Origin: a virus
Reading direction: 5' to 3' (one strand)
DNA length: 64,000 bases
IMG/VR virus record: IMGVR_UViG_3300024252_000004
Coordinates: 280,770 to 344,769 of that record
Positions 1 to 64,000 of this stretch are shown in pieces (the stretch's first letter is position 1; every line of letters begins with the position of its first letter). Made by a program: the position numbers and the translations under genes. The notes below the pieces were generated by a model. That model made no database searches, was not told the DNA's origin, and saw nothing but the letters and a program-made list of their open reading frames with translations.

Positions 1-20
1 CAGATAAGTTTCGAGACTCT

Positions 21-668
21 TTGGCTAAGGTATTCGTTAAGACTCCGGAGTTTGTGAGGACACAGTCCGAACTAAGATTAGATGTTCCAGAGAACCCCTT
101 TTTAGAATATGTCAAAAATATTCACGAAAGCTGGATGATGAATGAAAGAAGAGCTGAATTTCTTGAGTTATATGGTGACAAAAGAGCGGCCGACGAATTA
201 AGAGAAGCTACATTAAACTTTGCAGTATTCACTCGTGGTTACAACTCAAACGTAATAGCAGCACGACAAGCGGTTAATATAGCATTAGATAAAGGTATGT
301 CGTTTTGTATGATCAATTACGGAAACCTTATTGATGTGCCAAAGATCTTATTAGAAGTATCGGACAAGATAGATAAAGTTGATACAAGTTTTTACAGTGA
401 CTTGATGATGCCTCCAAGGTGGCAGTATGATTTTTATCCAAGAGATACAGATCATTTGCTTCCGGCATCGAGGTGCTCTATTTTTATTATTGAGAAGATT
501 CCTGGCACAAAATTCAGCGGCCATGTCCCAAAGGACAGCCGGGCCGAAGCAAAGATACCAGAAGTACAAGATTTGGTTGACATTATGGACGAGCTTCCTG
601 CTGAAATTCAGGAGACCATGGCCCTTTACTTACCATTTTTTGCGGCAAGTGAGAGCAAAATTTGCTAA
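21..668 (+). CDS. hypothetical protein (may be 5'-partial; frame stays open to window edge)
   Basis: 215-codon ORF from TTG; no in-frame stop upstream to nt 3; no recognisable motif. Confidence 0.45.
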   Translation: MAKVFVKTPEFVRTQSELRLDVPENPFLEYVKNIHESWMMNERRAEFLELYGDKRAADELREATLNFAVFTRGYNSNVIAARQAVNIALDKGMSFCMINYGNLIDVPKILLEVSDKIDKVDTSFYSDLMMPPRWQYDFYPRDTDHLLPASRCSIFIIEKIPGTKFSGHVPKDSRAEAKIPEVQDLVDIMDELPAEIQETMALYLPFFAASESKIC

Positions 669-690
669 ATTTCTCACAAGATGGTATGAT
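662..690 (+). promoter_or_regulatory. sigma70-like promoter, copy 1 of conserved family
   Basis: TTGCTA(662-667)-N17(AATTTCTCACAAGATGG)-TATGAT(685-690); ~35 nt near-identical to copy at 8435; tRNA pair 874-1029 downstream. Confidence 0.6.
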
Positions 691-751
691 GAAGTGAGCA
701 GCGGCGTTGCCGTTCGGTCGATAAACAAGCAACATTTTAAAGGAGGTTGTT

Positions 752-835
752 ATGACGTACATTACGAATTATGTTATCCAGAGCATTACCCTTGATGTTG
801 CACAGATTCCAGGCAAGAGCCCCGTAAGGGTGTAA
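752..835 (+). CDS. small ORF (27 aa) with near-perfect SD, between promoter and tRNAs
   Basis: AAAGGAGG 738-745 then ATG 752; below 60-aa cutoff of ORF track. Confidence 0.3.
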   Translation: MTYITNYVIQSITLDVAQIPGKSPVRV

Positions 836-844
836 TAAGCTATA

Positions 845-856
845 GTGCTTAAGCAC
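845..856. repeat. 12-bp palindrome GTGCTTAAGCAC upstream of tRNA
   Basis: perfect palindrome; related copy TGCTTAAGCA at 2522-2531, also just upstream of a tRNA. Confidence 0.5.
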
Positions 857-873
857 AATTACAAAAATCTTGT

Positions 874-951
874 CTGGGTGTGGCGCAGTCTGGTCAGCGC
901 TCCTGTTTTGGAAACAGGAGGTCGCAGGTTCAAATCCTGTCACCCAGACCA
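874..951 (+). tRNA. tRNA, anticodon TGG (Pro), CCA encoded
   Basis: acceptor CTGGGTG/CACCCAG, D stem GCGC/GCGC, anticodon stem CCTGT/ACAGG loop TTTGGAA, T-loop TTCAAAT. Confidence 0.7.
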
Positions 952-956
952 TATCT

Positions 957-1029
957 CGGGATATGGTGTAATCTGGTAACACTCATGGTTTGGGACCATG
1001 AATTGCGGGTTCAAATCCTGCTATCCCGA
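957..1029 (+). tRNA. tRNA, anticodon TGG (Pro-like), paralog of 2429
   Basis: acceptor CGGGATA/TATCCCG, anticodon stem CATGG/CCATG loop TTTGGGA, T stem GCGGG/CCTGC. Confidence 0.6.
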
Positions 1030-1049
1030 CCGAAGAATTAAGGGACTTA

Positions 1050-1373
1050 ATGGAAGACTTACTAAAGAAGTACGAGGATGCGAGAAAGGCTCTTGGTGAG
1101 TATTTTGACGCCCCTATCTATCATAACCTAATCACTAATTTTCAAGATCAGTGGACAGATTATGGTGTTCAGCACGACTCAGTTGCTTGGGAATATCAAG
1201 AAGACGAGAGCAGTGAGTGGGATGACGGGGAGTTCATGTATAGCTTTGAGGTCCAAGGAGTTTCCAGATGGCAAAGCAAAGACGGCAAGTATACCTTGTT
1301 CATCGGTAGAGACTGTTGTGGAAACACTGACTGTTATATTTTTCTAAATGAATTAAAGATGGAAGGCGTCTAA
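1050..1373 (+). CDS. hypothetical protein
   Basis: 107-aa ORF, ATG start. Confidence 0.45.
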   Translation: MEDLLKKYEDARKALGEYFDAPIYHNLITNFQDQWTDYGVQHDSVAWEYQEDESSEWDDGEFMYSFEVQGVSRWQSKDGKYTLFIGRDCCGNTDCYIFLNELKMEGV

Positions 1374-1374
1374 C

Positions 1375-1686
1375 ATGGCGGGCTCGGTAATGCCTTTGTT
1401 CGAAGATATGAAGTTTCTTAAAGCGACGAAATATCCGGTGGCAAAAGTTGGTATTATTTATCTTACGGAAAACCGTAGGGGCGGAATAATCTATGCTGCT
1501 GAACGAGATCAATGTTATCTGTACGATATGGGAAAGGGAAAATGGAAAACGGTTATTCCGGGTTCATACCTTCAATGCCCAGGCAATTGGGCTCGTCATC
1601 TTAACGCATTAGAGAAAAGAAAATTTGTTTCATTGATGAACATTCTTAAATTCAAGAATTGGACATACAAGAAAGTTTACAAGTAG
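1375..1686 (+). CDS. hypothetical protein
   Basis: 103-aa ORF abutting previous gene. Confidence 0.4.
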   Translation: MAGSVMPLFEDMKFLKATKYPVAKVGIIYLTENRRGGIIYAAERDQCYLYDMGKGKWKTVIPGSYLQCPGNWARHLNALEKRKFVSLMNILKFKNWTYKKVYK

Positions 1687-1694
1687 AGGTGCTT

Positions 1695-2129
1695 ATGAGC
1701 ATTCAGGACACAGTTAAGGCCCACATGAAAGAGGCCATGTATAGCCGAGATAAACCTCGCCTTACTGCCCTTCGCGGTATCAAGGCTGAGCTTACCAAGG
1801 AGACGAAGATCAAGGGTGTTGAGACTCTTTCTGAGGAAAAGAGTATAAAGATCCTGCGAAGGCTTGCAAAGCAGCGAACAGAATCCGCTACTGTTTATTC
1901 AGATGCGGGAAGAGATGAGCTTGCAGAGCAGGAGCGTTTCGAGCTTGGGATCATCGAAAGTTTTCTCCCCGCCCTGGCAGGTGAGGCAGAAACTCGTGTA
2001 TGGATTCAGGAGGCCATCGATAGTGGGGCGTCTAACATGGGCGCAGTAATGGGGATGGTTATGAAGTCTCATAGAAGTGAGGCTGACGGCAAGCTTGTTC
2101 GCAAGCTTGTGCAGGAAATGCTTAAGTAA
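1695..2129 (+). CDS. YqeY/GatB-domain protein
   Basis: SD GAGGTG then ATG 1695; sequence MSIQDTVKAHMKEAMYSRDKPRLTALRGIKAEL...ADGKLVRKLVQEML matches YqeY (GatB C-terminal-like) family along full length. Confidence 0.75.
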   Translation: MSIQDTVKAHMKEAMYSRDKPRLTALRGIKAELTKETKIKGVETLSEEKSIKILRRLAKQRTESATVYSDAGRDELAEQERFELGIIESFLPALAGEAETRVWIQEAIDSGASNMGAVMGMVMKSHRSEADGKLVRKLVQEMLK

Positions 2130-2160
2130 TAGCTTGCCTCCTTGGATAAGGAGGTGTGTC

Positions 2161-2352
2161 ATGCTTGATGCAAAAACGCAGGAGTTCCTGCGCAAATTGA
2201 AAGAGTTGTGTGCAGAATTTGAGGTAGAGATAGGCGGCTGCGGCTGCTGTGGTTCACCATACTTCACAGTGGGTGAGAAGAGTTACGAGGATCTTTTTAT
2301 TAGCAAAGACGAAAATCGTTGCTATGATAAAGACGGAGAACACAACTTTTAA
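2161..2352 (+). CDS. small Cys-rich hypothetical protein
   Basis: strong SD TAAGGAGGTG 2145-2154 then ATG 2161; GGCGCCGSPYF motif. Confidence 0.5.
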   Translation: MLDAKTQEFLRKLKELCAEFEVEIGGCGCCGSPYFTVGEKSYEDLFISKDENRCYDKDGEHNF

Positions 2353-2428
2353 CGTTACTGAGCAGTTAGAAGCGCCGCGTAGAGCTGGATCAACGGGGAA
2401 CTTTCGAAATGGTGAGAGGCCATTACAT

Positions 2429-2506
2429 CGGGGTATAGCGCAGTCTGGTCAGCGCACCTGCTTTGGGAGCAGGGGGCCGTAGGTTCGAATCCTACTATCC
2501 CGACCA
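2429..2506 (+). tRNA. tRNA, anticodon TGG (Pro-like), CCA encoded
   Basis: acceptor CGGGGTA/TATCCCG (one G-U), anticodon stem CCTGC/GCAGG loop TTTGGGA, T-loop TTCGAAT. Confidence 0.65.
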
Positions 2507-2521
2507 TAAAACTACTTGGAG

Positions 2522-2531
2522 TGCTTAAGCA
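2522..2531. repeat. palindrome TGCTTAAGCA upstream of tRNA
   Basis: second copy of motif seen at 845-856. Confidence 0.4.
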
Positions 2532-2555
2532 TCATGACCGTCGAGAGGGTCTTAT

Positions 2556-2646
2556 AGGACTGTAGCTCAGTTTTTGGTTAGAGCGCTCGCCTGATAAGTG
2601 AGAGGCCACTTGGTATACGTTGGTTCAAATCCAACCAGTCCTACCA
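2556..2646 (+). tRNA. tRNA-Ile(GAT)-like with 16-nt variable region (11-nt insertion)
   Basis: acceptor AGGACTG/CAGTCCT, D arm GCTC..GAGC, anticodon stem CTCGC/GTGAG loop CTGATAA; body matches bacterial tRNA-Ile(GAT) except ACTTGGTATAC inserted before T stem GTTGG/CCAAC. Confidence 0.55.
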
Positions 2647-2658
2647 TAAGGAAATGAA

Positions 2659-2871
2659 ATGCTTACTATTGATCAAGTTAGAAAGCTAAAGCGTGGCGAT
2701 AAGGTTGTGGATACCTACGGAAAGGTTTATGACTTTGGATATATTTCCCAAACGAATGCTGCCGTAGTTTACGATGAAGGCGAATACAATATGCAGGATG
2801 CTTCAGCTTTCAGACTACTTTCTGACAAAGAGGTTTCTGAAAAACCATTCTATAAGCTGAGGATCAAATGA
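2659..2871 (+). CDS. hypothetical protein
   Basis: 70-aa ORF. Confidence 0.4.
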   Translation: MLTIDQVRKLKRGDKVVDTYGKVYDFGYISQTNAAVVYDEGEYNMQDASAFRLLSDKEVSEKPFYKLRIK

Positions 2872-3107
2872 TAAACAAAATCGATTTTAGCAAAATCCCT
2901 AAAGAAGACCTATCTGTTTACGAACTATGGGTTGTGGCAACGTGGTCAGGGAATCCTTATACCGATGATCCTGGGAGTTGGTATATTGAAGATGGTCTGT
3001 ATCTAAAAAAGGAATCCGCCATTCTTGCTGCCTCAGTAAGGGGCGTCCGTAAGGATCAAGTTATGAGTCTGAGCGATTTCATATCGAAATGCAATAGGGG
3101 TTACTAA
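2868..3107 (+). CDS. hypothetical protein
   Basis: 79-aa ORF, overlapping stop/start with neighbours. Confidence 0.4.
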   Translation: MINKIDFSKIPKEDLSVYELWVVATWSGNPYTDDPGSWYIEDGLYLKKESAILAASVRGVRKDQVMSLSDFISKCNRGY

Positions 3108-3304
3108 TGGATTTGTGGCTACATCTGATGGAATGCAGTTACCCGGAGGGTTGCACTTGCGGCACCTCCGCATACAATGCTTTGGCAGAAAAAGTTGCTG
3201 AGCAGCAGTCTCTTATGAGAGAAGCTGCCAAAGCCTTGTCTGACTGGAACAACGGACAAGGGGTGGATGAAGATTTGGAGCTAATAAAGAAGCTTCGAAG
3301 TTAA
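3107..3304 (+). CDS. hypothetical protein
   Basis: 65-aa ORF. Confidence 0.35.
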   Translation: MDLWLHLMECSYPEGCTCGTSAYNALAEKVAEQQSLMREAAKALSDWNNGQGVDEDLELIKKLRS

Positions 3305-3305
3305 A

Positions 3306-3656
3306 ATGGGCTGCCCAAATTGTGGTGGAGAATCATATCTGACGACTTATCGAGCGAGATACCCTCGTGCAGGTAAGAGTCTTTTGGTTAAGTCAAAATG
3401 TATGATGTGTTCATCCTGTAGGACCCGGATAGGTCCTTTCAAATTCTTGACACCAGCGTTGGCAAATGAAAATGATGCTAACGCCGAGATAGAATGGGAA
3501 AGAAAATATAATGAGAAGATGCCTCCAGAATATCCGATGGGTCGTATAAGAAAGATTATGCGAACAGAGGAAGGTAAAAGGCGTGTAGCTGAAGCTTTTG
3601 GAAAAGCTTTGTACAAAGAAGTAGAGAAAACCTCTAAGGAGAGTAAAGATGATTAA
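3306..3656 (+). CDS. zinc-ribbon protein (CPNCG..CMMCSSC)
   Basis: 116-aa ORF with two Cys pairs. Confidence 0.45.
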   Translation: MGCPNCGGESYLTTYRARYPRAGKSLLVKSKCMMCSSCRTRIGPFKFLTPALANENDANAEIEWERKYNEKMPPEYPMGRIRKIMRTEEGKRRVAEAFGKALYKEVEKTSKESKDD

Positions 3657-4020
3657 TCAGAGCGATGTTGTTGAATACCTAAAGAACGTTAGCGTTATTG
3701 AACTTAGAGGTCTTATCGGGACTCTGGAGGATGAGCTTGGAGTTAAGATTCCAGAATACACAGCACCTTCTCAGTACGATCTCGGTTTTGGTGGCGGAGA
3801 GGTAGAGCAGACCGAGTTTACCGTTGTCCTTCAGGGCTTTGAGGGTAAGAAGGTTGCACTGATTAAGGTCGTGCGAGCACTTACAGGTCTCGGTCTAAAG
3901 GATGCAAAGGTCGCGGTAGAGTCCGCTCCTTATGTGATTAAGGAAGGCGTTGATAAGGGCGTAGCAGAAGAGGTTGCCGCTTCTATGAGAGAGGTTGGTG
4001 GCTTGGTAGACATTGTATAA
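3649..4020 (+). CDS. rplL: ribosomal protein bL12 (L7/L12) homolog
   Basis: SD AAGGAGAG then ATG 3649; N-terminal dimerisation/L10-binding region and C-terminal TGLGLKDAKVAVESAP..KEGV align with bacterial RplL. Confidence 0.8.
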   Translation: MINQSDVVEYLKNVSVIELRGLIGTLEDELGVKIPEYTAPSQYDLGFGGGEVEQTEFTVVLQGFEGKKVALIKVVRALTGLGLKDAKVAVESAPYVIKEGVDKGVAEEVAASMREVGGLVDIV

Positions 4021-4208
4021 TGTTGAATGAAGCCATCGCAGAAGCTCTTGACGCGCCTTATAAACAGGCGCGTCAAGAGGGAGCAGAGGAAGAGAGAAAA
4101 AAGATCGCTGACTGGTTGAGAGAAACCAGCAAGCACAGTAAGATAGCAAGTACCTTGCTGCGATTAATGGCTGATGAAATTGAGTCTGGCGATTATGGCA
4201 AGGGTTAA
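4020..4208 (+). CDS. hypothetical protein
   Basis: 62-aa ORF. Confidence 0.35.
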   Translation: MLNEAIAEALDAPYKQARQEGAEEERKKIADWLRETSKHSKIASTLLRLMADEIESGDYGKG

Positions 4209-4214
4209 CAATTT

Positions 4215-4288
4215 TGGAGATTAGTTTAATCGTAAAATAGGTGGCTCTGACCCGCCCGTTACTGGTTCAAATCCAGTATCTCCAGCCA
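4215..4288 (+). tRNA. tRNA, anticodon CTG (Gln), atypical D arm, CCA encoded
   Basis: acceptor TGGAGAT/ATCTCCA perfect, anticodon stem GGTGG/CCGCC loop CTCTGAC, T arm ACTGG-TTCAAAT-CCAGT; D loop lacks GG. Confidence 0.5.
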
Positions 4289-4305
4289 TCATCATAGGTG
4301 ATACA

Positions 4306-4545
4306 ATGAAGATCGATATGGAGATTCTTAAGAGTCGAGTCAAAGGGACAGTAAACTTTTCTTTTTTCAGAGCAGGACAGCTCTGGTATGTATGTGAGGA
4401 CGGGTGGGAATTTCCTATTCCTGTCGAAGATACGGGCAATGCACAGGGAAGCTCTCCCACTTTCTCTGCTCAGATGAAGGGCATTTATATGATGCGCTGG
4501 GTAAAGAAGGCTATGGAAGCAGAACTACAAAGGGATAGTGAGTGA
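4306..4545 (+). CDS. hypothetical protein
   Basis: 79-aa ORF. Confidence 0.4.
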   Translation: MKIDMEILKSRVKGTVNFSFFRAGQLWYVCEDGWEFPIPVEDTGNAQGSSPTFSAQMKGIYMMRWVKKAMEAELQRDSE

Positions 4546-4808
4546 GCATTTTTTCTAAAGTTATTGGCGAGAATATCTTTTTTAAACCAGAATTGTATCC
4601 GAGCGGAAATTGCTATGCTCATTATCCTTTGTCAACAAGGGATGTGAGTATTATATTGGAATATGATACGGGAAGATTTATCTATTACAAAATGAGACCA
4701 AGTGGATATGTTACAGGTGATCATATTTGTGCTGGGAAATTTTCGTCATACCTTTCCGAAAAGGAAAAGAAGTCATTTATTGAAATGTTGGAAAAGATCG
4801 AATCGTAG
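4542..4808 (+). CDS. hypothetical protein
   Basis: 88-aa ORF; 3' end overlaps tRNA start. Confidence 0.4.
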   Translation: MSIFSKVIGENIFFKPELYPSGNCYAHYPLSTRDVSIILEYDTGRFIYYKMRPSGYVTGDHICAGKFSSYLSEKEKKSFIEMLEKIES

Positions 4809-4876
4809 CTCAGTCCGGTAAGAGCACTCGGCTGATACCCGAGGGGTCGGTAGTTCAAATCTACCCGGTTCGACCA
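4799..4876 (+). tRNA. tRNA-Ile(GAT), CCA encoded
   Basis: acceptor CGAATCG/CGGTTCG, D arm GCTC-AGTCCGGTAA-GAGC, anticodon stem CTCGG/CCGAG loop CTGATAC, T-loop TTCAAAT. Confidence 0.7.
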
Positions 4877-4888
4877 TTAAAATGGGAG

Positions 4889-5311
4889 TTGGTTATGTCT
4901 AAACTGTTGAAAAAAAGACCCACTAAGCCAAGGGCACCAACTGAACCAAAAGAAATTTTGTCTTCGTATTCGTCAAAAACAATATACAGTTCATCTATTG
5001 AAGGTAGCGAGATTTTGGAACTCATGAAAGAGTGTAATTGTAGTATTACAGATTTATCTTTTCTCTTTTATGGAGACGACAACTATTCTTGTGACGAGAT
5101 AGAAATAAGTATTAACGCTCCGCTAATGAATAACAAGTATTCTGAGCAGATGGTTGTCTACGAGAGTAAGCTTGAAATCTATCACAAAAAGATGGAAATT
5201 TTCACGGCAAAGCTTTCTCTGTGGAATGAACAGAAGAAGCAAAGAGATGACGAGGCAAAGGCAAAGAAAATTGAAGCTCTTGAGTATAAGCTATCTCAGC
5301 TAAGGAAGTAG
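4889..5311 (+). CDS. hypothetical protein (coiled-coil C-terminus)
   Basis: 140-aa ORF. Confidence 0.45.
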   Translation: MVMSKLLKKRPTKPRAPTEPKEILSSYSSKTIYSSSIEGSEILELMKECNCSITDLSFLFYGDDNYSCDEIEISINAPLMNNKYSEQMVVYESKLEIYHKKMEIFTAKLSLWNEQKKQRDDEAKAKKIEALEYKLSQLRK

Positions 5312-5312
5312 T

Positions 5313-5795
5313 TTGACTCGCCTTAGTGACATACTCGAACGAATATCTGCGAACCCTTACAAGACTATGTCTACTCCGAAGCCCTATGGGAAGTCGGATG
5401 GAGAAAGGCTTGCGGGAGAGTTCTACCTTCAACTTAAGAAGCTTGATTGCATTCGCGGAATTGGATCGGGCATTCTTGAGATCATCGGAACAGATTATGT
5501 TTTGATGGTAAGAGGCACTAAGAGCACAGCAGAGTTGTTTTTTGCCAACAGGGTTTACATCAAACAGGCAAGGAAGCAGTCCCATGAGGAATCAGTAAGT
5601 CTTGATGCAGCCTTTCGTCTCTCTAAAGTGAATGATGAATTCGATGAATTCTTAGCAATTCCACATTTCTTAGATGCTATGGAGGAAATGCCTGAAGAGT
5701 TGCAGGGTTACATCGTAACTAACATTCCGGACTTTGCAGATTATGATGTTTCTGATAGGGTTAGAAAGAATTCTGAGTGGTTGAAAAACGTATAA
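5313..5795 (+). CDS. hypothetical protein
   Basis: 160-aa ORF from TTG; alternative ATG at 5370. Confidence 0.45.
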   Translation: MTRLSDILERISANPYKTMSTPKPYGKSDGERLAGEFYLQLKKLDCIRGIGSGILEIIGTDYVLMVRGTKSTAELFFANRVYIKQARKQSHEESVSLDAAFRLSKVNDEFDEFLAIPHFLDAMEEMPEELQGYIVTNIPDFADYDVSDRVRKNSEWLKNV

Positions 5796-5813
5796 TGCTC
5801 CCATGAGGTGAGC

Positions 5814-6689
5814 ATGAAACCAGTAGTTCTTTTTGATATGGATGGCACATTAACTGAGCCAAGAAAAACAGTAGAAGCTCCGATGCTTCGGGCGTTAGAG
5901 ACGCTGATGCAATACGCTGTAGTAGGCATTGTATCCGGCAGTGATTACGATTACATCTATCAACAGATGGAACTTGATAAAAATGATTTAAAAGATGTTT
6001 TGATTTATCCTTGCAATGGGACAAAGAGATATGTCTATGATCAAGTTAAGAAACGTTGGGAAAATACGTTTTCTGTCGATATGAAAGAGGAGATCGGGGG
6101 CGAGAAGCTTTATAGTTTAATGGAGCTACTTTTAGATTGGCAGCTATTCTATCTTGAATCTGCAAAGAAAAATGGTTTCAAGACGCCCCTTACGGGTTTG
6201 CACTTACAGAACAGAGGCTCCATGATTAACTGGTGCCCAATTGGACGAGGCGCAGATCACGACGAAAGGAAATTGTTTCAGGACTATGATGCAAATACTT
6301 CTTGGCGAGAAGAGACCCTTCCCTTGTTGGAAGATGAAATCGGACTAAGAGTAGAAGGAGTAACAGTTGTCAAAGGCGGATCAACATCATTCGACATCTA
6401 CCCAGACGGATGGGATAAAAGATTTGTCAAAAGATTCCACGAAGGACAAGAACTCTATTTCGTTGGAGATCGATGCGAAAAAGGTGGGAACGATTACGAG
6501 CTTTACGCCGATCTTAAAAGATCCAAAGAAAGTCGCACCTTTGAGCGCAAACAGCTATTCTTTCCCTGGTCTAAAGTCAATCAAGATGAGTGCAAATATC
6601 AAGATTCTTTTAACACCGGATCTCCGGAAGAAACAAGCAGGATCATTGAAGAGGATCTCATCCCGCGTATCGTTAAGGCGCGAGTTTGA
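5814..6689 (+). CDS. phosphomannomutase, eukaryotic-type (HAD-IIB, PMM family)
   Basis: SD GAGGTG then ATG 5814; VLFDMDGTLT motif I, SFDIYPDGWDKRF and GGNDYEL match PMM family; C-terminal ~40 aa extension. Confidence 0.75.
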   Translation: MKPVVLFDMDGTLTEPRKTVEAPMLRALETLMQYAVVGIVSGSDYDYIYQQMELDKNDLKDVLIYPCNGTKRYVYDQVKKRWENTFSVDMKEEIGGEKLYSLMELLLDWQLFYLESAKKNGFKTPLTGLHLQNRGSMINWCPIGRGADHDERKLFQDYDANTSWREETLPLLEDEIGLRVEGVTVVKGGSTSFDIYPDGWDKRFVKRFHEGQELYFVGDRCEKGGNDYELYADLKRSKESRTFERKQLFFPWSKVNQDECKYQDSFNTGSPEETSRIIEEDLIPRIVKARV

Positions 6690-6732
6690 GGAATGTCAAG
6701 ATGAAGTGACAGAGCGCATAGGGTATTTTCAA

Positions 6733-7125
6733 ATGAGCGAGAAAACACTTAAGCCTATTGAACCTATTGATGATATGGTTATGACCATTATCGCTGACCT
6801 TAAGGAACTTGATTGTGTTACAGAGGTAATGGAATCTGGGTGGGAGGTTGGTTATAGGATTCAAGGAACGCCTTTGACTCTTATGGTGGCTCACGATGAC
6901 ATCAAGCCAACATTTCTATTTGTGAGAACAGAAATCTCAGAGGATCTTTTTAACTCATTTTGGGTTGATGACATGAATACAAAAGACCCAAACAAGTTGA
7001 GCCTTTATGTTCCAGTTCGCAAGCTATTCGATTTGGTAGATTTGCCAGAAGAAATGATTGAGTTTTTGGCGGTCAGGATTTCAATGTTTGTTGATGGAGA
7101 TATCTCCGAGCAGCAAGACTTTTAG
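6733..7125 (+). CDS. hypothetical acidic protein
   Basis: ATG 6733 just after PMM stop; same frame open from 6367, alternative start 6586. Confidence 0.4.
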   Translation: MSEKTLKPIEPIDDMVMTIIADLKELDCVTEVMESGWEVGYRIQGTPLTLMVAHDDIKPTFLFVRTEISEDLFNSFWVDDMNTKDPNKLSLYVPVRKLFDLVDLPEEMIEFLAVRISMFVDGDISEQQDF

Positions 7126-7406
7126 TCCTCGTCTTTATCTTCTTTCTTTTCTTTTGGAGCTTCGCCACCAAAGAGCTTTTCCATAAGCTCAGCAAAGTCG
7201 GAGGCATCCTCTGCTTCTTCTGGCATTTCTTCGCCATGACTATGTTCACATATATCAAGCGTAGGCTCATCGGGCATAGGAGATAGTCCCAAAGCAGATG
7301 CAATTTCTGCTGGATCTACTCCTTCTAAAATCAAAATCTCTTGAGCCTCTTTTTTGAAATTAAGGCTGTAGAGGTTTCTGCTTAAACTTACAAGTTTAGT
7401 GTACAT
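7122..7406 (-). CDS. hypothetical protein with acidic Lys/Glu/Asp tail
   Basis: start taken at MYTKLVSL (AGGAGTG 7 nt upstream on minus strand); longer ORF to 7538 overlaps the RF gene start and is likely spurious. Confidence 0.4.
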   Translation of the reverse strand: MYTKLVSLSRNLYSLNFKKEAQEILILEGVDPAEIASALGLSPMPDEPTLDICEHSHGEEMPEEAEDASDFAELMEKLFGGEAPKEKKEDKDED

Positions 7407-7457
7407 AGTACTGTCACTCCTACTAAGATTAAGTATAATAGTAGGACTGGAGGTTCT

Positions 7458-8146
7458 AATGAATTCGATCATATTGGAAATTAAAGCTGCCGAAGGCGGC
7501 ACAGATGCAAAGCTCCTTGTTGATGAACAGTTGGCCATTTATAGGAGATACTGTTCTCGGAGGTCTCTTTGAGTTAGCTCTCTTAGATTCCAGAAGCGGT
7601 TTTATCAGATGCAGAGTCAGCGGCAAAAACGTCAAAAAACATTTTAGGCATGAGCCTGGAGGCCACAGATGGCAAAGGGTTCCTCCGACAGAGAGACGAG
7701 GAAGGGTTCATACTTCTACGATCACTGTCGCTGTCCTACCGGAAGTAACTGAATCTGAAGTTAAGATTAGCGAAAAAGATTTAGAATGGAAAGCCTTTAG
7801 GGGTTCTGGTCCCGGCGGTCAGCATAGAAACAAAACTGATTCTGCTGTGTCGCTTCACCATAAGCCTACTGGAATCAAGATCCGTTCTGAATCTCAAAAG
7901 AGTCAGAAGCAGAATAAGGACACCGCTCTTGCAATATTGAGAGCGAGGTTGCATTCTGAGCAGAGAGAGTCTCAGTCTTTGCGACGCAGTAATATGAGGA
8001 AGAGCCAAGTGGGCTCAGGTATGCGCGCCGACAAAATCAGGACGATCAGGTTGCAGGACGGACAAGTTACGGATCACAACACTGGAAAAAGAATCTCTGC
8101 GAAAAAATATTTGCGCGGAGACTTGGAAGGTCTATTTGAAAAGTAA
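7458..8146 (+). CDS. class I peptide chain release factor, RF1-like (PxT = PPT), lacking domain 1; needs +1 frameshift at 7570 and has an additional +1 frame break at 7499/7501
   Basis: SD GGAGG + ATG 7458; MNSIILEIKAAEGG (frame 0) / TDAKLLVDEQLAIYRRYCSRRSL (frame +1, stops at UGA 7570) / ELALLDSRSGF..GGHRWQRVPPTERRGRVHTS..SGPGGQHRNKTDSA..DKIRTIRLQDGQVTDH (frame +2) align contiguously to RF1. Confidence 0.75.
7559..7573 (+). other. prfB-type programmed +1 ribosomal frameshift site
   Basis: GGAGG-UCU-CUU-UGA-G: SD-like element 3 nt upstream of CUU UGA, same architecture and spacing as E. coli prfB AGGGGG-UAU-CUU-UGA-C. Confidence 0.7.
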
Positions 8147-8336
8147 AGAAGCGATTGCAAAAGTGATGTTTTGGAGAATCGTAATTTCGATTCCGTTAAG
8201 CACGATAGTTACATATTTGTATTACGGTCAACTCTTCAAGGCTATTGGGTTTGTCATCTTGATGAACGTAATGATGACGGCGGCACACTTCGCTTTTGAA
8301 AAGGTTTGGCCTAAGATTTGGAGGAAGCTTGAGTAG
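8136..8336 (+). CDS. small membrane protein
   Basis: 66-aa ORF with two hydrophobic helices. Confidence 0.4.
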   Translation: MKSKEAIAKVMFWRIVISIPLSTIVTYLYYGQLFKAIGFVILMNVMMTAAHFAFEKVWPKIWRKLE

Positions 8337-8434
8337 AAAAGAACACTGCCGGGTTTATTGATCCTGAAATTGCCATCAGACTTGGGGCCAATCGTCAAGG
8401 TTTTGGCGGGAACTGATAAAGTTTAGAGCAAAAT

Positions 8435-8463
8435 TTGCTAAATTTCTCGCAAGATGGTATATA
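8435..8463 (+). promoter_or_regulatory. sigma70-like promoter, family copy 2
   Basis: TTGCTA-N17(AATTTCTCGCAAGATGG)-TATATA; tRNA 8525 follows 62 nt downstream. Confidence 0.6.
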
Positions 8464-8524
8464 TGATTCACGGGATCGAAACGTGCCGACGTAGTTTGGA
8501 TGCCATCTTCGAAAAACAAAATAA

Positions 8525-8617
8525 TGCGGGGTCGACTAGTCTGGCCCATGTCACCAGTCTCATAAGCTGGCTCTGAGTATACCTCAATCGTTGGTTCAAA
8601 TCCAACCCCCGCACCCA
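8525..8617 (+). tRNA. tRNA-like, anticodon CAT on class-II scaffold (19-nt variable arm), CCA encoded
   Basis: acceptor TGCGGGG/CCCCGCA perfect, D stem GAC/GTC, anticodon stem CCAGT/GCTGG loop CTCATAA, variable arm hairpin TGAG-TATAC-CTCA, T arm identical to tRNA 2556. Confidence 0.5.
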
Positions 8618-8629
8618 TAATAGGAAACA

Positions 8630-8866
8630 ATGAGCATCTATAGAGTTCATCACATAGATCTTTTGAATGTTCTGACTTATCTTTCTGCTTTTGATAATAA
8701 TGTACTTGAAAAAATACATTGTGATGGAGAGCAGGGAAGAGTAGTAATCTTTGTAGATCCTAAAGAAATACCCAAAAAAGATCTTGATCTTATTTTGGAT
8801 TGCAATTGCGAAGTGGACGAGGAAGGCTTTTTCATCCTTAAACCCACGATCATTATTGCAAAATAG
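8630..8866 (+). CDS. hypothetical protein
   Basis: 78-aa ORF. Confidence 0.4.
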   Translation: MSIYRVHHIDLLNVLTYLSAFDNNVLEKIHCDGEQGRVVIFVDPKEIPKKDLDLILDCNCEVDEEGFFILKPTIIIAK

Positions 8867-8883
8867 TTATGTTGTTGGTACGT

Positions 8884-8959
8884 GGGGACATGGTGAAACT
8901 GGATATCATGTTAGCCTTCTAAGCTTAAGTTCGGGGTTCGAGTCCCTGTGTCCCTGCCA
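8884..8959 (+). tRNA. tRNA-like, anticodon arm non-canonical (possible pseudo-tRNA)
   Basis: good acceptor GGGGACA/TGTCCCT, T arm CGGGG-TTCGAGT-CCCTG and CCA, but D and anticodon arms do not fold canonically (candidate loop CTTCTAA). Confidence 0.35.
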
Positions 8960-8980
8960 TCATCTTTTTGGAGTTTTCAA

Positions 8981-9253
8981 ATGAAGTTAGAAAAGACTCA
9001 ATTGAAAGCAGGATGGACTGTGGCTCTTAGGCCGGAAGATCCTACGAGATTCCGACTTATCAACCCTGATGGGTTTGGAGTAGCCTTAATTGGCCTCAAA
9101 GGCGAATGGTGGGGCACAAGCTATAATCTGTGGGATTCCCAAGGTGAAGAACATGGATATGAGGCGATAGACCCACCTGACATGCTGAGTGCGGTCAGAA
9201 ATTGTGCAGCACACTGTGGTGCTTTAAAATATGCGAAATGTGAGGAGTTGTAA
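8981..9253 (+). CDS. hypothetical protein
   Basis: ATG 8981 after tRNA end; ORF open from 8948. Confidence 0.4.
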   Translation: MKLEKTQLKAGWTVALRPEDPTRFRLINPDGFGVALIGLKGEWWGTSYNLWDSQGEEHGYEAIDPPDMLSAVRNCAAHCGALKYAKCEEL

Positions 9254-9546
9254 TGGAATGGATTGATATTGCCCACACGATGGGCCAACATAACTTTGAC
9301 GATGTATCGATTTCCACATCGTCAACCACAAGTGTCATGAACCTTTCTAACGGTTGCCTCATGCGAGAGACCACTGTTACTGCACAAGGTAGTGTAACCA
9401 CTTCTCCTATTCACCTTTCCGGCGTCCGCTATGAGAACGGAGTGCTAAGGGCTCTTACCATGAAGGAAATGCTTGGCGACGAAATGGGCGAAATGGCAGA
9501 AAAAATGTCTGGACTTACCGGAATGCTCGGAAAGTTCGGAAAGTAA
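9253..9546 (+). CDS. hypothetical protein
   Basis: 97-aa ORF, ATGA start/stop overlap. Confidence 0.4.
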   Translation: MEWIDIAHTMGQHNFDDVSISTSSTTSVMNLSNGCLMRETTVTAQGSVTTSPIHLSGVRYENGVLRALTMKEMLGDEMGEMAEKMSGLTGMLGKFGK

Positions 9547-9550
9547 TCAT

Positions 9551-9623
9551 AGCTGAGTAGCTCAATCGGTAGAGCAACAGGTTCATATCCTGTAGGTTGT
9601 AGGTTCAAGCCCTATCTCAGCTA
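9551..9623 (+). tRNA. tRNA-Met(CAT)
   Basis: acceptor AGCTGAG/CTCAGCT, D arm GCTC..GAGC, anticodon stem ACAGG/CCTGT loop TTCATAT, T-loop TTCAAGC. Confidence 0.65.
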
Positions 9624-9683
9624 CCGTAAAGTAGAAACATAGTTTGTGTTTCATTTAAACAATCATCAAAGGGGAGAATCATA

Positions 9684-9752
9684 ATGATCACCATCTTCAA
9701 CACTGACCGACGTAGTACGCTCATGTTTAGTTTAAGGACTATTCATGTCTAA
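9684..9752 (+). CDS. putative leader peptide (22 aa)
   Basis: SD AAAGGGGAG + ATG 9684; stop 3 nt before hairpin 9755-9801. Confidence 0.3.
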   Translation: MITIFNTDRRSTLMFSLRTIHV

Positions 9753-9754
9753 GT

Positions 9755-9801
9755 GTGCTCTCTCGGTTAAATAAAGAATTAGCTTTCGCCGGAGAGAGCA
9801 C
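9755..9801 (+). promoter_or_regulatory. 10-bp perfect-stem hairpin (GTGCTCTCTC/GAGAGAGCAC) upstream of gene 9823
   Basis: hairpin between leader ORF stop and SD GGAGG 9812-9816. Confidence 0.45.
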
Positions 9802-9822
9802 GTTCACCCACAGGAGGTTAGC

Positions 9823-10878
9823 GTGTATTACGGTGATGAAAAGAAGAAAGAAATTATGAGAAGCATTCTTCCGTCCAAATGGGCAAAGGGTGCAAGAGAA
9901 GACAAAAGAGATCTCAACAAAAAGGTGCGAAGAACAGCTAAGAATGCTCTTCGTCATATTCGGGATGCAGAAGATTGGGATGACTCAAGCTTTGATTTCT
10001 GGGATGACGGACAGGATGAGCGTAGCTCGATTGTGTGGAACAGACGAGGGGCTGACAAGCTCTCTCACTTCATGCGCTGGGCCGAGCACACTGCCAAGGA
10101 TATTCCCGATGGGGAAAAGATGGGGTACATCAAAGGACTACTTCCCGGTAAGGGAGTAATCTTTGATCACGCTTGTGGTCACCTTGAGCACCTCGATGGC
10201 TTTGATAGCGACACCTATATCTGGAGTTCTTACTGGAGAAGAAGAGATAAGGATGTTCTTAGCAGAGCAGATCTAATTCGTCTTCTTGAGAAGGTTTGTG
10301 AGGTTCGCAAGTTCCACGGTTACCTTAACGATGCAATTAAGAAGCGTCATAAGAAGACTTATTGGCGTCGCGTTCTTCGCATCGAAGAGTACAATCATTA
10401 TAAGACTGCGCGGATTGGTGGCGAAATAGTGAAGGTTAGTCCTCCCGAAGTAAGGGTAAGGTACCATACTGACTCTCAGGATAAGACCATTGCACCTCGT
10501 CAGCTTATGGGTATGTACGACGTTGAGAATTTCGTTGATGATATTATTTGCGTTTCCAAGTGCAAAGAGTGGATTGATAAGTCTGGGTACCGAAGTCGGG
10601 TCAGAAATCCAAACGTAAGATATTCTTGGGAGCAGGGTTCCTACCGGTTTATGGACGGGAAGGTTCCCAATCCTGATTACCATCCCGAATGGATTGAGAC
10701 TGTCAAATACTTCATCGAAGATTTTCTTAAAAATACTCATAAGCTTAAGGGGTTCAGCGTCTTTACTTCGTTCAGAAGAAGAACTTATGATTGGGAGAAC
10801 TCAGATCCGCGCAGGTCTAAATTTGTCTGGAGGACGGACAGAGTTAAGCGTAGCTACGTCTACGATTGGAAACTTTAA
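9823..10878 (+). CDS. hypothetical protein (351 aa)
   Basis: GTG start 6 nt after SD GGAGG; no recognisable domain. Confidence 0.5.
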   Translation: MYYGDEKKKEIMRSILPSKWAKGAREDKRDLNKKVRRTAKNALRHIRDAEDWDDSSFDFWDDGQDERSSIVWNRRGADKLSHFMRWAEHTAKDIPDGEKMGYIKGLLPGKGVIFDHACGHLEHLDGFDSDTYIWSSYWRRRDKDVLSRADLIRLLEKVCEVRKFHGYLNDAIKKRHKKTYWRRVLRIEEYNHYKTARIGGEIVKVSPPEVRVRYHTDSQDKTIAPRQLMGMYDVENFVDDIICVSKCKEWIDKSGYRSRVRNPNVRYSWEQGSYRFMDGKVPNPDYHPEWIETVKYFIEDFLKNTHKLKGFSVFTSFRRRTYDWENSDPRRSKFVWRTDRVKRSYVYDWKL

Positions 10879-10917
10879 TTTGCTTTATCCTTTACTACCC
10901 AGTAGTAAAGGATATAT

Positions 10918-10994
10918 GGCCCCATAGTCTAATTGGATAAGGCACTTGATTACGAATCAAGAAACTGCAAGTTCGAATCTTGCTGGGGCTACCA
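10918..10994 (+). tRNA. tRNA-Arg(ACG), CCA encoded
   Basis: acceptor GGCCCCA/TGGGGCT, anticodon stem CTTGA/TCAAG loop TTACGAA, T arm GCAAG-TTCGAAT-CTTGC. Confidence 0.65.
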
Positions 10995-11011
10995 TTGCAA
11001 ATGAGGGAATA

Positions 11012-11311
11012 ATGAGCATTGAAGATCACGAACTCTTATCACTACCATTCATCAAAAGGGTGTATAATCCTAATGAGAAAGTGGGATATAAGAGGTTCAA
11101 AATAGTTGAAACCAATTATGGTTTTGACTATAAGATCCGAGGAGACATTTGCTCCCCCATTATGCGGTTTCGAAAAAACGGATATAACTTCAAAGGTAGA
11201 AAGGGACCTGTTGATTTCCAAGTTGTATTAGATACTGTCCCTGAAGAATATATTGCGTTTCTCATCTTCTGCCAGGAAGTATTTGATTATGAAGAATCTG
11301 AAAATTGGTAA
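11012..11311 (+). CDS. hypothetical protein
   Basis: ATG 11012 after tRNA; ORF open from 10946. Confidence 0.4.
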   Translation: MSIEDHELLSLPFIKRVYNPNEKVGYKRFKIVETNYGFDYKIRGDICSPIMRFRKNGYNFKGRKGPVDFQVVLDTVPEEYIAFLIFCQEVFDYEESENW

Positions 11312-11324
11312 AGAAATGCTGTAC

Positions 11325-11400
11325 GCACCCATAGTTTAATCGGCCAAAACGCTTCCTTGGTAAGGAAGTAATATGAGTTCAAGTCTCGTTGGGTGCTCCA
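11325..11400 (+). tRNA. tRNA-Thr(GGT), CCA encoded
   Basis: acceptor GCACCCA/TGGGTGC, anticodon stem CTTCC/GGAAG loop TTGGTAA, T-loop TTCAAGT. Confidence 0.65.
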
Positions 11401-11463
11401 TACAGCAAAGTATGGAGAGAAGAATTGTTATTTGAATACGCTGATCTTGAAAATTATAATGAA

Positions 11464-11811
11464 ATGATTTCGGAAATGGGGCAAGAAGAAAGGATAGGCT
11501 TTGAAGACCTGTTCGGTTTTTTTGAAATAGACATAGTAGAACATAGGGATGCTTTGAAAAAAGAACTCACCTATACTGGAAGCGATGTTGTGTATCACAA
11601 CTATGAGGTAAAAGGGACAAACATTATATTTTGCCTGCTTAAGGCAGATTCCGAATCAATGAAGCACGTTTTCAAAAAAATTGAGTTTTTCGAAAAGGGT
11701 CTTCATATTAAGGTAGTTCCATTTGAAATGGTCATTGATCATCTTCCTGAAAATATGTGCGAACATCTCATCATACAGATAGGGAGGCTATTCCGTGAAG
11801 ACAGAATTTGA
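11464..11811 (+). CDS. hypothetical protein
   Basis: first ATG after tRNA; ORF open from 11389 (TTG). Confidence 0.4.
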   Translation: MISEMGQEERIGFEDLFGFFEIDIVEHRDALKKELTYTGSDVVYHNYEVKGTNIIFCLLKADSESMKHVFKKIEFFEKGLHIKVVPFEMVIDHLPENMCEHLIIQIGRLFREDRI

Positions 11812-12127
11812 ACATCTTATGGATGATATAGACAAATCACAGTTCTTCGTTAGAGATTCCATTTACTCTATTGAGCCAATTTGGTACTATGCAGATTTCG
11901 AGATTAAGGCGAAGAATAGGAAATTTAGTAGCTTTGCTTATCTTCTAATGAAGATCGAGCTAACTGGAAATATAACTTGGCTTGTGACTAATAGGCCAAA
12001 TGGTATTTCTTTCAAAAATAATCACGGGCTCAAATCTGTTTCTAAAGAATACGCTATCGATGTCTTGTCGGAAGATGAAAGTGTTCTTTCTAAATTTGCA
12101 GAACTAACTCCCGTTATATTTAAGTGA
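11795..12127 (+). CDS. hypothetical protein
   Basis: 110-aa ORF. Confidence 0.4.
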   Translation: MKTEFEHLMDDIDKSQFFVRDSIYSIEPIWYYADFEIKAKNRKFSSFAYLLMKIELTGNITWLVTNRPNGISFKNNHGLKSVSKEYAIDVLSEDESVLSKFAELTPVIFK

Positions 12128-12130
12128 TCC

Positions 12131-12472
12131 ATGTCTAAAAACTCAAAGCTATACGTAACAGGAAAGACCGAAGACGGCAGACCAATGATTGGTGGCTGGT
12201 TCGCTATGGTGGCGACATATGGTATCCCAATAGATACAGTTATCAGTTATCTGGACGACTCGGGGCACATGCCAGATTGGTTAGAGTTTTACTTTACCGC
12301 CGTTAGTGAGGGATGGAACGCAAAGCGTACCATAGGGAGACTGAGGCAAGCCGTTGCCGACGTTTACGGACCAGAGTTCAGAGAAGGCTGGTCTGAAAGG
12401 TTCGAACCAATTCTAAAAAGATTAGAGGTAGAAAATGAGCGAGAAAGAAAGTGTTCTGGAGACTCTGGCTGA
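12131..12472 (+). CDS. hypothetical protein
   Basis: 113-aa ORF. Confidence 0.45.
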   Translation: MSKNSKLYVTGKTEDGRPMIGGWFAMVATYGIPIDTVISYLDDSGHMPDWLEFYFTAVSEGWNAKRTIGRLRQAVADVYGPEFREGWSERFEPILKRLEVENERERKCSGDSG

Positions 12473-12779
12473 AGAGCTTAGAGCAAATCCCGAAGGAGCT
12501 ATTATGCTTCTTGAGGCAATGACAAATGTTGTGAGGCCATGGGAAAGTTTAAGAAGCGAAGGTCAGTCTGTCATGCACGCATATAGAAGGCTTACCGCGA
12601 TGGGTGTAGAGGTTGCTTTAATCGAAAGCAGCGCACCCACATGGATTCTAACTATTGGAGGCGAACGTTTTACAGGCGGCAAAGTCTTCAATAGAAAGGG
12701 TGCCGAAGTTGAAGCTAAGGCTTTGCTTGATGCAGAGTTAGCAGAGCGAGGTTTTGTTCTCATGGATTCGCAAGCATGA
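12435..12779 (+). CDS. hypothetical protein
   Basis: 114-aa ORF. Confidence 0.45.
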   Translation: MSEKESVLETLAEELRANPEGAIMLLEAMTNVVRPWESLRSEGQSVMHAYRRLTAMGVEVALIESSAPTWILTIGGERFTGGKVFNRKGAEVEAKALLDAELAERGFVLMDSQA

Positions 12780-12812
12780 TAAAAGCCGGGTAATCGGTTT
12801 TAGAAGCGAATT

Positions 12813-12841
12813 TTTCTAAATTTCTCGTAGGATGTTATAGA
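12813..12841 (+). promoter_or_regulatory. sigma70-like promoter, family copy 3
   Basis: TTTCTA-N17(AATTTCTCGTAGGATGT)-TATAGA; tRNA-Tyr 62 nt downstream. Confidence 0.55.
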
Positions 12842-12902
12842 AAAAATAGATACGGTTTTGCTTTTAACCTTCGTCATGCGTAGGATAAAAGCACCGTTTA
12901 AT

Positions 12903-12990
12903 GGGTCGTTATCCCGTAGGGGCAGCGGTGGAGACTGTAAATCTCCTGTCATTATTGACTCGGTTGGTTCGACTCCAGCACGGCCCACCA
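12903..12990 (+). tRNA. tRNA-Tyr(GTA), class II, CCA encoded
   Basis: acceptor GGGTCGT/ACGGCCC, anticodon stem GGAGA/TCTCC loop CTGTAAA, long variable arm, T-loop TTCGACT. Confidence 0.7.
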
Positions 12991-13130
12991 TATTTGTGAA
13001 GCGATACATCGATAAACACTGACCACGGCTACGGGCGGGATGATGAAGGGGCAGTAGCCTGTCCCAAATCGCTCACAAATATACTTTCGGGACAGTCTCT
13101 TGTAGGAAAGATTACGCGCGTGACATCGGT

Positions 13131-13664
13131 TCAATTCCGATCTGTTCCACCACTGAATCGTCCATCACCTGATAGGAAGTGATCAACTTCGTGACAGGTC
13201 GGACAAACAATCTCTAAGTTCTCAATCGAGTTATTCTCTCTATTGCGATCTTTATGATGAACTTGTAGAACTTCAGGATGCTTATCGTATCCGCAATGAG
13301 AGCATATCTGTTCAAGATGCTCTTTTGCAGTTTTGCGATAATCCTTTCGGTTATCAGTATAGTGCGGCGGATGAATTTCTTTTATCCCTCCTATCCTTTG
13401 TGCAATATCTTTGCAATTTCTTGAGCAAAAAACAAATCCGCTTTTAGATGCAGCAATCTTAGAGGCAGACCTGTAAAAGTCTTTATCACAAATAGCACAA
13501 ACACAATTTGGCTTTTGTATCTTCGGATTTTTCTTTCTCCATTCAAAAGAGCATTTGCGATTGCAAAATTTTGCGTTTCCTCTGTTTAATTCTTTAATTT
13601 CTGCATCAAATTGCGTATAACAATTTAAGCAACTTTTCTTAATGGTTCTACCTTTGTAAGACAT
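13131..13664 (-). CDS. HNH homing endonuclease
   Basis: HHKDRNRENNSIENLEIVCPTCH HNH motif plus multiple CxxC pairs; sits between tRNA-Tyr and tRNA-Cys. Confidence 0.75.
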   Translation of the reverse strand: MSYKGRTIKKSCLNCYTQFDAEIKELNRGNAKFCNRKCSFEWRKKNPKIQKPNCVCAICDKDFYRSASKIAASKSGFVFCSRNCKDIAQRIGGIKEIHPPHYTDNRKDYRKTAKEHLEQICSHCGYDKHPEVLQVHHKDRNRENNSIENLEIVCPTCHEVDHFLSGDGRFSGGTDRN

Positions 13665-13685
13665 AATAAATTCCTTTAATTATAT

Positions 13686-13761
13686 GGGGCCTTAGCTCAA
13701 TTGGGAGAGCGCGACATTTGCAATGTCGAGGTCGCGAGTTCGATCCTCGCAGGCTCCACCA
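13686..13761 (+). tRNA. tRNA-Cys(GCA), CCA encoded
   Basis: acceptor GGGGCCT/AGGCTCC, anticodon stem CGACA/TGTCG loop TTTGCAA, T arm GCGAG-TTCGATC-CTCGC. Confidence 0.7.
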
Positions 13762-13821
13762 TGCAAATCAATTATACTCCACCGCAGAGTATAACACATA
13801 ATTAAAGTAAGACTACACATT

Positions 13822-13843
13822 CTCCCTTAGCTCAGTTGGTTAA
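13822..13843 (+). pseudogene. tRNA 5' remnant (acceptor + D arm start CTCCCTTAGCTCAGTTGGTTAA) truncated by HNH gene
   Basis: canonical tRNA 5' end with no matching D-stem 3' strand, anticodon or T arm; overlaps the stop of minus-strand HNH 13840-14325. Confidence 0.45.
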
Positions 13844-14325
13844 TTCCATTTTGGTTTTAACTTATAGTGTTCTTCTCTGTGGCAGTTTGCACACAGCATG
13901 ACGCATTTGTCAAGTTCAGCTTTAATGGTATCCCAGGCATAAGTATTCCCAGAGCCAATGCCGAAATCTTTCTCGTTTGGTTCTAAATGGTGAAAATCAA
14001 ATGCATCAATACATTTGTCATATCCACAATACTCGCACTTTTCTCCTTTATATTCTACGGCTTTAATCTTACACTGCCATCTTCTTTTTTGCACATAGTA
14101 CTTGTTCTTACACTTTTTTGAGCAAAATTTTCCTGAAGATGGCAAGTCACACAAATGCCATGTGCATTCCAAAGCTTTTGACTTTTCTTTATTTTTTGGA
14201 GAAGTTGATAGTCCAAATTTCTTAAGCCAATGACGAACATTTGTTTGCGAGCAAGATAGCTCTTTTGCGATTTCTCTGGTAGAATAATTATTATCAACTA
14301 ATAACTTTAAAGTTTCTAATTCCAT
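13840..14325 (-). CDS. HNH endonuclease with N-terminal HTH
   Basis: FDFHHLEPNEKD...LCANCHREEH HNH motif; N-terminal STREIAKELSCSQTNVRHWLKKFG helix-turn-helix. Confidence 0.75.
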   Translation of the reverse strand: MELETLKLLVDNNYSTREIAKELSCSQTNVRHWLKKFGLSTSPKNKEKSKALECTWHLCDLPSSGKFCSKKCKNKYYVQKRRWQCKIKAVEYKGEKCEYCGYDKCIDAFDFHHLEPNEKDFGIGSGNTYAWDTIKAELDKCVMLCANCHREEHYKLKPKWN

Positions 14326-14331
14326 AGTTCA

Positions 14332-14351
14332 CCTCATGTAATTATATGAGG
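14332..14351 (-). promoter_or_regulatory. hairpin sequestering the RBS of HNH gene 13840-14325
   Basis: on mRNA CCTCAT-ATAATTAC-ATGAGG with SD GAGGTG inside the 3' arm, ATG 6 nt downstream. Confidence 0.45.
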
Positions 14352-14365
14352 TTAATAATAGATGA

Positions 14366-14452
14366 GCTACTGTGGCCGAGCGGTTGAAGGCAGCAGGCTG
14401 TTAACCTGCCTGGGAAACCACATCATAGGTTCAAATCCTATCGGTAGCGCCA
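14366..14452 (+). tRNA. tRNA with tRNA-Ser body (D arm TGGCCGAGCGGTTGAAGGC, long variable arm, G73) but anticodon GTT
   Basis: acceptor GCTACTG/CGGTAGC, anticodon stem GCAGG/CCTGC loop CTGTTAA (one change from Ser GCT loop CTGCTAA), CCA encoded. Confidence 0.5.
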
Positions 14453-14479
14453 AATTTAATAAGAGGCTGAACATGAGCC

Positions 14480-14728
14480 TTGCAGGGAGAGCCAATTATT
14501 AAAGAATCAGATAAGAATAATGGAGTATGCTATCCGGCAACGTCGATCAAAGTGATTCCCCTTGTTGAGGGAATTAGATTGCGGCCGAAGATGTACGGTT
14601 TGACAGAAGATCAGGTATCCAATATGAGTGATCAGATGATCAAAGATTGGTACGAAGATTGTGAAAACGTATGCGAGCATGATTTAGATATTGCGAGAGT
14701 GTCGGACACCTTTGATCCCAGCGGGTAG
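14480..14728 (+). CDS. hypothetical protein; residues 24-45 resemble GyrB/topoisomerase N-terminal motif
   Basis: SIKVIPLVEGIRLRPKMYGLTEDQ resembles [24 protein letters not shown]; the rest of the 82-aa product does not. Confidence 0.35.
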   Translation: MQGEPIIKESDKNNGVCYPATSIKVIPLVEGIRLRPKMYGLTEDQVSNMSDQMIKDWYEDCENVCEHDLDIARVSDTFDPSG

Positions 14729-14978
14729 GGGTCGAGATAACGCGGTCAAGTAGAGTTCCCAAAGGGCTGTTTATGATACGGTCACAATCGAACGACCTAG
14801 AGTTATACCTGATTTGAATTCGGGCAATGGGCTGGCCAATAGTCCTTAGACGTAATCCTGTTGAAGTCGTCGCAGGTCCCACTTGAGGGTTGTTTTGGAC
14901 ATGGGTGCTTAGTGTCAACGGCAAGCACGATTGGCTGTTAACCAATTAGTTTGGGTTCAAATCCCAAAGTACCCGCCA
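14721..14978 (+). ncRNA. ORF-free structured RNA with tRNA-like 3' end (unknown class)
   Basis: no ORF of 60 aa or more; 3' TTGGG-TTCAAAT-CCCAA + AGTACCC-G-CCA; 5' GCGGGTA can pair with TACCCGC. Confidence 0.3.
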
Positions 14979-15003
14979 CAAAGTATCAAAAGGTTTTGTC
15001 ATT

Positions 15004-15288
15004 ATGAAAGAGATTTTTGGACCTTGGGTTAAGGCTGCAAGGTGTTTGGATTGCGACGACGGCTTTAAAAGCAAATGGAGTGCCTGGATTGAAGAAAGTG
15101 ATTTTGATACAGAGGAAGAGATGTTGGGGCAAACTCTCATCTGCCGCTCATGTGGCTCGATATTCAAATGGCAAAAAGCTGTCGGAAGAAAAATCAAAAC
15201 GTATAAAACATCTTGGATTTTTCTTGACAAATTGGTTAAAAGCGAATGGGAATGGCGACACGAAGCTGTTCTGGAAGGAATAAATTGA
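15004..15288 (+). CDS. hypothetical Cys-containing protein
   Basis: 94-aa ORF, CLDCDD..CRSCG. Confidence 0.4.
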   Translation: MKEIFGPWVKAARCLDCDDGFKSKWSAWIEESDFDTEEEMLGQTLICRSCGSIFKWQKAVGRKIKTYKTSWIFLDKLVKSEWEWRHEAVLEGIN

Positions 15289-15704
15289 AAAGAGTTTATG
15301 TTGATATGGACGGAGTCCTTTGTGATTACGTTGCAAAATTTACAGAACTCCGTAACGAAGGAAACAAGTTTCCTCAGCAAAGCTTTGACTTCTTCAGAAG
15401 TATGAAGCCTATGCCATCGGCTCTTGCAGCTATGGGAATACTATCTAAACATTTCGATGTTTGGATTTTGACTAAGCCTTCCTACAAAAACCCTATGTCT
15501 TATACAGAAAAGAGACTTTGGGTTGAGGACCATCTTGGTCTGGATTGGTGTAAGAAGCTGATCCTTTGTCCTGATAAGGGATTGGTTATAGGAGATTATC
15601 TTATTGATGATTTCTTGTGGCCTGAATTTCAAGGTGAACAAGTTCATTTTGGTTCAAATAGATTTCCAAATTGGAGATCGGTAATAGATTATATGCGCCC
15701 GTGA
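15246..15704 (+). CDS. HAD-superfamily 5'(3')-deoxyribonucleotidase-like phosphatase
   Basis: VYVDMDGVLCD motif I (DxDxV); start may be TTG 15284 rather than ATG 15246. Confidence 0.55.
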   Translation: MGMATRSCSGRNKLKRVYVDMDGVLCDYVAKFTELRNEGNKFPQQSFDFFRSMKPMPSALAAMGILSKHFDVWILTKPSYKNPMSYTEKRLWVEDHLGLDWCKKLILCPDKGLVIGDYLIDDFLWPEFQGEQVHFGSNRFPNWRSVIDYMRP

Positions 15705-15785
15705 GCCGAGTGGTTGATGGCCCCAGACTCTTAATCTGGTACAGGTAGTGCTGCAACGTAGGTTCGAATCCTACCGGGCGTACCA
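15695..15785 (+). tRNA. class-II scaffold tRNA with anticodon CTT (Lys codon AAG), A73, CCA encoded
   Basis: acceptor GCGCCCG/CGGGCGT, D arm GCC-GAGTGGTTGAT-GGC, anticodon stem CCAGA/TCTGG loop CTCTTAA, 18-nt variable arm, T-loop TTCGAAT. Confidence 0.5.
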
Positions 15786-15840
15786 TATAAAACGATAACA
15801 TAAATATATGAGCAGTTCATTTTAAATAGCGGAGACTTAG

Positions 15841-16740
15841 ATGTCGATCACTGCCAAGCAGGCTTATCTTTGTGACAGTTGCAAAAAAGTATTTTGGACC
15901 ACAAGAGGTGCAAATAACTGTGCGGCAAGGCACGCAAAAGCTGCTGCCGAAGCGGCAGCTATCACCAAAGAGAGAAAAATTAAAGAAGACAAAAGGCATG
16001 AGCTTCGTAACTCTGTGTCTTCGTTTGAAGAAGTTGCAGATGCATTGGTGGCTTTAGCTGAAGAGCAAGGCTATACTCTGACTTGCAAAATCTTCGGAAA
16101 GATTAGCTCTTGTAGTGTGAGCCATTCGAGGCCGCTTGATTTCGATAGAGCAGATACCTACCTTGGTAAAGATAGGCGAGACTACAATAGACGACTAGCT
16201 TTCTGTGGTCGCATCGTAGGAACATTTGCATCGGAAACTAAAAATGGGCATTCATACTTCTCCGACTGGTTAAGGTCAGCGGCGGTAGGTATTCATACCG
16301 GCACAGGGAGCGGTGGTGGTAACTTCCAATATAGTTTGACCATGTGGGTTGCAGATTTCTCAAAGATTAAAGAAGCCTACTCCTTCGCCTTCCCTTACGA
16401 TGCTGGAATTGCGCAGCACAATGCACTGTACGAACAGGAGCGGCTCAGGCATAGAGAGAAGCACAGACTCAATATTGAATACGAGCAGAACTATCTTCCG
16501 CTAAAACTATCTGCGGATCCTGATTGGCTGTTTTATGATTGCGAAGCAAAGGATCTTAGGGCGCAGGCTGAGGCTTTGATTGAAAAATCAAATGAAATGA
16601 ACGAGAGAGCGAAGACCAGAATGCTTGAGCTTGATGATGAAAGGGCTGCTGAAACTACTCCTTCTTCTGATTTCGATTATGACGAAGAGCTTCTTCTCAA
16701 ATTTGATGCCTTATACGGCTCTAAAGTAAGGATGTGGTGA
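15841..16740 (+). CDS. hypothetical protein (299 aa)
   Basis: ATG start; N-terminal CDSC..C..H zinc-finger-like. Confidence 0.5.
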   Translation: MSITAKQAYLCDSCKKVFWTTRGANNCAARHAKAAAEAAAITKERKIKEDKRHELRNSVSSFEEVADALVALAEEQGYTLTCKIFGKISSCSVSHSRPLDFDRADTYLGKDRRDYNRRLAFCGRIVGTFASETKNGHSYFSDWLRSAAVGIHTGTGSGGGNFQYSLTMWVADFSKIKEAYSFAFPYDAGIAQHNALYEQERLRHREKHRLNIEYEQNYLPLKLSADPDWLFYDCEAKDLRAQAEALIEKSNEMNERAKTRMLELDDERAAETTPSSDFDYDEELLLKFDALYGSKVRMW

Positions 16741-17205
16741 ATGGCCCTATTAGTTTCTCATTATTATAGTTACAGTGATATGGTGCGCCAGATCGAAAAA
16801 AAGCATGGCGTAGATATCAGAGACTATGCCGGAAAGCATAGGCGAAGCCCGGATGAAGATTATCCGACCATTGCATGGGCAAAAAAGCATGGGTATGACC
16901 ACACTGTTCTCGAAGGCAATTTAGAGAGTGACTCTCCTGAAATGAAACTTAGGATTCAGATTAATGAAGAGTACGAGAAGGCTCCTGACGGTGAAGCTGC
17001 TGAGACTACTTATCAAGATTTCTGGCACTATGCCATAAGCGATATTTTCTACGATGTTTCCAACGGATGCGTAAGATATTTTAATCCTTGGGACGCAAAA
17101 AACGAAGCTTCGGAAGAGTGGCAGAAAGAAATTCTGCAAATGTTCATTACGCTTCTCGAAGAGAATGACATTGATGAAGCTATTGAGGTTTACATTGGCT
17201 GGTAG
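16741..17205 (+). CDS. hypothetical protein
   Basis: 154-aa ORF, ATGA overlap with previous. Confidence 0.45.
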   Translation: MALLVSHYYSYSDMVRQIEKKHGVDIRDYAGKHRRSPDEDYPTIAWAKKHGYDHTVLEGNLESDSPEMKLRIQINEEYEKAPDGEAAETTYQDFWHYAISDIFYDVSNGCVRYFNPWDAKNEASEEWQKEILQMFITLLEENDIDEAIEVYIGW

Positions 17206-17425
17206 TCTTATAGGTATGCCGCTTGGTCTAAATGACTGCGAGGGAAATCCAGTTCACTTTGGCGACACTTTATCTTTCGACGAGAAAGAGTGGGGCGGAC
17301 CATGTGAATTTGTGGTTGAATTTATAAACGGGCAGACAAGAGTTTGTGGTGCTGTAAGTGAGATTTCAGTTTTCTGCACTATCGTGAAGAAATGGAATGC
17401 TGATGTCGAAGAATGGAATGATTGA
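17165..17425 (+). CDS. hypothetical protein
   Basis: 86-aa ORF. Confidence 0.35.
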   Translation: MTLMKLLRFTLAGSLIGMPLGLNDCEGNPVHFGDTLSFDEKEWGGPCEFVVEFINGQTRVCGAVSEISVFCTIVKKWNADVEEWND

Positions 17426-17937
17426 TGAAATATACAAACTACGCTTTTGATTTTGGCTACGCTGAGTCAGGAAGCTTCTCCCTGCTAATGATGAAACATC
17501 CTGATGGATTCGTGGATCCGCTTGATGGTATAAGGGATCTCAATAATCTTTTCCAGAAGATTACTGCATCCAAATATGGAATCGGCGAAGACGGAAGAAG
17601 CCTGTTGACTTCTGATACAAAAGAGTGTTGCAGGAAATATCATCCGAATCTGGAAATGAATGTCTGTCCTATCTGTGGCAGCAGATTCACCGCGAAAACA
17701 TTTAAGGATCTCTGCACGGAAGAACTATGGTTCCAGCTATGTCGCGGAACAAATGATAGTTTCGGCGGAGAGGCATGGGAGTTCCTCGAAGAGTCAAAAT
17801 GGGAAGTCATTGGTCCAGAAGGTGGCAAATGGGTCACCGTCAGTAATGCTAGAAATATTCCTGACGGTCAAGGTTTCTACATTAATGTAAAGGGTCTATA
17901 CGACTTCAAATACATTAGGGAGAATATCTATGAGTAA
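17422..17937 (+). CDS. hypothetical protein
   Basis: 171-aa ORF; CPICGSRF. Confidence 0.45.
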   Translation: MMKYTNYAFDFGYAESGSFSLLMMKHPDGFVDPLDGIRDLNNLFQKITASKYGIGEDGRSLLTSDTKECCRKYHPNLEMNVCPICGSRFTAKTFKDLCTEELWFQLCRGTNDSFGGEAWEFLEESKWEVIGPEGGKWVTVSNARNIPDGQGFYINVKGLYDFKYIRENIYE

Positions 17938-18199
17938 CGAAGTAACAGTTGAGAAGTCTTGGACAAATAAACTAATTGGAGCTATGAACATGATTATGAG
18001 CATTTTTGAGAAGGGCATTGATAAGGTTGGAGAATTCTTCATGACTGCGGGTCCCGATCTTGCATCTGTAGATGAACGACTCTTTGGCATTCTTGACAAA
18101 GCAATCGCAGCCGACGAGCGTGTTACCAAGAGCATTGGCGATGCAGTTTTTGGCGAGAAAGATACGAAAGATTCTAAGTCTACTTTGGAGTCTGCGTAA
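17930..18199 (+). CDS. hypothetical protein
   Basis: 89-aa ORF. Confidence 0.4.
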   Translation: MSNEVTVEKSWTNKLIGAMNMIMSIFEKGIDKVGEFFMTAGPDLASVDERLFGILDKAIAADERVTKSIGDAVFGEKDTKDSKSTLESA

Positions 18200-18213
18200 T
18201 ATACAGTTCACAT

Positions 18214-18290
18214 GCCCTATTAGCATAGCGGTCCAATGCTGCGGCCTTTTAAGCCGATGATCCGGGGTTCGAATCCCTGATGGGGTACCA
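18214..18290 (+). tRNA. tRNA-Lys(TTT), CCA encoded
   Basis: acceptor GCCCTAT/ATGGGGT (two G-U), anticodon loop CTTTTAA, T arm CGGGG-TTCGAAT-CCCTG. Confidence 0.6.
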
Positions 18291-18309
18291 TAAGAACATA
18301 GAGGTGACT

Positions 18310-18789
18310 ATGGGACTTGATTATTCTGCATATGTTGTGTACGGAGTACCTGAAACAAAAGAGATGGTACAGCAACGTGTAGTTACCAAATTTATAACAA
18401 TTAATGCTTGTCCAAATCATCCGCCACGAGTAAGGACAACGTCTGTAAAGGGCCCTTACTGTGCAAAGTGCGGAGGTAAGAATACTGGTATTAAGGTTTC
18501 TCGAAAGATAAACCTATCTCTCACTGAGGCTTACGCTACAGAGGAAGACAAGAAGAAAAATGATTGGCTTCATGAAGAGGATAATTTTATCATAGAAACC
18601 AATGGGCCTTGCGGAGGAGATGTATACTTCGGTATAATACTTGCCAATATGGATATTGAACGTTCCGATGGCGCAGAAGTAATTAGGTCCGTTTCAGATG
18701 CAGAAGAGGCAGAACTTATAGCCTTCCTTGATAGGATTGGTTACGAAAACATCGACCTGAAAACATATCTTGTGCCAGCGGTGTGGTAA
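18310..18789 (+). CDS. hypothetical protein
   Basis: SD GAGGTG + ATG 18310 after tRNA. Confidence 0.45.
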   Translation: MGLDYSAYVVYGVPETKEMVQQRVVTKFITINACPNHPPRVRTTSVKGPYCAKCGGKNTGIKVSRKINLSLTEAYATEEDKKKNDWLHEEDNFIIETNGPCGGDVYFGIILANMDIERSDGAEVIRSVSDAEEAELIAFLDRIGYENIDLKTYLVPAVW

Positions 18790-18836
18790 AACGAAGTTCA
18801 TAGCTGAGATAAAAACATATTAAAGTGGAGTAAACA

Positions 18837-19205
18837 TTGGAAGCACTGTTCGCAATTCTATTTCTGATTTGGATTTTCTTTTGTCACACGATTGCAGATT
18901 TCATTTTGCAGACTCGTTGGATGGCAGAGAACAAATCTTCAAGCCTAAAAGCGCTAACAGTTCATATCATTGAGTACACCACTGTAATGTTTGTTGGATT
19001 AATTTTACCATTTGGGCTTGCGAATGCAGCACTTTATGCGGTAATAAATGGTGTGCTACACTTCTTCACTGACTTCATCACTTCACGCCTGAGTAGCTAT
19101 GCCTACAAGAATGAAAAGATGAAACTATTCTGGGGAATAATTGGGTTCGATCAGTTCATTCATATCTCGTGTATGCTTCTGACACTCCTATTCTTCTCCT
19201 TTTGA
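18837..19205 (+). CDS. polytopic membrane protein
   Basis: 122-aa ORF from TTG, 4 predicted TM helices. Confidence 0.4.
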   Translation: MEALFAILFLIWIFFCHTIADFILQTRWMAENKSSSLKALTVHIIEYTTVMFVGLILPFGLANAALYAVINGVLHFFTDFITSRLSSYAYKNEKMKLFWGIIGFDQFIHISCMLLTLLFFSF

Positions 19206-19275
19206 AATAACGGGGCGCTTGCAGCATTCTAGAAAGCTCGCAATACTGTCTGTGAAAACAGGACGCACCGCACCT

Positions 19276-19350
19276 GCTCTATTCGTCTAACGGTCAGGAC
19301 ATCAGGTTCTCAACCTGAAAATAGGAGTTCAATTCTCCTATAGAGTACCA
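19276..19350 (+). tRNA. tRNA-Glu(CTC), CCA encoded
   Basis: acceptor GCTCTAT/ATAGAGT, D arm GTC..GAC, anticodon stem TCAGG/CCTGA loop TTCTCAA, T arm AGGAG-TTCAATT-CTCCT. Confidence 0.6.
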
Positions 19351-19368
19351 AAATATAAAAGGATAAAG

Positions 19369-19767
19369 ATGCTTTACAGCGACAAAGTAATGGAACATAT
19401 TGAAAATCCGCAGAACGTTGGCTCAATGGACAAAGGCGATGTTCAGGTTGGAACAGGGATAGTCGGCGCACCATCTTGTGGTGATGTTATGAAGTTACAA
19501 TTAAAAATCAATGATGATGGTATCATTGAAGACGCTAAATTTAAGACGTTTGGTTGTGGTTCCGCGATTGCCTCAAGTTCGTTAGTGACGACCCTTGTAA
19601 AGGGAATGACTATTGAAGAGGCGGCGGAGATTAAAAACAGTCAAATTGTGGAAGAGCTAAGTCTTCCGCCAATAAAGATTCATTGCTCAGTGTTAGCAGA
19701 GGAAGCAGTGAGGGCTGCAATTGCTGATTACAGACAGAAGCAAAAAAGTAAATCTCTGGAGAAATAA
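19369..19767 (+). CDS. iscU: Fe-S cluster assembly scaffold IscU
   Basis: GAPSCGDVMKLQLK...FKTFGCGSAIASSS...LPPIKIHCSVLAEEA conserved IscU Cys/His ligands and LPPVK motif. Confidence 0.8.
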   Translation: MLYSDKVMEHIENPQNVGSMDKGDVQVGTGIVGAPSCGDVMKLQLKINDDGIIEDAKFKTFGCGSAIASSSLVTTLVKGMTIEEAAEIKNSQIVEELSLPPIKIHCSVLAEEAVRAAIADYRQKQKSKSLEK

Positions 19768-20210
19768 TGAAAAAACTACCTTTGCTGCATCCTGCTTTGG
19801 TTAATCATATGATGGACAGAACTATCAGATCTACAGATGTTGGACCGTCATATGCAGGAGGAAGGTTTTCTCTGTTTGAGATTTGCTTTGATGTCGATTG
19901 GGACTCAAAAGAGGGAGGTTGGATTTTAACTTGTCCCCATGCCTTGTCAAATGTGGAAATACAAGGGTTTCTATCTGAAGCCTACGAGTGCCATCCAGAA
20001 GGATTCTCGGATGAACTTGAAATTGTCTTTTCAGACATGGATAAAGAAGTCGGAAAAATTTTCTTCACAGATGATGGAGAGAAATGGATGCTCGCCGATG
20101 ATTTGATTCACGGGATCGGGATATTTTCCTCTTCTAAGCACAGCAGACCAAGTGGAAAGATCAAAGAATTCACTGACGAAACAGTTATTTATTATACTCC
20201 AGAAGAGTAG
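19767..20210 (+). CDS. hypothetical protein
   Basis: 147-aa ORF, ATGA overlap. Confidence 0.45.
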   Translation: MKKLPLLHPALVNHMMDRTIRSTDVGPSYAGGRFSLFEICFDVDWDSKEGGWILTCPHALSNVEIQGFLSEAYECHPEGFSDELEIVFSDMDKEVGKIFFTDDGEKWMLADDLIHGIGIFSSSKHSRPSGKIKEFTDETVIYYTPEE

Positions 20211-20282
20211 TTTTCGATTCAGTATCATAGTGTTTTTGACGCTTAGATCCGGTATAATATACCTATAGAAAGAGGTAATTTA

Positions 20283-21515
20283 ATGAGTAAGCCAGTAGAT
20301 TTTTTGATTTCATTTGACACCACGGGCAGCATGTATAGTTGTCTGTTGCAGGTGAGACGTAAGGCCGCAGGACTTGTCGAGCTTCTGTTTTCGCAGAACC
20401 CTGATATCCGTATCGGAGTAATTGCTCACGGTGACTATTGTGACACCTCAAGTTCTTACTTGAGCAAGGTTCTTGACCTTACAGAGAATAAGCGTTCTAT
20501 TCTTGAGTTTATCGAAACAGTTGGTAGCACAGGTGGTGGAAGCTTCGCAGAGGCTTATGAGCATGTTTTGTGGCAGGCTCGTGCTCTTACTTGGAGGGCA
20601 GGAAGTGAGCGTGCATTTGTCATGATTGGCGATGCTGTACCTCATAATAAAAGTATCTGGGGAACCAGAGAGGGTGGACACATCGTTAACCCTAAGTCTC
20701 TTGATTGGCAGAATGAAGCAAAGGTTCTGCATCAGGATCTTGGAGTTAAGATTTTCGGAGTCCATGCGTTGGCTTCCGCTCGTAGAGGCAGCGCATACTT
20801 CTGGAAGGATCTAGCAAGTATCACTGGCGGAAAGTACCTGAAGCTTGATCAGTTTGATGAGCTTTCTTACATGTTGAGAGCCATCATGTATAATCAGTCT
20901 GGTCAGGACGAGTTCATGACTCAGTTTGTCAACGAGGTAACGAACGACAGACAGATGACTCAGAACATGGCTGATATCTTTGAAGACATGACAGGTTCTC
21001 GACCTGAGGTCAACAAGGTTTCTATCGGTGGCGGTGGAAGAGGTAGAACGAGAACAAGGACTACGACCAGAACGGTAACAGTCGCGACAACTGTGTCTGC
21101 TTCAGACCTTGCAGCTTACCCTGATGTAAGCTTGGAGCCAGTAGCTCCGGGTAGATTCCAGATGCTTTCAGTCGAAACAAAGTCTCCGATTAGGGACTTC
21201 GTTAGGGACAATGTTGGTGCGACTCTTTTCAAAAAGGGTGCAGGTTACTACCAATTAGGTTCTAAGGCTGTGAAGATCCAGGGATACAAAAGAGTCGTTC
21301 TTGTCAATAGAGAGACGGGCGAGCTTTGGTCTGGAGATACAGCGAGAAAGATGCTTGGACTCCCGTTTGGGAAGGATTTTAAACTTTATCCTAAGAAGGT
21401 AGAGACTCAGAAGTTTCTCAGCGAGTACGATGTATTCGTGCAGAGCACCTCGGTTAACCGAGCACTGCAAGCTGGTGATGTCTTCTTGTACGAAGTTGCC
21501 GAGTTCGTGTCATGA
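20283..21515 (+). CDS. von Willebrand factor A (vWA) domain protein
   Basis: N-terminal ISFDTTGSM MIDAS-like motif and vWA fold; Arg/Thr-rich low-complexity linker; -10 TATAAT 20255 and SD upstream. Confidence 0.6.
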   Translation: MSKPVDFLISFDTTGSMYSCLLQVRRKAAGLVELLFSQNPDIRIGVIAHGDYCDTSSSYLSKVLDLTENKRSILEFIETVGSTGGGSFAEAYEHVLWQARALTWRAGSERAFVMIGDAVPHNKSIWGTREGGHIVNPKSLDWQNEAKVLHQDLGVKIFGVHALASARRGSAYFWKDLASITGGKYLKLDQFDELSYMLRAIMYNQSGQDEFMTQFVNEVTNDRQMTQNMADIFEDMTGSRPEVNKVSIGGGGRGRTRTRTTTRTVTVATTVSASDLAAYPDVSLEPVAPGRFQMLSVETKSPIRDFVRDNVGATLFKKGAGYYQLGSKAVKIQGYKRVVLVNRETGELWSGDTARKMLGLPFGKDFKLYPKKVETQKFLSEYDVFVQSTSVNRALQAGDVFLYEVAEFVS

Positions 21516-21664
21516 ATGGACACGAACATGGTTGCGGAACTCTCATAGGAGCGCCTTGCTCCTGTGGGGAAAATTTTACAAAAGATGAGGGAGAGATTAT
21601 AGCAAGAGGAGTTGTAGTTTTCCTCACAATTATGGTGGTAATACTTTCAGCTTTGGCTATGTCA
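21512..21664 (+). CDS. small Cys/His-rich membrane-anchored ORF (50 aa)
   Basis: ATGA overlap with vWA stop; C-terminal hydrophobic helix. Confidence 0.3.
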
Positions 21665-21690
21665 TAAGTAACTACTGTAATAATTGACTC

Positions 21691-21768
21691 GGGGAATTAG
21701 CTCAATTGGCCAGAGCGGCAGATTCTAGACCTGCGACAGTGTGGGTTCGAGCCCCACATTCCCTACCA
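21691..21768 (+). tRNA. candidate amber-suppressor tRNA, anticodon CTA, tRNA-Trp-like body
   Basis: acceptor GGGGAAT/ATTCCCT, D arm GCTC-AATTGGCCA-GAGC, anticodon loop TTCTAGA on stem GCAGA/CCTGC (A-C mismatch at 31-39), 6-nt variable, T arm GTGGG-TTCGAGC-CCCAC, CCA encoded. Confidence 0.5.
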
Positions 21769-21916
21769 GCATAACTCACTCTAGTCCCGAGGTGAGAACG
21801 CCTTTTGGATATCTCTCAAGTACAGTTTGGAATTAATGTAGACAAAAATGGTTTACCGACAGGAGAGGTGAATTATTTTTTTCGAATAACGTAGTATATA
21901 TCTACGGATAACCTAT

Positions 21917-21993
21917 GCTCTAGTGGTCTAATGGTTAGGATACCGGCCTTTCAAGCCGTGTGATTGCCAGTTCGAATCTGGTCTAGAGTACCA
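21917..21993 (+). tRNA. tRNA-Glu(TTC), CCA encoded
   Basis: acceptor GCTCTAG/CTAGAGT, anticodon loop CTTTCAA, T arm GCCAG-TTCGAAT-CTGGT. Confidence 0.6.
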
Positions 21994-22027
21994 TAATAAG
22001 ATTTCAAATTTACGCCGTTTCTTCAAT

Positions 22028-22126
22028 GGGATAGTTGCTGACAGGTAGGCAGCTACTTATTTGGAAGCGTTCTTAAGGGGCCTGCCTCCTATAGATCGGG
22101 GGGTTCGATTCCCCTACGGAGTACCA
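22028..22126 (+). other. tRNA-like 3' fragment (T arm + acceptor 3' strand + CCA) without a matching 5' acceptor strand
   Basis: GGGGG-TTCGATT-CCCCT then ACGGAGT-A-CCA at 22097-22126; no complementary 5' strand within 100 nt upstream. Confidence 0.3.
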
Positions 22127-22492
22127 CAGACAAGGCAATTAATTGAAAGGAAGTTGGCTTAAAGGCAGCCATCTTTTAAAGAGTGAGGTCCAGACTCCTG
22201 GGAATTATGGCAACAGAACGAATGCTATCAAGAGTAAGTTCTGCGAAAGAGAATGAGAAGCTGTCAGGCTCAAAGTTCTCGGGAGGTATAGCAACTGTGA
22301 GATTGTAAGAACCGTGGAGACTCACGGCGTTTCGGGCGAGCCTCTGTAGTAGCTGTAGAGAGTTGAGAAACTTGCAGTGAATGATGACGCTTAGTAGCCT
22401 CTTTGGCGTTATAGCACACTTTCAATTTTGCCTTAGTCTCCGGTTGATTTATTTTTTTGATATGCGTAAGATGATTACGCAAGGAGTTTGCG

Positions 22493-22585
22493 ATGTTCGC
22501 ACGTAGAGAAATTACAAATTTTCGATTTATTACTGTCTCCCGATTTATGTTTGTCGGTAGAGACGGTGACGTGTGGCATATCTGA
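22493..22585 (+). CDS. small ORF (30 aa) with strong SD in an otherwise ORF-free ~490-nt stretch
   Basis: AAGGAG 22481-22486 then ATG 22493. Confidence 0.3.
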   Translation: MFARREITNFRFITVSRFMFVGRDGDVWHI

Positions 22586-22618
22586 ACTAAAATATTCGGG
22601 TGCCTCACACAAAAATGA

Positions 22619-22694
22619 GGTACCTTAGCAAAGTTGGTCTATGCGCCCGTCTGAAGAACGGGATATTTCGGTTCGATCCCGAGAGGTACCACCA
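22619..22694 (+). tRNA. tRNA, anticodon GAA (Phe-like, G37), CCA encoded
   Basis: acceptor GGTACCT/AGGTACC perfect, anticodon stem CCCGT/ACGGG loop CTGAAGA, T arm TTCGG-TTCGATC-CCGAG. Confidence 0.55.
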
Positions 22695-22748
22695 CTTACA
22701 GTAAACTTTTATAGAAAACCCACAAGGTGTTATAAAAGATTGTTGCGA

Positions 22749-22824
22749 GGCTGGGTAGCTCAGCAGGTAGAGCAGTGGATTGAAAATCCATGTGTCGTCG
22801 GTTCGATCCCGATCCTAGCCACCA
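22749..22824 (+). tRNA. tRNA-Phe(GAA), CCA encoded
   Basis: near-identical architecture to E. coli tRNA-Phe: AGCTCAG..GGTAGAGCA, anticodon loop TTGAAAA, GTGTC variable, T-loop TTCGATC. Confidence 0.75.
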
Positions 22825-22842
22825 TATAAAGCAACGTGCAGG

Positions 22843-23238
22843 ATGAGCACAAAGGCAGAAATGGAATTCACTCTTGAGATATTTCCTCTTCCAGAAGAGA
22901 TAAAGCTATTTGTCGAAGATGGACTTGTTGAGGAAATCGAGAGGTACTACGAAGTTCTTATTGACAAAGATGTAATTAGAGTGTGGTCTCTTAAGAATAC
23001 GGACTACTTCTATTTTATGTCAGGGATTCGGCCGACAAGAACCAACGGGAAAGTCGTTGTTTCAGGTGTCGTCTGTAATTGGGCTGATAGAGAAGGGGCA
23101 CTTATCACCACTAAACACATCTTTGAGGTTGTCCAAGATTTTGACATAATCAAAGTTCTCGTTTCAAGGCCGGATATTTACTTTTCGAATGAAGATATCA
23201 ACAGAGTCTCATTTGTAACCGCATTGGAGTCTAAGTAG
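22843..23238 (+). CDS. hypothetical protein
   Basis: 131-aa ORF. Confidence 0.45.
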   Translation: MSTKAEMEFTLEIFPLPEEIKLFVEDGLVEEIERYYEVLIDKDVIRVWSLKNTDYFYFMSGIRPTRTNGKVVVSGVVCNWADREGALITTKHIFEVVQDFDIIKVLVSRPDIYFSNEDINRVSFVTALESK

Positions 23239-23756
23239 TGAAATACAAAGTAAAGAAAGGTGCGATGAACTCGGGCGGCATTAGTAAACTCATAGAGTTT
23301 GCAGAAACTCTGAACTATACGCCGTGTTCAACTTGGCTCGGATATTACAAAGAAAAGGTATTCTACCTTGGCGATATGAGCAAAGAAGATGTTCCGAAAA
23401 TTCTGCACAGTCTTGCTCCTGCGATCCTCGGAAAGCTATCGGCTCTTGGAGAGCTAAGCGAAGACAATCTTTTTAATCAAATCGTGATTAAGAAGTATGC
23501 CGAAGGAGACGAAGGCAAGCCGCATTTTGATCCAAGAGATATTAAGGGGAAGGTCGTTGCAATTCACTTTGGTGACTTTGAGCTTAGTACGGTAAGGTTT
23601 GATGGCGAAGAAGTAATGGTTGACTCTGGGGATGTCATCATCCGACAGGCAACATCGGGTTACACGATGGGGCCAAAGTACAACGTAAGTGCAGTTGAGG
23701 GCGGCACAAAATATGTCCTCGAATTCCAAACAATCACTAAGGAGAAACCCTCTTGA
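23238..23756 (+). CDS. hypothetical protein
   Basis: 172-aa ORF from GTG overlapping previous stop. Confidence 0.45.
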   Translation: MKYKVKKGAMNSGGISKLIEFAETLNYTPCSTWLGYYKEKVFYLGDMSKEDVPKILHSLAPAILGKLSALGELSEDNLFNQIVIKKYAEGDEGKPHFDPRDIKGKVVAIHFGDFELSTVRFDGEEVMVDSGDVIIRQATSGYTMGPKYNVSAVEGGTKYVLEFQTITKEKPS

Positions 23757-24238
23757 AAACAAGAGTAAATTCTGATATCATAGCAAGAAGAGTTCTTCTC
23801 ATTGGAGGAGACGGTTCCAAGGTTGGCATTTTTCAGACAAGAGATGCCATAAGTAAAGCACAGGAGGCAGGTCTTGACCTGTTGCAGGTCAGCGCAGATC
23901 AGGAAGTTCCCGTGTGTAAGATTGTCGATTATGGCAAGATGCTTTATCTTCTAAAGAAGGGCAAGAAGGCTAAGGGATCAAGGGTTGTTGTGAAGGAAGT
24001 GAAGTTCGGACCTAACACTGGTGATGCTGATATTCAGGTCAGAGTTAAGGCTGCGAACAAATTCCTCTCCAAGGGTAACCACGTCAAGTTTACCGTCAGG
24101 GTGAAGGGTCGTGCAAACGCTCACAGAGACCTTGTCATCGATAAGCTTGCAGAAGTTCTTGAGAAGGTAGAGGGGAAAGTAGAGAAGGCTCCATCCTTCT
24201 CAGGCAACATATGCTCGGCGCTTGTCGTGCCGGAGTAA
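23753..24238 (+). CDS. infC: translation initiation factor IF-3 homolog, UUG start
   Basis: SD AAGGAGA then TTG 23753, no in-frame ATG before conserved NTD; LIGGDGSKVGIF..EAGLDLLQVSADQEVPVCKIVDYGK and KEVKFGPNTGDADIQVRVKAANKFL..RVKGRANAH match IF3 N and C domains. Confidence 0.8.
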   Translation: MKTRVNSDIIARRVLLIGGDGSKVGIFQTRDAISKAQEAGLDLLQVSADQEVPVCKIVDYGKMLYLLKKGKKAKGSRVVVKEVKFGPNTGDADIQVRVKAANKFLSKGNHVKFTVRVKGRANAHRDLVIDKLAEVLEKVEGKVEKAPSFSGNICSALVVPE

Positions 24239-24249
24239 ACTCATAATGT

Positions 24250-24327
24250 ACGTGCCCATGTTCCAAGGCAAGGCGACAGAGATTCCAAATCTCCGTGGGT
24301 GGGGTTCGATACCCCAGGTGCGTGCCA
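24250..24327 (+). tRNA. tRNA-Trp(CCA), CCA encoded
   Basis: acceptor ACGTGCC/GGTGCGT (G-U pairs), anticodon loop TTCCAAA, T arm TGGGG-TTCGATA-CCCCA; D arm atypical. Confidence 0.55.
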
Positions 24328-24328
24328 T

Positions 24329-24646
24329 ATGAGTGGCCTTCATTTGGAAGGATTTGAAGACTTCGTAGATAAAGCATATGCCCTTTGGAACTCTGACAAT
24401 GAGCGCAATGAAAAAGGTGTTTCTGCTTACAGGATCTTCGGGACAACAATTAACATCCACGTAAGCAGGCGTACGGGCACATGGGAATGTACTTTCTCAA
24501 AAACGATATTAGGGGTGAAGGGTAGGGTTAGGGCAGTTTCTTCCGCTTCTATTGATGAGGTGTTTGAAGAGTTGCCAGAAGAGGCGGTAGAGATCCTCGT
24601 CATGAGCCCCTTTCTTTTTGAGAACAGGAGAGAATATGGAAGATAA
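24329..24646 (+). CDS. hypothetical protein
   Basis: ATG 24329 after tRNA; ORF open from 24299. Confidence 0.4.
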   Translation: MSGLHLEGFEDFVDKAYALWNSDNERNEKGVSAYRIFGTTINIHVSRRTGTWECTFSKTILGVKGRVRAVSSASIDEVFEELPEEAVEILVMSPFLFENRREYGR

Positions 24647-24845
24647 ATTTGACAAATTGAGAAGGCTTTGGGCCTCCCTTGTCTTTTCTTTCCTCATTCT
24701 CCTTTTTGTTGGATTCATTGTAACTATGTGTGTCCATCTTTGTAAGTTGATCATGATTACTGCGCCATGGTCGTATTTGTTGATTTCACTATTTCTGGCT
24801 ATTTCAGGAATACTTTATATTTATATGGGGAGGATGGAAGTATGA
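24618..24845 (+). CDS. small membrane protein
   Basis: 75-aa ORF, two TM helices. Confidence 0.35.
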   Translation: MRTGENMEDKFDKLRRLWASLVFSFLILLFVGFIVTMCVHLCKLIMITAPWSYLLISLFLAISGILYIYMGRMEV

Positions 24846-25186
24846 GATTTGGTTTAATGCTATTGGCATGTTTGGCGATTGGTTGCGGCAATAAGAGGGT
24901 CAGTGTCGAATCTGCCCCTGTTATCCCTGAGGTTTGCGGTCCTGAACTGATGATTGGTCACGTACTGTCTGAAGTTTCTGAGTGTGAAAATGTGGTCATT
25001 TATCAGGATATTGACATGGCTGATATTTTCTATGGCGTTTGCGAGTATGGTTCAGATGTCGTGCTTGTAAACGTTGCAATGCCAACAGCGCTTTACCTTT
25101 CGGTTCAGGAGTCTGTTGCGGAAGATGGAGGAGTAGTTCTCTGCTCTGATGACATGTTCACAATCATCGACGTGCCGAATAAATGA
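24842..25186 (+). CDS. putative lipoprotein
   Basis: SD GGGAGGATGGAAG + ATG 24842; MRFGLMLLACLAIGC signal peptide with lipobox. Confidence 0.5.
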   Translation: MRFGLMLLACLAIGCGNKRVSVESAPVIPEVCGPELMIGHVLSEVSECENVVIYQDIDMADIFYGVCEYGSDVVLVNVAMPTALYLSVQESVAEDGGVVLCSDDMFTIIDVPNK

Positions 25187-25224
25187 TTTGAGTTAGCTTA
25201 TGCTACAGAGTATAAGTTAAACAC

Positions 25225-25300
25225 CGGTCCTTAGCTCAGTTGGGAGAGCGCTTGCTTTACACGCAAGGGGTCACAGGTTCGAGCCCTGTAGGACCGACCA
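25225..25300 (+). tRNA. tRNA-Val(TAC), CCA encoded
   Basis: acceptor CGGTCCT/AGGACCG perfect, D arm GCTC-AGTTGGGAG-AGC, anticodon stem CTTGC/GCAAG loop TTTACAC. Confidence 0.75.
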
Positions 25301-25312
25301 TAAAATCCTTAT

Positions 25313-25399
25313 GGCTTTGTGGCGGAATTGGTATACGCAGGGGACTTAAAATCCCCCGGTCATTAGACCTTAAGGGTTCGAGTCCCTTCGGAGCTACCA
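25313..25399 (+). tRNA. tRNA-Leu(TAA), class II, CCA encoded
   Basis: Leu-type D arm TGGCGGAATTGGTATACGC, anticodon stem GGGGA/TCCCC loop CTTAAAA, 15-nt variable arm. Confidence 0.7.
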
Positions 25400-25400
25400 T

Positions 25401-25652
25401 ATGAAAAAATCTGAACTTGCAAAAATCATTAGAGACCTTAACACCGTATCAAACATGGCACAGGCAATTGAAAACAGAGACTCAGTTGTTATGTCTGGAA
25501 AACGAGTTACTCTTGTCAATCCGGAATGGCTGGAAGCTGTTGTCGAAATGTTGTCTATATGTGGAGACAATCTCCTTACTCTTCTTGATGATTCGGATGT
25601 AATATTGGAGAAGGAAGATGTCGCAAAAGTTTCGAGCCCATTGTCAGACTGA
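25401..25652 (+). CDS. hypothetical protein
   Basis: 83-aa ORF starting 2 nt after tRNA. Confidence 0.4.
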   Translation: MKKSELAKIIRDLNTVSNMAQAIENRDSVVMSGKRVTLVNPEWLEAVVEMLSICGDNLLTLLDDSDVILEKEDVAKVSSPLSD

Positions 25653-25869
25653 TAACAATTGGGAAATATGGACTGAAGACGAGGATGGCGTAGCGTCAAA
25701 CGTTGCGGAGTTTCTGGAAGAAGATATGGCTTTGAGAATGGTCGCCCTTCTGAATCTGTTTGAAGGTACTTCTACAAATAGGATTCCGAAAAAGAATCAT
25801 TACGACCTCGCGATAAAGCTTCTCTCCATTGAACTAAGGAAACAAGAAATATTGATGGAGCTTAAGTAA
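25618..25869 (+). CDS. hypothetical protein
   Basis: 83-aa ORF. Confidence 0.4.
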   Translation: MSQKFRAHCQTDNNWEIWTEDEDGVASNVAEFLEEDMALRMVALLNLFEGTSTNRIPKKNHYDLAIKLLSIELRKQEILMELK

Positions 25870-26070
25870 TGGCGGGGTATCACCTAAGAGACATTAAAAA
25901 AGGTGTTCTTGGCGAACCATCGAAAATTAGATTAAGGTCAGTCTAATGGATATATTTATTTTCATCATGTTTGCGGTGGCTCTGCTTATCATCTGCGACC
26001 TACTTTTTGATGTGTGGACTTCTATTGGGTTTTGGATACTGAATAAAATTTTAGGAAAAGACGAGTCTGA

Positions 26071-26517
26071 GTGAACAACATCACTAATGAGGTTGCAATG
26101 AGTTGGAAAACGAAACTGCTTCGAAAGTTCTTCCTTGTGAAGGAGATTAGATCAAGAAAAGGTATGCTGCATTTTGAAAGATGGCGCATCCTGAATGTTT
26201 GGTTGTTCGCTATATACATCCACAAGATTTATCGTAGCGACGAAGACATCCATCAGCATTCGCATCCTTGGATTTTCTTTTCTAAAATTCTCACAGGAGG
26301 TTATATAGAGCAGAGGGGCGGACGCGGCGATCTTATGACCCAAGGCTCATGGACAATCATGAAGCCGAAAGAGTACCACAAGATTACGGTCATCAAACCG
26401 ACGACCTCGTTCGTAATCACTGGCCCGAGGCTACATAAGTGGGGTTACATGACGAGCGAAGGACATGTTGATTCTGTCGCTTATAGAGAAAGAAAAAGAA
26501 AGAACGTGACGCATTAG
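26071..26517 (+). CDS. hypothetical protein
   Basis: 148-aa ORF from GTG; alternative ATG 26098. Confidence 0.4.
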   Translation: MNNITNEVAMSWKTKLLRKFFLVKEIRSRKGMLHFERWRILNVWLFAIYIHKIYRSDEDIHQHSHPWIFFSKILTGGYIEQRGGRGDLMTQGSWTIMKPKEYHKITVIKPTTSFVITGPRLHKWGYMTSEGHVDSVAYRERKRKNVTH

Positions 26518-26706
26518 GATTTGGTCCTAAAAGAGTTGCGAAAATTTTAGAAACAAAGTAGAATAGTTCTACAAGGGAGATAAAACATGCTGAACGCACT
26601 ACTCGATACGCTCGATAGCGACGACGACCTAAGTGACGATCTTAGGTGCGCGGCTACGTTTATCTCATAAATAGAGAATAACGGAGTCGCGTCAAACAAA
26701 ACACGC

Positions 26707-26792
26707 GGCTCCGTGATGGAACTGGTATACATGCTGGCCTTAGAAGTCAGTGCCTTTATGGATTGTGGGTTCGAATCCCACCGGAGCTACCA
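26707..26792 (+). tRNA. tRNA-Leu(TAG), class II, CCA encoded
   Basis: acceptor GGCTCCG/CGGAGCT, D stem ATG/CAT, anticodon stem CTGGC/GTCAG loop CTTAGAA, 14-nt variable arm. Confidence 0.65.
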
Positions 26793-26794
26793 TC

Positions 26795-27016
26795 ATGTCA
26801 TATACAGAACAGGTTCGCAATCTACCAGAAGGAACCCTTTCAAAAGTTCTCCAGTCCGCTCACAGAATTGCTCGTGAGAAATTGGAAGCTGATTGGGGCC
26901 GGAAGGCAGAGTACGCAGCTTATAGAGTTCTGTACTATGATGAGTCTACTTGGCGTCAAGCTTTGGAAGACAATGATATAAGTCTAAGTGGTGGAACGGT
27001 AGACACGCAGCGCTGA
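26795..27016 (+). CDS. hypothetical protein
   Basis: ATG 26795 right after tRNA; ORF open from 26750. Confidence 0.4.
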   Translation: MSYTEQVRNLPEGTLSKVLQSAHRIAREKLEADWGRKAEYAAYRVLYYDESTWRQALEDNDISLSGGTVDTQR

Positions 27017-27064
27017 GTACGTTGTCCGGCAATCCGGGTGAAGGTTCAAATCCTTTCTTAGGCA
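26982..27064 (+). tRNA. tRNA-Leu(GAG), class II, only CC of CCA encoded
   Basis: acceptor GTCTAAG/CTTAGGC, anticodon stem CAGCG/CGTTG loop CTGAGTA, variable-arm hairpin CCGG-CAAT-CCGG, T-loop TTCAAAT. Confidence 0.6.
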
Positions 27065-27120
27065 CCTTAAGAAGTGTTAAGATGAGTTCAATTAATGTTA
27101 ATGAATGAGGAAGTTGTAAA

Positions 27121-27432
27121 ATGAATGCTATGATTTTGTTCGCTTTGGTCTTTGGTTCTATCGCTAACGCTGAGCCAGAAATTGTATTTGAGCCTGTTTG
27201 CGATCGTTTGTTCGCGGAAGACTACCTTGATGACAGAGAGAACTGCGAGACTATCTCGTCAGAAGTCGTCAAGTTGGCGCCAGTCGTTACGATTACCTGC
27301 CACACAGAGGACTCCAAAATCTCCGTATCTGGTATACCGAGCGGCTACTTCAAGCAGAACGAAAAGAATATACTGAGGCAAAATAAGGTTCTCTGTCAGG
27401 ATTCTTGGTTTGCAGTTGTAGAGAGCAAATAG
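27121..27432 (+). CDS. secreted hypothetical protein
   Basis: MNAMILFALVFGSIANA signal peptide. Confidence 0.5.
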   Translation: MNAMILFALVFGSIANAEPEIVFEPVCDRLFAEDYLDDRENCETISSEVVKLAPVVTITCHTEDSKISVSGIPSGYFKQNEKNILRQNKVLCQDSWFAVVESK

Positions 27433-27444
27433 GCTAACGCCTAT

Positions 27445-27531
27445 GCCCAGGTGGCGGAATTGGTAGACGCGCCAGATTAAGGATCTGGTTCCTGAAACGG
27501 AGTGAAGGTTCGATCCCTTTCCTGGGCACCA
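27445..27531 (+). tRNA. tRNA-Leu, class II, anticodon read as AAG (unusual A34), CCA encoded
   Basis: Leu-type D arm TGGCGGAATTGGTAGACGC, anticodon stem CCAGA/TCTGG loop TTAAGGA, long variable arm, T-loop TTCGATC. Confidence 0.5.
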
Positions 27532-27560
27532 TTAAGAAAGATTATAAGAAGGATTAGAAA

Positions 27561-28058
27561 ATGAGTTCCATTAAAGACCTGTTTCCGATTGATGTAGATA
27601 ATGATGGTGCAGTAATTCGTAATAAGATAAACGAACTTCTCATTTCGTTATGTTATACTGAAGATCAGGATATCAAAATCAGATTCTATTCGATGGCGAT
27701 CATGGCTACCTTCAGAGAGTATGAGATTAATGGTCTTGAAGCAGCTTTGAGGCAGCTTGACCAAATGATTGAGAAGCCTGCTCTGAATGACAATTCTGAC
27801 ATAGGATTCCCGGTTAAACTTGAGACAGATGAGAAGTGGCCGGGCATTTGCAAAAACGATTGCCCATTCGACAGAGAGTGCGCAAATGCAGGAAGCGCTG
27901 GAGATTATCGTTCTGAAAGCGGACTGACACCCGACTTTGTTAAAAACGAAGATTCTTCGATTACCTGTCACGGTTGTGGAGATATGGAGGAAGGTATGAG
28001 GCTTTTCGATGACAATGGAAGGCCGACAACTTTTTATAAGCATTATAATCATTGGTAA
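27561..28058 (+). CDS. hypothetical protein
   Basis: 165-aa ORF. Confidence 0.45.
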   Translation: MSSIKDLFPIDVDNDGAVIRNKINELLISLCYTEDQDIKIRFYSMAIMATFREYEINGLEAALRQLDQMIEKPALNDNSDIGFPVKLETDEKWPGICKNDCPFDRECANAGSAGDYRSESGLTPDFVKNEDSSITCHGCGDMEEGMRLFDDNGRPTTFYKHYNHW

Positions 28059-28069
28059 AGACATAAGGA

Positions 28070-28378
28070 GTGAGAGTGAGTGATTCTGTAACGGATTTTA
28101 TATATGGGTGTGAGTTGCCCTGGAGACATAGAGATATGGTTTCCGATTTCGTTATGAACGGGGAGGTTGGTTTCGTATCAACCTATACGTCGCACGAAGA
28201 TATCTTTTGGTTTGGAATAGGATACGCATCAAATTCTAATGGATTTAATGATGCGCCAGAACCTCCAAGTGCAGAGCTTATGAGTGAAGTAGACTCTGCT
28301 TATGAAGAATTGTCAGATGAACTTAAGGAAGCTTTGAATGGTCGGCCAAGAAATTTGGTACACTCATACGCAGCATGA
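28070..28378 (+). CDS. hypothetical protein
   Basis: 102-aa ORF (GTG start). Confidence 0.4.
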   Translation: MRVSDSVTDFIYGCELPWRHRDMVSDFVMNGEVGFVSTYTSHEDIFWFGIGYASNSNGFNDAPEPPSAELMSEVDSAYEELSDELKEALNGRPRNLVHSYAA

Positions 28379-28384
28379 AAATTT

Positions 28385-28461
28385 AGGGTATTAGTTTAGT
28401 TGGTTAAAACACTGGCTTGTCACGCCAGAGATCGCGAGTTCGAGTCTCGTATATCCTGCCA
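28385..28461 (+). tRNA. tRNA-Asp(GTC), CCA encoded
   Basis: acceptor AGGGTAT/ATATCCT, D arm GTTT-AGTTGGTTA-AAAC, anticodon stem CTGGC/GCCAG loop TTGTCAC, T arm GCGAG-TTCGAGT-CTCGT. Confidence 0.7.
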
Positions 28462-28490
28462 TAATATGACTGTAATTTTACGGAGACCTA

Positions 28491-28922
28491 ATGGTTAAAA
28501 CATTCGAAACTGGAGGATACATTTGGATTTATCCAAATGTGGAAATATTGGATAAAGCTTTGAAAAAGCATAATCGGTTGGGCGGTCTTGATACAGGATT
28601 TCTCGCCAATTGCAGACCAGATGTAAGCTTAGCTTATGGCCTTTGGAATGAGAACCTTTACCGATTTGATTGCGAAACGGATCCAGAAGAAAGAATTTAT
28701 AAGTTTCCAGATACAGAAGTTTCTTTTGTAATTCGTATAGGAAGTGATGGCCGACACTATATCACGTCACATAACGGATTAACTTTGGAACAATATGGTG
28801 CAATGCTATTGGGCTATTCAACGAAACGGTATCTGGAAATGACAGAATCTGAATTTGAAAAAGAGATTGAAAGGCGCAACGAGCCTCCCTCTTCTTCTTT
28901 TGAAAACGATTTTCTATTTTAA
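28491..28922 (+). CDS. hypothetical protein
   Basis: 143-aa ORF. Confidence 0.45.
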   Translation: MVKTFETGGYIWIYPNVEILDKALKKHNRLGGLDTGFLANCRPDVSLAYGLWNENLYRFDCETDPEERIYKFPDTEVSFVIRIGSDGRHYITSHNGLTLEQYGAMLLGYSTKRYLEMTESEFEKEIERRNEPPSSSFENDFLF

Positions 28923-28928
28923 AATTAT

Positions 28929-29225
28929 GGGGGTATCAGGTCTGTTTCAGACCGATTCCGGGCGGCCCACACGATCAGTGGGACGGGTGAGAGGATTGCT
29001 CACTGCCCCCGCCAGTTTTGGGAATATATAGGCCAAGGTACAACGGCCGCTTTCAAAGCAGTATTCATGATATCTGCGCAGGAGAATTACCTGCTATTCC
29101 CGCCAGTTAGATTAGTTTTGGGGAGTGGGTGGACTGGTTCGAGTCCAGATAGAAAGGTTATACCCTACCCGCATGGCAAAGGATCGCGCGTCCGACTTTA
29201 GGTTCGAATCCTAAACTCTCCACCA
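28929..29225 (+). ncRNA. ~300-nt ORF-free structured RNA with tRNA-like 3' end and alanine-identity-like G3-U70/A73 (tmRNA-like? class unknown)
   Basis: 5' GGGGG..; 3' TTAGG-TTCGAAT-CCTAA + ACTCTCC-A-CCA; internal second T-arm-like GGACTGG-TTCGAGT-CCAG; no canonical tag reading frame. Confidence 0.3.
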
Positions 29226-29241
29226 TTTAAAAAGGAATTTA

Positions 29242-29508
29242 ATGTTTGTTGTTCACTTCAAATCAGAATCTGGTGACAATTACTACTCAGCTTTCGAAAG
29301 AAAGCCTGACGATTACGAATTGAAAGTTTGGATCATTTATCATTGGCCTGAATCAATTGAAGATGGCGTCTGCTATATTCATGTTAATAGCGTTACAGAG
29401 TGTGAGTTTTATGACGTAGACGAAGGTGATTTGGATCTCAGAGAGTTGCCGTATCCCGACAAAGTGGAGTGGATGTTGCCGTATCCCGACAAAGTGGAGT
29501 GGATGTAA
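29242..29508 (+). CDS. hypothetical protein with duplicated LPYPDKVEWM C-terminus
   Basis: 88-aa ORF; C-terminal 20 aa encoded by tandem repeat 29445-29504. Confidence 0.4.
   Translation: MFVVHFKSESGDNYYSAFERKPDDYELKVWIIYHWPESIEDGVCYIHVNSVTECEFYDVDEGDLDLRELPYPDKVEWMLPYPDKVEWM
29445..29504 (+). repeat. perfect tandem duplication, 2 x 30 bp (GTTGCCGTATCCCGACAAAGTGGAGTGGAT)
   Basis: identical adjacent 30-mers, in frame. Confidence 0.9.
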
Positions 29509-29930
29509 TGTACAAAGTTAACCATGATCATTTTCGATTGAACGCAGAAGAATCTGCTTGTCTTGACAAACAGTTTGAATCACTCATAATTAAGCACGCT
29601 CATTTTATTATGAAGAACGGTTTAAGTCATTTTTTTGTGGTTGCTATTGAGGATAAAGAATTTCGGATAAAGTTTAAGTGGCCAAAGGGTTCCTGGGTTG
29701 ATGCCGACGATGGACGCGGGAAGAGAATAGCTGATGATGCAGTTCCTATTGGGGCGACAATGCAATACAGGGATTATAGAAAAAACGCTTATGATCATGG
29801 TGCTGTTGAAAAATATACCTGCTCTGAGTTTTACAATAAAACAATGATTGATCTGAATGATATCTTTGGTAGGACGTTGAGAGCACAAATGAGGTATCAC
29901 GATCATAAATGCAATTTTTGTGAGTCTTGA
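29508..29930 (+). CDS. hypothetical protein
   Basis: ATG 29508 overlapping previous stop by 1 nt; longer ORF from 29469 crosses previous gene. Confidence 0.4.
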   Translation: MYKVNHDHFRLNAEESACLDKQFESLIIKHAHFIMKNGLSHFFVVAIEDKEFRIKFKWPKGSWVDADDGRGKRIADDAVPIGATMQYRDYRKNAYDHGAVEKYTCSEFYNKTMIDLNDIFGRTLRAQMRYHDHKCNFCES

Positions 29931-29949
29931 ATAGTTAGGTTTGAAATAA

Positions 29950-30026
29950 GGGTGGCGTGGTGTAATTGGCTAACACGCTGGACTGTCTATCCGGAATTTG
30001 GGGTTCAAATCCCCCGTTGCCCGCCA
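29950..30026 (+). tRNA. tRNA, anticodon read as GTC (Asp-like) with U37; uncertain
   Basis: acceptor GGGTGGC/GTTGCCC (three G-U), anticodon stem CTGGA/TCCGG loop CTGTCTA, T arm GGGG-TTCAAAT-CCCC, CCA encoded. Confidence 0.45.
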
Positions 30027-30036
30027 AGGAAATGTT

Positions 30037-30402
30037 ATGAATGTAACGGAAGTTATATCAAAGATATCAGAGTCTAAGTTTTTCGACATCGAAACAACTC
30101 AATATCTGATGATTGTAAACATAAAACGCACACACTTTTATTTTGTTATTGATTATGAATCGTCTCTGTTTTCTCTTTATAACTATGAGCATAATCTTCA
30201 AATTAAAAAACCTGATGGTTCATGGGTTAATTTAAAAGGGGAGCCTATCATCACTCATTGGAGTGTTTTCGACATAACCGAGAAGATGGTAGGAAAATTC
30301 TCTCAAAAATACATCGAGGAATTTGAAGAGTTTGTGATGATAGATCTGCTCTTCATGAGTTCTGAATATAAATTAGAGGAAGCTGAATGGCCAAAGAATT
30401 AA
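30037..30402 (+). CDS. hypothetical protein
   Basis: ATG 30037 after tRNA; ORF open from 29998. Confidence 0.4.
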   Translation: MNVTEVISKISESKFFDIETTQYLMIVNIKRTHFYFVIDYESSLFSLYNYEHNLQIKKPDGSWVNLKGEPIITHWSVFDITEKMVGKFSQKYIEEFEEFVMIDLLFMSSEYKLEEAEWPKN

Positions 30403-30782
30403 ATTCCGAATACAAATACCTAATCCCTTACTTATCTCCCCTTCTTCAGGGTTTTGCAGCCCATTTCCCCCTTGATGAACTTGGCGGTGCAAGACAACTT
30501 GAATCCTTTAAAAAGGTTGAAGATTCGGACGGAGAGTTCGCAATCGCAGTTTCATATTGGATTGAAGGCGGAGATAGCCCGAATATAGAAACGGATTTGT
30601 TTTTGGTCTGTGACGAATCTTATGAGAAGCTTGCCAACTCAATGCTTCAAGATTTTGCCGCCAATAATGAAGAATACTACAAAGTTAAAATAATACACAG
30701 CTACGGGAAAGTTGTTCAATTTGTCCCAAAAGCGGAAAAGATTATACTTGAGAAGGTTAGTTATAACTTTCTTGAAGTGTAA
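30387..30782 (+). CDS. hypothetical protein
   Basis: 131-aa ORF. Confidence 0.45.
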   Translation: MAKELNSEYKYLIPYLSPLLQGFAAHFPLDELGGARQLESFKKVEDSDGEFAIAVSYWIEGGDSPNIETDLFLVCDESYEKLANSMLQDFAANNEEYYKVKIIHSYGKVVQFVPKAEKIILEKVSYNFLEV

Positions 30783-30885
30783 CGTATATCATAGCGCGAG
30801 CCGTAAGCTCATTGATCTTTATAAAAATGCGACCAAGTTAGTATGAGCTATGACGGAAACCTTGGTTTGAGGAACGGTGAATTAG

Positions 30886-31581
30886 TTGAGTGATTTCAAA
30901 ATTTTGATTGGGGATGACTTTTCGGGCATGTCTGCGGAAGAGATCCGTGCATACTATGACGGCATGACCATTGAGCAAAAAGCAGAGCACAAGGCAGAAC
31001 AGGATCGTCGCTGGAAAGAGGAAGCGCGTATTCGAAAGAAAAAGTATGCTGCAAAGCGAGTTGTAATCAACGAATACTACGATTCTTTCAACAAAGTTCT
31101 TACCTTGACTGAGGAAGATAAGCGTCACCTTTTTGAAGGTACCCATCCAAGGTTCAGGTTCAAGTCTGGATATAACAGATATGGTGCAGGTCATAAGTTA
31201 TCCGCAAAACACTTGGATTGGAAATTTCATCCTGACGAAACGTACACAGCGAACGTTACGTTCACGGATGGTCACTCAACGTTCACCGTTACTCTTAGAG
31301 CAGAGGACAATCCTCACAAAGATGCGATTAAGCCGTGGCTAAACATGCCAGACGAAATCAAACCGAAATGGGGTGATGATATCATCCCGAAAGAATATAA
31401 GAGATTCTCGGTCAGCGAACCGGAACACACGACGTATGCACTTTATACGGTGTATGCGAGAGACGAGGATCACCTTCAGGTGCTTCTTGACAATGGAATT
31501 CTTGACGATATGGATTCAGAAGATAGAGAGAGTGGCTATTCTAACGACAAGGTCACATTTAATGAAGATACTAGTTGGTAA
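30886..31581 (+). CDS. hypothetical protein (231 aa)
   Basis: TTG start; no domain recognised. Confidence 0.45.
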   Translation: MSDFKILIGDDFSGMSAEEIRAYYDGMTIEQKAEHKAEQDRRWKEEARIRKKKYAAKRVVINEYYDSFNKVLTLTEEDKRHLFEGTHPRFRFKSGYNRYGAGHKLSAKHLDWKFHPDETYTANVTFTDGHSTFTVTLRAEDNPHKDAIKPWLNMPDEIKPKWGDDIIPKEYKRFSVSEPEHTTYALYTVYARDEDHLQVLLDNGILDDMDSEDRESGYSNDKVTFNEDTSW

Positions 31582-31604
31582 CACACAACAAGGAGTTGTT
31601 TTAG

Positions 31605-32399
31605 ATGAATTTTAGAAATTTTGTTTTGTTCGCGGCGCTTACCAGCGTCATTGGTTGCGCCACTGTAGAGCCAGGTAATGCCGGCGTTGTAGTTGATTGG
31701 GATGGTGTGCAGGAAATTCCACTTCCAGAAGGCTTTCATCAGATCAATGTATTCACTGATACGGTAGTCAATTATCCTGTGAAGATTCAGGTTTATAATG
31801 CGCCAGCAAGTGCTATGTCGAAGGATATGCAGCTTGCAAACACACAAGTTACTGTTAATTATAAAGTAGCAATCGCAGATGCTCCCGGACTCTATCAGTC
31901 CGTTGGTATGATTGATGACGTTGAGGCTGTCCTTATCCGACCCAAGGTTCAGGATACTGTCAAGAAGTACACTGCACAGTACGCTGCGGAACAGCTTATT
32001 GGTGACAGAGAAGCAGTGACTGTTGCTATCAAAGAGGAACTTGTTGCGGAGCTTGCGGAACTCGATATCACAGTAACGGAAGTGTCTCTGACTAACTTCA
32101 ATTTCGCGGAAGAATTCCAGAAAGCGGTTGAGGATAAACAGATTGCTGAGCAGCAGGCAAAGACTGCGATGAATCAGGTAGCAATCGAAGAGGCAGAGGC
32201 AGCGAAGACTGTGGTTAGAGCAGTTGCTGAAGCTGAGTCAACCCTTGCATTGGCACGGGCACAGGCAGAGGCTAACAAGCTGCTTGATCGTTCGCTTACC
32301 GAGAAGGTGATTCGGTACGAGATGGTTAAGAAGTGGGACGGTGTCAACTCCAAGGTTGTATCCGGTAACGGTAGCGGCCTCCTTATCTCAGTAGAGTAA
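31605..32399 (+). CDS. SPFH/Band-7 (prohibitin/HflK-like) lipoprotein
   Basis: signal peptide with lipobox LTSVIGC; SPFH core followed by Ala/Glu-rich coiled coil AEQQAKTA..EEAEAAK..ARAQAEANKLL typical of Band-7 proteins. Confidence 0.65.
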   Translation: MNFRNFVLFAALTSVIGCATVEPGNAGVVVDWDGVQEIPLPEGFHQINVFTDTVVNYPVKIQVYNAPASAMSKDMQLANTQVTVNYKVAIADAPGLYQSVGMIDDVEAVLIRPKVQDTVKKYTAQYAAEQLIGDREAVTVAIKEELVAELAELDITVTEVSLTNFNFAEEFQKAVEDKQIAEQQAKTAMNQVAIEEAEAAKTVVRAVAEAESTLALARAQAEANKLLDRSLTEKVIRYEMVKKWDGVNSKVVSGNGSGLLISVE

Positions 32400-32561
32400 A
32401 ATGGAAGCATTTATAATCTTGGCAACTATAGCTATTTGCCTACTGCTTTTCTTTGACGATTAAAAAATGGAGGCCGTTTATGGCTTGGTATATATGGTTA
32501 ATCATAGCGATATGTTGCCTCATACTAATCTGCAAACGGCCTCCGCACATTTGAGGACCCT

Positions 32562-32798
32562 ATGTCTATTTACGCTGTAATTTTAATTTTGGTTATGATT
32601 GGGCTTATCGCCGCAGGGATTAAATTCCTTCCAGGCTATATTCATAAGATCCAGATGAATGCAAGAAAAGTTGAGCTATTGGATCTTGAGATTGAAAAGA
32701 AAAGAAGCCAGCAGGCGGACGAGGAATTGAATAGTTATCTCAGTGATGACGAGAGAGCCGAAATGCGCCGAAAAGCGGAGCAGGCACAAAGGAGTTAA
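32562..32798 (+). CDS. small single-pass membrane protein (possible NfeD-like SPFH partner)
   Basis: N-terminal TM helix then charged coiled coil; adjacent to SPFH gene. Confidence 0.4.
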   Translation: MSIYAVILILVMIGLIAAGIKFLPGYIHKIQMNARKVELLDLEIEKKRSQQADEELNSYLSDDERAEMRRKAEQAQRS

Positions 32799-32800
32799 AG

Positions 32801-33451
32801 ATGAAAGTAGTATGCATATCAGATACGCACAACAAACATGAACAAATTGAGATACCAGAGTGCGATCTGCTTTTGCATACCGGAGACTTTTCGTCCAGAG
32901 GCTATAAGCACGAGTTTCAAAACTTTGTCAAGTGGCTGGACAAACAGCCTGCAAAGCACAAAGTATTTATATCTGGCAATCACGATTACATTTGCCAAAA
33001 AGAACGAGAGTTTGTTGCGGAATTCGTAGCAGACTACGATGTTCATTACTTGCTTGATAGCTCCGTTGAAATAGAAGGTCTCAAAATCTATGGCAGCCCT
33101 TGGCAGCCTTGGTTTCACAATTGGGCCTTCAACTTCAATAAGAATGATCATGCTCAGGCTATATCAACTTGGGCTAAAATCCCTGATGATACTGATGTAT
33201 TACTTACACATGGGCCACCATACAAGGTCCTTGATAGAGTGGCGAGAGTCATGCATGCTGGAGAAGATCCGAATGTTGGGTGCAAGTTCCTTTTAGGAAG
33301 AGTCATGGAAGTTAAGCCAAAGCTTCATGTTTTCGGACATATCCACGAGGCTTATGGGCAGCTTGAGCACAACGGAACACTTTTCATTAATGCTGCGAGT
33401 TGCACCTTACAATATCAGCCAACTAACTTAGCGACAGTAACGGAGCTATGA
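32801..33451 (+). CDS. calcineurin-like metallophosphoesterase
   Basis: ISDTH..GD..GNHD..THGPP..GHIHE motifs. Confidence 0.7.
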   Translation: MKVVCISDTHNKHEQIEIPECDLLLHTGDFSSRGYKHEFQNFVKWLDKQPAKHKVFISGNHDYICQKEREFVAEFVADYDVHYLLDSSVEIEGLKIYGSPWQPWFHNWAFNFNKNDHAQAISTWAKIPDDTDVLLTHGPPYKVLDRVARVMHAGEDPNVGCKFLLGRVMEVKPKLHVFGHIHEAYGQLEHNGTLFINAASCTLQYQPTNLATVTEL

Positions 33452-33488
33452 TGTTCTTGATCACAATGGTGAAGACGGTTGATGCCTT

Positions 33489-34004
33489 ATGCAGGGGGAG
33501 ATAATGAAGACAAGAACATTTCAAGAGTACCATAAAGAGATTATGTCTCAGAAAAGGTACGGTGAAGATACATTTAAGGATTTCATTGAAACATGTTTTA
33601 AGCATTGTCCTGACCTTTTGGCCATCAGGCTGAGAGGTTGGACTCCAAGCTTCAATGATGGTGATCCTTGCTATCACTCAGAAGATCTAAAAGTTCTTTT
33701 TCGTGACGATGTTTACGGTTTCGATTGGGCAGTTCATTTTCATGAAAAGTACGAAAGTATTTGCGAAGAAATCTTTTTAATAAAAGCGACCCCGTCTCGT
33801 TGGAACGAAAAAGAAATGCACTACGGCGGCATGAGTCGTGAGGATATCGCTGCTCTTGGAGATTGTCCGAAAAAAAGAGTCCTTTACGCTATTCGAAATC
33901 AATTCTATGCGGAACATGCTTATGGCACAGATTATGAGTTGATCATCGATAGGACAGAGGAAGGTACGGATATCGAGTACAGACAGTACGAATGTGGTTA
34001 CTGA
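33489..34004 (+). CDS. hypothetical protein
   Basis: 171-aa ORF; alternative ATG 33504. Confidence 0.45.
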   Translation: MQGEIMKTRTFQEYHKEIMSQKRYGEDTFKDFIETCFKHCPDLLAIRLRGWTPSFNDGDPCYHSEDLKVLFRDDVYGFDWAVHFHEKYESICEEIFLIKATPSRWNEKEMHYGGMSREDIAALGDCPKKRVLYAIRNQFYAEHAYGTDYELIIDRTEEGTDIEYRQYECGY

Positions 34005-34006
34005 TT

Positions 34007-34339
34007 TTACGAGAGAAGGTCTTCTTCGACAATTGATTCTACCATGCATCTAACGTCCCAAAAGAGTGGGGACTTAAACCATTCCCCTCTTTTGACGTAC
34101 GATGAAACAAGTCTCTGATGGCACTCTTTCTCTAATTTGTAAACCTTCTCAGAAGGTAATGAATAGATTTCTATCAGTTCCAATGATTCAGAAGAACCAG
34201 TTTGTAACTGTTTCAGTCGCTTGGCAGGGTTTTTGCTAACACCGATTTTAAGGTCAGTGCCATTACTTATGATGTAAAGGTATGAAGTTTCCATGAGAAC
34301 ACCTAATATTTCGGGTAGGATTGTGAGTGAGGGTATCAT
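34007..34339 (-). CDS. T5orf172/GIY-YIG-like domain protein
   Basis: YLYIISNGTDLKIGVSKNPAKRLKQLQTG matches T5orf172 (MUG113) motif; only other minus-strand gene in this region. Confidence 0.5.
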   Translation of the reverse strand: MIPSLTILPEILGVLMETSYLYIISNGTDLKIGVSKNPAKRLKQLQTGSSESLELIEIYSLPSEKVYKLEKECHQRLVSSYVKRGEWFKSPLFWDVRCMVESIVEEDLLS

Positions 34340-34755
34340 TTATGCAAGAATACGATTCGTTATATGATGAAGCACACGATCTCCTTTGGGGAAATCATTT
34401 TACAAGAGTTCTCCGGAACGGAGCCATGATTGAAGCTGAGCTTCGATGGGGACTACCCGGACCAGAAATAGGAGAAGTCTGCATTGACAAATACGGATGC
34501 GACTCTGAAGATATCTTCTATTGGGCGTCGCAAACTCTTAATGAATCTTACGCTTTGCCTACGCATGTTGAGAAAGCAATTATGGAATCGGATGAATATG
34601 TTTCATTTGCATTGCGTATAGATAAGGTTAATAAAGAAGTCAAAAGCATTCAGAAAGAGAAGGGTGACAAGAAGTTCTATCAGCAATTTCTTAACGATTT
34701 AGAAGACGACCCTGACAATAACAAAGTTATGTTTCATAAAAGCTTAACTAAATAA
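34327..34755 (+). CDS. hypothetical protein
   Basis: 142-aa ORF. Confidence 0.45.
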   Translation: MRVSFMQEYDSLYDEAHDLLWGNHFTRVLRNGAMIEAELRWGLPGPEIGEVCIDKYGCDSEDIFYWASQTLNESYALPTHVEKAIMESDEYVSFALRIDKVNKEVKSIQKEKGDKKFYQQFLNDLEDDPDNNKVMFHKSLTK

Positions 34756-34759
34756 TCTC

Positions 34760-34845
34760 GGCCCCTTGGTGGAATTGGTTTACACAGCAGGTTCAAATTC
34801 TGTGCGCTTATGCGTTTCTCGGTTCGAGTCCGAGAGGGGCTACCA
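34760..34845 (+). tRNA. tRNA-Leu(CAA), class II, CCA encoded
   Basis: Leu-like D arm TGGTGGAATTGGTTTACAC, anticodon stem GCAGG/TCTGT (two G-U) loop TTCAAAT, 16-nt variable arm, T arm CTCGG-TTCGAGT-CCGAG. Confidence 0.55.
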
Positions 34846-34858
34846 AAAGGAAATTAAA

Positions 34859-35221
34859 ATGGGATATTACACTGACTTCTCTCTTGAAATGATTGGTTCT
34901 GAAAATGATATTCGCAAAGTTCATATCGGATTGGAAATGCAAAACTGCAATTGTCCAGATAGTCATGCCGATATCTTTAGCACAATAGCTTCCCTTGAAT
35001 CAGGTGACGCTGTCGGGTGGAAATGGTACAATAGTAAAGATGATATGGTAACATTTTCAAAGCATTTCCCCAATGTTCTATTCGTTTTAGAAGGCGAGGG
35101 AGCAGATAGCGAAGATATGTGGAGACTCTATGTGAGGGGTGGAAGGTTCTTTGTGGTTGAGCCAGAAATTATCTGGCCAGAATTTGACGAATTAGATATA
35201 TCGAAACACCTCGGAGAATAA
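34859..35221 (+). CDS. hypothetical protein
   Basis: ATG 34859 after tRNA; ORF open from 34766. Confidence 0.4.
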   Translation: MGYYTDFSLEMIGSENDIRKVHIGLEMQNCNCPDSHADIFSTIASLESGDAVGWKWYNSKDDMVTFSKHFPNVLFVLEGEGADSEDMWRLYVRGGRFFVVEPEIIWPEFDELDISKHLGE

Positions 35222-35223
35222 AG

Positions 35224-36138
35224 ATGCACCTAACGTCAATAGAACAAATTGACCGAGAGACATTAGAGAAGTTATTCCAAAGAGCGGATTACTGGAAAAG
35301 AATAAGAACACAAAAGCTTACAACAATTAAGCCGCTTCAGGGCCGCTTATTGACAAACCTATTTTATGAGCCATCGACAAGGACTGCATCATCGTTCTTT
35401 GCGGCGGCTTCTTTTCTTGGTGCCTCTGTTAATCAAATTACCAATGTAGCTTTCTCTTCTGTATCAAAAGGCGAAACGTTTGAAGACACCATTCTGACTC
35501 TCGCACAATACTCTGACGGAATTATCTTAAGGCACCCTGAGAAAGGGTACGCAGACTTAGCCGCCAGTGTGTCTCCTGTCCCCATCATTAATGCTGGGGA
35601 TGGCACAGGTGAACACCCTACTCAGACGCTACTTGATTTATATACAATATACTCAGAGCTTGGCAGGATAGATGACTTAGCTGTGGCAATGGTTGGTGAT
35701 CTTAAAAATGGGCGAACAGTTCATAGTTTAACTAAAGCGTTTGCAAAGTACGAAACAGAAACCGATCTTATTTTCATCTCTCCAGAAGAGCTTAAGATGC
35801 CCGAAGAGTATTGCGAAGTCTCTAAGGTTCTTGGGATACAAGAAACAGAAGATATGACTTCCGCAATGGAAAATAATCATATCGATGTACTGTATATGAC
35901 TCGCATACAAAAAGAGCGCTTCAATAATCAAGAAGATTATAAAAGGTATCATGGCTGCTATGAGCTTACGCCAAAAGAAATGAAGCTCATGCCGGACGAA
36001 TCATGTGTCCTTCATCCCTTGCCAAGGGTTGGGGAGATATCGTCAGAGGTTGATCACGACCCAAGGGCTGCATACTTTCGTCAAGTAAAGAATGGTATGT
36101 TCATGAGAATGGCGATATTAGAGGCATTAATTTCTTAA
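35224..36138 (+). CDS. pyrB: aspartate carbamoyltransferase catalytic subunit
   Basis: EPSTRT carbamoyl-phosphate motif, HPTQ, and VLHPLPRVGEI..FRQVKNGMFMRMAILEAL characteristic of ATCase rather than OTCase. Confidence 0.8.
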   Translation: MHLTSIEQIDRETLEKLFQRADYWKRIRTQKLTTIKPLQGRLLTNLFYEPSTRTASSFFAAASFLGASVNQITNVAFSSVSKGETFEDTILTLAQYSDGIILRHPEKGYADLAASVSPVPIINAGDGTGEHPTQTLLDLYTIYSELGRIDDLAVAMVGDLKNGRTVHSLTKAFAKYETETDLIFISPEELKMPEEYCEVSKVLGIQETEDMTSAMENNHIDVLYMTRIQKERFNNQEDYKRYHGCYELTPKEMKLMPDESCVLHPLPRVGEISSEVDHDPRAAYFRQVKNGMFMRMAILEALIS

Positions 36139-36159
36139 TTTCCCACAAGATGGTATGTG
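36131..36159 (+). promoter_or_regulatory. sigma70-like promoter, family copy 4 (overlaps pyrB 3' end)
   Basis: TTTCTT-N17(AATTTCCCACAAGATGG)-TATGTG; gene 36224 downstream. Confidence 0.55.
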
Positions 36160-36223
36160 GAGAAGAACGGTCCCCAAATGGATACCGGATTAAAATCTGG
36201 TGTTTCACAGAATAGGAAGCTAA

Positions 36224-36841
36224 ATGAGTTGTTACGAATGGGAAGAGGGCTCTATCAAAATACCTGTAAGCCATTGGCCTATGATTAAAAAGGCAGTTAG
36301 GGATGCCTATAACAAGCATCAAGAGGCGGAATACATGGCGGCTCTTTCGGTGTATAATCGGGTATGCGCCGCCGGTAAGGGGCGACGCAATTTTGATTTT
36401 CGAGCAGCAGAGCGCAAGCTGAGCTATGAGAATACGGATCGTTACCTTCTTCCCTGGCTAAAATTCAACGCATCTGAGAAACCGTTAAAACCGAAAAAGA
36501 AAGATTTTTCAAAAGCCACAAGCACCTCCACTCTGTACTCATATGACGAAATCGTTATCGGCTTCGATAACAAGACCCGCTGTATTGAGTGGCGCGTCAG
36601 CGAAAACAACCGAGCAGTAGAGCGTGCTCATGGGCACCCTGTCAGCAAAGCGTTCTTTTCGGAATTGAACAGGGTAAACTGGACCTCCAAAACTGGAGGC
36701 GTTTTCGTTGGCAATGATGAGTATAACAGAGAAGACTATAGTGCCGGTGGTGGTGGAAACTATATAACCAAATACTATGGTGGAATCGGAAAACGAGAAG
36801 CTGGTTTTAGTTCAAAACGTTCTTTGTTTAGCGGTTACTAA
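36224..36841 (+). CDS. hypothetical protein (205 aa)
   Basis: ATG start downstream of promoter copy 4. Confidence 0.5.
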   Translation: MSCYEWEEGSIKIPVSHWPMIKKAVRDAYNKHQEAEYMAALSVYNRVCAAGKGRRNFDFRAAERKLSYENTDRYLLPWLKFNASEKPLKPKKKDFSKATSTSTLYSYDEIVIGFDNKTRCIEWRVSENNRAVERAHGHPVSKAFFSELNRVNWTSKTGGVFVGNDEYNREDYSAGGGGNYITKYYGGIGKREAGFSSKRSLFSGY

Positions 36842-36851
36842 AAGGATATTT

Positions 36852-37493
36852 ATGCCAGTTTATTACGGAATTCAAACAATCTTTATACACATTCCTAAAT
36901 GTGCAGGAAGCGGAATGGCTCAAAAGCTATTCGCCCTTAACGAAAGTGGCGATGGGCTGAGTCAAGAGGTCGATAAGCATGAGAGTGCTTATGCTGTTGC
37001 AAATTATCTCAAGTACGATCTGTTCCTTCAGTTTTTCAAATTTGGATTTGTCAGGAACCCTTACGACAGAATGGTGTCGTGGTTCCATTACTACCAGAAA
37101 CTATGGAAAAATCCAGACGAAGAACCATGCAGTCAAGATTGCATTGATCGGTTTCTTGAAATGGATTTTGATACATGGATCAAATCCCTTAAGAGGCATG
37201 AGGAAGGCGGGTGTCGTTCAGAAACTGCATGTCCGTTTCACTTTATCGCCAACCAGTATCAATATTTGATCTGGAGGGATGGAAGAATCTTTGTGGATTT
37301 TGTTGGTAAGGTTGAGAATATCGATGAAGACTGGAGTTATGTTTGCGAAAAGGTTGGCCTTCCTCAAGAGAAGCTGGATGTATCCAATAGATCTGATAGG
37401 GAAGACTATCGAACTTATTACACGGAAGAAACTAAGGCTATTGTCACAGCGCAATATGAAAAAGACTTAGAATATTTTGATTACTCATTCTGA
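36852..37493 (+). CDS. sulfotransferase-family protein (putative)
   Basis: ATG 36852; IFIHIPKCAGSG resembles the 5'-PSB PAPS-binding loop (IPKTGGT) of sulfotransferases. Confidence 0.45.
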   Translation: MPVYYGIQTIFIHIPKCAGSGMAQKLFALNESGDGLSQEVDKHESAYAVANYLKYDLFLQFFKFGFVRNPYDRMVSWFHYYQKLWKNPDEEPCSQDCIDRFLEMDFDTWIKSLKRHEEGGCRSETACPFHFIANQYQYLIWRDGRIFVDFVGKVENIDEDWSYVCEKVGLPQEKLDVSNRSDREDYRTYYTEETKAIVTAQYEKDLEYFDYSF

Positions 37494-37504
37494 GAGGTAA
37501 CATC

Positions 37505-37816
37505 ATGGAAGATACTGTAGGGCATATTCGCCACATCAACTACATGGTCCGCAATTTAGAGCGTGAGTTTGTGTTCTCGGATGGGTCTGGGCCAAAAATT
37601 ATGATCGAAGACTATTGTTCTAAAAATTGGTCTTATGATCCTGATTCGAAAAAAGTGACCATTTCATTTGTGGGGGGATACTGGAATTCTTTTGAAGTGT
37701 TAGATGTGGCAAAAGGATCAGAGGTCACTCTTTTTTCTGTCAAATATGACACTGACACGCACAATTCTTATTTGGCCGTATCTAACCATAAGGAAAGCCA
37801 TGAACAGGTTGACTAA
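37505..37816 (+). CDS. hypothetical protein
   Basis: 103-aa ORF. Confidence 0.4.
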   Translation: MEDTVGHIRHINYMVRNLEREFVFSDGSGPKIMIEDYCSKNWSYDPDSKKVTISFVGGYWNSFEVLDVAKGSEVTLFSVKYDTDTHNSYLAVSNHKESHEQVD

Positions 37817-38501
37817 AACTGTAAAGATTGGCAGAATAGACTTAGAGAAATTGGGTTTAATTCTGTCTCATTTTAGAAATGTAAATTGTAACTCACGAAA
37901 CTCTGCCCTTCCAATGCTTGAAGAGATATTTGATAAGGAATCTGCTGAGGCATTAGCGTACTACATTGAGCCGCCAACTCAGATTAAGAAAGAAGATGTG
38001 CAAAAAACCATTGAGCGAGCATATAATGATGGTGTGTTTTCGCCATACCTTGCCGCCTGTAACATTATTCATATAGATCATATTGGAAATCCGGAACTGT
38101 TTATCGGGATTGCTAAGATAATTATGTGTGCTGTAACTGAAGGTAAAATTACTGAGTTGTTGATATCATTATATGAACTTAGCTTTATTTCGGCCCTATC
38201 ATTAGACACAAGATCATCGATGATTGCTTGGATATTTTCCAACAGAGAACACTTGACTGACGAAGTGTTGAAGATATGCAGATCGCCTTTCTTTTTTCCA
38301 TCCGATGCAAGTGCGATGGTGATCCAGTTAATTAAAATGGAAATGTACGACGAAGCGGTTGAGTTTTCAATCGAGAACGAAGGGGAGCATCTTCGGTACC
38401 TGCTTGCGTCGGAGCTTCCTATTGAATATATGGCTCACTTGATGGACTCACCCGCCAGTGTTATGGAAGTTATTGATGAAAGATTGCAGAACGAAAGCTG
38501 A
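37800..38501 (+). CDS. hypothetical protein
   Basis: ATG 37800 preceded by AGGAAAG; longer ORF from 37704 overlaps previous gene. Confidence 0.4.
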   Translation: MNRLTKTVKIGRIDLEKLGLILSHFRNVNCNSRNSALPMLEEIFDKESAEALAYYIEPPTQIKKEDVQKTIERAYNDGVFSPYLAACNIIHIDHIGNPELFIGIAKIIMCAVTEGKITELLISLYELSFISALSLDTRSSMIAWIFSNREHLTDEVLKICRSPFFFPSDASAMVIQLIKMEMYDEAVEFSIENEGEHLRYLLASELPIEYMAHLMDSPASVMEVIDERLQNES

Positions 38502-38513
38502 ATGCTTCGAAAT

Positions 38514-38542
38514 TTTCTAAAATTCCTGTAGGACGTTATAGG
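38514..38542 (+). promoter_or_regulatory. sigma70-like promoter, family copy 5, flanked by inverted repeat CTTCGAAA/TTTCGAAG
   Basis: TTTCTA-N17(AAATTCCTGTAGGACGT)-TATAGG; gene 38585 downstream. Confidence 0.55.
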
Positions 38543-38584
38543 TTTTCGAAGCGATACTTCAACCCTTAACCAAGGAAATTTAAC

Positions 38585-38827
38585 ATGGGTTTCAATAGAG
38601 TTTCGACCAACAAGCCGTGCGACAAGCACTTCTGTTTTTTCATTCAGGACTTTCGGGAAGGTGATTCCGTTTACGTCATGGTTAATAGGCAGCGCGTCCG
38701 AGGGCGAGTTGTGGCAGTTAACAAGCGTGAGAACGTAGTTCTGTGGGAGGATGGCGATGGTGTTATCAGCCGCTCAGTTCTTGACGAGTTCTCATTCCTC
38801 GGACCTTTCGACAGTGAGTGGGTCTGA
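38585..38827 (+). CDS. hypothetical protein
   Basis: 80-aa ORF 43 nt downstream of promoter copy 5. Confidence 0.45.
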   Translation: MGFNRVSTNKPCDKHFCFFIQDFREGDSVYVMVNRQRVRGRVVAVNKRENVVLWEDGDGVISRSVLDEFSFLGPFDSEWV

Positions 38828-38844
38828 GAACACCAAGGAGATAG

Positions 38845-39090
38845 ATGATAGTTGTCTATGAGAATAGGAAATACTTTTTTCGCGATAAATGGCTTAGCGA
38901 AAGTGGTGCGGAGGTTAGCGATATCCTCTCTAATTTCCTTAGCGAAAAGGCCATGCAGGATGGAGTCGATCCTGGCCTATTTGCGAGCATTGTGACCCCG
39001 GTGCAAACTAGGGTTATCAAGGCAAAACCTAAGCCAAAGAAGGAAAAAAAGAAATCAACTCTTGAAGTCTTGTTTGACCTTAATTGCTGA
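38845..39090 (+). CDS. hypothetical protein (Lys-rich C-terminus)
   Basis: 81-aa ORF. Confidence 0.4.
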   Translation: MIVVYENRKYFFRDKWLSESGAEVSDILSNFLSEKAMQDGVDPGLFASIVTPVQTRVIKAKPKPKKEKKKSTLEVLFDLNC

Positions 39091-39183
39091 TTTCTTATCC
39101 TTATTTTGGATTAGTAAAACAAGTTGAGTATCATTAATTAACGATACTAATATAAAATTGATAAAACTGAAAAAGGAGTTTAA

Positions 39184-39396
39184 ATGAATTCTAACGAGAA
39201 TCGGAGCGAGGTTATCGAGTCTACTCGTAATCTCAAGAACCTTAGTGTGACTGTACGCTCTGGCAGTCTTAGGAAGCAGAGGCTTTCTAACAATGTCTCC
39301 CTTACACGTACCCTCGATGGCGGAGAGTTTAGTACAAGACTTACCATTAGAGAGGCCCGAGCCCTTCGTGATTTCCTGAACGAAACCCTGGACTGA
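39184..39396 (+). CDS. hypothetical protein
   Basis: SD AAAAGGAG + ATG 39184. Confidence 0.45.
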   Translation: MNSNENRSEVIESTRNLKNLSVTVRSGSLRKQRLSNNVSLTRTLDGGEFSTRLTIREARALRDFLNETLD

Positions 39397-39525
39397 ACGA
39401 AAAAACGAAAATCGTGTTACAGGGGCGTAACACACCGAACCTAACAACGCAAAAAATTAAAGTCAAATAGACTTGGCGCAGCATCGGGGGATCCTTCTAC
39501 AAGGTGAACCCGATCTCGCCATACG

Positions 39526-39840
39526 TTGGAGCGTATATTGCCAAGCATTACTATTAGCAAAGAGGCCATTGAAGACATCATGTGGTCATCTGTTGGTCCA
39601 TCCGATAGCGGAGCATTCATCATTGTGCATGAAGGCGAGTGGACGCAGGACGGAAAATGTCAGTATCAGGAGATTATCTTCAAAAACACTGGCGATACTA
39701 AATGCTATTCATTTAACATTTCACGTTCTGGCTCTCCATTTACGTATTGGCATTACGACACAGAGTACATGGAAGAGATGACGTGTACCGAAGTTGAAGA
39801 AGTAGAGATCATTACCAAAATGTGGAGAGCCGTAAAGTAG
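39526..39840 (+). CDS. hypothetical protein
   Basis: 104-aa ORF. Confidence 0.4.
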   Translation: MERILPSITISKEAIEDIMWSSVGPSDSGAFIIVHEGEWTQDGKCQYQEIIFKNTGDTKCYSFNISRSGSPFTYWHYDTEYMEEMTCTEVEEVEIITKMWRAVK

Positions 39841-39858
39841 CCTCCCAAAGAGGATACC

Positions 39859-40554
39859 ATGGATTCCGCGAAATATCCCAGGTCGCTGCATTGGCCGAGT
39901 TCCCCAGGAACTACCTCAGATGACCGTTTCATTACACAGGCACAAGCGCTCGCATTTCTAAATGTCGAGACTGTGCTTACCGAAAAGCTTGACGGTGGAA
40001 ATACTACCATAACGAGAGATGCCTTTTTTGCAAGGTCTCATGGTGGAGAACCAGCTCACCCGTCATTCAATCTTCTACGCACCCTTCATAAGAATTATCT
40101 ATGTAGGGCCATTGATAAAAATATATCAGTATTTGCTGAGTGGTGCTTCGCAGTACACTCAATTAGGTACTCGATGCTTCAAGATTATCTCAACATTATC
40201 GCCGTCAGGAATGATGAAACCGGCGAATGGTGGGATTGGGACGAAGTATGTTTGATGGCTGATCACCTCGGCTTCCCCACTGTACCAGTTCTACTCCGTG
40301 GAACGTTTACAGACATAGGCGCCTTGGAAAAAACTATGACCACGTTCTCTGGCTTGTCGTCTTTGTACGGCCCAACAAGAGAAGGTGTAGTTCTAAGAAA
40401 AGTCAAGGGTGTTGCTGAGATCAAAGACGAGCGTGGTCTTTGCTTAGATGGTCTTGCTAAGTGGGTAAGAGAAGATCATGTTCAAACGGACGAACATTGG
40501 AGCAAGAAGAAAGTTGAAATTCAGCCAACCATATCGGCACTGAGTTTTATGTAA
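39859..40554 (+). CDS. ATP-dependent RNA ligase (RNA_ligase/DRB0094-like family)
   Basis: KYPRSLHWPSSPG..DD N-terminal signature and nucleotidyltransferase motif I TEKLDGGN (KxDG). Confidence 0.6.
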   Translation: MDSAKYPRSLHWPSSPGTTSDDRFITQAQALAFLNVETVLTEKLDGGNTTITRDAFFARSHGGEPAHPSFNLLRTLHKNYLCRAIDKNISVFAEWCFAVHSIRYSMLQDYLNIIAVRNDETGEWWDWDEVCLMADHLGFPTVPVLLRGTFTDIGALEKTMTTFSGLSSLYGPTREGVVLRKVKGVAEIKDERGLCLDGLAKWVREDHVQTDEHWSKKKVEIQPTISALSFM

Positions 40555-40640
40555 TCAGCCTTTTGCTTCGTTCTAAAAATTGCGTATATATCCTAGACAA
40601 GAAAGCTAAATCCTGTAAACCTCCATCAAGGAAGAAATTA

Positions 40641-41561
40641 ATGCTCCGTAGACTATTCAGTATGTTCAGTGGATCCGCTCCTACCATCAAGGCAAGGAAC
40701 GTGACACATAAGTACCTGTCCAACGCTCAGGTGTTGGCCAAGGCAATGGGGGATAAGCTTAGGATTAATCCTTCTGCCACCGCCCCCAAGGGAAAGAATC
40801 TTTTCATCATCGACTTCTATGGCGATAAGATGGCTTCCCGCGCAGAATTTCTTGGAGAGGAGATTTCTTCCTTGATGACCGTTGCAAATCCGGAGACTGA
40901 TGCGGTCCTTATCCGCCTCAATTCTCCTGGTGGAGCCGCACACGCATACGGATATGCGGCTTCTCAGATTGAAAGACTCAGAAAGCGTGGCCTTCATGTC
41001 ACTGTGTCTGTAGATCGCGTAGCCGCTTCCGGTGGTTACTGGATGGCTTGTGTTGCGGATAAGGTTATCGCAGCGCCTTACTCTATCATCGGTTCCATTG
41101 GAGTCGTTGCAGAGTTTCCGAACTTCGCAAAGGTCCTTGAGAATCTCGGAGTTGAGTACAAGCAGTACACTGCTGGTAAGTTTAAGAGAACCGTATCTCC
41201 TTTCACCGAGGCAGATGAAGAGGGTGAGGCAGAGTTTGTTCGATCTCTCAATGAGATTTACGATGACTTCAGAGAGCACGTTATCTCCTTCCGTCCCGAC
41301 GTTGATGCTGACGAGGTAGCTAACGGTAGAACTTGGAATGGAACCAGGGCTCTTGAGATTGGCCTTGTTGATGAGGTTCTTACTTCGGAAGAGTTCATCG
41401 GGCGTGCTTGCACAGAGTTCTCGGCAATTAAGATTGAGTTCATCGGCGAAAGAGATAGTTTGGGCCGCATGATCGGAACTGGCATCGCAACGACTCTGTC
41501 TGACATCATCAGCCTTTCGATTGAGAAGCTGTTTGTCAACATGGGAATGTCGTGGAAGTAG
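40641..41561 (+). CDS. S49-family serine peptidase (SppA-like; candidate prohead protease)
   Basis: ATG 40641 after AAGGAAG; LIRLNSPGGAAHAYGYAASQIERLRKRG..SVDRVAASGGYWMA..KQYTAGKFK ClpP/crotonase-fold S49 signature. Confidence 0.7.
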   Translation: MLRRLFSMFSGSAPTIKARNVTHKYLSNAQVLAKAMGDKLRINPSATAPKGKNLFIIDFYGDKMASRAEFLGEEISSLMTVANPETDAVLIRLNSPGGAAHAYGYAASQIERLRKRGLHVTVSVDRVAASGGYWMACVADKVIAAPYSIIGSIGVVAEFPNFAKVLENLGVEYKQYTAGKFKRTVSPFTEADEEGEAEFVRSLNEIYDDFREHVISFRPDVDADEVANGRTWNGTRALEIGLVDEVLTSEEFIGRACTEFSAIKIEFIGERDSLGRMIGTGIATTLSDIISLSIEKLFVNMGMSWK

Positions 41562-41989
41562 ATAGAATATACAAATACGCCGAACTTCCTCCAGAAAAAG
41601 GAGTAGTTAAGTTCGGCTGGGGAGCTACAGAGGAAATGCCAGAGACAGATTACGTCTTAGGCTATCATTCCCGTTCTAAGTTCGCCACAGAGGAAGAGGT
41701 CAGTCTTTCTCGCAAAGAAGGGACTAATGCAGCCTCCGTGGCTGATTACACAAAGTTTCTGCAAAGCCTTACAGGAAGTACTCCAGAAGCATTCTATGAG
41801 AAATGGGATGGAAAAGAGGATGAGCTTAAGGCTTTTTGGTCAGCAAATTTCAGCAATGCCGATCCCAAACAATATCTATTTGTTTGGAAGCTATCAAGAC
41901 TGTTAGTCACTGGCAAGAAATTCGTAATGTATAGTAGGGGATTTAGGCTGGTGAAAAATGAGACAGGAGACACGCCGACAGAGGTATAA
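41552..41989 (+). CDS. hypothetical protein
   Basis: 145-aa ORF (GTG start). Confidence 0.4.
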   Translation: MEVDRIYKYAELPPEKGVVKFGWGATEEMPETDYVLGYHSRSKFATEEEVSLSRKEGTNAASVADYTKFLQSLTGSTPEAFYEKWDGKEDELKAFWSANFSNADPKQYLFVWKLSRLLVTGKKFVMYSRGFRLVKNETGDTPTEV

Positions 41990-42476
41990 TGGGAAAAAGA
42001 ATGATGCAATTTCTTTACCGCTTAGCATTGTCACGGTCAACTTTGATTTTGATGACAATCTTGCTTTCACAATCAGAACCGCTGCTTGCTATGGTGTGGG
42101 CACTATTTATGTAATAGGCTCCGTACCGGACAGAAGTTTTTTGAACTCTCGCTCCGGCAGTCTGTATGACTACGTTGACATCTACTCTTTCTCTCAGCCG
42201 AGAGACTTTACAGAGTTTGCAAAGAAGAACGGGTATAATATAGTGTCGGCCGAGCTTTCGGATGATTCTGTAAGCCTGTTCGATTACAAATTCGACATGG
42301 ACACGCATACGTGTCTGGTGTTAGGCCATGAAACAACTGGCGTACCCATCGAATGTACCTTGAATGGAGATAATGTTTTCATACCAATGCTCGGAGTAGG
42401 GTTTTGTTTGAATACGTCCCAGACAGGAACAGCAATCATGACAGAGTATGTTCGTCAGTATTTGGAGAGAAAATGA
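41958..42476 (+). CDS. SpoU/TrmH-family RNA 2'-O-methyltransferase (SPOUT)
   Basis: CLVLGHETTGVP..FIPMLG..LNTSQTGTAIM matches SpoU motifs 2 and 3. Confidence 0.6.
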   Translation: MRQETRRQRYNGKKNDAISLPLSIVTVNFDFDDNLAFTIRTAACYGVGTIYVIGSVPDRSFLNSRSGSLYDYVDIYSFSQPRDFTEFAKKNGYNIVSAELSDDSVSLFDYKFDMDTHTCLVLGHETTGVPIECTLNGDNVFIPMLGVGFCLNTSQTGTAIMTEYVRQYLERK

Positions 42477-42666
42477 GGAAGCTTGTTAAGAAGGCGGTGA
42501 AGGTTGTTGTTACACCAGTTGCAACAGCCGCTGTTATGTCACAGTGGGCAATTGTAATTCTTGCCCTTTATGCACAGACAATTCGTCGCAACTATGGATC
42601 TAATAAGGAAGACTAATCTAATAATGAAGTGAGTTATAGTGAACGCTCACTTCACAGGGATTAGTC

Positions 42667-43854
42667 ATGGGAACAGTAGATAGATATACAGATGATTTAA
42701 AAGTAAAGCTCTCGTCAGGAAAGACGTTAACGCTTGATGCGGATACGGTTGCCTTCACAGGTGATGTGTCAATATCAGGTGCGTTAGGCAACACGACAAT
42801 CACTGGTAGTTTGTCAGTATCAAGTACGGCAACATTCAGTGGCTCCATAGTGGCCAATGGCGATATCACAAGAGCCGCTACTTTATCGATCACAGCAACC
42901 GGTGTTTCTTCGGATCTAACGTTAACATCAGGAAGGGACATTAACTTAGTCGGAAACGACGATATTAATGTGACTCCAACAAATGATTACGATTTGACTG
43001 CTGGAGACGAGGTTAATATAACCTCTGGCACCACCTGTGCGGTGATTGCATATTCATCGCTGTCATTGACTGGAGCCTTTGGCCTAACTCAATGTGCGGT
43101 AAATATAAGTTCTTCTGGGCTCTTCCTTTCTGGAACACAAGACTCCACTTATGTGGTGGACCTTTTGAACAGGTCAACGACTGTTGGCTCTGATGTCTTA
43201 ATGGTTAGAACCTTGACAGAGTCTCCATCTTCCTCGACAAGATACGCGACATTTGCTTCCGGTGCTGCTCAGACCACAAGAGGTTTGATCAGGGGAGCAG
43301 CTACCGCAACATCGAGTGCCTTCTATTCGGAAGGAACATCTGGAGACTCCGCAGCGTATGGTATTTCACCAGACAATGTAGAAGTCAATAGTACGGGAGA
43401 CTGCGTATTCGTTTCCGGTTCTGCTGATTATGGTGAGTTCATTGAGTGTGGCGATTTAAGTGAGTGGCCCGTAGAGGTTCCAGAGGGTGACAAATACCTC
43501 GGACTACCAGAGGGCTACATAGTGTATGTAAGGGATAAGGCATTCTACAAAGAAGGCCCAGGGACACCGATGGTGGTATCTCATAGATCAATCATTGTTG
43601 GTAACGAAAGAGTTGACGAAGAATCAGTTGGACAGGTAATGTCCTTCATTGGTCAGGTTCCTGTATTGGTTACAGGAGTTGTCAACTCTGGAGACTTGCT
43701 CATCCCTACAGGAGATTTCTATGCAGAAGCATTCTCTCCTGATAACATTACCTTAGCTCAGTATATGAGAGCAATAGGTACAGCGTGGGAGTCTTCTGAT
43801 AAAGAAGACATGAAGAGGGTCATGTGTTCTGTGGGTGTAAAAAACACTTATTGA
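42667..43854 (+). CDS. tail fiber/tailspike-like structural protein
   Basis: 395 aa, Ser/Thr/Gly-rich beta-repeat region (SISGALGNTTITGSLSVSSTATFSGS..). Confidence 0.5.
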   Translation: MGTVDRYTDDLKVKLSSGKTLTLDADTVAFTGDVSISGALGNTTITGSLSVSSTATFSGSIVANGDITRAATLSITATGVSSDLTLTSGRDINLVGNDDINVTPTNDYDLTAGDEVNITSGTTCAVIAYSSLSLTGAFGLTQCAVNISSSGLFLSGTQDSTYVVDLLNRSTTVGSDVLMVRTLTESPSSSTRYATFASGAAQTTRGLIRGAATATSSAFYSEGTSGDSAAYGISPDNVEVNSTGDCVFVSGSADYGEFIECGDLSEWPVEVPEGDKYLGLPEGYIVYVRDKAFYKEGPGTPMVVSHRSIIVGNERVDEESVGQVMSFIGQVPVLVTGVVNSGDLLIPTGDFYAEAFSPDNITLAQYMRAIGTAWESSDKEDMKRVMCSVGVKNTY

Positions 43855-43868
43855 TAACAAACATATAA

Positions 43869-44135
43869 TTGAAACTTGTTGAGGTAAATATGACCACAGA
43901 AGATAATGTATATACGTGGATTTGTCTGCGTTACGATTCCGTTGGCTTGGTGACTGCTGAGCTTAGATGGGACAATGAAACAGTTGAAACTCTTGGAGGC
44001 TCACACTCAAAGTGGACTCCGGTGAAATTTCATGCACAGAGCAAATGGGGCAATAGCCTGCCGATTCATTGGCATGGTTACGAGATCCCTGAGGCTGTCA
44101 AAATCGATGGAGTCATCGAAGTATCGGAAGACTGA
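43869..44135 (+). CDS. hypothetical protein
   Basis: 88-aa ORF. Confidence 0.4.
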   Translation: MKLVEVNMTTEDNVYTWICLRYDSVGLVTAELRWDNETVETLGGSHSKWTPVKFHAQSKWGNSLPIHWHGYEIPEAVKIDGVIEVSED

Positions 44136-44434
44136 TGACTGACGTAGTAATGTATGATTTACTTGATCAGCCACTGCGTATCGGTGACGAAGTCATTTAT
44201 GCAAATAGTGGCCGCTTATGGAAAGGCAAGCTCCTTTATGTAAGCGGCCTCACTTGCGGATCTTGTCAGATAACAGTTCCAGAACTTGGTGGCAGGGTTG
44301 TAACGTTGCAACTTAGGAAGAGTAGAACTCCTTCTTATATCAGGACCTCTCAGCGTAAGCAGATTGAAACTGGTGAGTTTAAGATTAAGAGTTCAAGGTT
44401 AATTAAGATAGAGAAAGGTTCTGTGAAAGAGTAA
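44135..44434 (+). CDS. hypothetical protein
   Basis: 99-aa ORF. Confidence 0.4.
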   Translation: MTDVVMYDLLDQPLRIGDEVIYANSGRLWKGKLLYVSGLTCGSCQITVPELGGRVVTLQLRKSRTPSYIRTSQRKQIETGEFKIKSSRLIKIEKGSVKE

Positions 44435-44443
44435 TAAAAACTC

Positions 44444-44846
44444 GGGGGCGTTTTGGATTCGACCGGGTAACAGATAGGAATAGTGCAAGCCGATCAAGGT
44501 AACTCAGATCGTTATAAGCGTTACAAAAAACAAACTAGTTGACGACTATTCATTCGTGTACGCAAACGCAGGCAGAGGCTTCGGCGCTCCTGTAGTAGCA
44601 TACGCCTAATTCCGATTTAGGCATGTGGACTCTGTGTTCCATATATCCAAACACAGATAAGTGGTTGAACGCACTGACATAAACATTGTTCAAAAATGGA
44701 GTAGCCCGAAAGGGAGGAGGCGTCTATCATTTGGCGTCAGGGGATAAAATGAATACTTTGCCTATTTAGAGAAATGGGATAAGCTTGTGAACGACTTGAA
44801 ATTGACGTTATGCGACACGAGGGTTCGACTCCCTCCGCCTCCACCA
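44444..44846 (+). ncRNA. ssrA: tmRNA (SsrA), standard one-piece
   Basis: 5' GGGGGCGTTTTGGATTCGACCGGG and 3' GAGGGTTCGACTCCCTCCGCCTCCACCA match tmRNA termini; acceptor GGGGGCG/CGCCTCC with G3-U70 and A73; tag frame GCA AAC GCA GGC AGA GGC TTC GGC GCT CCT GTA GTA GCA TAC GCC TAA (ANAGRGFGAPVVAYA). Confidence 0.85.
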
Positions 44847-44860
44847 TCAAAACTTGCCTG

Positions 44861-44892
44861 CTCCACCTTAATTGCGTATAATTAAGGTGGAG
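44861..44892 (+). promoter_or_regulatory. perfect 13-bp hairpin sequestering the RBS of HNH gene 44900
   Basis: CTCCACCTTAATT-GCGTAT-AATTAAGGTGGAG; SD GGTGGAGG lies in the 3' arm, ATG 8 nt downstream. Confidence 0.55.
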
Positions 44893-44899
44893 GGCAAAT

Positions 44900-45493
44900 A
44901 TGTCACAAATAGAGTTAACTTGCGAAATATGCGGAACTACCTTTAGTAGGGCTAAGAAAGAGTACAATAGATCTCTTAAGCTTGACAGGAGAATGTTCTG
45001 TTCAAGAAGCTGCACAGGAAAAGGTGTTAAGAATAATCTTGGAGACCAATTAGGTATAGGCAGACCTTCTAATTTGAATTCTGGAAATAGACAAGATGAA
45101 TATTCCCCATTTAGATACTTTGTAAAAAAAGCGCGTGAAAGAAAGCACAAGTATGATATAGATGTAGAATATCTTAAAGTCTTATGGGAAATACAAGATG
45201 GTAGGTGTGCATTGAGCGGGCTAAAGATGGTATTGCCAAAGAATGCATCTGTTTGGGAAAAAGATAAAGGCAATCCTTGGAAGCCAAGTCTCGACAGAAC
45301 GGATCCCTCTGTTGGCTATATGAAGGGCAATGTTAGATTTGTTTGCAATATTGGAAACCTTTGCAAAAACATTTGGCCAGACGATACCGTGTACCATTTC
45401 TGCAAAGAGGTAGCGAAGAATATGGCAAAGCCTGTGCGTTGCGGCGGATTAGATTATAAGGAGGCAGAGGATGGGCAAGAAAGAAGCTCTTGA
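44900..45493 (+). CDS. HNH-family homing endonuclease (putative)
   Basis: N-terminal Cys pairs; RCALSGLKM..SLDRTDPSVGYMKGNVRFVCNIGN resembles HNH_3/AP2-type motif; directly follows tmRNA. Confidence 0.5.
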   Translation: MSQIELTCEICGTTFSRAKKEYNRSLKLDRRMFCSRSCTGKGVKNNLGDQLGIGRPSNLNSGNRQDEYSPFRYFVKKARERKHKYDIDVEYLKVLWEIQDGRCALSGLKMVLPKNASVWEKDKGNPWKPSLDRTDPSVGYMKGNVRFVCNIGNLCKNIWPDDTVYHFCKEVAKNMAKPVRCGGLDYKEAEDGQERSS

Positions 45494-45767
45494 AGAGGAA
45501 ATCAAAAGGTTAGAATTAAAACTTGAGAAACTTAAATCTGTTGAAAAGTGGATTAGGCCGCTCTCAGATTATTCTGACGAATAGAAGATAATGGAATTTG
45601 ATTTGCTTTATGGGCAAGCTTTAGAGCATTTAAACGAAATAGAGTCTTCAGGATATGCCGATGATGATGCTGCGCATTATATGTTTAAATCCATGATGGA
45701 TCTGTTATCTCCATTTGATTCTTCAATTTGGGACTATTACAATTCATTAACGTAATAAGGAGAGAAA

Positions 45768-46031
45768 GTGCTAAGTAGAGCTGAGAAACTTGCTAAGCTA
45801 TCTGAATGGATAGAGGCTCGTAAGCAATACTCTAAGGTATGTAACGATGCAATCTCTCTGTTGAAAAAGGACCTTTCGGTAAATTGCGATCATCCAGAGG
45901 ATTTTGTTTCACCATACAGGTGGGAATGGGATGATGGATATGGGAAACAGAAGATGATGGACGGTAAGCGCTGTACCATATGTCTCAAAGTCAAGCGATG
46001 GGATAGTAGCAGTATTTGGAGTGATGAGTGA
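45768..46031 (+). CDS. hypothetical protein
   Basis: 87-aa ORF. Confidence 0.4.
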   Translation: MLSRAEKLAKLSEWIEARKQYSKVCNDAISLLKKDLSVNCDHPEDFVSPYRWEWDDGYGKQKMMDGKRCTICLKVKRWDSSSIWSDE

Positions 46032-46246
46032 TACACGTTTTAACTTTTGATATGACATCTGTGTCTGGAGACGAGCATTCGGCTCATATTGTTCTTAACT
46101 CAAAAGAGGATGCCGAAAAGGTCCAGAGATATCTTATTGAGAACAACGTAGTTAATGGCTCATGTCCTTTTCACAATTTTGATATTTCACCTTATGTTCC
46201 GGAAAAGTCAATGTCATTTGAAGAATGGAAGGAAAGGTGGGGATGA
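46028..46246 (+). CDS. hypothetical protein
   Basis: 72-aa ORF. Confidence 0.35.
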   Translation: MIHVLTFDMTSVSGDEHSAHIVLNSKEDAEKVQRYLIENNVVNGSCPFHNFDISPYVPEKSMSFEEWKERWG

Positions 46247-46419
46247 TCAAACGGTTCATTCTGAAAAAGCTTCTTCCTTTCAGGGAGAGATATTGGGTTA
46301 TTGTGACTTTTGAGGATCACACAACTGATGAGTGGCCTGAGGATGTACGGAAATATCATTACGACAGATGTGCTAAGCTGAGAGAGCAGGAAAGACGAAA
46401 CGAAGGAAGAAAAAAATAA
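46225..46419 (+). CDS. hypothetical protein
   Basis: 64-aa ORF. Confidence 0.35.
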   Translation: MEGKVGMIKRFILKKLLPFRERYWVIVTFEDHTTDEWPEDVRKYHYDRCAKLREQERRNEGRKK

Positions 46420-46421
46420 AA

Positions 46422-46649
46422 ATGCTGGATAGGAGCTTCATTGCAGACGTGGAAAAAGCTGCTTACGAATCTCTTACGAATAATGAGTCGTTCGAGATTA
46501 TGGATGTGAGGATTTTCGAAAAATTCGATAGGATTTATCTATCAAATGACGGAAAGCTTGAATTTGTAATGAATAGTAATGCTCGTTCAAAAAGGCTTGC
46601 GGCGCAAAGGCTATCGATAATTGTGCAGGTTAAATTATATTTAGAATGA
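46422..46649 (+). CDS. hypothetical protein
   Basis: 75-aa ORF. Confidence 0.35.
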   Translation: MLDRSFIADVEKAAYESLTNNESFEIMDVRIFEKFDRIYLSNDGKLEFVMNSNARSKRLAAQRLSIIVQVKLYLE

Positions 46650-46840
46650 TAACATGGAGAAAGGATGATTTGGATATTAGAAGTAGATCTTCCATACGAA
46701 TTCTATTTTGAGAATTACGAAGAGTTGCCATATATTCAGCGAATTCTGCATTTGATTTCTGATGAACTATGTGTGCAGTACATTGGTAAAGACGGAGAAG
46801 AACACGTCGCCGTAATTTATATCGAAGAGGAACTTAAAAG

Positions 46841-47200
46841 ATGAAATATGATTTTGTACCAGTAAAGACCAGAGCCCCTAAGTTGATGTGGGAGATTGTA
46901 GCAGAGTTTATGCACGGAGATGCAGATCACTATTCAAAAGAGAAAGTGAAGTTCGCAGAAGAGGACGACTTTCTTGAGAAGGTAAAGATCTTAAAAGACA
47001 GGTTGGCTTATCGTCAGAAGTTCTGGAACGCAGCGATTGATTCAAACAATGCCTGGGCGGACGAACAAGAGGGTTGGCTGGAAGTGCCATTTGAGTATGG
47101 ATCAGATAGTAGCTGGAGAGCTGACATTGATGGCTTTGAATGTTTCTACTATGATGAAAACGGTGTTAAGTTCAAGGTGGTTTTCAATGAAGAAGGTTGA
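46841..47200 (+). CDS. hypothetical protein
   Basis: 119-aa ORF. Confidence 0.45.
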   Translation: MKYDFVPVKTRAPKLMWEIVAEFMHGDADHYSKEKVKFAEEDDFLEKVKILKDRLAYRQKFWNAAIDSNNAWADEQEGWLEVPFEYGSDSSWRADIDGFECFYYDENGVKFKVVFNEEG

Positions 47201-47408
47201 GCTAAATATTCCTTATGCCCTTAAGGTAAAGGACTATCACGATCTATATGATTACGCTAAGATGTTTAAGAACCTTAGTGTGCTTATAGAAATGGAAGAG
47301 ATCGGATTTGATGGCACTGATTATATCGGCATCGTCTACATAGATAAAGGTTCAGAGTATGAGGCTTTGAGGCGAGAACTCATTGAGGATACGTGGCAAG
47401 TCGTATAG
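47187..47408 (+). CDS. hypothetical protein
   Basis: ATG 47187 overlapping previous stop; longer ORF from 47037 lies inside previous gene. Confidence 0.35.
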   Translation: MKKVELNIPYALKVKDYHDLYDYAKMFKNLSVLIEMEEIGFDGTDYIGIVYIDKGSEYEALRRELIEDTWQVV

Positions 47409-47418
47409 AGAGGTAACA

Positions 47419-47988
47419 ATGAATGAGATAACCATAGCTGGAGCAAGATTCCTCGTCGGAAAATTGCCGGAGCATCTAACCCTTGACAAGGATGAGTTCG
47501 AAAAGCTATGGGAGATTCGTCCGTCACATTTCAATGCGATCAGGATGTTTGACAAAGAAGTCTTTATCCCAAGATGGCAACAAGCCTATGGGAAAAATTA
47601 TTTCTTTTCAAACCAGACAAGCGAAGCGCTGCCGATCACAAAAGAACTTGAGCCGTTTCTGCTATGGGCACAGACATTCAATCCTGCATATAACGGGTTG
47701 CTTCTTAACTGGTACGACTCCGATCTAAAGCACTACATAGGTAGGCATACGGATAGCACCACAGGACTCGTAAAGGGCTCGCATATAATTACCGCATCAC
47801 TTGGTGCAGACAGAGCCTTCCGAATTAGGGAGCGCGGTAAGGGTAAAGGTTTTGAGGACTATATTGTCTCTAACGGTTCTGTAGTTGTCATACCTTGGGA
47901 GACCAACCGCACGCACACGCACGAGGTTCCTTATCATGGGAAGTACTCAGGCAAAAGAATTTCTGTAACAGCAAGGGCATTTGTATGA
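47419..47988 (+). CDS. AlkB-like 2OG-Fe(II) dioxygenase
   Basis: ATG 47419; GRHTD (HxD), LGADRAFRIR, VIPWETNRTHTHEVP second His region, fits AlkB family. Confidence 0.6.
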   Translation: MNEITIAGARFLVGKLPEHLTLDKDEFEKLWEIRPSHFNAIRMFDKEVFIPRWQQAYGKNYFFSNQTSEALPITKELEPFLLWAQTFNPAYNGLLLNWYDSDLKHYIGRHTDSTTGLVKGSHIITASLGADRAFRIRERGKGKGFEDYIVSNGSVVVIPWETNRTHTHEVPYHGKYSGKRISVTARAFV

Positions 47989-48362
47989 GAGATGAACTTC
48001 AGCAAAAAATATATGACAAGTATCCTGAAATGTTTAATAATCGTTATCATACAGAAATTCTATGTGGTGATTGCTGGCTTCCAATTGTAGATGCAGCTTG
48101 CCAAAAAATAAAGAGACGACTTAAGGGTACAGGACACTTTGTAAGGTTTATTTCAATTAGTAGCTTATCGTATCCCCCTTCTCTTGGATTTTTGGGACCA
48201 GCGAGACTAAGATTTACTTGGACTTTGGTAAGAAGAGAATTTTATACACATAATGAACCGAGCAATCAGGGCAAGATTTTGATCGGGGAAGTTAAAGAGA
48301 TTTTATGCATGGCTACACGTTTGTCTTTGCTGATACCAGAGGAGATCATAAATGATCGGTAA
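47985..48362 (+). CDS. hypothetical protein
   Basis: ATGA overlap at 47985; ORF open from 47895. Confidence 0.4.
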   Translation: MRDELQQKIYDKYPEMFNNRYHTEILCGDCWLPIVDAACQKIKRRLKGTGHFVRFISISSLSYPPSLGFLGPARLRFTWTLVRREFYTHNEPSNQGKILIGEVKEILCMATRLSLLIPEEIINDR

Positions 48363-48600
48363 ATTATTCGAGTCTATTAACAAGGTGAGAGAGATTAACT
48401 CGGAGCATTGTTATCACAAGGTTCTCGTGTTTGATGAGGATGGGCATTACGAAACTCTCATGATGACGGAACACGAGTTATCTGTAATTAGACAGCGCTC
48501 AGAGAGGAACCGTGACGAGGAGCTTGTTCCTAAGTGGCATGACAAGGCTTATGTTTCTGCTGTTTTTTCGGTAAAGAGTCTATTCGCCAAAGTTTTCTAA
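48352..48600 (+). CDS. hypothetical protein
   Basis: 82-aa ORF. Confidence 0.4.
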   Translation: MIGKLFESINKVREINSEHCYHKVLVFDEDGHYETLMMTEHELSVIRQRSERNRDEELVPKWHDKAYVSAVFSVKSLFAKVF

Positions 48601-48622
48601 ATTTCCCATAAGATGTTATAGG
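48594..48622 (+). promoter_or_regulatory. sigma70-like promoter, family copy 6, pointing into the 3' end of the minus-strand gene 48640-49566 (antisense)
   Basis: TTTCTA-N17(AATTTCCCATAAGATGT)-TATAGG; no plus-strand ORF or tRNA downstream. Confidence 0.5.
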
Positions 48623-48639
48623 ATGACGTAGCCTTTGTT

Positions 48640-49566
48640 TTACGCGATTGAAGCCCACCAAGCTTCGGCGTCAAAGTTCTCATCTTCATCGGCTAATGGC
48701 AATTCTTCCGAATCATCAGGCGTAGGCGCCTGCTGCTCAATAAGGGAAGCAATTGCCATTTGTGCTGTACCGGTAATGAATTCAAGGTTTGGCAGATAAA
48801 GAGTCTTCATGAACTTCTCGGCAGGAGCTTCAACAGCGAGCCATAGAAGCATAGAGATACCAAAGTCTATTGCGGAGACTGTCAAGCCTCCAATTCCAAG
48901 ACCTGCGAAATATCCCAATACTGTCGGCATCAATAGGAGGATATCTTTAAACCCGTCAAGAAGATTGACGACAAAAGAAATTCCTTCGTCCCACAGTAAG
49001 CTGCCAGATTTTGTAAGTTCTACAACGGTTTTGAGTTCGACTGGAGACTCGGAATACTCTTTAGCTTTGCTCATCATTTTTGCAGGCTGTAGTGTGTCCA
49101 TCCAGTTAAGGCCAACGTCACCAGATTTACCCTGTACTTTTTTGAATTCCTGAAAGCCATAATACACATTCTTAATGGCTATTAAGAAACTGAATAGTGG
49201 AGCAGCTTTGCCGAGCAGAGCCATAGCTCCTGCTTCTTTAACAAAGAAATCCTCTGATGTCATATTCATATTTGACATTACAACCCTAAGCTTCTCAGCA
49301 GAATCTTTAATATCTTCAGGGTCAGCTTCTTTTAGCGCCGCTGCATCTTTAAGGTTTTTTGCAGCTTCAACGAGGTATACTATAGCTTTAGTTTGCACCT
49401 GAGTTTCGTGAGGACGTTCGATCTCATTGAGAACTGCTTTCCACGCCTCAAGGTCTCCGCCAACGATATTTGCAGACTTGATTAGCAAGTGCGTAAGCTC
49501 GTCGGCTTCGCGGTTAAGGTTGGCTTCTTTTAGGATATCAATAAGGTATTTAAGTTCTTTGTCCAC
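48640..49566 (-). CDS. hypothetical protein with C-terminal transmembrane helices
   Basis: 308-aa ORF, the only long minus-strand gene here; C-terminal LLMPTVLGYFAGLGIGGLTVSAIDFGISMLLWLAV hydrophobic segments. Confidence 0.55.
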   Translation of the reverse strand: MDKELKYLIDILKEANLNREADELTHLLIKSANIVGGDLEAWKAVLNEIERPHETQVQTKAIVYLVEAAKNLKDAAALKEADPEDIKDSAEKLRVVMSNMNMTSEDFFVKEAGAMALLGKAAPLFSFLIAIKNVYYGFQEFKKVQGKSGDVGLNWMDTLQPAKMMSKAKEYSESPVELKTVVELTKSGSLLWDEGISFVVNLLDGFKDILLLMPTVLGYFAGLGIGGLTVSAIDFGISMLLWLAVEAPAEKFMKTLYLPNLEFITGTAQMAIASLIEQQAPTPDDSEELPLADEDENFDAEAWWASIA

Positions 49567-49600
49567 TGACTGCTCCTAAGCATAAAGGTTTTATTAGTAA

Positions 49601-50725
49601 ATGAATATAATTCAAGCCAGTAATGCTAACGTAGTAAGGGTTGCGGAGTATTTCCTACCAAAGGAAATTACAAATCAAAACTTAATAATAGCAGGTGGGT
49701 TTGCTACGTGGCTGCTATATTTGCATAAGACCGTAGAAGATTGGGATAAGTTTTTTGCAGACTTAGATGTGAGTCTCATAAATCTTGAGGATAAACGGTT
49801 AAAGGATGAAGCGACAAAAGGTATTGCGAAATTTGGAGATATAGATATCTGGATTCCGGAGAACCATTCTTTAAGAAAGATGAAAATAATCACAAGTCAG
49901 GAGCTTTATCCCTTTGGCCTTAAAGAAAACGCAGGACTTGTGGAGAAAAGTCTTGCTTCCGAGAAATCATTTGAGAAAAGCTTCGGCATTTCCTCTGACC
50001 TTCTGAAGGTTAGCAGATTCGCACACACATATAGGCTTGAGCATACAGTTAAACTTTTAGGAAAAATAGCGGTTCCGTCAGTGTTCGGCTTGTTTGAGCC
50101 AATTGTAATTCCGTATAGAAAGCGAATTAAAATGAGGAATGCTTTTCAGATTATAAGAAGAACCTGTGATTCGTTAGAGGAAGTTTTTTCTACATTTGAT
50201 TTTCACCATACAAGAGCAGCCTACTACAATGGCTTACTACACTTTACAAAAAAAGCTGAGAGGACTTTCGAAGAGAAGACAATCTTTCCGACAAAGAGTT
50301 TCCTTGAGCGACACGATAGCATATCTATTAACTCTGCCTGTAGAGCATTTAAGTATATGGAGAGGTACGGATTTGGCTTCTCAGAAGACTTGGCAGATAA
50401 GATTGCGGACCTGTATCTTCAAGTTGGAATAGCAGAGGATACTGCGGATTATGTTGGCCCTCCAAAATATGCCATCATCAATTTATTCAATGCAACGAAT
50501 CTCACCCCAGAGTATGATCCAGATTATTTAATCTTTTTTTCAGAGATCACTCCAGAAACCTTGAGTAAGGTTAAAGGTATTTATCTTAAAAGATTTCTAA
50601 CATCATTTAAGACATTTTCGAGAATGTCATGCTTTAAAGATGAGTATATAGGTTTGTTGCTATGTTGCGACATGGAAGAAATAAGTAAAGTAATCGAGAG
50701 GCGACTATATGAACAATCCGACTGA
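49601..50725 (+). CDS. hypothetical protein; weak nucleotidyltransferase-like N-terminus
   Basis: 374-aa ORF; IIAGGFATWLLY..DLDVSL..FGDIDIWIPE loosely resembles GS..DxD of pol-beta-type NTases. Confidence 0.45.
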   Translation: MNIIQASNANVVRVAEYFLPKEITNQNLIIAGGFATWLLYLHKTVEDWDKFFADLDVSLINLEDKRLKDEATKGIAKFGDIDIWIPENHSLRKMKIITSQELYPFGLKENAGLVEKSLASEKSFEKSFGISSDLLKVSRFAHTYRLEHTVKLLGKIAVPSVFGLFEPIVIPYRKRIKMRNAFQIIRRTCDSLEEVFSTFDFHHTRAAYYNGLLHFTKKAERTFEEKTIFPTKSFLERHDSISINSACRAFKYMERYGFGFSEDLADKIADLYLQVGIAEDTADYVGPPKYAIINLFNATNLTPEYDPDYLIFFSEITPETLSKVKGIYLKRFLTSFKTFSRMSCFKDEYIGLLLCCDMEEISKVIERRLYEQSD

Positions 50726-51044
50726 ACTAAGAAATTACATTTACTCTGTTGATGACGAAGAAACATTGGTCACTCTCAATGGAATGTTTCGTGACGCTTT
50801 GACTATCATTGATGTAGAGAGGAAGCTTCAGGAGCTAAAAGACAGCCTGTTCGACGGAGCCAGGATGGAGCACATGATGACATTAGCTCCATTTGAAGAC
50901 GAAGAAGAGGTCATTCATATGGCGGTTACAGTCTTGAAGGGTAAGCTCAATGTGATTGAGGAAAGAAAGAAGGAAGAAGTAGCCGCCGAGCCTGAGGAAC
51001 AAAAGCCCGAAGCTGTTCAGGAGGACTCAAAAACCGAGGATTGA
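50709..51044 (+). CDS. acidic hypothetical protein
   Basis: 111-aa ORF, Glu-rich. Confidence 0.4.
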   Translation: MNNPTELRNYIYSVDDEETLVTLNGMFRDALTIIDVERKLQELKDSLFDGARMEHMMTLAPFEDEEEVIHMAVTVLKGKLNVIEERKKEEVAAEPEEQKPEAVQEDSKTED

Positions 51045-51093
51045 TACTAATATCATGAAGCTCATGTGAATACCCAAATCTGGAGACTATCAC

Positions 51094-52044
51094 ATGGATA
51101 GAAAGATTAGAAAATCCCTTTTAGAGGACTTGATCAAAGCTGCTCAAGAGACTGATGATGATGAAGATGTAAGCTCTTTCATGGGCGATTTCCTCCCTTA
51201 TGATGAGGGTCAGTTCGGAAACCATGAAGTCTTTATGGAAGACTTCACCACAAGGTTTAGGCCGAAAGATATCAATCAGGCAATCGCTATGTCTAATAAT
51301 TCCAATTGGATCACGATTCCAGAGGTAGCAAGAAGAAAAGGTTTTCCTCACCTATATGTCCTTGACCCAGGAAAGGCAACTCCTTATGAAAGATACTTTG
51401 GAGTTAAGACTGAGTACGGGTATTTGGACACACCAGCTACAGCGGCGCTCAGAGCAGCAGTGTTCAACCCTGGTAAGGTGCATCGTTTTGAGGCTAACCA
51501 ACCAATGCTTGAGATTCCACCAGATTACTCATCTTTACCATCTGGAACAAAGTTTATGATATTGGATCCGCAGGCTGAGCAGTCTGTGATTGCGAATGCT
51601 TCAAGAATTATGGAAGGTGCGCAAGGGCGACCAGAACATATCAGAAGGGTTAAGATTGACGAAACTGGCGCAGGAGAGTTTACCTCTACTCATGGCGGAG
51701 ACAGACCTAAGTTAACGCCAGGAATGGCAGAGAATGATCCCGAACTTGATTCTAAGCTAAAGCATCTTGACACCGCAATCGATCGTTTCTATAAGGAAGA
51801 TAAGGACGGTGGGATGCAACTTCGAAGGCTGCACTCTACAGTTGCAAGATTGAGACAAATCCTCGATTCGAAAATTGATGGTTTGGTGTCAGAACAAAGG
51901 GATAAGAATAGGGCTTTGAGATTCGAATTCAAGAAAGAAGAGTATGATGATCTAATTAAGCAAGCGCTTCTAAGAATCATTATCGCAGAGCTTACAGGCG
52001 AAGGTTCGCCATTCGAGGGGACAGACCTCGGATTGCTTCAATGA
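51094..52044 (+). CDS. hypothetical protein (316 aa)
   Basis: ATG start; no domain recognised. Confidence 0.5.
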   Translation: MDRKIRKSLLEDLIKAAQETDDDEDVSSFMGDFLPYDEGQFGNHEVFMEDFTTRFRPKDINQAIAMSNNSNWITIPEVARRKGFPHLYVLDPGKATPYERYFGVKTEYGYLDTPATAALRAAVFNPGKVHRFEANQPMLEIPPDYSSLPSGTKFMILDPQAEQSVIANASRIMEGAQGRPEHIRRVKIDETGAGEFTSTHGGDRPKLTPGMAENDPELDSKLKHLDTAIDRFYKEDKDGGMQLRRLHSTVARLRQILDSKIDGLVSEQRDKNRALRFEFKKEEYDDLIKQALLRIIIAELTGEGSPFEGTDLGLLQ

Positions 52045-52385
52045 ACATAGAGTTTGAAAAAGATGAAATGATGATAGTGGATGGTCACAGTAAAACCGTT
52101 GATGGTTATGTTGTAAAGGACTTTCCAGTATTCGGAATAGCTAAATACAAGTTAAAAGACTCGGGAGCCCAGCCTAATTGGCAATGGAGCATTATCCATA
52201 TCCCGTCAGAAGATATCTTTTCGGATATCTTCAGAACCAAGAAGAGTGCGGAGGAATGGCTGGACATTTTCTTGGAGGAAACTCAAGGACCAAAACAAAT
52301 TCTGCTTACGGTCCCTGGTGTAAGATTGATTAGAATTGATTTTGCAGAAGAGATTAGGACAACATTCGCAGAATGGAATAGATAG
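52041..52385 (+). CDS. hypothetical protein
   Basis: 114-aa ORF. Confidence 0.45.
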   Translation: MNIEFEKDEMMIVDGHSKTVDGYVVKDFPVFGIAKYKLKDSGAQPNWQWSIIHIPSEDIFSDIFRTKKSAEEWLDIFLEETQGPKQILLTVPGVRLIRIDFAEEIRTTFAEWNR

Positions 52386-52395
52386 GGACAAATAA

Positions 52396-53100
52396 ATGAA
52401 GAGAGTCGTCATATCCGACATTCACATTGGCAGCCAATATTTTAAGGCGGTTGAGCTTTTGCGTTTTTTAAGTGAAGTCGAATATGATGAGTTAATTTTA
52501 GCAGGGGACATTATTGATTTCATCAAGGTCCCTGAGTTTACTGACCGTGCTTTAGCAATCGCACGCACAGTTGATTACTCAAAGACTATCATTTATGTTG
52601 TTGGAAATCACGATACCCCGCTCAGAGGGTTTATTGGCAAAGAATTCTTCGGCATCAAATTTGTTGACAAATATGAATTTGAAGAAGGCGGAAGAAAGTT
52701 TAGGGTTGAGCATGGGGATGCCTACGATCATCCTATTCTTCAGAACAAAATATTTATGACGCTACTGTCTATCGTTCACGATGCGATTGAAAAGATCACA
52801 GAGTTCGATATAACTACTTGGTGGTCAGATTACAAGATTAAAAAGAGAAAGCTACGACGTATCTGGGATATTTTGAAAAAGAATAAAGACGTTGACGTAT
52901 TTATAATGGGGCATTCGCACCATCCAGAGTTTGTAATTTGGGGACTTCCTGATAAGGATGATATTTCTATCAAGACTTATGTAAACACTGGAGATTGGGT
53001 CTCGCATCAGACCTATGTTGAAATCATTGACGGAATTGTGAGGTTGAAAGATTATGGAGCAGGAAACACTGATATTGGATCGGACGAATTTACCGATTAA
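52396..53100 (+). CDS. metallophosphoesterase (LpxH/calcineurin-like)
   Basis: ISDIHIG..AGDIID..GNHD..EHGD..MGHSHHP..NTGDW motif series. Confidence 0.65.
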   Translation: MKRVVISDIHIGSQYFKAVELLRFLSEVEYDELILAGDIIDFIKVPEFTDRALAIARTVDYSKTIIYVVGNHDTPLRGFIGKEFFGIKFVDKYEFEEGGRKFRVEHGDAYDHPILQNKIFMTLLSIVHDAIEKITEFDITTWWSDYKIKKRKLRRIWDILKKNKDVDVFIMGHSHHPEFVIWGLPDKDDISIKTYVNTGDWVSHQTYVEIIDGIVRLKDYGAGNTDIGSDEFTD

Positions 53101-53743
53101 CGAGTGGCTTAATTACATAGACAGTGAGGGCTGCGGATTAGATTTAGTCATTACCGACCCTCCATATCCATTCGATAACAAAAATGGCTCAGGGAGACAC
53201 TCCTATCATGAAGGTGCCGACCTCATGTATCATAGGATGGACTGGAAGGAACTTCAGAGTGTTTTTGTCAAGATTAAAGATTTAATGAATGATGGTGGAA
53301 GAATCTATGTTTTCTCCAATCGTGATGGATATGAAAAGACGAAACAGCTCATGCTCGATGCAGGCTATCGTTACCTTAATACTATCGTTTGGGATAAAGA
53401 AAGGTTTGGTGGCGGGTATCACTGGAGGAATTCAGTCGAGTACATCCATTATTTCTGCAAGCCAAAGAAGCCAGCAGTCCTTGTCAAAGGTGCTCGCAAT
53501 GTGTTTGAGTATAAGAAGCCTACAAAGAAGTGTGCTATTCCTGAGATTGGTTATGACCCAGCGTCCAATGACTCTCCGAAGCCTCACGAAATATGGAGAG
53601 ACATCATATTGCATGGCGGAGCAGAGGGTGATGTAGTAGCAGACCCATTTGCCGGCTCTGACCCATTGTCAGCAGCACTACTTTTGAACGACGAACTTGC
53701 AGAGAAGGTAAGTAGAGCATATACAAATTCTTTTGATGTTTAA
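53054..53743 (+). CDS. DNA N6-adenine/N4-cytosine methyltransferase (beta class)
   Basis: ITDPPY motif IV upstream of AdoMet motif DPFAGSD; no restriction partner nearby. Confidence 0.75.
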   Translation: MEQETLILDRTNLPINEWLNYIDSEGCGLDLVITDPPYPFDNKNGSGRHSYHEGADLMYHRMDWKELQSVFVKIKDLMNDGGRIYVFSNRDGYEKTKQLMLDAGYRYLNTIVWDKERFGGGYHWRNSVEYIHYFCKPKKPAVLVKGARNVFEYKKPTKKCAIPEIGYDPASNDSPKPHEIWRDIILHGGAEGDVVADPFAGSDPLSAALLLNDELAEKVSRAYTNSFDV

Positions 53744-53809
53744 ATAGTTTTTAATCTACCCGAAACGTAAAAATGGTTGGAACCTTTTATGTTCTATGGA
53801 GATTAAAAC

Positions 53810-55411
53810 ATGGGAAAAGTTGTAAAGATTGGACCTGAAGCAAGAAAAGAAATGCTTCAAGGTGTAGATATTTTAGCAAACGCCGTTAAGGCCACTCTTG
53901 GTCCGCGAGGAAGAAACGTTGCTATCGAAAGGGAATGGGGTCACCCGCTTATTACAAAAGATGGTGTGACTGTAGCTCGACAGATCAGATTGGATGATAG
54001 AATTCAGAACATGGGAGCACAGTTGGTGCGTTCGGTTGCAGCCGCAGCAAATAGCGCGGCAGGAGACGGGACAACAACTGCAACTGTTCTCGCTCAGGCA
54101 ATCTACTCCAAAGGCTTAGTTCTTGTAGACGAAGAGGGACTCAACCCTGTTCTTCTTAGACGCGGCATTGACCTTGCTGTGACAAAACTTTCAAGTAGAC
54201 TGAAGGGCTTATCTGCATCTGTAAGCGATGAAGCAAGCATGAGAAGTGTTGCTGTAATCTCTGCAAATAATGATAAGGTTCTCGGTGCCAAAATCGCAGA
54301 AGCTATCGCGGCAGTTGGTCAGCACGGAGTCATTTCCGTTGAGGAAGCGACTGGAAGATCAACTGAGGTGTTCTACTCGGAAGGTATCAAGCTCGATAAG
54401 GGATGGACCTCTGAGCATTTCGTGACAAATTCTGCAAGATTTACGGCAGAATTTGATGATTGTCTTATATTTCCTTATGATGGGGCGATTTCCAGCATCA
54501 CTGATGTAAGGGAAATTTTTGAGGAATTAGCCGAGCAATCCAAACCCGTTCTTTTGGTTGTAAAGCAGATCACAGATGAAGCTATTGCTCATCTTGTCTA
54601 CAACAAGATTCAGGGAAATATTAGAATCGCGGTAGTTCGTTCTCCTGGGTTTGGTGATTCGAGACGTGCATTCCTCGAAGACCTTGCCATTGTTTCTGGC
54701 GGAAAGATGTTCTGTGATAATGACGGAATCGGTCTTGACGGAGCAACAGTTGCTGATCTTGGGACCGCACGCAGGGTCATCGTAAGCCAGAACAGCACAA
54801 CTATAATTGAAGGTGGGGCAGATCCCAAAGATGTTGAGGCGAGAGCCATTCAGATTAAAGAGCAGCTTACTGCTGGTGGTCAACATGATTATCAGCTTGA
54901 GATTCTAAAAAGCAGACTTGCAAGAATCACTGGCTCGGCAGCGATTTTTAAGGTCGGCGGAAAATCTGAAGCTGAAATGAGAGAGAGAAAGGACAGAGTG
55001 GAAGATGCTATCAACGCTGTACGTTCAGCGCTTGAAGAAGGTGTAGTTCCCGGTGGTGGCTCCGCACTAATTCATGCCCTTCCAGTCCTTGACGAGATTG
55101 AGACAGATGGCCTTCTTCCTGAAGAGGTGGCCGGCATTGGAATTATCAGAGAGGCAGTTAAGGCCCCATTTTATCAGATTCTTGATAACGCCGGAGTCAC
55201 TGGTGCTGATGATTTTGTTGAGCAGATTTTGAATTCTGATGAGCCAAGCGGTTATGATGCTCTTAATCTTGAGTTTGTAACTAACATGTTAGACAATGGG
55301 ATTATGGATCCTTGTAAAGTTGTAAGAAGCTCTTTGGAGCATGCTGCATCAGCCAGTGGAACACTGCTGACGACAGAGGTTGCAATTTACGAAACTGAAA
55401 CGGAGAGATAA
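53810..55411 (+). CDS. groL: chaperonin GroEL (Cpn60)
   Basis: 533 aa; MGKVVKIGPEARKEMLQGVDILANAVKATLGPRGRNV..AGDGTTTATVLAQAI..full-length GroEL similarity. Confidence 0.9.
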   Translation: MGKVVKIGPEARKEMLQGVDILANAVKATLGPRGRNVAIEREWGHPLITKDGVTVARQIRLDDRIQNMGAQLVRSVAAAANSAAGDGTTTATVLAQAIYSKGLVLVDEEGLNPVLLRRGIDLAVTKLSSRLKGLSASVSDEASMRSVAVISANNDKVLGAKIAEAIAAVGQHGVISVEEATGRSTEVFYSEGIKLDKGWTSEHFVTNSARFTAEFDDCLIFPYDGAISSITDVREIFEELAEQSKPVLLVVKQITDEAIAHLVYNKIQGNIRIAVVRSPGFGDSRRAFLEDLAIVSGGKMFCDNDGIGLDGATVADLGTARRVIVSQNSTTIIEGGADPKDVEARAIQIKEQLTAGGQHDYQLEILKSRLARITGSAAIFKVGGKSEAEMRERKDRVEDAINAVRSALEEGVVPGGGSALIHALPVLDEIETDGLLPEEVAGIGIIREAVKAPFYQILDNAGVTGADDFVEQILNSDEPSGYDALNLEFVTNMLDNGIMDPCKVVRSSLEHAASASGTLLTTEVAIYETETER

Positions 55412-55695
55412 TGGATGATTTTTTGCTGGTCAATGCAGGACTCAATCTTCAGAAGTTCGAGAACAATAAGCATTTCTCATTGGAAGAGCACCCTGAGATT
55501 ATGGAAGCACTTAATGTATTTCCAAATGGGGAGATTTGCGGAATTCGACTTGAAGCAATCGAAGAGGTCTTAAACGACACAGAAGTTGACAACATTCGCA
55601 ATGAACTCAAGGCAGCCCCAAAGCATGTAGAGATTAGATCAGCAAGAGATTTCTTAAAGGTCATAGCATACTACATTGATATTGAAGAATATTGA
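55411..55695 (+). CDS. hypothetical protein (not GroES-like)
   Basis: 94-aa ORF overlapping GroEL stop; no mobile-loop/GroES signature. Confidence 0.4.
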   Translation: MDDFLLVNAGLNLQKFENNKHFSLEEHPEIMEALNVFPNGEICGIRLEAIEEVLNDTEVDNIRNELKAAPKHVEIRSARDFLKVIAYYIDIEEY

Positions 55696-55711
55696 CCTTA
55701 GCAAATAGTTC

Positions 55712-55745
55712 AAAAGCCTGATAGCAATTTAGCTGTCGGGCTTTT
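55712..55745 (+). terminator. candidate intrinsic terminator
   Basis: AAAAGCC..(inner stem GATAGC/GCTGTC)..GGCTTTT followed by T-rich tract. Confidence 0.35.
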
Positions 55746-55769
55746 GTCATTTCTAATAATATAGTTTGT

Positions 55770-57344
55770 TTGATTGAGGTGAACGTGCGTAAGCTTGCAG
55801 ACTTAGAAGTTACAGAGAAGACAGATCCTGCTACCGGAAATAAAATCCGTATTAGCACGACTGCTCGTCTTGCGTTGAGAATTATGTTTCCAAAGTTTAC
55901 TGAAGAAAGGAATGCGAGACTAAATGATCGAATGGCATTCATGTTCAGTAATTCAGCAGGCAACGTTGTTCACCGTTTCAAATTAGGGAACAAAGATACC
56001 GGAGCATGGCGCCCAGCGGAACCAGATTCTGGTGAACAGAATAATAGAGAAGTTGCTGAAATTAGGTCAGGCCCAGGCGGAGACTTTTTCTTCATTTCTG
56101 CTATTAGGCAGGGATACATTGATATCTTAACATTACAAGATAATTGGAAGCAGGGAAAGCCTAATCAAGGTGGATCAAAAGGTGCTGGCGCAGGAGCCGG
56201 TGATGGAGATGTATCTTTGGCGAGTCTGAATATCGACATGAGTATATTCGGAGCTACTAATAAAACGAATTTGGACAGAAACAGGAGACATAACATGTCA
56301 GCATTGCGCATTCTTGCAGATTTAGCAAACAAGTTGGACAGTTTTGGTGAGACCAAGGCTGCTGATGAAGTAACCAAGATGATAGAGAAGAGAGCTAGGT
56401 GGCCTTTTGGAAAGGCGGACGAAGAGGAAGAATTTCCTGCTGCCCCTCCAGTCCCTAAGCCTCCTGTGTCTCCACAGTCTTCTCCATTTTTAAGAGGAAC
56501 AATTCCTCCTGCGCCGCCTATGAACCCTGTTGTTACGACCAGTCCGGAAGGTTTCAGCGATGCTCCAGTTGCTGAACCAGCAGAGTCAAGAGTAGTTGGA
56601 AAGCTTGGTCCGATTAGGCCAGACAAAGATCCTTACTCTTACGAATTCCTTCCTTCCGAAGGTGTCTTCAGAGTTTCCAGCTACACTTATGGGCCAGGAG
56701 CGGCCCCTAACCCAAGGGCAGAGAGAGCCGTTGGCGCACATATTACAAGAGAAAATGCAAGAGCTTGGGCTGTATTGTCCGAGTATGTTCCAGAAGGGGA
56801 CAAGTCCCCTTCCGAAGGGAGACATCTTCTCACAGAGTCTACAGGTGATCCTGCAAGAGACTGGAAAGAAGCACAGCTTCAGTTTGCTGGCTGGGTTAAC
56901 TCAGGACACTTTGGTACTGAACTTCAGAAGAAGTTTAGACTTGCAGACCCGGGTATGCCAATGCGTCAGCTTATGGATGCAGAGCTTTCTCCAGAGAGTG
57001 CGGGATTCCTTGTTGAAAGGTTTGAGGCAATGATTGCTGGAAATGTTCTTTCGGATCTAAAAGATCCTGAGACTCTCCTCAGATATGCTCTTGAGCTTCA
57101 GAACTATGCTCATCTTGCTAACAGGGCAAGGGCAGTAGGTCAGCAGTCAATGAGAGAATCTGAGACGGTCATGTCTCCGGGTGGATACCCATCATCATAC
57201 CCATCATCATCAGAGGCTGAAGATTTCACACTGGCATCTATGGACTCAATAGAGGATATAAGAAAGAAGGCATCTGCTAACGTAGATAGGCTTGCAGCAC
57301 TTTTCACAGTCCCAGGTGGAAGCGGTCCTTTCGGAAGGGACTGA
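55770..57344 (+). CDS. hypothetical protein (524 aa; Pro-rich centre, possible virion protein)
   Basis: GTG start; long ORF. Confidence 0.5.
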   Translation: MIEVNVRKLADLEVTEKTDPATGNKIRISTTARLALRIMFPKFTEERNARLNDRMAFMFSNSAGNVVHRFKLGNKDTGAWRPAEPDSGEQNNREVAEIRSGPGGDFFFISAIRQGYIDILTLQDNWKQGKPNQGGSKGAGAGAGDGDVSLASLNIDMSIFGATNKTNLDRNRRHNMSALRILADLANKLDSFGETKAADEVTKMIEKRARWPFGKADEEEEFPAAPPVPKPPVSPQSSPFLRGTIPPAPPMNPVVTTSPEGFSDAPVAEPAESRVVGKLGPIRPDKDPYSYEFLPSEGVFRVSSYTYGPGAAPNPRAERAVGAHITRENARAWAVLSEYVPEGDKSPSEGRHLLTESTGDPARDWKEAQLQFAGWVNSGHFGTELQKKFRLADPGMPMRQLMDAELSPESAGFLVERFEAMIAGNVLSDLKDPETLLRYALELQNYAHLANRARAVGQQSMRESETVMSPGGYPSSYPSSSEAEDFTLASMDSIEDIRKKASANVDRLAALFTVPGGSGPFGRD

Positions 57345-58921
57345 TGGAGAAAAAGACGCCGGGGTTTTCATTAGATGATTTAGTTCCATCTGAAGAAGCT
57401 GCGTCAGGCATGCACGTTCCTGTAGGGGAGATGATGTTTGCAATCCCGAATAAAGCAGATGATGAAGAGATTGAGGAGGAAGGTATGGAAAAGGAAGCCT
57501 TAGGCTTGACCAGTATGCCTCAATCTTTATATGGCGGCGAAGTTCTTGACCTGCCAGGAAGTCCTCAGCCTTCTGGACTCAGCAGAGAACAGGGCGAGGA
57601 TGAAGAGACTGAATTTTTTGGAGCTAAAGAGGAGGGCGTAGATCTTCCTCCAGAACATTACAAAACTCAGAAGAAACAGGGAATCTCAGAAGATGATGAA
57701 ACAGATGAAGAATTCTTTGACTTCTTATTTACTAACAAAAGTCACAACTTCCTGAGAGAGGAATCAAACATGAGACACTTAATTGAGAAATTAGCCGAAG
57801 GGTTAGATAAGGTTGGAGAAAAGGACGCAGCACTTGTTGCATTGGCACTTACCGACGATAGAATAAACTATTCGGAGTCTGTAAAACCTCCTGCACCTGA
57901 TAATTCTGCCCCTGATTCGAGAAAAGATGAAATCTATAAAAAATTAGTATATGATTTTGGGATGATTACAGATTGGCTTTATCGCCCAGACGGTGAATTT
58001 ACACCCAACAAATTAGAGAAAATGTGGGAAATGCTCAAGCAGCGCAAGCCTGCGCTGAGTGATGACAGAAAAGCGGAATTTATGAGTCTTGCAAAAGAGT
58101 GGGGGATGCAAGATCGTTATGGGGAAAGTTCTGCGGAAGAAGTTTCGACCGGCGAAGGAGTGCTTGCAAAGCCAGCAGAGCAGCCGTCTGGCGGAGTAAC
58201 TCCGGTAGCTAAGCCAAGATCCGGCTGGGAAGGTTACTTCGCAAATGGTGGACCAAAAGGCATGAAAGCCGCCTGGGAAGCATGGGTGGCAGCCAACCCT
58301 AATCAGGGATATGATGCGTCTTTCTTGTCATGGGTTAAGTGGTACAGGAAGCAGGTTACAGATAGAACCATTCCGTCTGGAGGTAATGTAGATGCTGTTC
58401 TTAGACTATTAGGAGGGGCTGCTCCCGCAGCGCCAGCCGCAAAAACAGATGAGGCAGCTAAGCCTGCTGAGGATACTGAGCCACCTATTGCAGAAGAGGG
58501 TAAGCCTCCAAGAGAGGCAATGGAAGAATACTTCAGAGCTATTTCTTCTAAGACAAGAGAAGCGAGAATCGCAGGTCCGTTAAGACTAAGAAACGCAAGA
58601 GTCAGAAGAAGAATCAGAAGACTCGGAGATCCAGCAGCGGCAGTAGAAGCTGTTCTCTCTTTCAGAGGCGGAGGCGATGTTGAGAAGGGTCTTGCGCTTT
58701 ATGATAGTTATGATCAGACACAGACACCTGAAGGAACAGAAGAGCGCGGTGGCAAAACCGTATCAACCTACAAGATGTCTGAGTTCCAAAACAAGGCAGT
58801 CAGTGATATCCTTACTCTGAAAGTAAGGGATTATAGAGCTGGCAGAGGACGTACCAGAAGAAGCGTGGCTTTTGAGGACAGACAAGATCAGCTTCTAAAG
58901 ATGGCAGCAGAAAATTCCTAA
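57344..58921 (+). CDS. hypothetical protein (525 aa; acidic N-terminus, Ala/Pro-rich linker)
   Basis: ATGA overlap with previous gene. Confidence 0.5.
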   Translation: MEKKTPGFSLDDLVPSEEAASGMHVPVGEMMFAIPNKADDEEIEEEGMEKEALGLTSMPQSLYGGEVLDLPGSPQPSGLSREQGEDEETEFFGAKEEGVDLPPEHYKTQKKQGISEDDETDEEFFDFLFTNKSHNFLREESNMRHLIEKLAEGLDKVGEKDAALVALALTDDRINYSESVKPPAPDNSAPDSRKDEIYKKLVYDFGMITDWLYRPDGEFTPNKLEKMWEMLKQRKPALSDDRKAEFMSLAKEWGMQDRYGESSAEEVSTGEGVLAKPAEQPSGGVTPVAKPRSGWEGYFANGGPKGMKAAWEAWVAANPNQGYDASFLSWVKWYRKQVTDRTIPSGGNVDAVLRLLGGAAPAAPAAKTDEAAKPAEDTEPPIAEEGKPPREAMEEYFRAISSKTREARIAGPLRLRNARVRRRIRRLGDPAAAVEAVLSFRGGGDVEKGLALYDSYDQTQTPEGTEERGGKTVSTYKMSEFQNKAVSDILTLKVRDYRAGRGRTRRSVAFEDRQDQLLKMAAENS

Positions 58922-58942
58922 GCCAATTTAGAATGGAGCAGA

Positions 58943-58972
58943 AACAAGGAGGGCTTAGCCTTCCTTGTTTGC
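58943..58972 (+). terminator. candidate intrinsic terminator
   Basis: AACAAGGAGG-GCTTAG-CCTTCCTTGTT then TTGCG. Confidence 0.45.
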
Positions 58973-58985
58973 GTTAGAGCATATT

Positions 58986-59014
58986 TTTCCAAATTTCCCA
59001 CAGGGTGGTATAAG
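58986..59014 (+). promoter_or_regulatory. sigma70-like promoter, family copy 7, upstream of purA
   Basis: TTTCCA-N17(AATTTCCCACAGGGTGG)-TATAAG. Confidence 0.55.
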
Positions 59015-59087
59015 GGAGCATGTCCGTAGCTCTTAGTAGTTGCCTTGTATTCGCTTCGGTACTATTATCGCTCATGGAGGAATTTAC

Positions 59088-60098
59088 ATGTTGTTATCCG
59101 CAGATGTTGTAGTGGGGCTCGCTTGGGGCGATGAAGCAAAAGGAAAGATCACCTCAGCCTTGGCAGCTACAGGGCAGTACGACGCCGTGGCTCGCTGGGC
59201 CGGAGGCAATAACGCAGGCCATACGGTCTACGTCAATGGCGAAAAATACAAAACACACCTTGTTCCAAGCGGCGTATTCCACGGAATGCTTTCCATCGTT
59301 GGTCCCGGCTGTGTATTGCATCCAGAAGAATTTGAAAAAGAATTGGCTTACCTCGCAGGACACGGATTCGATACCTCTCTTGTGAAGGTATCTCCGAATT
59401 GCCACATTGTTCAAGACGAGCATATTGAGTTTGACAAGCAGAACCTTGCAAAGAAGCTTGGCACAACCTCAAAAGGTATTGCACCGAGTTACGCAGCTAA
59501 GGCGGCAAGAACAGGTCTTCTTGCCAAAGACTATTACGAAGGCAGTGACATCCTATGGGACGGTCAGCTTAGCGGTGTATTATTGTGTGAAGGAGCGCAG
59601 GGGGCTTGGTTAGATATTGATCACGGGAATTATCCCTATGTGACCTCAAGCATTACACTTGCCTATGGAGCTTGCAGTATAGGCTTCGCACCACAGCTCA
59701 TTAAGAGCATCTGGGGCGCTGCCAAAATTTATGACACAAGAAGCGGAGAAGATCCTATTTTTCCTGCGTCACTACTTGATGACCCTATGCTGTCAAAGGT
59801 TGGGGAAATTGGGGCCGAATATGGTGTGACCACAGGGCGCAGAAGAAAGGTAAATTGGCTTGATGTTGATATGCTGATTAAGTCTATCAATTTGACTGGA
59901 TGCACACACGTTGTTGTTAGCAAATGTGATGTATTGGAAGAGGCCGGAGTTTACAGGATGTATTGTAGAGGGATTCAGAACGAGCTTTCTGAGTTCGAAA
60001 GCATTACCGATATGACCGGAGTGCTGGAGACTCTTCTTAGAAAGAATTGTTCCCTTCTCAAGAGAGTGATCTTTTCCTCTTCACCGGAGAATATATGA
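59088..60098 (+). CDS. purA: adenylosuccinate synthetase
   Basis: SD GGAGG + ATG 59088; VVVGLAWGDEAKGK P-loop and GGNNAGHTV motif. Confidence 0.85.
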   Translation: MLLSADVVVGLAWGDEAKGKITSALAATGQYDAVARWAGGNNAGHTVYVNGEKYKTHLVPSGVFHGMLSIVGPGCVLHPEEFEKELAYLAGHGFDTSLVKVSPNCHIVQDEHIEFDKQNLAKKLGTTSKGIAPSYAAKAARTGLLAKDYYEGSDILWDGQLSGVLLCEGAQGAWLDIDHGNYPYVTSSITLAYGACSIGFAPQLIKSIWGAAKIYDTRSGEDPIFPASLLDDPMLSKVGEIGAEYGVTTGRRRKVNWLDVDMLIKSINLTGCTHVVVSKCDVLEEAGVYRMYCRGIQNELSEFESITDMTGVLETLLRKNCSLLKRVIFSSSPENI

Positions 60099-60931
60099 GT
60101 AAAAGAAGTATGTTGATATATCATGCCAATTGCCCTGACGGCTTTGGCGCGGCATATGCATTTTGGAAAAAATACGGATATGGTATTGATTACTGTGCAG
60201 TAAAGCATGGTGATCCGATACCGGATGATATTGACGACAGAGATATCTGGATAGTAGATTTCTGTTTTAAGTTTCCAGAAATGGATGAAGTGATTGAAAG
60301 AGCTAAGAGCGTGGTCGTTATCGATCACCACATTACGGCTATGGAATCGATGGAGGGCGTTACTCGTCCGAATCTTGAAACCATATTTAAAATGGATAAC
60401 TCAGGCGCGGTGTTGGCATGGAAATACCTTTTCCCTGACGAAGACGTTCCAAAGATTCTTCAGTACATTGAAGATAGAGATATTCATAAGTGGGAGCTAG
60501 AGGGTGCCGAAGCACTTTTGGCTAATCTTGATTCTAATGAAAAGAATCTTGAAATCTGGGATGATTTTGCTCAAGACATTGAGACCTCAAGAGGTTTGAT
60601 GAATCAGATTAAGGGCGGAAGAATTCTTCTTGATTACAAAAAGGAGATCAGTGATTCCATTAAGAGAGGCATGTATTACATGACTATCCGAGGAATTGAG
60701 TTCCCTGTCATTAACACCGCAGTGATATTCCGTGGAGACATCCTTTCGGAGATTGCTGATAGTACAGATTTTGGCGTAGCGGCTGCTTATAATTTTGACG
60801 GAAAGCATTATGTCTTCTCGTTAAGGTCGAGAGGCGAAGTCGATGTTGCTAAGATTGCGGAATCGTTCCCCGGTGGTGGCGGGCACAAAGGAGCCGCAGG
60901 GTTTTCGGTCCTTACTATGGAGGACCTTTAG
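60095..60931 (+). CDS. DHH/DHHA1 phosphoesterase (NrnA-like oligoribonuclease/pAp phosphatase family)
   Basis: ATG 60095 overlaps purA stop (ATGA); VVIDHH DHH motif and GGGGHKGAAG DHHA1 motif. Confidence 0.7.
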   Translation: MSKRSMLIYHANCPDGFGAAYAFWKKYGYGIDYCAVKHGDPIPDDIDDRDIWIVDFCFKFPEMDEVIERAKSVVVIDHHITAMESMEGVTRPNLETIFKMDNSGAVLAWKYLFPDEDVPKILQYIEDRDIHKWELEGAEALLANLDSNEKNLEIWDDFAQDIETSRGLMNQIKGGRILLDYKKEISDSIKRGMYYMTIRGIEFPVINTAVIFRGDILSEIADSTDFGVAAAYNFDGKHYVFSLRSRGEVDVAKIAESFPGGGGHKGAAGFSVLTMEDL

Positions 60932-60965
60932 CTCTTCACAATACCCGGAGTGAAAAATTTAATAT

Positions 60966-61712
60966 ATGGAGATAAACAAGAGAACACCTCAAAGTATTCT
61001 TGAAGAGTTAGCGAATTACAAAGATGCGACAATGTGGAATTTTATCAAATGCTTTTCTAAATTATCCCTTGGCAAAGAGGAGATAAGAAGTTGCTATACA
61101 ACTTATTACCACATTGGCGGAGAAGAGAATAATTCGTTAAGTTTTCGAAAAATCATTGAGAAGATGGGGCCAGGGTCAGGAGGAAGTTTTATTAAACTTT
61201 GTTTCACAGTTTACCCTGAGTTATTAGACGAGGTTTTTAGCGACGATCTTGATGACGGAATTATTGGGGCATACGGAATTAATTGGATCCGACTGCTGCT
61301 CGCGCAAAGTGGTTATGTCAGAACGATAAATATATACGATAAGTTGACTGACAGTTCTGACCCATACCTTTATCTGTTCGCGTTGGAGGTATGTTCGATT
61401 GATAAATTAAAAGAACATAAAAGTCACGAGTCAAAGAAGGCACGAAAAATTGTGTTCAGTAGACTTGGTCCTGTGGAATGTTTGAACGATATGCTTCAGG
61501 ACGGTACGAAAGATATACGGGCGCTCGGGGTCAGATTCGCCCCGATGCATTGCGAAATGTTTAACGAAATGAGTGAGGAGGCGGCTTTACAAATTTGCAA
61601 CAATTTGCTAAAAAAAGGTGATGACGAACTAATCGTCATGTTAATGGGAAACAAAAACAACAAGAGCAATGCCTTTTCTGGTTTGCTTAATTTTAGAATA
61701 GAAGAGATGTAA
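60966..61712 (+). CDS. hypothetical protein
   Basis: 248-aa ORF. Confidence 0.5.
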   Translation: MEINKRTPQSILEELANYKDATMWNFIKCFSKLSLGKEEIRSCYTTYYHIGGEENNSLSFRKIIEKMGPGSGGSFIKLCFTVYPELLDEVFSDDLDDGIIGAYGINWIRLLLAQSGYVRTINIYDKLTDSSDPYLYLFALEVCSIDKLKEHKSHESKKARKIVFSRLGPVECLNDMLQDGTKDIRALGVRFAPMHCEMFNEMSEEAALQICNNLLKKGDDELIVMLMGNKNNKSNAFSGLLNFRIEEM

Positions 61713-61714
61713 TT

Positions 61715-61900
61715 ATGGCATACGACAAATCACATTACGGTCCGAAACTCAAAGTCAAAGTCACCAATAGTATTGGTGGCAGAGTAGATTATCACGAAGG
61801 TCTTACTAAATTTGATATTGATTGGATTAAATCTAATCCCAACCTCCAAGTAGAGGTTCTCGAAGTAAGAAATGGAAGACGTAGGCAGCTTAAGAGATGA
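61715..61900 (+). CDS. hypothetical protein
   Basis: 61-aa ORF. Confidence 0.35.
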   Translation: MAYDKSHYGPKLKVKVTNSIGGRVDYHEGLTKFDIDWIKSNPNLQVEVLEVRNGRRRQLKR

Positions 61901-62484
61901 ACAAAGGGAGAGTTATATTTGTGCTCTCCCTTCTTGTTACGTTTCTGGTGGGGTTCAAAACAATGACTCCAGCTTATAACAAACTATCAGATGTGTCGTT
62001 TACTGTTCACGATGTGTGGGCCAATACAAGTGTTCCATTGGGAACGAGGTACATATATCATGGGCAGGATTCGGCGCTTTCTGATAAAGAAGTTGAGAGG
62101 GTGATTAAGAAGACGGAAATAGCTATCCAACATTACTCCAAAGAAAAGGGCTATCCAATGGAGCAATGCAGAACAATCGACACCTTAGAGATTTATTATG
62201 TGAGGCAGGATGAGTTGAACAAAAGAGGAAGATTTCCTATTTTTATGAATGAAAACCTTAGCCCCAATGATGTTGTGTGGGGAGTTTACGATCCTGTAAG
62301 CCAAAGCCCTCATTACGCTGTTTTGATGATATCGAATCCAGGCGGAACCAAGACTGAAGAGACTCAAGCGCATGAGTTGTATCACTATTGGTATGACAGA
62401 TTTTGTTGGGAGCGGCATCACCCTGGAGATCCAGAGTCTGCTGCCCTTGAATTTGAAACCTTTTATGAATTAAACTATATGTGA
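61897..62484 (+). CDS. secreted/membrane-anchored hypothetical protein
   Basis: N-terminal hydrophobic signal-anchor VIFVLSLLVTFLVGF. Confidence 0.45.
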   Translation: MNKGRVIFVLSLLVTFLVGFKTMTPAYNKLSDVSFTVHDVWANTSVPLGTRYIYHGQDSALSDKEVERVIKKTEIAIQHYSKEKGYPMEQCRTIDTLEIYYVRQDELNKRGRFPIFMNENLSPNDVVWGVYDPVSQSPHYAVLMISNPGGTKTEETQAHELYHYWYDRFCWERHHPGDPESAALEFETFYELNYM

Positions 62485-62490
62485 GTTAAG

Positions 62491-63534
62491 ATGAAATTAA
62501 GAAGAGCTTTAGCATTTGATGACGTGCTTCTTGTTCCAAGAAAATCAGAGATACCTTCCAGGCTTGCCGTTGATCCTTCAGTAGACGTTGGTGGAATCAA
62601 ATTAGGCATTCCCCTTATTTCCTCTCCAATGGATACTGTAACAGAAGGACTTATGGCAAAACAACTTGGGCTGCTTGGCGGTCTGGGGATAATTCATAGG
62701 TACTGTTCTGTTAGTGAACAAATTGCTCACTTAAGAATACCAATTGCTGCCGGAGTATATGGAGGCTTTGCAATCGGAGTTGGAGCAGAAGCGGAAGAAA
62801 GATTCTCCATGATTCTGGAAGAATATGGCAGCAGCCTTGATGTTGTATGCATTGACATTGCGAATGGCCATAGCACGCTTATGGAGAGGACCATTAAGAA
62901 AGTTAGAGATATGGCTCCAGATATTTCAATCATGGCAGGAAATGTTGCTACCAGAGACGGATACAGGTTTCTCGCAGATCTCGGAGTAAATTCTGTCAGG
63001 GTAGGTATCGGCGGAGGAAGCATCTGCAAAACGCGAATTCAGACAGGGTTCGGCGTTCCTACATTTTCTTCTCTTCTTTGGGCCGCAGACGCTAAAGAGT
63101 CTGGTAAATACGAGGCGTCCATCATTGCAGATGGAGGCATTAGGCACCCCGGAGATTTAGCTAAAAGCATTGCGGCCGGCGCAGATGCTGTTATCTGTGG
63201 TAGCATCTTTGCTGGGAGCAAAGAAGCCCCTGGTGATGTAATCACATGGACAGATGGCATTGCCTATAAGAAATACAGGGGAATGGCATCGGAAGAGATT
63301 CAGGTAGAGAAGAGGGGCGGAATGAAGCCGGGAACCTGCGCAGAAGGAACGTCTACTCTTGTTAGATATGAAGGCTCCATGAAGAGAGTCACTGAGGAGT
63401 TTGAGGGCGGAATTAGGTCCGCCTTAACTTACAACGGTTCTTGGGATATTCCACATTTCCAGGTGACCGCAGAATTTATTGAGATTACAGATTCTGGATT
63501 AAGAGAGTCTCACTCTCACGGAACAAGGAAATAA
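62491..63534 (+). CDS. GMP reductase-like IMPDH/GMPR-family enzyme (no CBS domains)
   Basis: 347 aa, same length as GuaC; FDDVLLVP, IDIANGHS, catalytic loop GIGGGSICKTR, ADGGIRHPGDLAKSIAAGADAV. Confidence 0.7.
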   Translation: MKLRRALAFDDVLLVPRKSEIPSRLAVDPSVDVGGIKLGIPLISSPMDTVTEGLMAKQLGLLGGLGIIHRYCSVSEQIAHLRIPIAAGVYGGFAIGVGAEAEERFSMILEEYGSSLDVVCIDIANGHSTLMERTIKKVRDMAPDISIMAGNVATRDGYRFLADLGVNSVRVGIGGGSICKTRIQTGFGVPTFSSLLWAADAKESGKYEASIIADGGIRHPGDLAKSIAAGADAVICGSIFAGSKEAPGDVITWTDGIAYKKYRGMASEEIQVEKRGGMKPGTCAEGTSTLVRYEGSMKRVTEEFEGGIRSALTYNGSWDIPHFQVTAEFIEITDSGLRESHSHGTRK

Positions 63535-63535
63535 T

Positions 63536-63865
63536 ATGAGCGAAGATAAAAAGTTACCATCAGTAGAAGAGGTGCTGGAAGAGTTTAGAGTTCTTAAGGG
63601 AAGGATTGGAGGTATTCAGAAATATCTGGCAGGGCTCCATGCTGAGGAAGAAGGCAGGGCTGGCAGTGTCGAGTCAGAGGAGCCTGAGGAGACTTATATT
63701 ACATATAGTAGAGCCGAAGAGGTGCTCCACATAACCCAAATGATTACAGAACAGTTAAAAATTATGCACAACTTCTCTGATCACGAAATACAAATGGATG
63801 TTTCAAAAACTTCCGCCCGAGTGATCAAGGTACACAGCCGAATCTTAGACCACCTAGAGAAATAA
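63536..63865 (+). CDS. hypothetical protein
   Basis: 109-aa ORF. Confidence 0.45.
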   Translation: MSEDKKLPSVEEVLEEFRVLKGRIGGIQKYLAGLHAEEEGRAGSVESEEPEETYITYSRAEEVLHITQMITEQLKIMHNFSDHEIQMDVSKTSARVIKVHSRILDHLEK

Positions 63866-64000
63866 TTTTTCTAAGCTACTCGTAGGAGGTTATAGGAGGT
63901 CGTGCAGGAAATGCGTCTTCATCCCCCTACTCACAAAGGAGTTATATAGCTTATGGCAACAATTAAAAGTACACTTGATTCATTACTATCTATGCCGAAT

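Follow-up and report, generated by a model that had tools for sequence, protein, structure and literature searches.

The tRNA gene at positions 14366-14452 raises the question of whether the charge of a tRNA is decided by its anticodon or by its body. By the standard rule, only tRNA-Leu, Ser, Tyr and Sec have a long variable arm in bacteria, and this arm is a recognition handle for the cognate synthetases. The present gene, found in a 64,000-nucleotide stretch of viral DNA that was analysed as a whole (the window), combines a long arm with GUU, an anticodon for asparagine. An earlier note had read it as a tRNA-Ser scaffold with an Asn anticodon, which SerRS would charge and which would then insert serine at AAC/AAU codons.

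ARAGORN called an 87-nt tRNA gene on the plus strand with exactly these bounds and with the anticodon gtt at position 35, and the sequence scored 59.4 bits against Rfam RF00005 (gathering score 29, E = 2.6e-10). Together with the cloverleaf parse and two assemblies, these results confirm a genuine, well-formed phage tRNA gene of class-II shape. The acceptor stem (14366-14372 paired with 14442-14448) has 7 bp, one of them a U-G pair, and the acceptor/T branch is 7/5. The D arm (14375-14391, GCCG-AGCGGTTGA-AGGC) consists of three Watson-Crick pairs, C11-G24 included, and G13.A22 around a 9-nt loop with two additional residues (20a/20b), and is of the class-II type common to phage tRNA-Ser and tRNA-Tyr. 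The anticodon stem-loop (14393-14409, GCAGG-CTGTTAA-CCTGC) places GUU at 14400-14402 with A37 and G30-C40, and its stem is near the commonest phage tRNA-Tyr stem, GCAGA/UCUGC. The variable region CTGGGAAACCACATC (14410-14424) is 15 nt long and reads C-UGG-GAAA-CCA-CAUC, that is, 1 nt, 3 bp (TGG/CCA) closing a GAAA tetraloop of the GNRA type, and four unpaired 3' nt. It is followed by the T arm (14425-14441, AUAGG-UUCAAAU-CCUAU) and, beyond the acceptor strand, by the discriminator G73 at 14449 and an encoded CCA at 14450-14452; all of these parts lie on the plus strand. The translation features that are kept include the 7/5 branch, G18G19, the T loop, U33, A37 and the encoded CCA. An MFE fold of the isolated sequence did not give the cloverleaf (z = -1.3), and unmodified tRNA sequences often miss the cloverleaf in such folding. 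A promoter and terminator scan near the gene returned nothing exceeding the shuffled expectation. [quoted passage not shown]

GUU is one substitution off the Ser anticodon GCU and likewise one off the Tyr anticodon GUA, a point in favour of the view that the gene is a tRNA-Ser(GCU) or tRNA-Tyr(GUA) misread in sequencing or recently inactivated by an anticodon mutation. However, two independent assemblies (JGI 3300024258 and ENA ERZ27245991) agreed letter for letter in the 87-nt gene and in 600 nt around it, and a scan of one anticodon-stem type with the anticodon left as NNN yielded long-arm genes with GTT only. All relatives recovered, about 40 diverged sequences with compensatory stem changes, also carried GTT. 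The two identical assemblies and the diverged family rule out a sequencing error or a recent point mutation, and the probability of an artefact or pseudogene is close to nil. The single substitution that separates the loop from the Ser(GCT) loop is real, as had been pointed out, but a recent derivation from it does not follow, given a deeply diverged, covarying lineage.

The body of the tRNA was compared with those of phage tRNA-Ser and tRNA-Tyr. When heterogeneous phage references were used with the anticodon masked, Ser was the best match (27.8 bits compared to 9-19 for the others), and the canonical phage tRNA-Asn profile gave only 12.2 bits. The Ser body suggested by this test was superseded because its Tyr set was without the relevant D-arm type. 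The D-arm pattern TGGCCGAG.GG...AAGGC was present with the anticodon GTA in at least 120 phage tRNA-Tyr loci and is thus not Ser-specific. [quoted passage not shown] On these profiles the window tRNA scored 41.5 bits on Ser and 44.0 on Tyr, compared to 62.7 bits (about 63) and 70 bits for held-out true Ser and Tyr members on their own profiles, so that both scores were those of a nonmember. As judged by the D-arm-matched profile scores, the long-arm Asn family appears equidistant from Ser and Tyr.

Individual parts of the body were also compared. Matched tRNA-Ser had a variable stem of 5-7 bp in 62 of 67 cases and a single unpaired 3' nt in 65 of 67, and the tRNA-Tyr arms had 3 bp and three unpaired nt in 37-38 of the 43 that were foldable; the window arm, with 3 bp and a 4-nt tail, is Tyr-like rather than Ser-like in geometry. 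G2-C71 was found in 66/67 matched phage tRNA-Ser, whereas the window tRNA has C2:G71. A position-by-position comparison demonstrated that the long-arm Asn family has lost exactly the pairs 2:71, 3:70 and 4:69, which are conserved in co-resident phage tRNA-Ser; two of the three, G2-C71 and R4-Y69, belong to the listed determinants of bacterial SerRS. G2:C71 and a Ser-like variable arm occurred together in only 1/38 members of the family, compared to 34/42 true Ser tRNAs. The discriminator, in turn, departs from tyrosine, with A73 in all 57 matched tRNA-Tyr and G73 in the window tRNA. Of the "Ser scaffold", a class-II body with an Asn anticodon and G73 therefore stands, and its specificity for serine is not supported, given the D arm of the Tyr loci and the Tyr-like variable arm.

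The determinants of bacterial AsnRS are G34, U35, U36, A37 and G73 (PMC9976931, Table 1), and this set alone turns a tRNA-Lys body into an Asn acceptor (PMC9976931). The complete set is present in the 14366-14452 tRNA. Five of the seven listed Ser determinants are present as well (G73; C72 in G1:C72; R4-Y69 as A4:U69; C11-G24; G30-C40), and two of these, G73 and G30-C40, are common to the window tRNA and the phage tRNA-Asn examined. SerRS of E. coli has C2-G71 among its listed antideterminants, and G73 is one for TyrRS (PMC9976931, Table 3). The D arm, long arm and G73 had been taken to make up the SerRS identity set, a view that is not borne out, given C2:G71, the Tyr-like arm and the role of G73 as a determinant for AsnRS too. 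In the long-arm phage tRNAs recovered, the discriminator was that of canonical tRNAs with the same anticodon: G in 38/39 long-arm Asn (and in 62/64 canonical phage tRNA-Asn), U in 3/3 Cys and 3/3 Gly, A in 8/8 Ile and 2/2 Arg, and, with one sequence each, C in His, G in Asp and A in Pro. The phage GroEL gene had AAC in four of the five columns in which four homologues all have Asn, and AAY in none of the four invariant-Ser columns.

We conclude, with a probability of roughly 0.6, that the gene encodes a class-II-shaped tRNA-Asn of phage-specific architecture that is probably charged with asparagine by AsnRS, the enzyme being suggested by the identity elements. Insertion of serine at AAY codons appears unlikely because the D arm is not Ser-specific, the profile scores and the variable arm do not single out serine, C2:G71 is present, G73 is compatible with asparagine and the lineage is deep. 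The five retained Ser determinants, and a Ser-like arm in about one-third of the family, count against the Asn reading. A class-I architecture is the norm for tRNA-Asn and is not a listed identity determinant. To our knowledge, neither AsnRS nor another class IIb enzyme has been seen to accept a tRNA with a long variable arm, and literature searches brought up no such case, which also counts against the Asn reading.

The gene was not alone. About 40 distinct long-arm GUU relatives were found in phage tRNA arrays, some on IMG/VR contigs as long as 435 kb, and five cultured enterobacterial phages (4MG, LNA4, VIK251, EC152 and GAP31, four of them Seunavirus, with E. coli, Klebsiella, Enterobacter and Cronobacter as hosts) carried a homologue of 85-89 nt. 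GenBank labels this homologue tRNA-Asn in four of the five, the LNA4 record being unannotated, and BLAST matches to the tRNA-Asn of 4MG and GAP31 covered 95% of the query. In the 8-kb tRNA clusters of these two phages, the long-arm GUU tRNA is the sole Asn tRNA and lies beside three genuine Ser tRNAs. The window tRNA and 28 relatives aligned without gaps except in the variable arm; 99.7% of stem cells in this alignment of 29 sequences were paired, 18 of the 20 pairs had compensatory changes, and all four stems covaried. In the search patterns for the family, the anticodon loop was always specified, together with the anticodon stem or else the D arm, and the invariance of those parts is a consequence of this design. 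The window tRNA has all features of the lineage (class-II D arm, CUGUUAA loop, variable hairpin, G73 and a place in a phage tRNA array). About one-third of the family has a Ser-like variable arm of 4-7 bp with a single unpaired 3' nt, and a stem-GAAA-stem-CANC motif in this arm is common to long-arm Asn relatives, long-arm tRNA-Lys and long-arm tRNA-Cys. The gene belongs to a viral lineage that is old, widespread, deeply diverged and covarying. Literature searches found no description of a long-arm tRNA-Asn in phages, and when 24 kb of the window were queried by megablast, nothing in the phage collection matched.

A cellular origin of the lineage was rejected. The D-arm pattern with GTT was found in 10 places in 185,579 species genomes, and only three of them were clear genes, each on a MAG contig among other tRNA genes (11 and 17 per 8 kb for two of them and 3 for the third); the other places were truncated tRNA-Ser fragments or uncallable sequence.

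The window contains 31 tRNAs and a tmRNA, and the phage also carries IF3, L7/L12 and an RNA ligase. A canonical tRNA-Asn(GUU) with a short variable loop, called by ARAGORN and RF00005, is the adjacent isoacceptor partner (14903-14978), and a tRNA-Lys(CUU) with a long variable arm, A73 and a D arm of related class-II type represents a parallel phage lineage (15695-15785). Two further long-variable-arm tRNAs are a tRNA-Ile(GAU) with A73 and an ordinary class-I D arm (2556-2646) and a 93-nt tRNA(CAU) of the Met or Ile2 type (8525-8617); all four are on the plus strand. Cys, Gly, Ile, Thr and more were among the other isotypes of long-arm phage tRNAs. The parallel Lys lineage often retains G2:C71 and has U73, a discriminator also seen in phage tRNA-Ser; this pattern counts against the Asn reading. 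A phage LysRS is encoded about 7 kb upstream of the window (NCBIfam 538.5 bits, cutoff 468). Over a stretch that begins about 9 kb upstream of the window and ends about 9.5 kb beyond it, no gene for AsnRS or SerRS was called, and tblastn with the phage LysRS over 1.25 Mb of loci found no further class IIb synthetase.

Apart from an artefact, three other explanations were weighed. SerRS might see the class-II core, G73, C11-G24 and the variable arm, so that the tRNA would be charged fully or in part with serine and AAY would be ambiguous between Asn and Ser. Such an identity is favoured by the five of seven Ser determinants, by the Ser-best score with heterogeneous references and by the Ser-like arm of some family members, and also by the indifference of SerRS to the anticodon (PMC9976931) and by allo-tRNAs with G73 and long arms that insert Ser in E. 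coli (PMC5389517). Yet the near-universal G2-C71 is replaced by an antideterminant, the arm combines 3 bp with a 4-nt tail instead of the 5-7 bp and 1 nt of 62-65/67 matched Ser, and the Ser score falls to the level of a nonmember (41.5 vs. 62.7 bits) once D-arm-matched references are used. The family has lost precisely the acceptor-stem positions that Ser conserves, the tRNA is the only one for Asn in the Seunavirus clusters (the 8-kb clusters of 4MG and GAP31), and AAC is used where the phage GroEL has conserved Asn. Himeno et al. reportedly observed in 1990 that E. coli tRNA-Tyr, whose native variable stem has 3 bp, was not serylated until this stem was lengthened, which also counts against serine. 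We regard a full or partial serine identity as unlikely but not negligible.

A phage synthetase or cofactor could instead charge or protect the tRNA through private recognition of its variable arm, in parallel to LysRS and the long-arm tRNA-Lys(CUU). The bona fide LysRS of the same phage, the presence of that tRNA-Lys 1.3 kb from the gene, and the stem-GAAA-stem-CANC motif kept across long-arm Asn, Lys and Cys tRNAs are consistent with such a pair. Against it, no AsnRS or SerRS gene was called between about -9 kb and about +73.5 kb in window coordinates, the LysRS was the only class IIb synthetase in the loci compared, and Seunavirus genomes of 140-150 kb bear the homologue in tRNA-cluster regions that are without a synthetase; we consider the pair quite improbable. 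A role outside decoding, either as a decoy or inhibitor for a host nuclease that attacks tRNAs (or for another defence protein that binds them) or as some other tRNA-like regulator, would agree with the report that the PARIS nuclease AriB targets host tRNA-Asn(GUU) and that overexpressed phage tRNAs may compete (PMC12409363). Some irregular tRNAs are charged yet unused in translation (PMC5389517), and Nev-tRNAs are conserved without detectable mistranslation (PMC4300185). The conservation of every translation-relevant feature, with compensatory changes in each stem, and the way in which the tRNA fills the Asn slot of otherwise ordinary tRNA sets speak against this role, to which we give little credence.

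With the class-II-shaped tRNA-Asn as the preferred reading, the lineage most likely descends from a class-II tRNA whose anticodon shifted, either from Tyr (GUA to GUU plus A73 to G73) or from Ser (GCU to GUU), and selection would since have maintained it in the tRNA arrays of phages. AsnRS, most probably that of the host, would read G34-U35-U36-A37 and G73 and attach asparagine; TyrRS would be excluded by G73, and SerRS disfavoured by C2:G71 and the short, Tyr-like variable arm. The phage would thereby sustain AAY decoding during infection, alongside the canonical tRNA-Asn, and the unusual shape may have the advantage of being a poor substrate for host tRNA-cleaving defences. It is also conceivable, but rather doubtful, that the long arm on normally short-arm tRNAs is a deliberate phage device that acts as a shield from defence or a private handle for phage factors (e.g., LysRS), in some members perhaps with a residual Ser identity and ambiguous AAY. 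If this were true, class IIb synthetases would naturally charge class-II-shaped tRNAs, and phages would run a structurally distinct subset of tRNAs.

A conserved viral long-arm lineage with the complete Asn set would be a natural exception to the long-arm rule, and the parallel Lys, Cys, Thr, Ile and Gly examples would widen it. The homologues in cultured phages make the question of anticodon or body tractable. Such genes will raise isotype-versus-anticodon mismatch flags in annotation, and their long-arm scaffolds could serve orthogonal tRNA engineering. Nucleases of the host, among them PARIS AriB, cut tRNA-Asn, Lys and Thr, which connects the lineage to the tRNA-centred arms race over phage defence.

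Several known tRNAs come close to this one. The tRNA-Tyr(GUA) of phages and bacteria that have the TGGCCGAG.GG...AAGGC type of D arm share with the window tRNA this D-arm type, a GCAGR/YCUGC anticodon stem, G34 and U35, and a variable arm in which 1 nt is followed by a 3-bp stem, a 4-nt loop and a tail of 3-4 nt; they differ in A73 and A36, where the window tRNA has G73 and U36, and in an unrelated acceptor stem. Bacterial and phage tRNA-Ser resembles the window tRNA in the class-II core, C11-G24, G73, G1-C72 and R4-Y69, but has G2-C71 in place of C2:G71, A3:U70 in place of U3:A70, and the longer variable stem with the shorter tail. Canonical tRNA-Asn(GUU) has the same CUGUUAA loop, A37, G73, G30-C40 and whole listed AsnRS identity set, whereas its architecture is class I, with a variable loop of 4-5 nt and a 4-bp D stem as opposed to a 15-nt hairpin region.

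Allo-tRNAs occur in bacteria and phages and likewise combine a long variable arm with G73 or U73 and with many anticodons other than those for serine; in E. coli, some of them insert Ser or Ala (Mukai et al., 2017; PMC5389517). Their branch, however, is 8/4 or 9/3 and their D arm is tRNA-Sec-like, with a long stem and a tetraloop, and membership was rejected on the 7/5 branch of the window tRNA (a 7-bp acceptor and a 5-bp T stem, all pairs covarying) and its 9-nt D loop. Nev-tRNAs are eukaryotic and of the Leu type, and are charged by LeuRS in vitro with no mistranslation detected in vivo (PMC4300185). They too are a conserved class-II-shaped family with anticodons for class-I amino acids, and pose the same question of body or anticodon, but the determinants of GlyRS and IleRS are not retained there as the Asn set is here. 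Finally, the T5 tRNA-Lys, Thr and Asn escape PARIS AriB, an enzyme also modelled as touching the D loop (PMC12409363). Like the T5 escape tRNA, the window tRNA is a phage Asn(GUU) isoacceptor unlike the host type at the AriB site, with U36-A-A-C39-C40 compared to the targeted U-A-A-U-C, and its D loop type differs as well; the canonical partner at 14903 also has UAACC at this site. The T5 tRNAs are ordinary class-I molecules with point changes, in contrast to the class-II shape of the window tRNA.

An 87-nt tRNA with anticodon GTT was called by ARAGORN on exactly the span 14366-14452 (+), and it scored 59.4 bits against the Rfam tRNA model (gathering score 29, E = 2.6e-10). The cloverleaf parse gave a 7-bp acceptor stem (GCUACUG/CGGUAGC), U8 and G9, a class-II D arm (GCCG-AGCGGUUGA-AGGC), the anticodon stem-loop GCAGG-CUGUUAA-CCUGC, a 15-nt variable region (C-UGG-GAAA-CCA-CAUC), a T arm (AUAGG-UUCAAAU-CCUAU) and G73 followed by an encoded CCA. 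The three analyses bear out the earlier note in its description of a tRNA with this anticodon, a class-II D arm, a long variable arm and G73. The gene and 600 nt of context were identical in the JGI and ENA assemblies. The window is an array of 31 tRNAs and a tmRNA, all on the + strand; the gene is neighbored by HNH-endonuclease-like ORFs on one side and a canonical tRNA-Asn (14903-14978) on the other. Directly upstream, between tRNA genes, two cysteine-rich ORFs (13131-13664 (-), with a weak HNH_3 Pfam match, and 13840-14325 (-)) are both homing endonuclease-like, which fits mobile-element traffic in the array.

The gene had been described as a Ser scaffold. Anticodon-masked profiles of the phage tRNAs in the fetched loci gave the window tRNA 27.8 bits for Ser, 19.1 for Lys, 14.1 for Leu, 12.2 for canonical Asn and 9.0 for Tyr, and Ser was the best profile for 36 of 37 members of the long-arm Asn family to which it belongs. 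When the anticodon was left free, the matches listed for this D arm had TGA 59 times, GCT 17, ACT 3, CGA 1, GCA 8, GTA 7 and GTT 3; a pattern scan for the D arm with GTA returned at least 120 loci, and the D arm is therefore common to many phage tRNA-Tyr. Second profiles, of tRNA-Ser and tRNA-Tyr matched for the D arm and with anticodon and discriminator masked, assigned 61/61 held-out sequences correctly (true Ser, 62.7 bits with the Ser profile and 41.0 with Tyr; true Tyr, 40.1 and 70.1). The long-arm Asn family averaged 46.8 bits for Ser and 44.0 for Tyr, and the window tRNA 41.5 and 44.0; when the acceptor stem and variable arm were left out, Tyr exceeded Ser in 18/23 family members. The window anticodon stem (GCAGG/CCUGC) is one pair off the commonest Tyr stem (GCAGA/UCUGC, 24/57). 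Its variable arm, folded as an isolated region, forms a 3-bp stem and leaves 4 nt unpaired on the 3' side, agreeing with Tyr arms (3 bp in 37/43, 3 unpaired in 38/43) and disagreeing with Ser arms (5-7 bp in 62/67, 1 unpaired in 65/67). The preference for Ser in the first profiles was lost with these matched ones, on which the family lies about equally far from both; the class-II body stood. The anticodon is one substitution from Ser GCU, as had been noted, but GUU is equally one step from Tyr GUA. Judged from sequence, the body represents a distinct lineage within class II.

In the phage collection, blastn found 85-nt matches in Escherichia phages 4MG and LNA4, Klebsiella phage VIK251, Enterobacter phage EC152 and Cronobacter phage GAP31, with Seunavirus membership confirmed for 4MG and GAP31. 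Four of these five homologues are annotated, with the plain GenBank label tRNA-Asn, and the LNA4 record carries no annotation; no description of a long-arm tRNA-Asn in phages was found in the literature searched. The 89-nt homologues of 4MG and GAP31 share the anticodon stem-loop and G73 of the window tRNA, and their variable arms show a compensatory difference (UGGA/UCCA versus GGGA/UCCC). In both tRNA clusters the long-arm gene is the sole Asn tRNA, beside three genuine Ser tRNAs. IMG/VR scans with two patterns (anticodon stem-loop fixed; D arm and loop fixed) enlarged the family to some 40 different sequences, carried by contigs as long as 435 kb. Their invariant anticodon loop, and anticodon stem or D arm, follow from the design of the patterns. 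The four standard helices of a 29-sequence alignment were 99.7% paired, 18/20 pairs had changed on both sides, and no shuffle or slid register came near this pairing. When the window anticodon stem was fixed and the anticodon left as NNN, the long-arm genes returned were all GTT, and the two remaining matches were unrelated short-loop tRNAs. A single mutated gene is ruled out by this diverged GTT family with compensatory stem changes. The D-arm+GTT pattern had 10 occurrences in 185,579 species genomes, 3 of them clear genes, all amid tRNA genes on MAG contigs, and most of the others truncated tRNA-Ser fragments; given this rarity, the lineage is essentially viral. These fragments, in loci such as L117, L118 and L121, are broken 5' halves of tRNA-Ser(GCU) that end inside the anticodon loop, twice in tandem in L121 (5794-5824 and 5991-6021); they resemble what integrated elements leave at attachment sites rather than tRNA genes.

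The bacterial AsnRS determinants, G73, G34, U35, U36 and A37 (Giegé and Eriani 2023, PMC9976931, Table 1), are all present (5/5). From the SerRS set of the same table (G73, C72, G2-C71, R4-Y69, C11-G24, large variable region, G30-C40), the window tRNA has G73, C72, A4:U69, C11:G24 and G30:C40 and departs in C2:G71 and in a variable arm of the wrong geometry, so that the SerRS identity set claimed earlier holds in part. From the TyrRS set (A73, G34, U35; Table 1), G34 and U35 are present, with G73 for A73; A73 was found in 57/57 D-arm-matched Tyr genes. C2-G71 is an E. coli antideterminant against SerRS (PMC9976931, Table 3), G73 is one against TyrRS, and the Asn set is transferable onto a tRNA-Lys body (PMC9976931). 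Compared with co-resident phage tRNA-Ser, in counts that are phylogenetically non-independent, the family has lost Ser-conserved positions only at acceptor pairs 2:71 (G:C in 23/24 Ser versus 5/34 long-arm Asn), 3:70 (A:U in 17/24 Ser, mostly U:A in the family) and 4:69 (R:Y in 22/24 Ser, Y:R in 30/34 family members). G2:C71 together with a Ser-like variable arm occurred in 1/38 family members versus 34/42 true Ser tRNAs, again in non-independent counts and with some arms open to two foldings.

Four long-arm tRNAs with non-class-II anticodons, the target included, lie in the window. For a tRNA-Ile(GAU) (2556-2646) and a CAU tRNA (8525-8617), the array holds a normal-length tRNA of the same anticodon within a few genes; near a tRNA-Lys(CUU) (15695-15785), at similar distance, it holds a normal-length Lys(UUU). 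With U1-A72 and C73 in its parse, the CAU tRNA is odd for Met. Directed searches gave 39 long-arm Asn and 15 Lys; by-catch in all fetched loci (variable region of at least 11 nt; e.g., L223, L156, L136, L196, L174, L248) gave Thr (10), Ile (8, including Ile(UAU)), Cys (3) and Gly (3), and also Arg, Glu, Met, Asp, His and Pro, many with a short stem and GAAA loop. The class-II D arm and a stem-GAAA-stem-CANC variable-arm motif are common to the window tRNA, long-arm Lys and long-arm Cys. In every isotype except Lys, where U73 was enriched (7/15), the long-arm tRNAs had the discriminator usual for canonical tRNAs of that anticodon (Asn G 38/39; Cys U 3/3; Gly U 3/3; Ile A 8/8; Arg A 2/2; His C, Asp G and Pro A, n = 1 each; Thr U or A). 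The discriminator thus tracks the anticodon; all-serine scaffolds would predict G73 throughout, which speaks against serine identity for all. The reverse anomaly, tRNA-Leu (UAA, UAG, GAG, CAA) of 74-78 nt without the long variable arm, was seen in 4MG, GAP31 and locus L086, so that loss of the arm occurs in phage tRNAs as well as gain. An annotated tRNA-Lys(UUU) in 4MG (L001:3740-3823) and GAP31 (L002:3741-3827), lacking the long variable arm, has an oversized D loop (GCC-AAGCGGCGACGTATGTCTAA-GGC) and received no ARAGORN call.

At 99.99% identity over 11.4 kb, locus L130 belongs to the same phage (its coordinates are those of the window + 8951). It encodes a 477-aa class II LysRS (L130:465-1898; NCBIfam NF001756, 538.5 bits, cutoff 468; TIGR00499, 494.6 bits, cutoff 427.6), some 7.05-8.5 kb before window position 1, adjoining the array with the long-arm tRNA-Lys(CUU). 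Precomputed Pfam matches in the window include YqeY (GatB-like; 1695-2129), ribosomal protein L7/L12 (3649-4020), IF3 (23753-24238), an RNA ligase possibly for tRNA repair (PF09414; 39859-40554) and a SpoU-family methyltransferase (41958-42476); the tmRNA (44444-44846; Rfam 81.2 bits) encodes the tag peptide DDYSFVYANAGRGFGAPVVAYA. An amber-reading CUA suppressor tRNA (21691-21768; ARAGORN label 'Pyl') and a 213-aa RF1-like ORF (7505-8146) that keeps the GGQ and PPT motifs and lacks the N-terminal domain raise the possibility of TAG recoding or termination interference. Beyond 9052, the variant contig L131 (ENA ERZ27250140 k141_216392; 99.76% to the window for 2.5 kb) runs into large genes whose domains include FlgD_ig and Por_Secre_tail (type IX secretion), which could reflect chimeric assembly or hint at a Bacteroidota host.

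The identity nucleotides suggest, with a probability of roughly 0.6, a class-II-shaped tRNA-Asn charged by AsnRS, which would read the anticodon and G73; TyrRS would be blocked by G73, and SerRS disfavored by C2:G71 and the short, differently oriented variable arm. Serine or dual charging could draw on the SerRS determinants retained, and in view of those lost we consider it unlikely. The phage GroEL has AAC at 4/5 columns where four homologues all have Asn, and AAY at 0/4 invariant-Ser columns; as read from this small sample, the codons exclude AAY reassignment, and low-level ambiguity would still be compatible. A charging partner private to the phage, to which the encoded LysRS would be a parallel, appears improbable, as no AsnRS or SerRS is among the genes called between about -9 kb and +73.5 kb (window coordinates). 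We give equally little credence to a non-decoding role, which sits poorly with a sole Asn tRNA in the 4MG and GAP31 clusters.

An anticodon shift in a class-II tRNA probably gave rise to the lineage. The arm may have been kept as a requirement of the class-II core or for its usefulness, conceivably in escape from tRNA-cleaving defenses. PARIS AriB cuts host tRNA-Lys, Thr and Asn at U36-A-A-U-C|N41, with a modelled D-loop contact (PMC12409363); the window tRNA differs in having UAACC and another D loop, and the phage has an RNA ligase. The nearest analogues are the nev-tRNAs of nematodes, which put Gly or Ile anticodons on class-II bodies and are Leu-charged in vitro, with mistranslation undetected in vivo (PMC4300185), and the allo-tRNAs, which pair a long arm and an 8/4 or 9/3 branch with G73 or U73 and varied anticodons (PMC5389517). 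The window tRNA belongs to neither: its branch is the canonical 7/5, and it keeps all identity elements for the amino acid that its anticodon specifies.

What the first reader, a model, noticed from the sequence alone, without database searches (positions are those of the whole stretch)
14721..14978. ORF-free ~260-nt structured RNA ending in a tRNA-like T arm and CCA
No ORF of 60 aa or more sits here on the plus strand. The 3' end reads TTGGG-TTCAAAT-CCCAA followed by AGTACCC-G-CCA. The 5' end GCGGGTA can pair with TACCCGC. It is too long for a tRNA and lacks an obvious tmRNA tag frame. Candidates are an intron-containing tRNA, a second tmRNA-like RNA, or another tRNA-like regulatory RNA. The upstream ORF ends with a GyrB-like fragment, so an intron splitting a gene is also conceivable.
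Basis: seen in the sequence. Interest (0 to 1): 0.55.

Follow-up and report, generated by a model that had tools for sequence, protein, structure and literature searches.

The report
Ordinary tRNA-Asn plus upstream tRNA-like RNA
The flagged 260 bases are not one RNA: the last 76 are an ordinary asparagine tRNA gene of a giant phage. Just upstream, partly outside the flagged span, lies a separate, conserved, folded ~140-base RNA that matches no catalogued family, is laid out like a long-armed tRNA, and has no known function.

Summary
The window comes from a ~400-kb phage with 31 tRNA genes and a tmRNA. Its cloverleaf is 100% paired in two related phages. The proposed 5'-3' helix GCGGGUA/UACCCGC is real but at chance level (about 10% in shuffles; 4 of 31 tRNAs here have an equivalent). 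It is not conserved. I found no tmRNA, no intron and no split gyrB gene.

Two syntenic relatives changed the picture. Window 14689-14829 is a conserved non-coding element with a covarying fold. A closing stem abuts a T-arm-like hairpin with an invariant UUUGAAU loop. Two more hairpins and a long arm complete a class-II-tRNA layout. With a structure predicted from the window sequence alone, 11 of 12 changed pairs stay paired in the relative (P about 1.5e-4). Rfam has no match.

The closest analogue is T4 RNAC, a small stable RNA of unknown function from the T4 tRNA cluster. Only three sequences from one phage lineage exist, so function and processing are inferred. The upstream ORF (14480-14728) is a real small protein with a GyrB N-terminal-arm-like motif.

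The parts
14903..14978 (+). Canonical tRNA-Asn(GUU), 76 nt. Acceptor GGGUGCU/AGUACCC, T loop UUCAAAU, discriminator G73, encoded CCA.
   Evidence: ARAGORN. Rfam RF00005 scores 58.6 bits against a gathering score of 29. Orthologues are L057 7557-7632 and L059 1101-1176. The cloverleaf is 100% paired across the three, with 6 of 21 pairs changed on both sides.
14689..14829 (+). Conserved structured non-coding RNA element with a class-II-tRNA-like layout. Closing stem P1 is 14689-14693 with 14825-14829. Hairpin A is 14696-14711 (GUGU-CGG-ACAC core). Hairpin B is 14712-14735 (8 bp, loop AGCGGGUA). Long arm C is 14737-14806, with a variable apical hairpin. The T-arm-like hairpin is 14808-14824 (5 bp, invariant loop UUUGAAU) and abuts the 3' strand of P1.
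   Evidence: Homologous blocks occur in L057/L058 and L059 at 78% and 75% identity. RNAalifold gives 43 pairs, 9 with double compensatory change and 1 broken. Cells are 99.2% paired, and slid controls give 0-1 double changes. Column-shuffle z is -2.81. A structure from the window alone has 11 of 12 changed pairs kept in L057, P=1.5e-4. No frame shows coding-like substitutions. There is no Rfam hit at E<=10.
14831..14902 (+). Window-specific spacer between the element and the tRNA-Asn. It acts as the 5' leader of the pre-tRNA and has no counterpart in the relatives.
   Evidence: It is unaligned in A3. In L057 and L059 the tRNA-Asn starts 1 nt after the stop codon of the small ORF. The window holds no repeat of it, and no plus-strand promoter or terminator match lies in it.
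14480..14728 (+). ORF82, a real small protein gene with a GyrB N-terminal-arm-like motif (residues 17-41). Its last 13 codons and its TAG stop are encoded by the 5' part of the RNA element, and the stop lies in the loop of hairpin B.
   Evidence: Its codon-usage score is 0.27. Real genes average 0.29 and the best spurious ORF scores 0.02. Homologues are P0007 (56 aa) and P0008 (76 aa), at E 3-4e-4 against 1.8 billion proteins. The family profile hits the N-terminal arms of GyrB/ParE in the PDB. Homologues end about 25 aa earlier.
14366..14452 (+). First tRNA-Asn(GUU), 87 nt with a long variable arm. It bounds the locus upstream. In the relatives the RNA element starts 16 nt after this gene.
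   Evidence: ARAGORN and Rfam, 59.4 bits. The L057 orthologue is at 6859-6943. It resembles the 86-nt tRNA-Asn of Escherichia phage 4MG.

Best explanation
The flagged span holds two independent RNA genes of a giant phage's tRNA array, plus a spacer.

(1) 14903-14978 is an ordinary tRNA-Asn(GUU) with an encoded CCA.

(2) 14689-14829 is a separate ~140-nt non-coding RNA. Its ends pair into a short stem that stacks directly on a T-arm-like hairpin. The stem encloses two hairpins and a long arm, so the five helices follow the order of a class II (long-variable-arm) tRNA.

Inferred mechanism: the element is co-transcribed with the tRNAs on the plus strand. Because its closing stem plus T hairpin imitate the acceptor/T minihelix, the tRNA-processing enzymes cut it out as a small stable RNA: RNase P at the 5' side and 3' tRNA nucleases. 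This is how T4 RNAC from the T4 tRNA cluster is thought to be made. Its conserved loops would then bind some tRNA-directed factor.

Shown: the tRNA, the conservation, the covarying fold and the tRNA-like topology. Inferred: transcription, excision and any decoy or regulatory role.
For: tRNA-Asn.

Element, conservation and position:
- It is present in both related phage lineages found (L057/L058 and L059).
- It keeps its integrity although its position relative to the small ORF is swapped. In the relatives the order is tRNA-Asn#1, element, ORF(s), tRNA-Asn#2. In the window it is tRNA-Asn#1, ORF82, element, spacer, tRNA-Asn#2.

Element, structure:
- Covariation: 9 of 43 pairs changed on both sides, 99.2% of cells paired, slid controls 0-1.
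- Non-circular test: the centroid fold of the window sequence alone has 32 pairs. In L057, 12 of these changed, 11 stayed paired and 8 are double changes. Random placement of the same 35 substitutions breaks 8.6 +/- 2.3 pairs; 1 is broken in reality (P=1.5e-4).
- The figures match those of the bona fide tRNA-Asn across the same three genomes (6 of 21 double changes).
- They contrast with a conserved control spacer upstream of tRNA-Tyr (covariation term -0.09, 8 broken pairs).
- It is not coding in any frame.

Element, tRNA likeness:
- The T-loop-type loop UUUGAAU is invariant, and the stem below it covaries.
- With filters off, the model built from the element finds tRNA genes as its next-best hits in the window, aligned end to end.
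- In T4 it aligns helix for helix to tRNA-Ser, and its best hit in the T4 tRNA region is RNAC (12.2 bits, E 0.016).
Against: - Only three distinct sequences from two sub-lineages exist, so each compensatory change is a single event. R-scape-type statistics are not possible.
- Single-sequence folding energy is unremarkable (z +0.70 in the window, -2.44 in L057, -1.63 in L059).
- P1 is only 5-6 weak pairs. No CCA is encoded after it, and the first nucleotide is not the usual G.
- The strand cannot be fixed by energy alone. The minus-strand alignment z is -3.12 against -2.37 for plus. The plus strand has the lower consensus energy (-36.7 against -28.8 kcal/mol) and several invariant G-U pairs.
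- There is no expression evidence.
- The similarity to T4 RNAC is architectural and weak, not demonstrable homology.
- DNA identity of the element (about 76-78%) is no higher than that of neighbouring conserved genes.
Confidence: 0.7

Rival explanations
1. Only the tRNA-Asn is functional. Everything upstream (14729-14902) is an unstructured intergenic leader, and the conserved block is conserved only through recent common descent.
For: Gaps of 120-330 nt before tRNA genes are common in this window. The element's DNA identity to the relatives resembles that of neighbouring genes. No Rfam family matches.
Against: Neutral drift would break pairs, yet 35 substitutions leave only 1 of 32 independently predicted pairs broken (P=1.5e-4). 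Other non-coding and several coding flanks are unalignable, while this block survives a rearrangement intact. A conserved control spacer shows no such covariation.
Confidence: 0.15
2. The element is a cis-acting part of the precursor, not a free RNA. Examples would be a processing or stability signal for the tRNA array, or a leader controlling the gene that follows it.
For: In L057 and L059 it is followed within about 20-30 nt by a ribosome-binding site and the start codon of a small ORF. It always lies between the two tRNA-Asn genes.
Against: In the window it follows the small ORF, overlaps that ORF's 3' end, and is followed by a spacer and a tRNA. No single downstream target is therefore conserved. 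No terminator or antiterminator features and no riboswitch or T-box hit were found.
Confidence: 0.1
3. One reading: one ~260-nt RNA closed by GCGGGUA/UACCCGC. This could be an intron-containing tRNA, a tmRNA-like RNA, or an intron splitting a gyrB gene.
For: The 7-nt complement exists. The minimum-energy fold of the excised 258 nt uses it. The upstream ORF does carry a GyrB-arm-like motif.
Against: - The 3' 76 nt fold as a complete, conserved tRNA on their own.
- The helix is at chance level and is not conserved. In the relatives the loop reads GAGAGUA against UACCCUC, giving only 3 contiguous pairs.
- GCGGGUA lies in the loop of hairpin B of the separate element.
- In L057 and L059 the element and the tRNA are separated by one or two protein genes.
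- ARAGORN intron and tmRNA modes and Rfam intron and tmRNA models find nothing.
- There is no downstream GyrB exon.
Confidence: 0.02
4. The conserved block is a small protein gene on the minus strand (ORF 14640-14945, 101 aa).
For: The minus frame is open across the element in the window and in L057.
Against: Its codon-usage score is -0.20, in the non-coding range. L059 has an in-frame stop. Substitutions show no third-position bias, with 17 non-synonymous against 9 synonymous codon changes. There are no Pfam or PHROG hits, and no gene is called there in any relative.
Confidence: 0.02

Closest known systems
Bacterial/phage tRNA-Asn(GUU) (Rfam RF00005)
   Same: 14903-14978 has every cloverleaf feature: GUU anticodon in a 7-nt loop, GG in the D loop, T loop UUCAAAU, G73 and an encoded CCA. 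It lies in a phage tRNA array.
   Different: Nothing of note. It is one of two tRNA-Asn(GUU) genes at this locus, and the other has a long variable arm.
Bacteriophage T4 RNAC (species 1 RNA) and RNAD, small stable RNAs of the T4 tRNA cluster
   Same: They are non-coding, encoded on the same strand inside a phage tRNA cluster, and 119-139 nt long. RNAC carries a T arm abutting an acceptor-like stem, and it is the best hit of the element's covariance model in the T4 tRNA region. Their function is still unknown (PMC3014915, PMC9697503).
   Different: There is no demonstrable sequence homology (12.2 bits, E 0.016 in 16 kb). The helix content differs. The T4 RNAs have a canonical UUCGAAU loop, whereas the element has UUUGAAU. 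Expression and processing are shown for T4 but not here.
Class II tRNAs (Ser/Leu/Tyr) with a long variable arm
   Same: The order and spacing of the five helices are the same. The closing stem is followed by a 2-nt linker, a hairpin in the D-arm position, one in the anticodon-arm position, an arm in the variable-arm position, and a T-like hairpin abutting the 3' strand. Infernal aligns the model helix for helix to T4 tRNA-Ser and end to end to window tRNAs.
   Different: The D-position hairpin is 6 bp with a 3-nt loop. The anticodon-position hairpin is 8 bp with an 8-nt loop, with no U33 and no anticodon context. The 'variable arm' is 70-79 nt. P1 is 5-6 bp and there is no CCA. It is not detected by ARAGORN or by the Rfam tRNA model even at E<=10.
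YrlA / bacterial Y RNAs (tRNA-mimicking module plus Ro-binding stem)
   Same: A small non-coding RNA with a tRNA-like T-arm module. This family is also found in phages (own knowledge: Chen et al. 2014, RNA).
   Different: No Rfam match to any family at E<=10. No TROVE/Rsr gene appeared among the 18 window ORFs scanned. No Ro-binding stem was recognised.
T-box leader (pairs with the tRNA NCCA end; the pairing base covaries with the discriminator)
   Same: The loop of hairpin B is complementary to the 3' end of the neighbouring tRNA-Asn, including the discriminator. The loop base opposite position 73 changes C to A where the discriminator changes G to U.
   Different: There is no T-box sequence, specifier loop or terminator, and no Rfam hit. 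The complementarity would require melting the acceptor stem. One of the two changed loop positions breaks the pairing.

Membership tests
tRNA (RF00005), for 14903-14978 | Score above the Rfam gathering threshold and detection by a tRNA finder | tested here: met
   58.6 bits against a threshold of 29. ARAGORN calls tRNA-Asn(gtt).
tRNA (RF00005), for 14903-14978 | Cloverleaf maintained by compensatory change in orthologues | tested here: met
   All 21 pairs are paired in all three genomes, and 6 pairs changed on both sides.
tRNA (RF00005), for 14903-14978 | Processing, aminoacylation with Asn and use in translation | not testable with these tools
   Only the sequence features G34 U35 U36 and G73 are visible. 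These are the E. coli AsnRS identity elements (own knowledge).
tmRNA (RF00023) | tRNA-Ala-like domain plus tag reading frame and pseudoknots, detected by Rfam or ARAGORN | tested here: not met
   There is no tmRNA hit in 14300-15100 at E<=10, nor with ARAGORN -m at a lowered threshold. The phage's tmRNA is at 44444-44846.
Intron-containing tRNA / group I intron | tRNA halves flanking an intron with a group I core | tested here: not met
   ARAGORN allowing introns of up to 300 nt returns only the uninterrupted tRNA-Asn. There is no Intron_gpI hit at E<=10. The sequence after GCGGGUA cannot form a D arm.
Split gyrB gene interrupted by an intron | Further GyrB-coding sequence downstream in a compatible frame | tested here: not met
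   tblastn of the motif finds no other copy in the window. The scanned ORFs have no GyrB, HATPase or Toprim domains. Homologues of the ORF are free-standing 55-76 aa proteins.
T4 RNAC-type small stable RNA of a phage tRNA cluster | Non-coding, same strand, embedded in a phage tRNA array | tested here: met
   It lies between two tRNA-Asn genes in three genomes. It is not coding.
T4 RNAC-type small stable RNA of a phage tRNA cluster | Acceptor-like stem abutting a T arm | tested here: met
   In the consensus structure the P1 3' strand directly follows a 5-bp hairpin with loop UUUGAAU. Both helices contain compensatory changes. The model aligns to the corresponding parts of T4 RNAC.
T4 RNAC-type small stable RNA of a phage tRNA cluster | Sequence homology to T4 RNAC or RNAD | tested here: not met
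   The score is only 12.2 bits (E 0.016 in a 16-kb search), carried by the T arm and closing stem. A blastn search of the phage collection found nothing.
T4 RNAC-type small stable RNA of a phage tRNA cluster | Accumulates as a discrete RNA excised by the tRNA-processing enzymes | not testable with these tools
   No expression data are available. This step is inferred from the architecture alone.
YrlA / Y RNA | Match to the family model and linkage to an rsr (TROVE) gene | tested here: not met
   No Rfam family matches at E<=10 in the window or in L057. No TROVE domain was seen in the ORFs scanned. Only part of the genome could be examined.

The most novel reading that the evidence does not exclude
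The element may be a tRNA mimic that senses or acts on the neighbouring tRNA-Asn. The loop of hairpin B pairs with the 3' acceptor strand, discriminator and C74 of tRNA-Asn#2. This gives 7 contiguous pairs in the window and 6 of 7 in the relatives. The loop base opposite the discriminator covaries: C with G73 in the window, A with U73 in the relatives. It would then be a T-box-like, acceptor-end-reading RNA in a phage. It might control maturation of tRNA-Asn, or shield it from (or act as bait for) a host tRNA-directed defence nuclease.
Probability: 0.06. Interest if true: 0.75.

Novelty: new variant of a known kind. Interest (0 to 1): 0.4.

Why it matters
The tRNA itself is routine. The neighbouring element adds a covariation-supported example to a poorly understood class: small tRNA-like RNAs embedded in phage tRNA clusters. 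The T4 prototypes, RNAC and RNAD, still have no known function (PMC3014915, PMC9697503). An independent example from a ~400-kb phage with a clear class-II-tRNA-like layout gives a second handle on what such RNAs do, for example as decoys for tRNA-binding enzymes or in tRNA-based phage-host conflict. It also shows that huge-phage tRNA arrays hold non-tRNA RNA genes that standard annotation misses. The case is limited to three sequences from one lineage and has no expression data.

Tried and rejected
The span cuts the real element in two.
- No repeats of the spacer occur in the window. No promoter or terminator match lies in it.
- Relaxed, intron and tmRNA modes of ARAGORN found nothing new on the plus strand.
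- All 20 or more contigs that carry ORF82 are 100% identical, so they give no comparative information.
- Relatives sought through NT5C, ORF94 and ORF299 in IMG/VR gave nothing syntenic.
- 36 loci of related huge phages, found through the 410-aa protein, contain no tRNA-Asn, no element and no ORF82 or ORF94 homologue.
- Exact and degenerate DNA patterns for the tRNA and the element found nothing in viral contigs or metagenome contigs.
- The single genome hit (Nocardia vaccinii, L060) is a chance match inside high-GC coding sequence with no RNA family.
- The locus of the distant ORF82 homologue P0008 has neither tRNAs nor the element.
- Minus-strand coding was rejected.
- An alternative fold seen in the single-sequence minimum-energy structures of L057 and L059 pairs GAGAGUGUCG with CGACG...UUCUC. 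The window sequence cannot form it, so I dropped it in favour of the covarying consensus.
- TAG read-through of ORF82 would add only 3 codons.

Full report
**Context.** The window is part of a very large phage genome. Contigs carrying its genes reach 414,644 bp. Almost all genes are on the plus strand. ARAGORN finds 31 tRNA genes and a tmRNA at 44444-44846, and Rfam confirms them. HNH homing-endonuclease genes sit on the minus strand inside the tRNA array at 13131-13664 and 13840-14325.

**The observation.** However, the T arm (TTGGG-TTCAAAT-CCCAA), AGTACCC, G and CCA are the 3' part of a complete 76-nt tRNA-Asn(GUU) at 14903-14978. Its own acceptor stem is GGGUGCU/AGUACCC. Rfam RF00005 gives 58.6 bits against a threshold of 29. 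Orthologues in two related phages keep all 21 cloverleaf pairs, with 6 pairs changed on both sides.

The proposed long-range helix GCGGGUA (14721-14727) with UACCCGC (14970-14976) exists. It would use the discriminator and C74, which a tRNA leaves unpaired. It is also at chance level. A 7-mer complementary to the last 12 nt occurs within 300 nt upstream in 10% of shuffles, and for 4 of the 31 tRNAs of this window. The 258-nt span has no excess folding energy (z -0.58), and neither does the 174-nt stretch 14729-14902 on either strand.

ARAGORN in relaxed, intron-tolerant and tmRNA modes adds nothing on the plus strand. Rfam at E<=10 shows no intron, tmRNA or other family. Gaps of 120-330 nt before tRNA genes are common in this window. 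At this stage the finding looked like a plain tRNA with a leader.

**The upstream ORF.** ORF 14480-14728 (82 aa) has the codon usage of real genes. Its score is 0.27, real genes average 0.29 and the best spurious ORF scores 0.02. All three plus frames of 14729-14902 are full of stops.

Single-sequence searches found nothing in Pfam, PHROGs or the PDB. The word-indexed search found only the protein itself. An exhaustive HMMER scan of 1.8 billion representatives found two small proteins, P0007 (56 aa) and P0008 (76 aa), at E 3-4e-4. A profile of the family hits the PDB almost exclusively at the N-terminal arm of GyrB/ParE: 27 of 28 hits, E 0.02-1.8, aligned as '[19 protein letters not shown]'.

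It belongs to a family of free-standing small proteins, not to an exon. There is no further GyrB-like sequence in the window.

**Finding relatives.** All contigs that carry ORF82 are 100% identical over 6.5 kb. IMG/VR and JGI scans with neighbouring proteins or DNA patterns gave nothing syntenic.

The 299-aa protein downstream has two homologues at 51-54% identity. Their contigs are L057/L058 (a 405,912-bp contig) and L059. These are syntenic: tRNA-Tyr, Ala, Asn..., Asn, Lys(CUU), the ORF299 homologue, Lys(UUU), Glu, tRNA(CUA).

**The unexpected element.** In both relatives a block homologous to window 14689-14829 starts 16 nt after the first tRNA-Asn. Identity is 78% to L057 and 75% to L059.

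Its position relative to the small ORF is swapped.
- L057: tRNA-Asn#1, element, ORF89, ORF56 (=P0007), tRNA-Asn#2.
- L059: tRNA-Asn#1, element, ORF55, tRNA-Asn#2.
- Window: tRNA-Asn#1, ORF82, element, 72-nt spacer, tRNA-Asn#2.

In the window the first ~40 nt of the element encode the C-terminal tail of ORF82 (DIARVSDTFDPSG*). The homologues lack this tail. In the relatives the second tRNA-Asn starts 1 nt after the stop codon of the ORF, so the window's 14831-14902 is lineage-specific.

**Structure of the element.** RNAalifold on the three distinct sequences predicts 43 pairs. Nine have compensatory changes on both sides, and only the terminal pair is broken.
- 99.2% of cells are paired. Sliding the 3' partners by 1-3 columns leaves 33-46% paired and 0-1 double changes.
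- Column-shuffled alignments give z = -2.81, with 3 of 500 shuffles as good.
- To avoid circularity I took the centroid fold of the window sequence alone (32 pairs) and asked how L057 treats it. Twelve pairs changed, 11 stayed paired and 8 are double changes. Random placement of the same 35 substitutions breaks 8.6 +/- 2.3 pairs, against 1 observed (P = 1.5e-4).
- These figures match those of the true tRNA-Asn in the same comparison.
- They contrast with a conserved control spacer upstream of tRNA-Tyr, which has a covariation term of -0.09 and 8 broken pairs.
- No reading frame on either strand shows a coding-like substitution pattern. The open minus frame has non-coding codon usage and a stop in L059.
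- Single-sequence energies are unremarkable (z +0.70, -2.44 and -1.63). The case rests on covariation.
- Energy z-scores do not decide the strand. The plus strand has the better consensus energy and several invariant G-U pairs, and it is the strand of all the tRNAs.

**Anatomy.**

| Part | Window coordinates | Features |
|---|---|---|
| P1 | 14689-14693 with 14825-14829 | Closing stem |
| Linker | 14694-14695 | 2 nt |
| Hairpin A | 14696-14711 | Invariant GUGU-CGG-ACAC core |
| Hairpin B | 14712-14735 | 8 bp; loop AGCGGGUA (AGAGAGUA in relatives) |
| Arm C | 14737-14806 | Conserved internal loops AAGUAGAG and CACAAUYGAA; apical hairpin differs in sequence and length in each genome but always pairs |
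| T-like hairpin | 14808-14824 | 5 bp; invariant loop UUUGAAU; directly abuts the 3' strand of P1 |

This is the helix order and spacing of a class II tRNA: acceptor, D, anticodon, long variable arm, T.
- The covariance model built from the element (R1) finds only the four source copies in 770 kb of window plus related loci.
- With filters off, its next-best hits in the window are tRNA genes aligned end to end.
- In the T4 tRNA region its best hit is RNAC (12.2 bits, E 0.016). It also aligns helix for helix to T4 tRNA-Ser.
- It is not a tRNA by ARAGORN or Rfam. It matches no Rfam 15 family even at E<=10.

GCGGGUA is the loop of hairpin B. In the relatives the loop reads GAGAGUA and the tRNA-Asn end reads UACCCUC. 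That gives 6 of 7 pairs with an internal A-C mismatch, and at most 3 contiguous pairs. One loop change (C to A) matches the discriminator change (G73 to U73), and the other breaks a pair. This is ambiguous. I treat it as chance and keep it only as the speculative 'novel case'.

**Mechanism.**
- Shown: a canonical tRNA-Asn, and a separate, conserved, covarying, non-coding element with a tRNA-like topology that behaves as a self-contained module within the array.
- Inferred: the element is co-transcribed with the tRNAs. It is excised by RNase P and 3' tRNA nucleases because P1 plus the T hairpin imitate the acceptor/T minihelix. It then accumulates as a small stable RNA.

[quoted passage not shown] A role as a decoy or ligand for a tRNA-directed factor is a guess.

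My probabilities are:
- about 0.98 for the tRNA;
- about 0.8 for a functional RNA structure;
- about 0.45 for tRNA-type excision;
- 0.15 or less for any specific downstream role.

**Novelty and score.** The tRNA is already known biology. The element is a new variant of a known kind, namely tRNA-like small RNAs in phage tRNA clusters, with no detectable homology to the T4 examples or to any Rfam family. Support comes from only three sequences in one lineage and there is no expression evidence. I rate interest at 0.4.

Noticed in passing
window 14480-14728 (also P0007 in L057 7386-7556, L059 933-1100, P0008 in L062 9001-9231): ORF82 belongs to a tiny family of 55-82 aa phage proteins. Their conserved core (I.VL.PVEAVRKRP.FYGLTEE.V..MSD....YY) imitates the N-terminal arm of GyrB/ParE. 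A family profile hits that arm in 27 of 28 PDB matches (E 0.02-1.8). It could be a gyrase-binding mimic or inhibitor. This has not been tested.
   Followed up: partly
window 14366-14452, 15695-15785, 2556-2646, 8525-8617: Four tRNAs with class-II-type long variable arms carry anticodons of class I amino acids: Asn GUU, Lys CUU, Ile GAU and Met CAU. A normal-length tRNA for the same amino acid is also present in the window (same anticodon for Asn, Ile and Met; UUU for Lys). The long tRNA-Asn has a Ser-like D arm and G73. ARAGORN found no tRNA-Ser in the window. Similar long tRNA-Asn and tRNA-Lys genes are annotated in Escherichia phage 4MG (L020 1497-1582 and 1240-1323).
   Followed up: partly
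window 14453-14902 compared with L057 6944-7556 and L059 739-1100: The order of the RNA element and the small ORF is swapped between the window phage and its relatives. L057 has an extra 89-aa ORF. In L059 the long-arm tRNA-Asn#1 is replaced by an unrelated 77-nt tRNA-Asn. The inter-tRNA segment is therefore a hotspot of rearrangement.
   Followed up: partly
window 21691-21768 (L057 10923-10998, L059 4489-4564): A conserved suppressor-type tRNA with anticodon CUA. TAG ends 15 of 102 predicted plus-strand genes in the window, and read-through extensions are mostly short and non-coding. This region shows no sign of TAG recoding.
   Followed up: partly
window 13131-13664 and 13840-14325 (minus strand): Two HNH homing-endonuclease genes lie inside the tRNA array. 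The second aligns at 76% DNA identity to L057 6345-6858, where no gene is called. It may be a decayed copy there.
   Followed up: no
window 12790-12905: The non-coding block upstream of tRNA-Tyr is conserved in L057 and L059. The wider gap 12780-12902 has a strong single-sequence fold (z -3.2). Covariation does not support a structure (8 broken pairs). I used it as a negative control.
   Followed up: partly
window 42477-42666 and 2130-2428: Other non-coding gaps have notably negative fold z-scores (-3.3 and -2.2 with mononucleotide shuffles). I did not examine them further.
   Followed up: no
window 35224-36138, 59040-60098, 53810-55411, 40563-41561, 15246-15704: Auxiliary genes typical of huge phages are present: aspartate/ornithine carbamoyltransferase, adenylosuccinate synthetase, a GroEL-type chaperonin, an S49 peptidase and an NT5C-type deoxyribonucleotidase.
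   Followed up: no
L057 6859-6946 compared with window 14366-14452: The long-arm tRNA-Asn encodes CCA in the window (…GGUAGCG-CCA) but not in L057 (…GGUAGCG-CUU). Every window tRNA gene whose 3' end I looked at encodes CCA.
   Followed up: no
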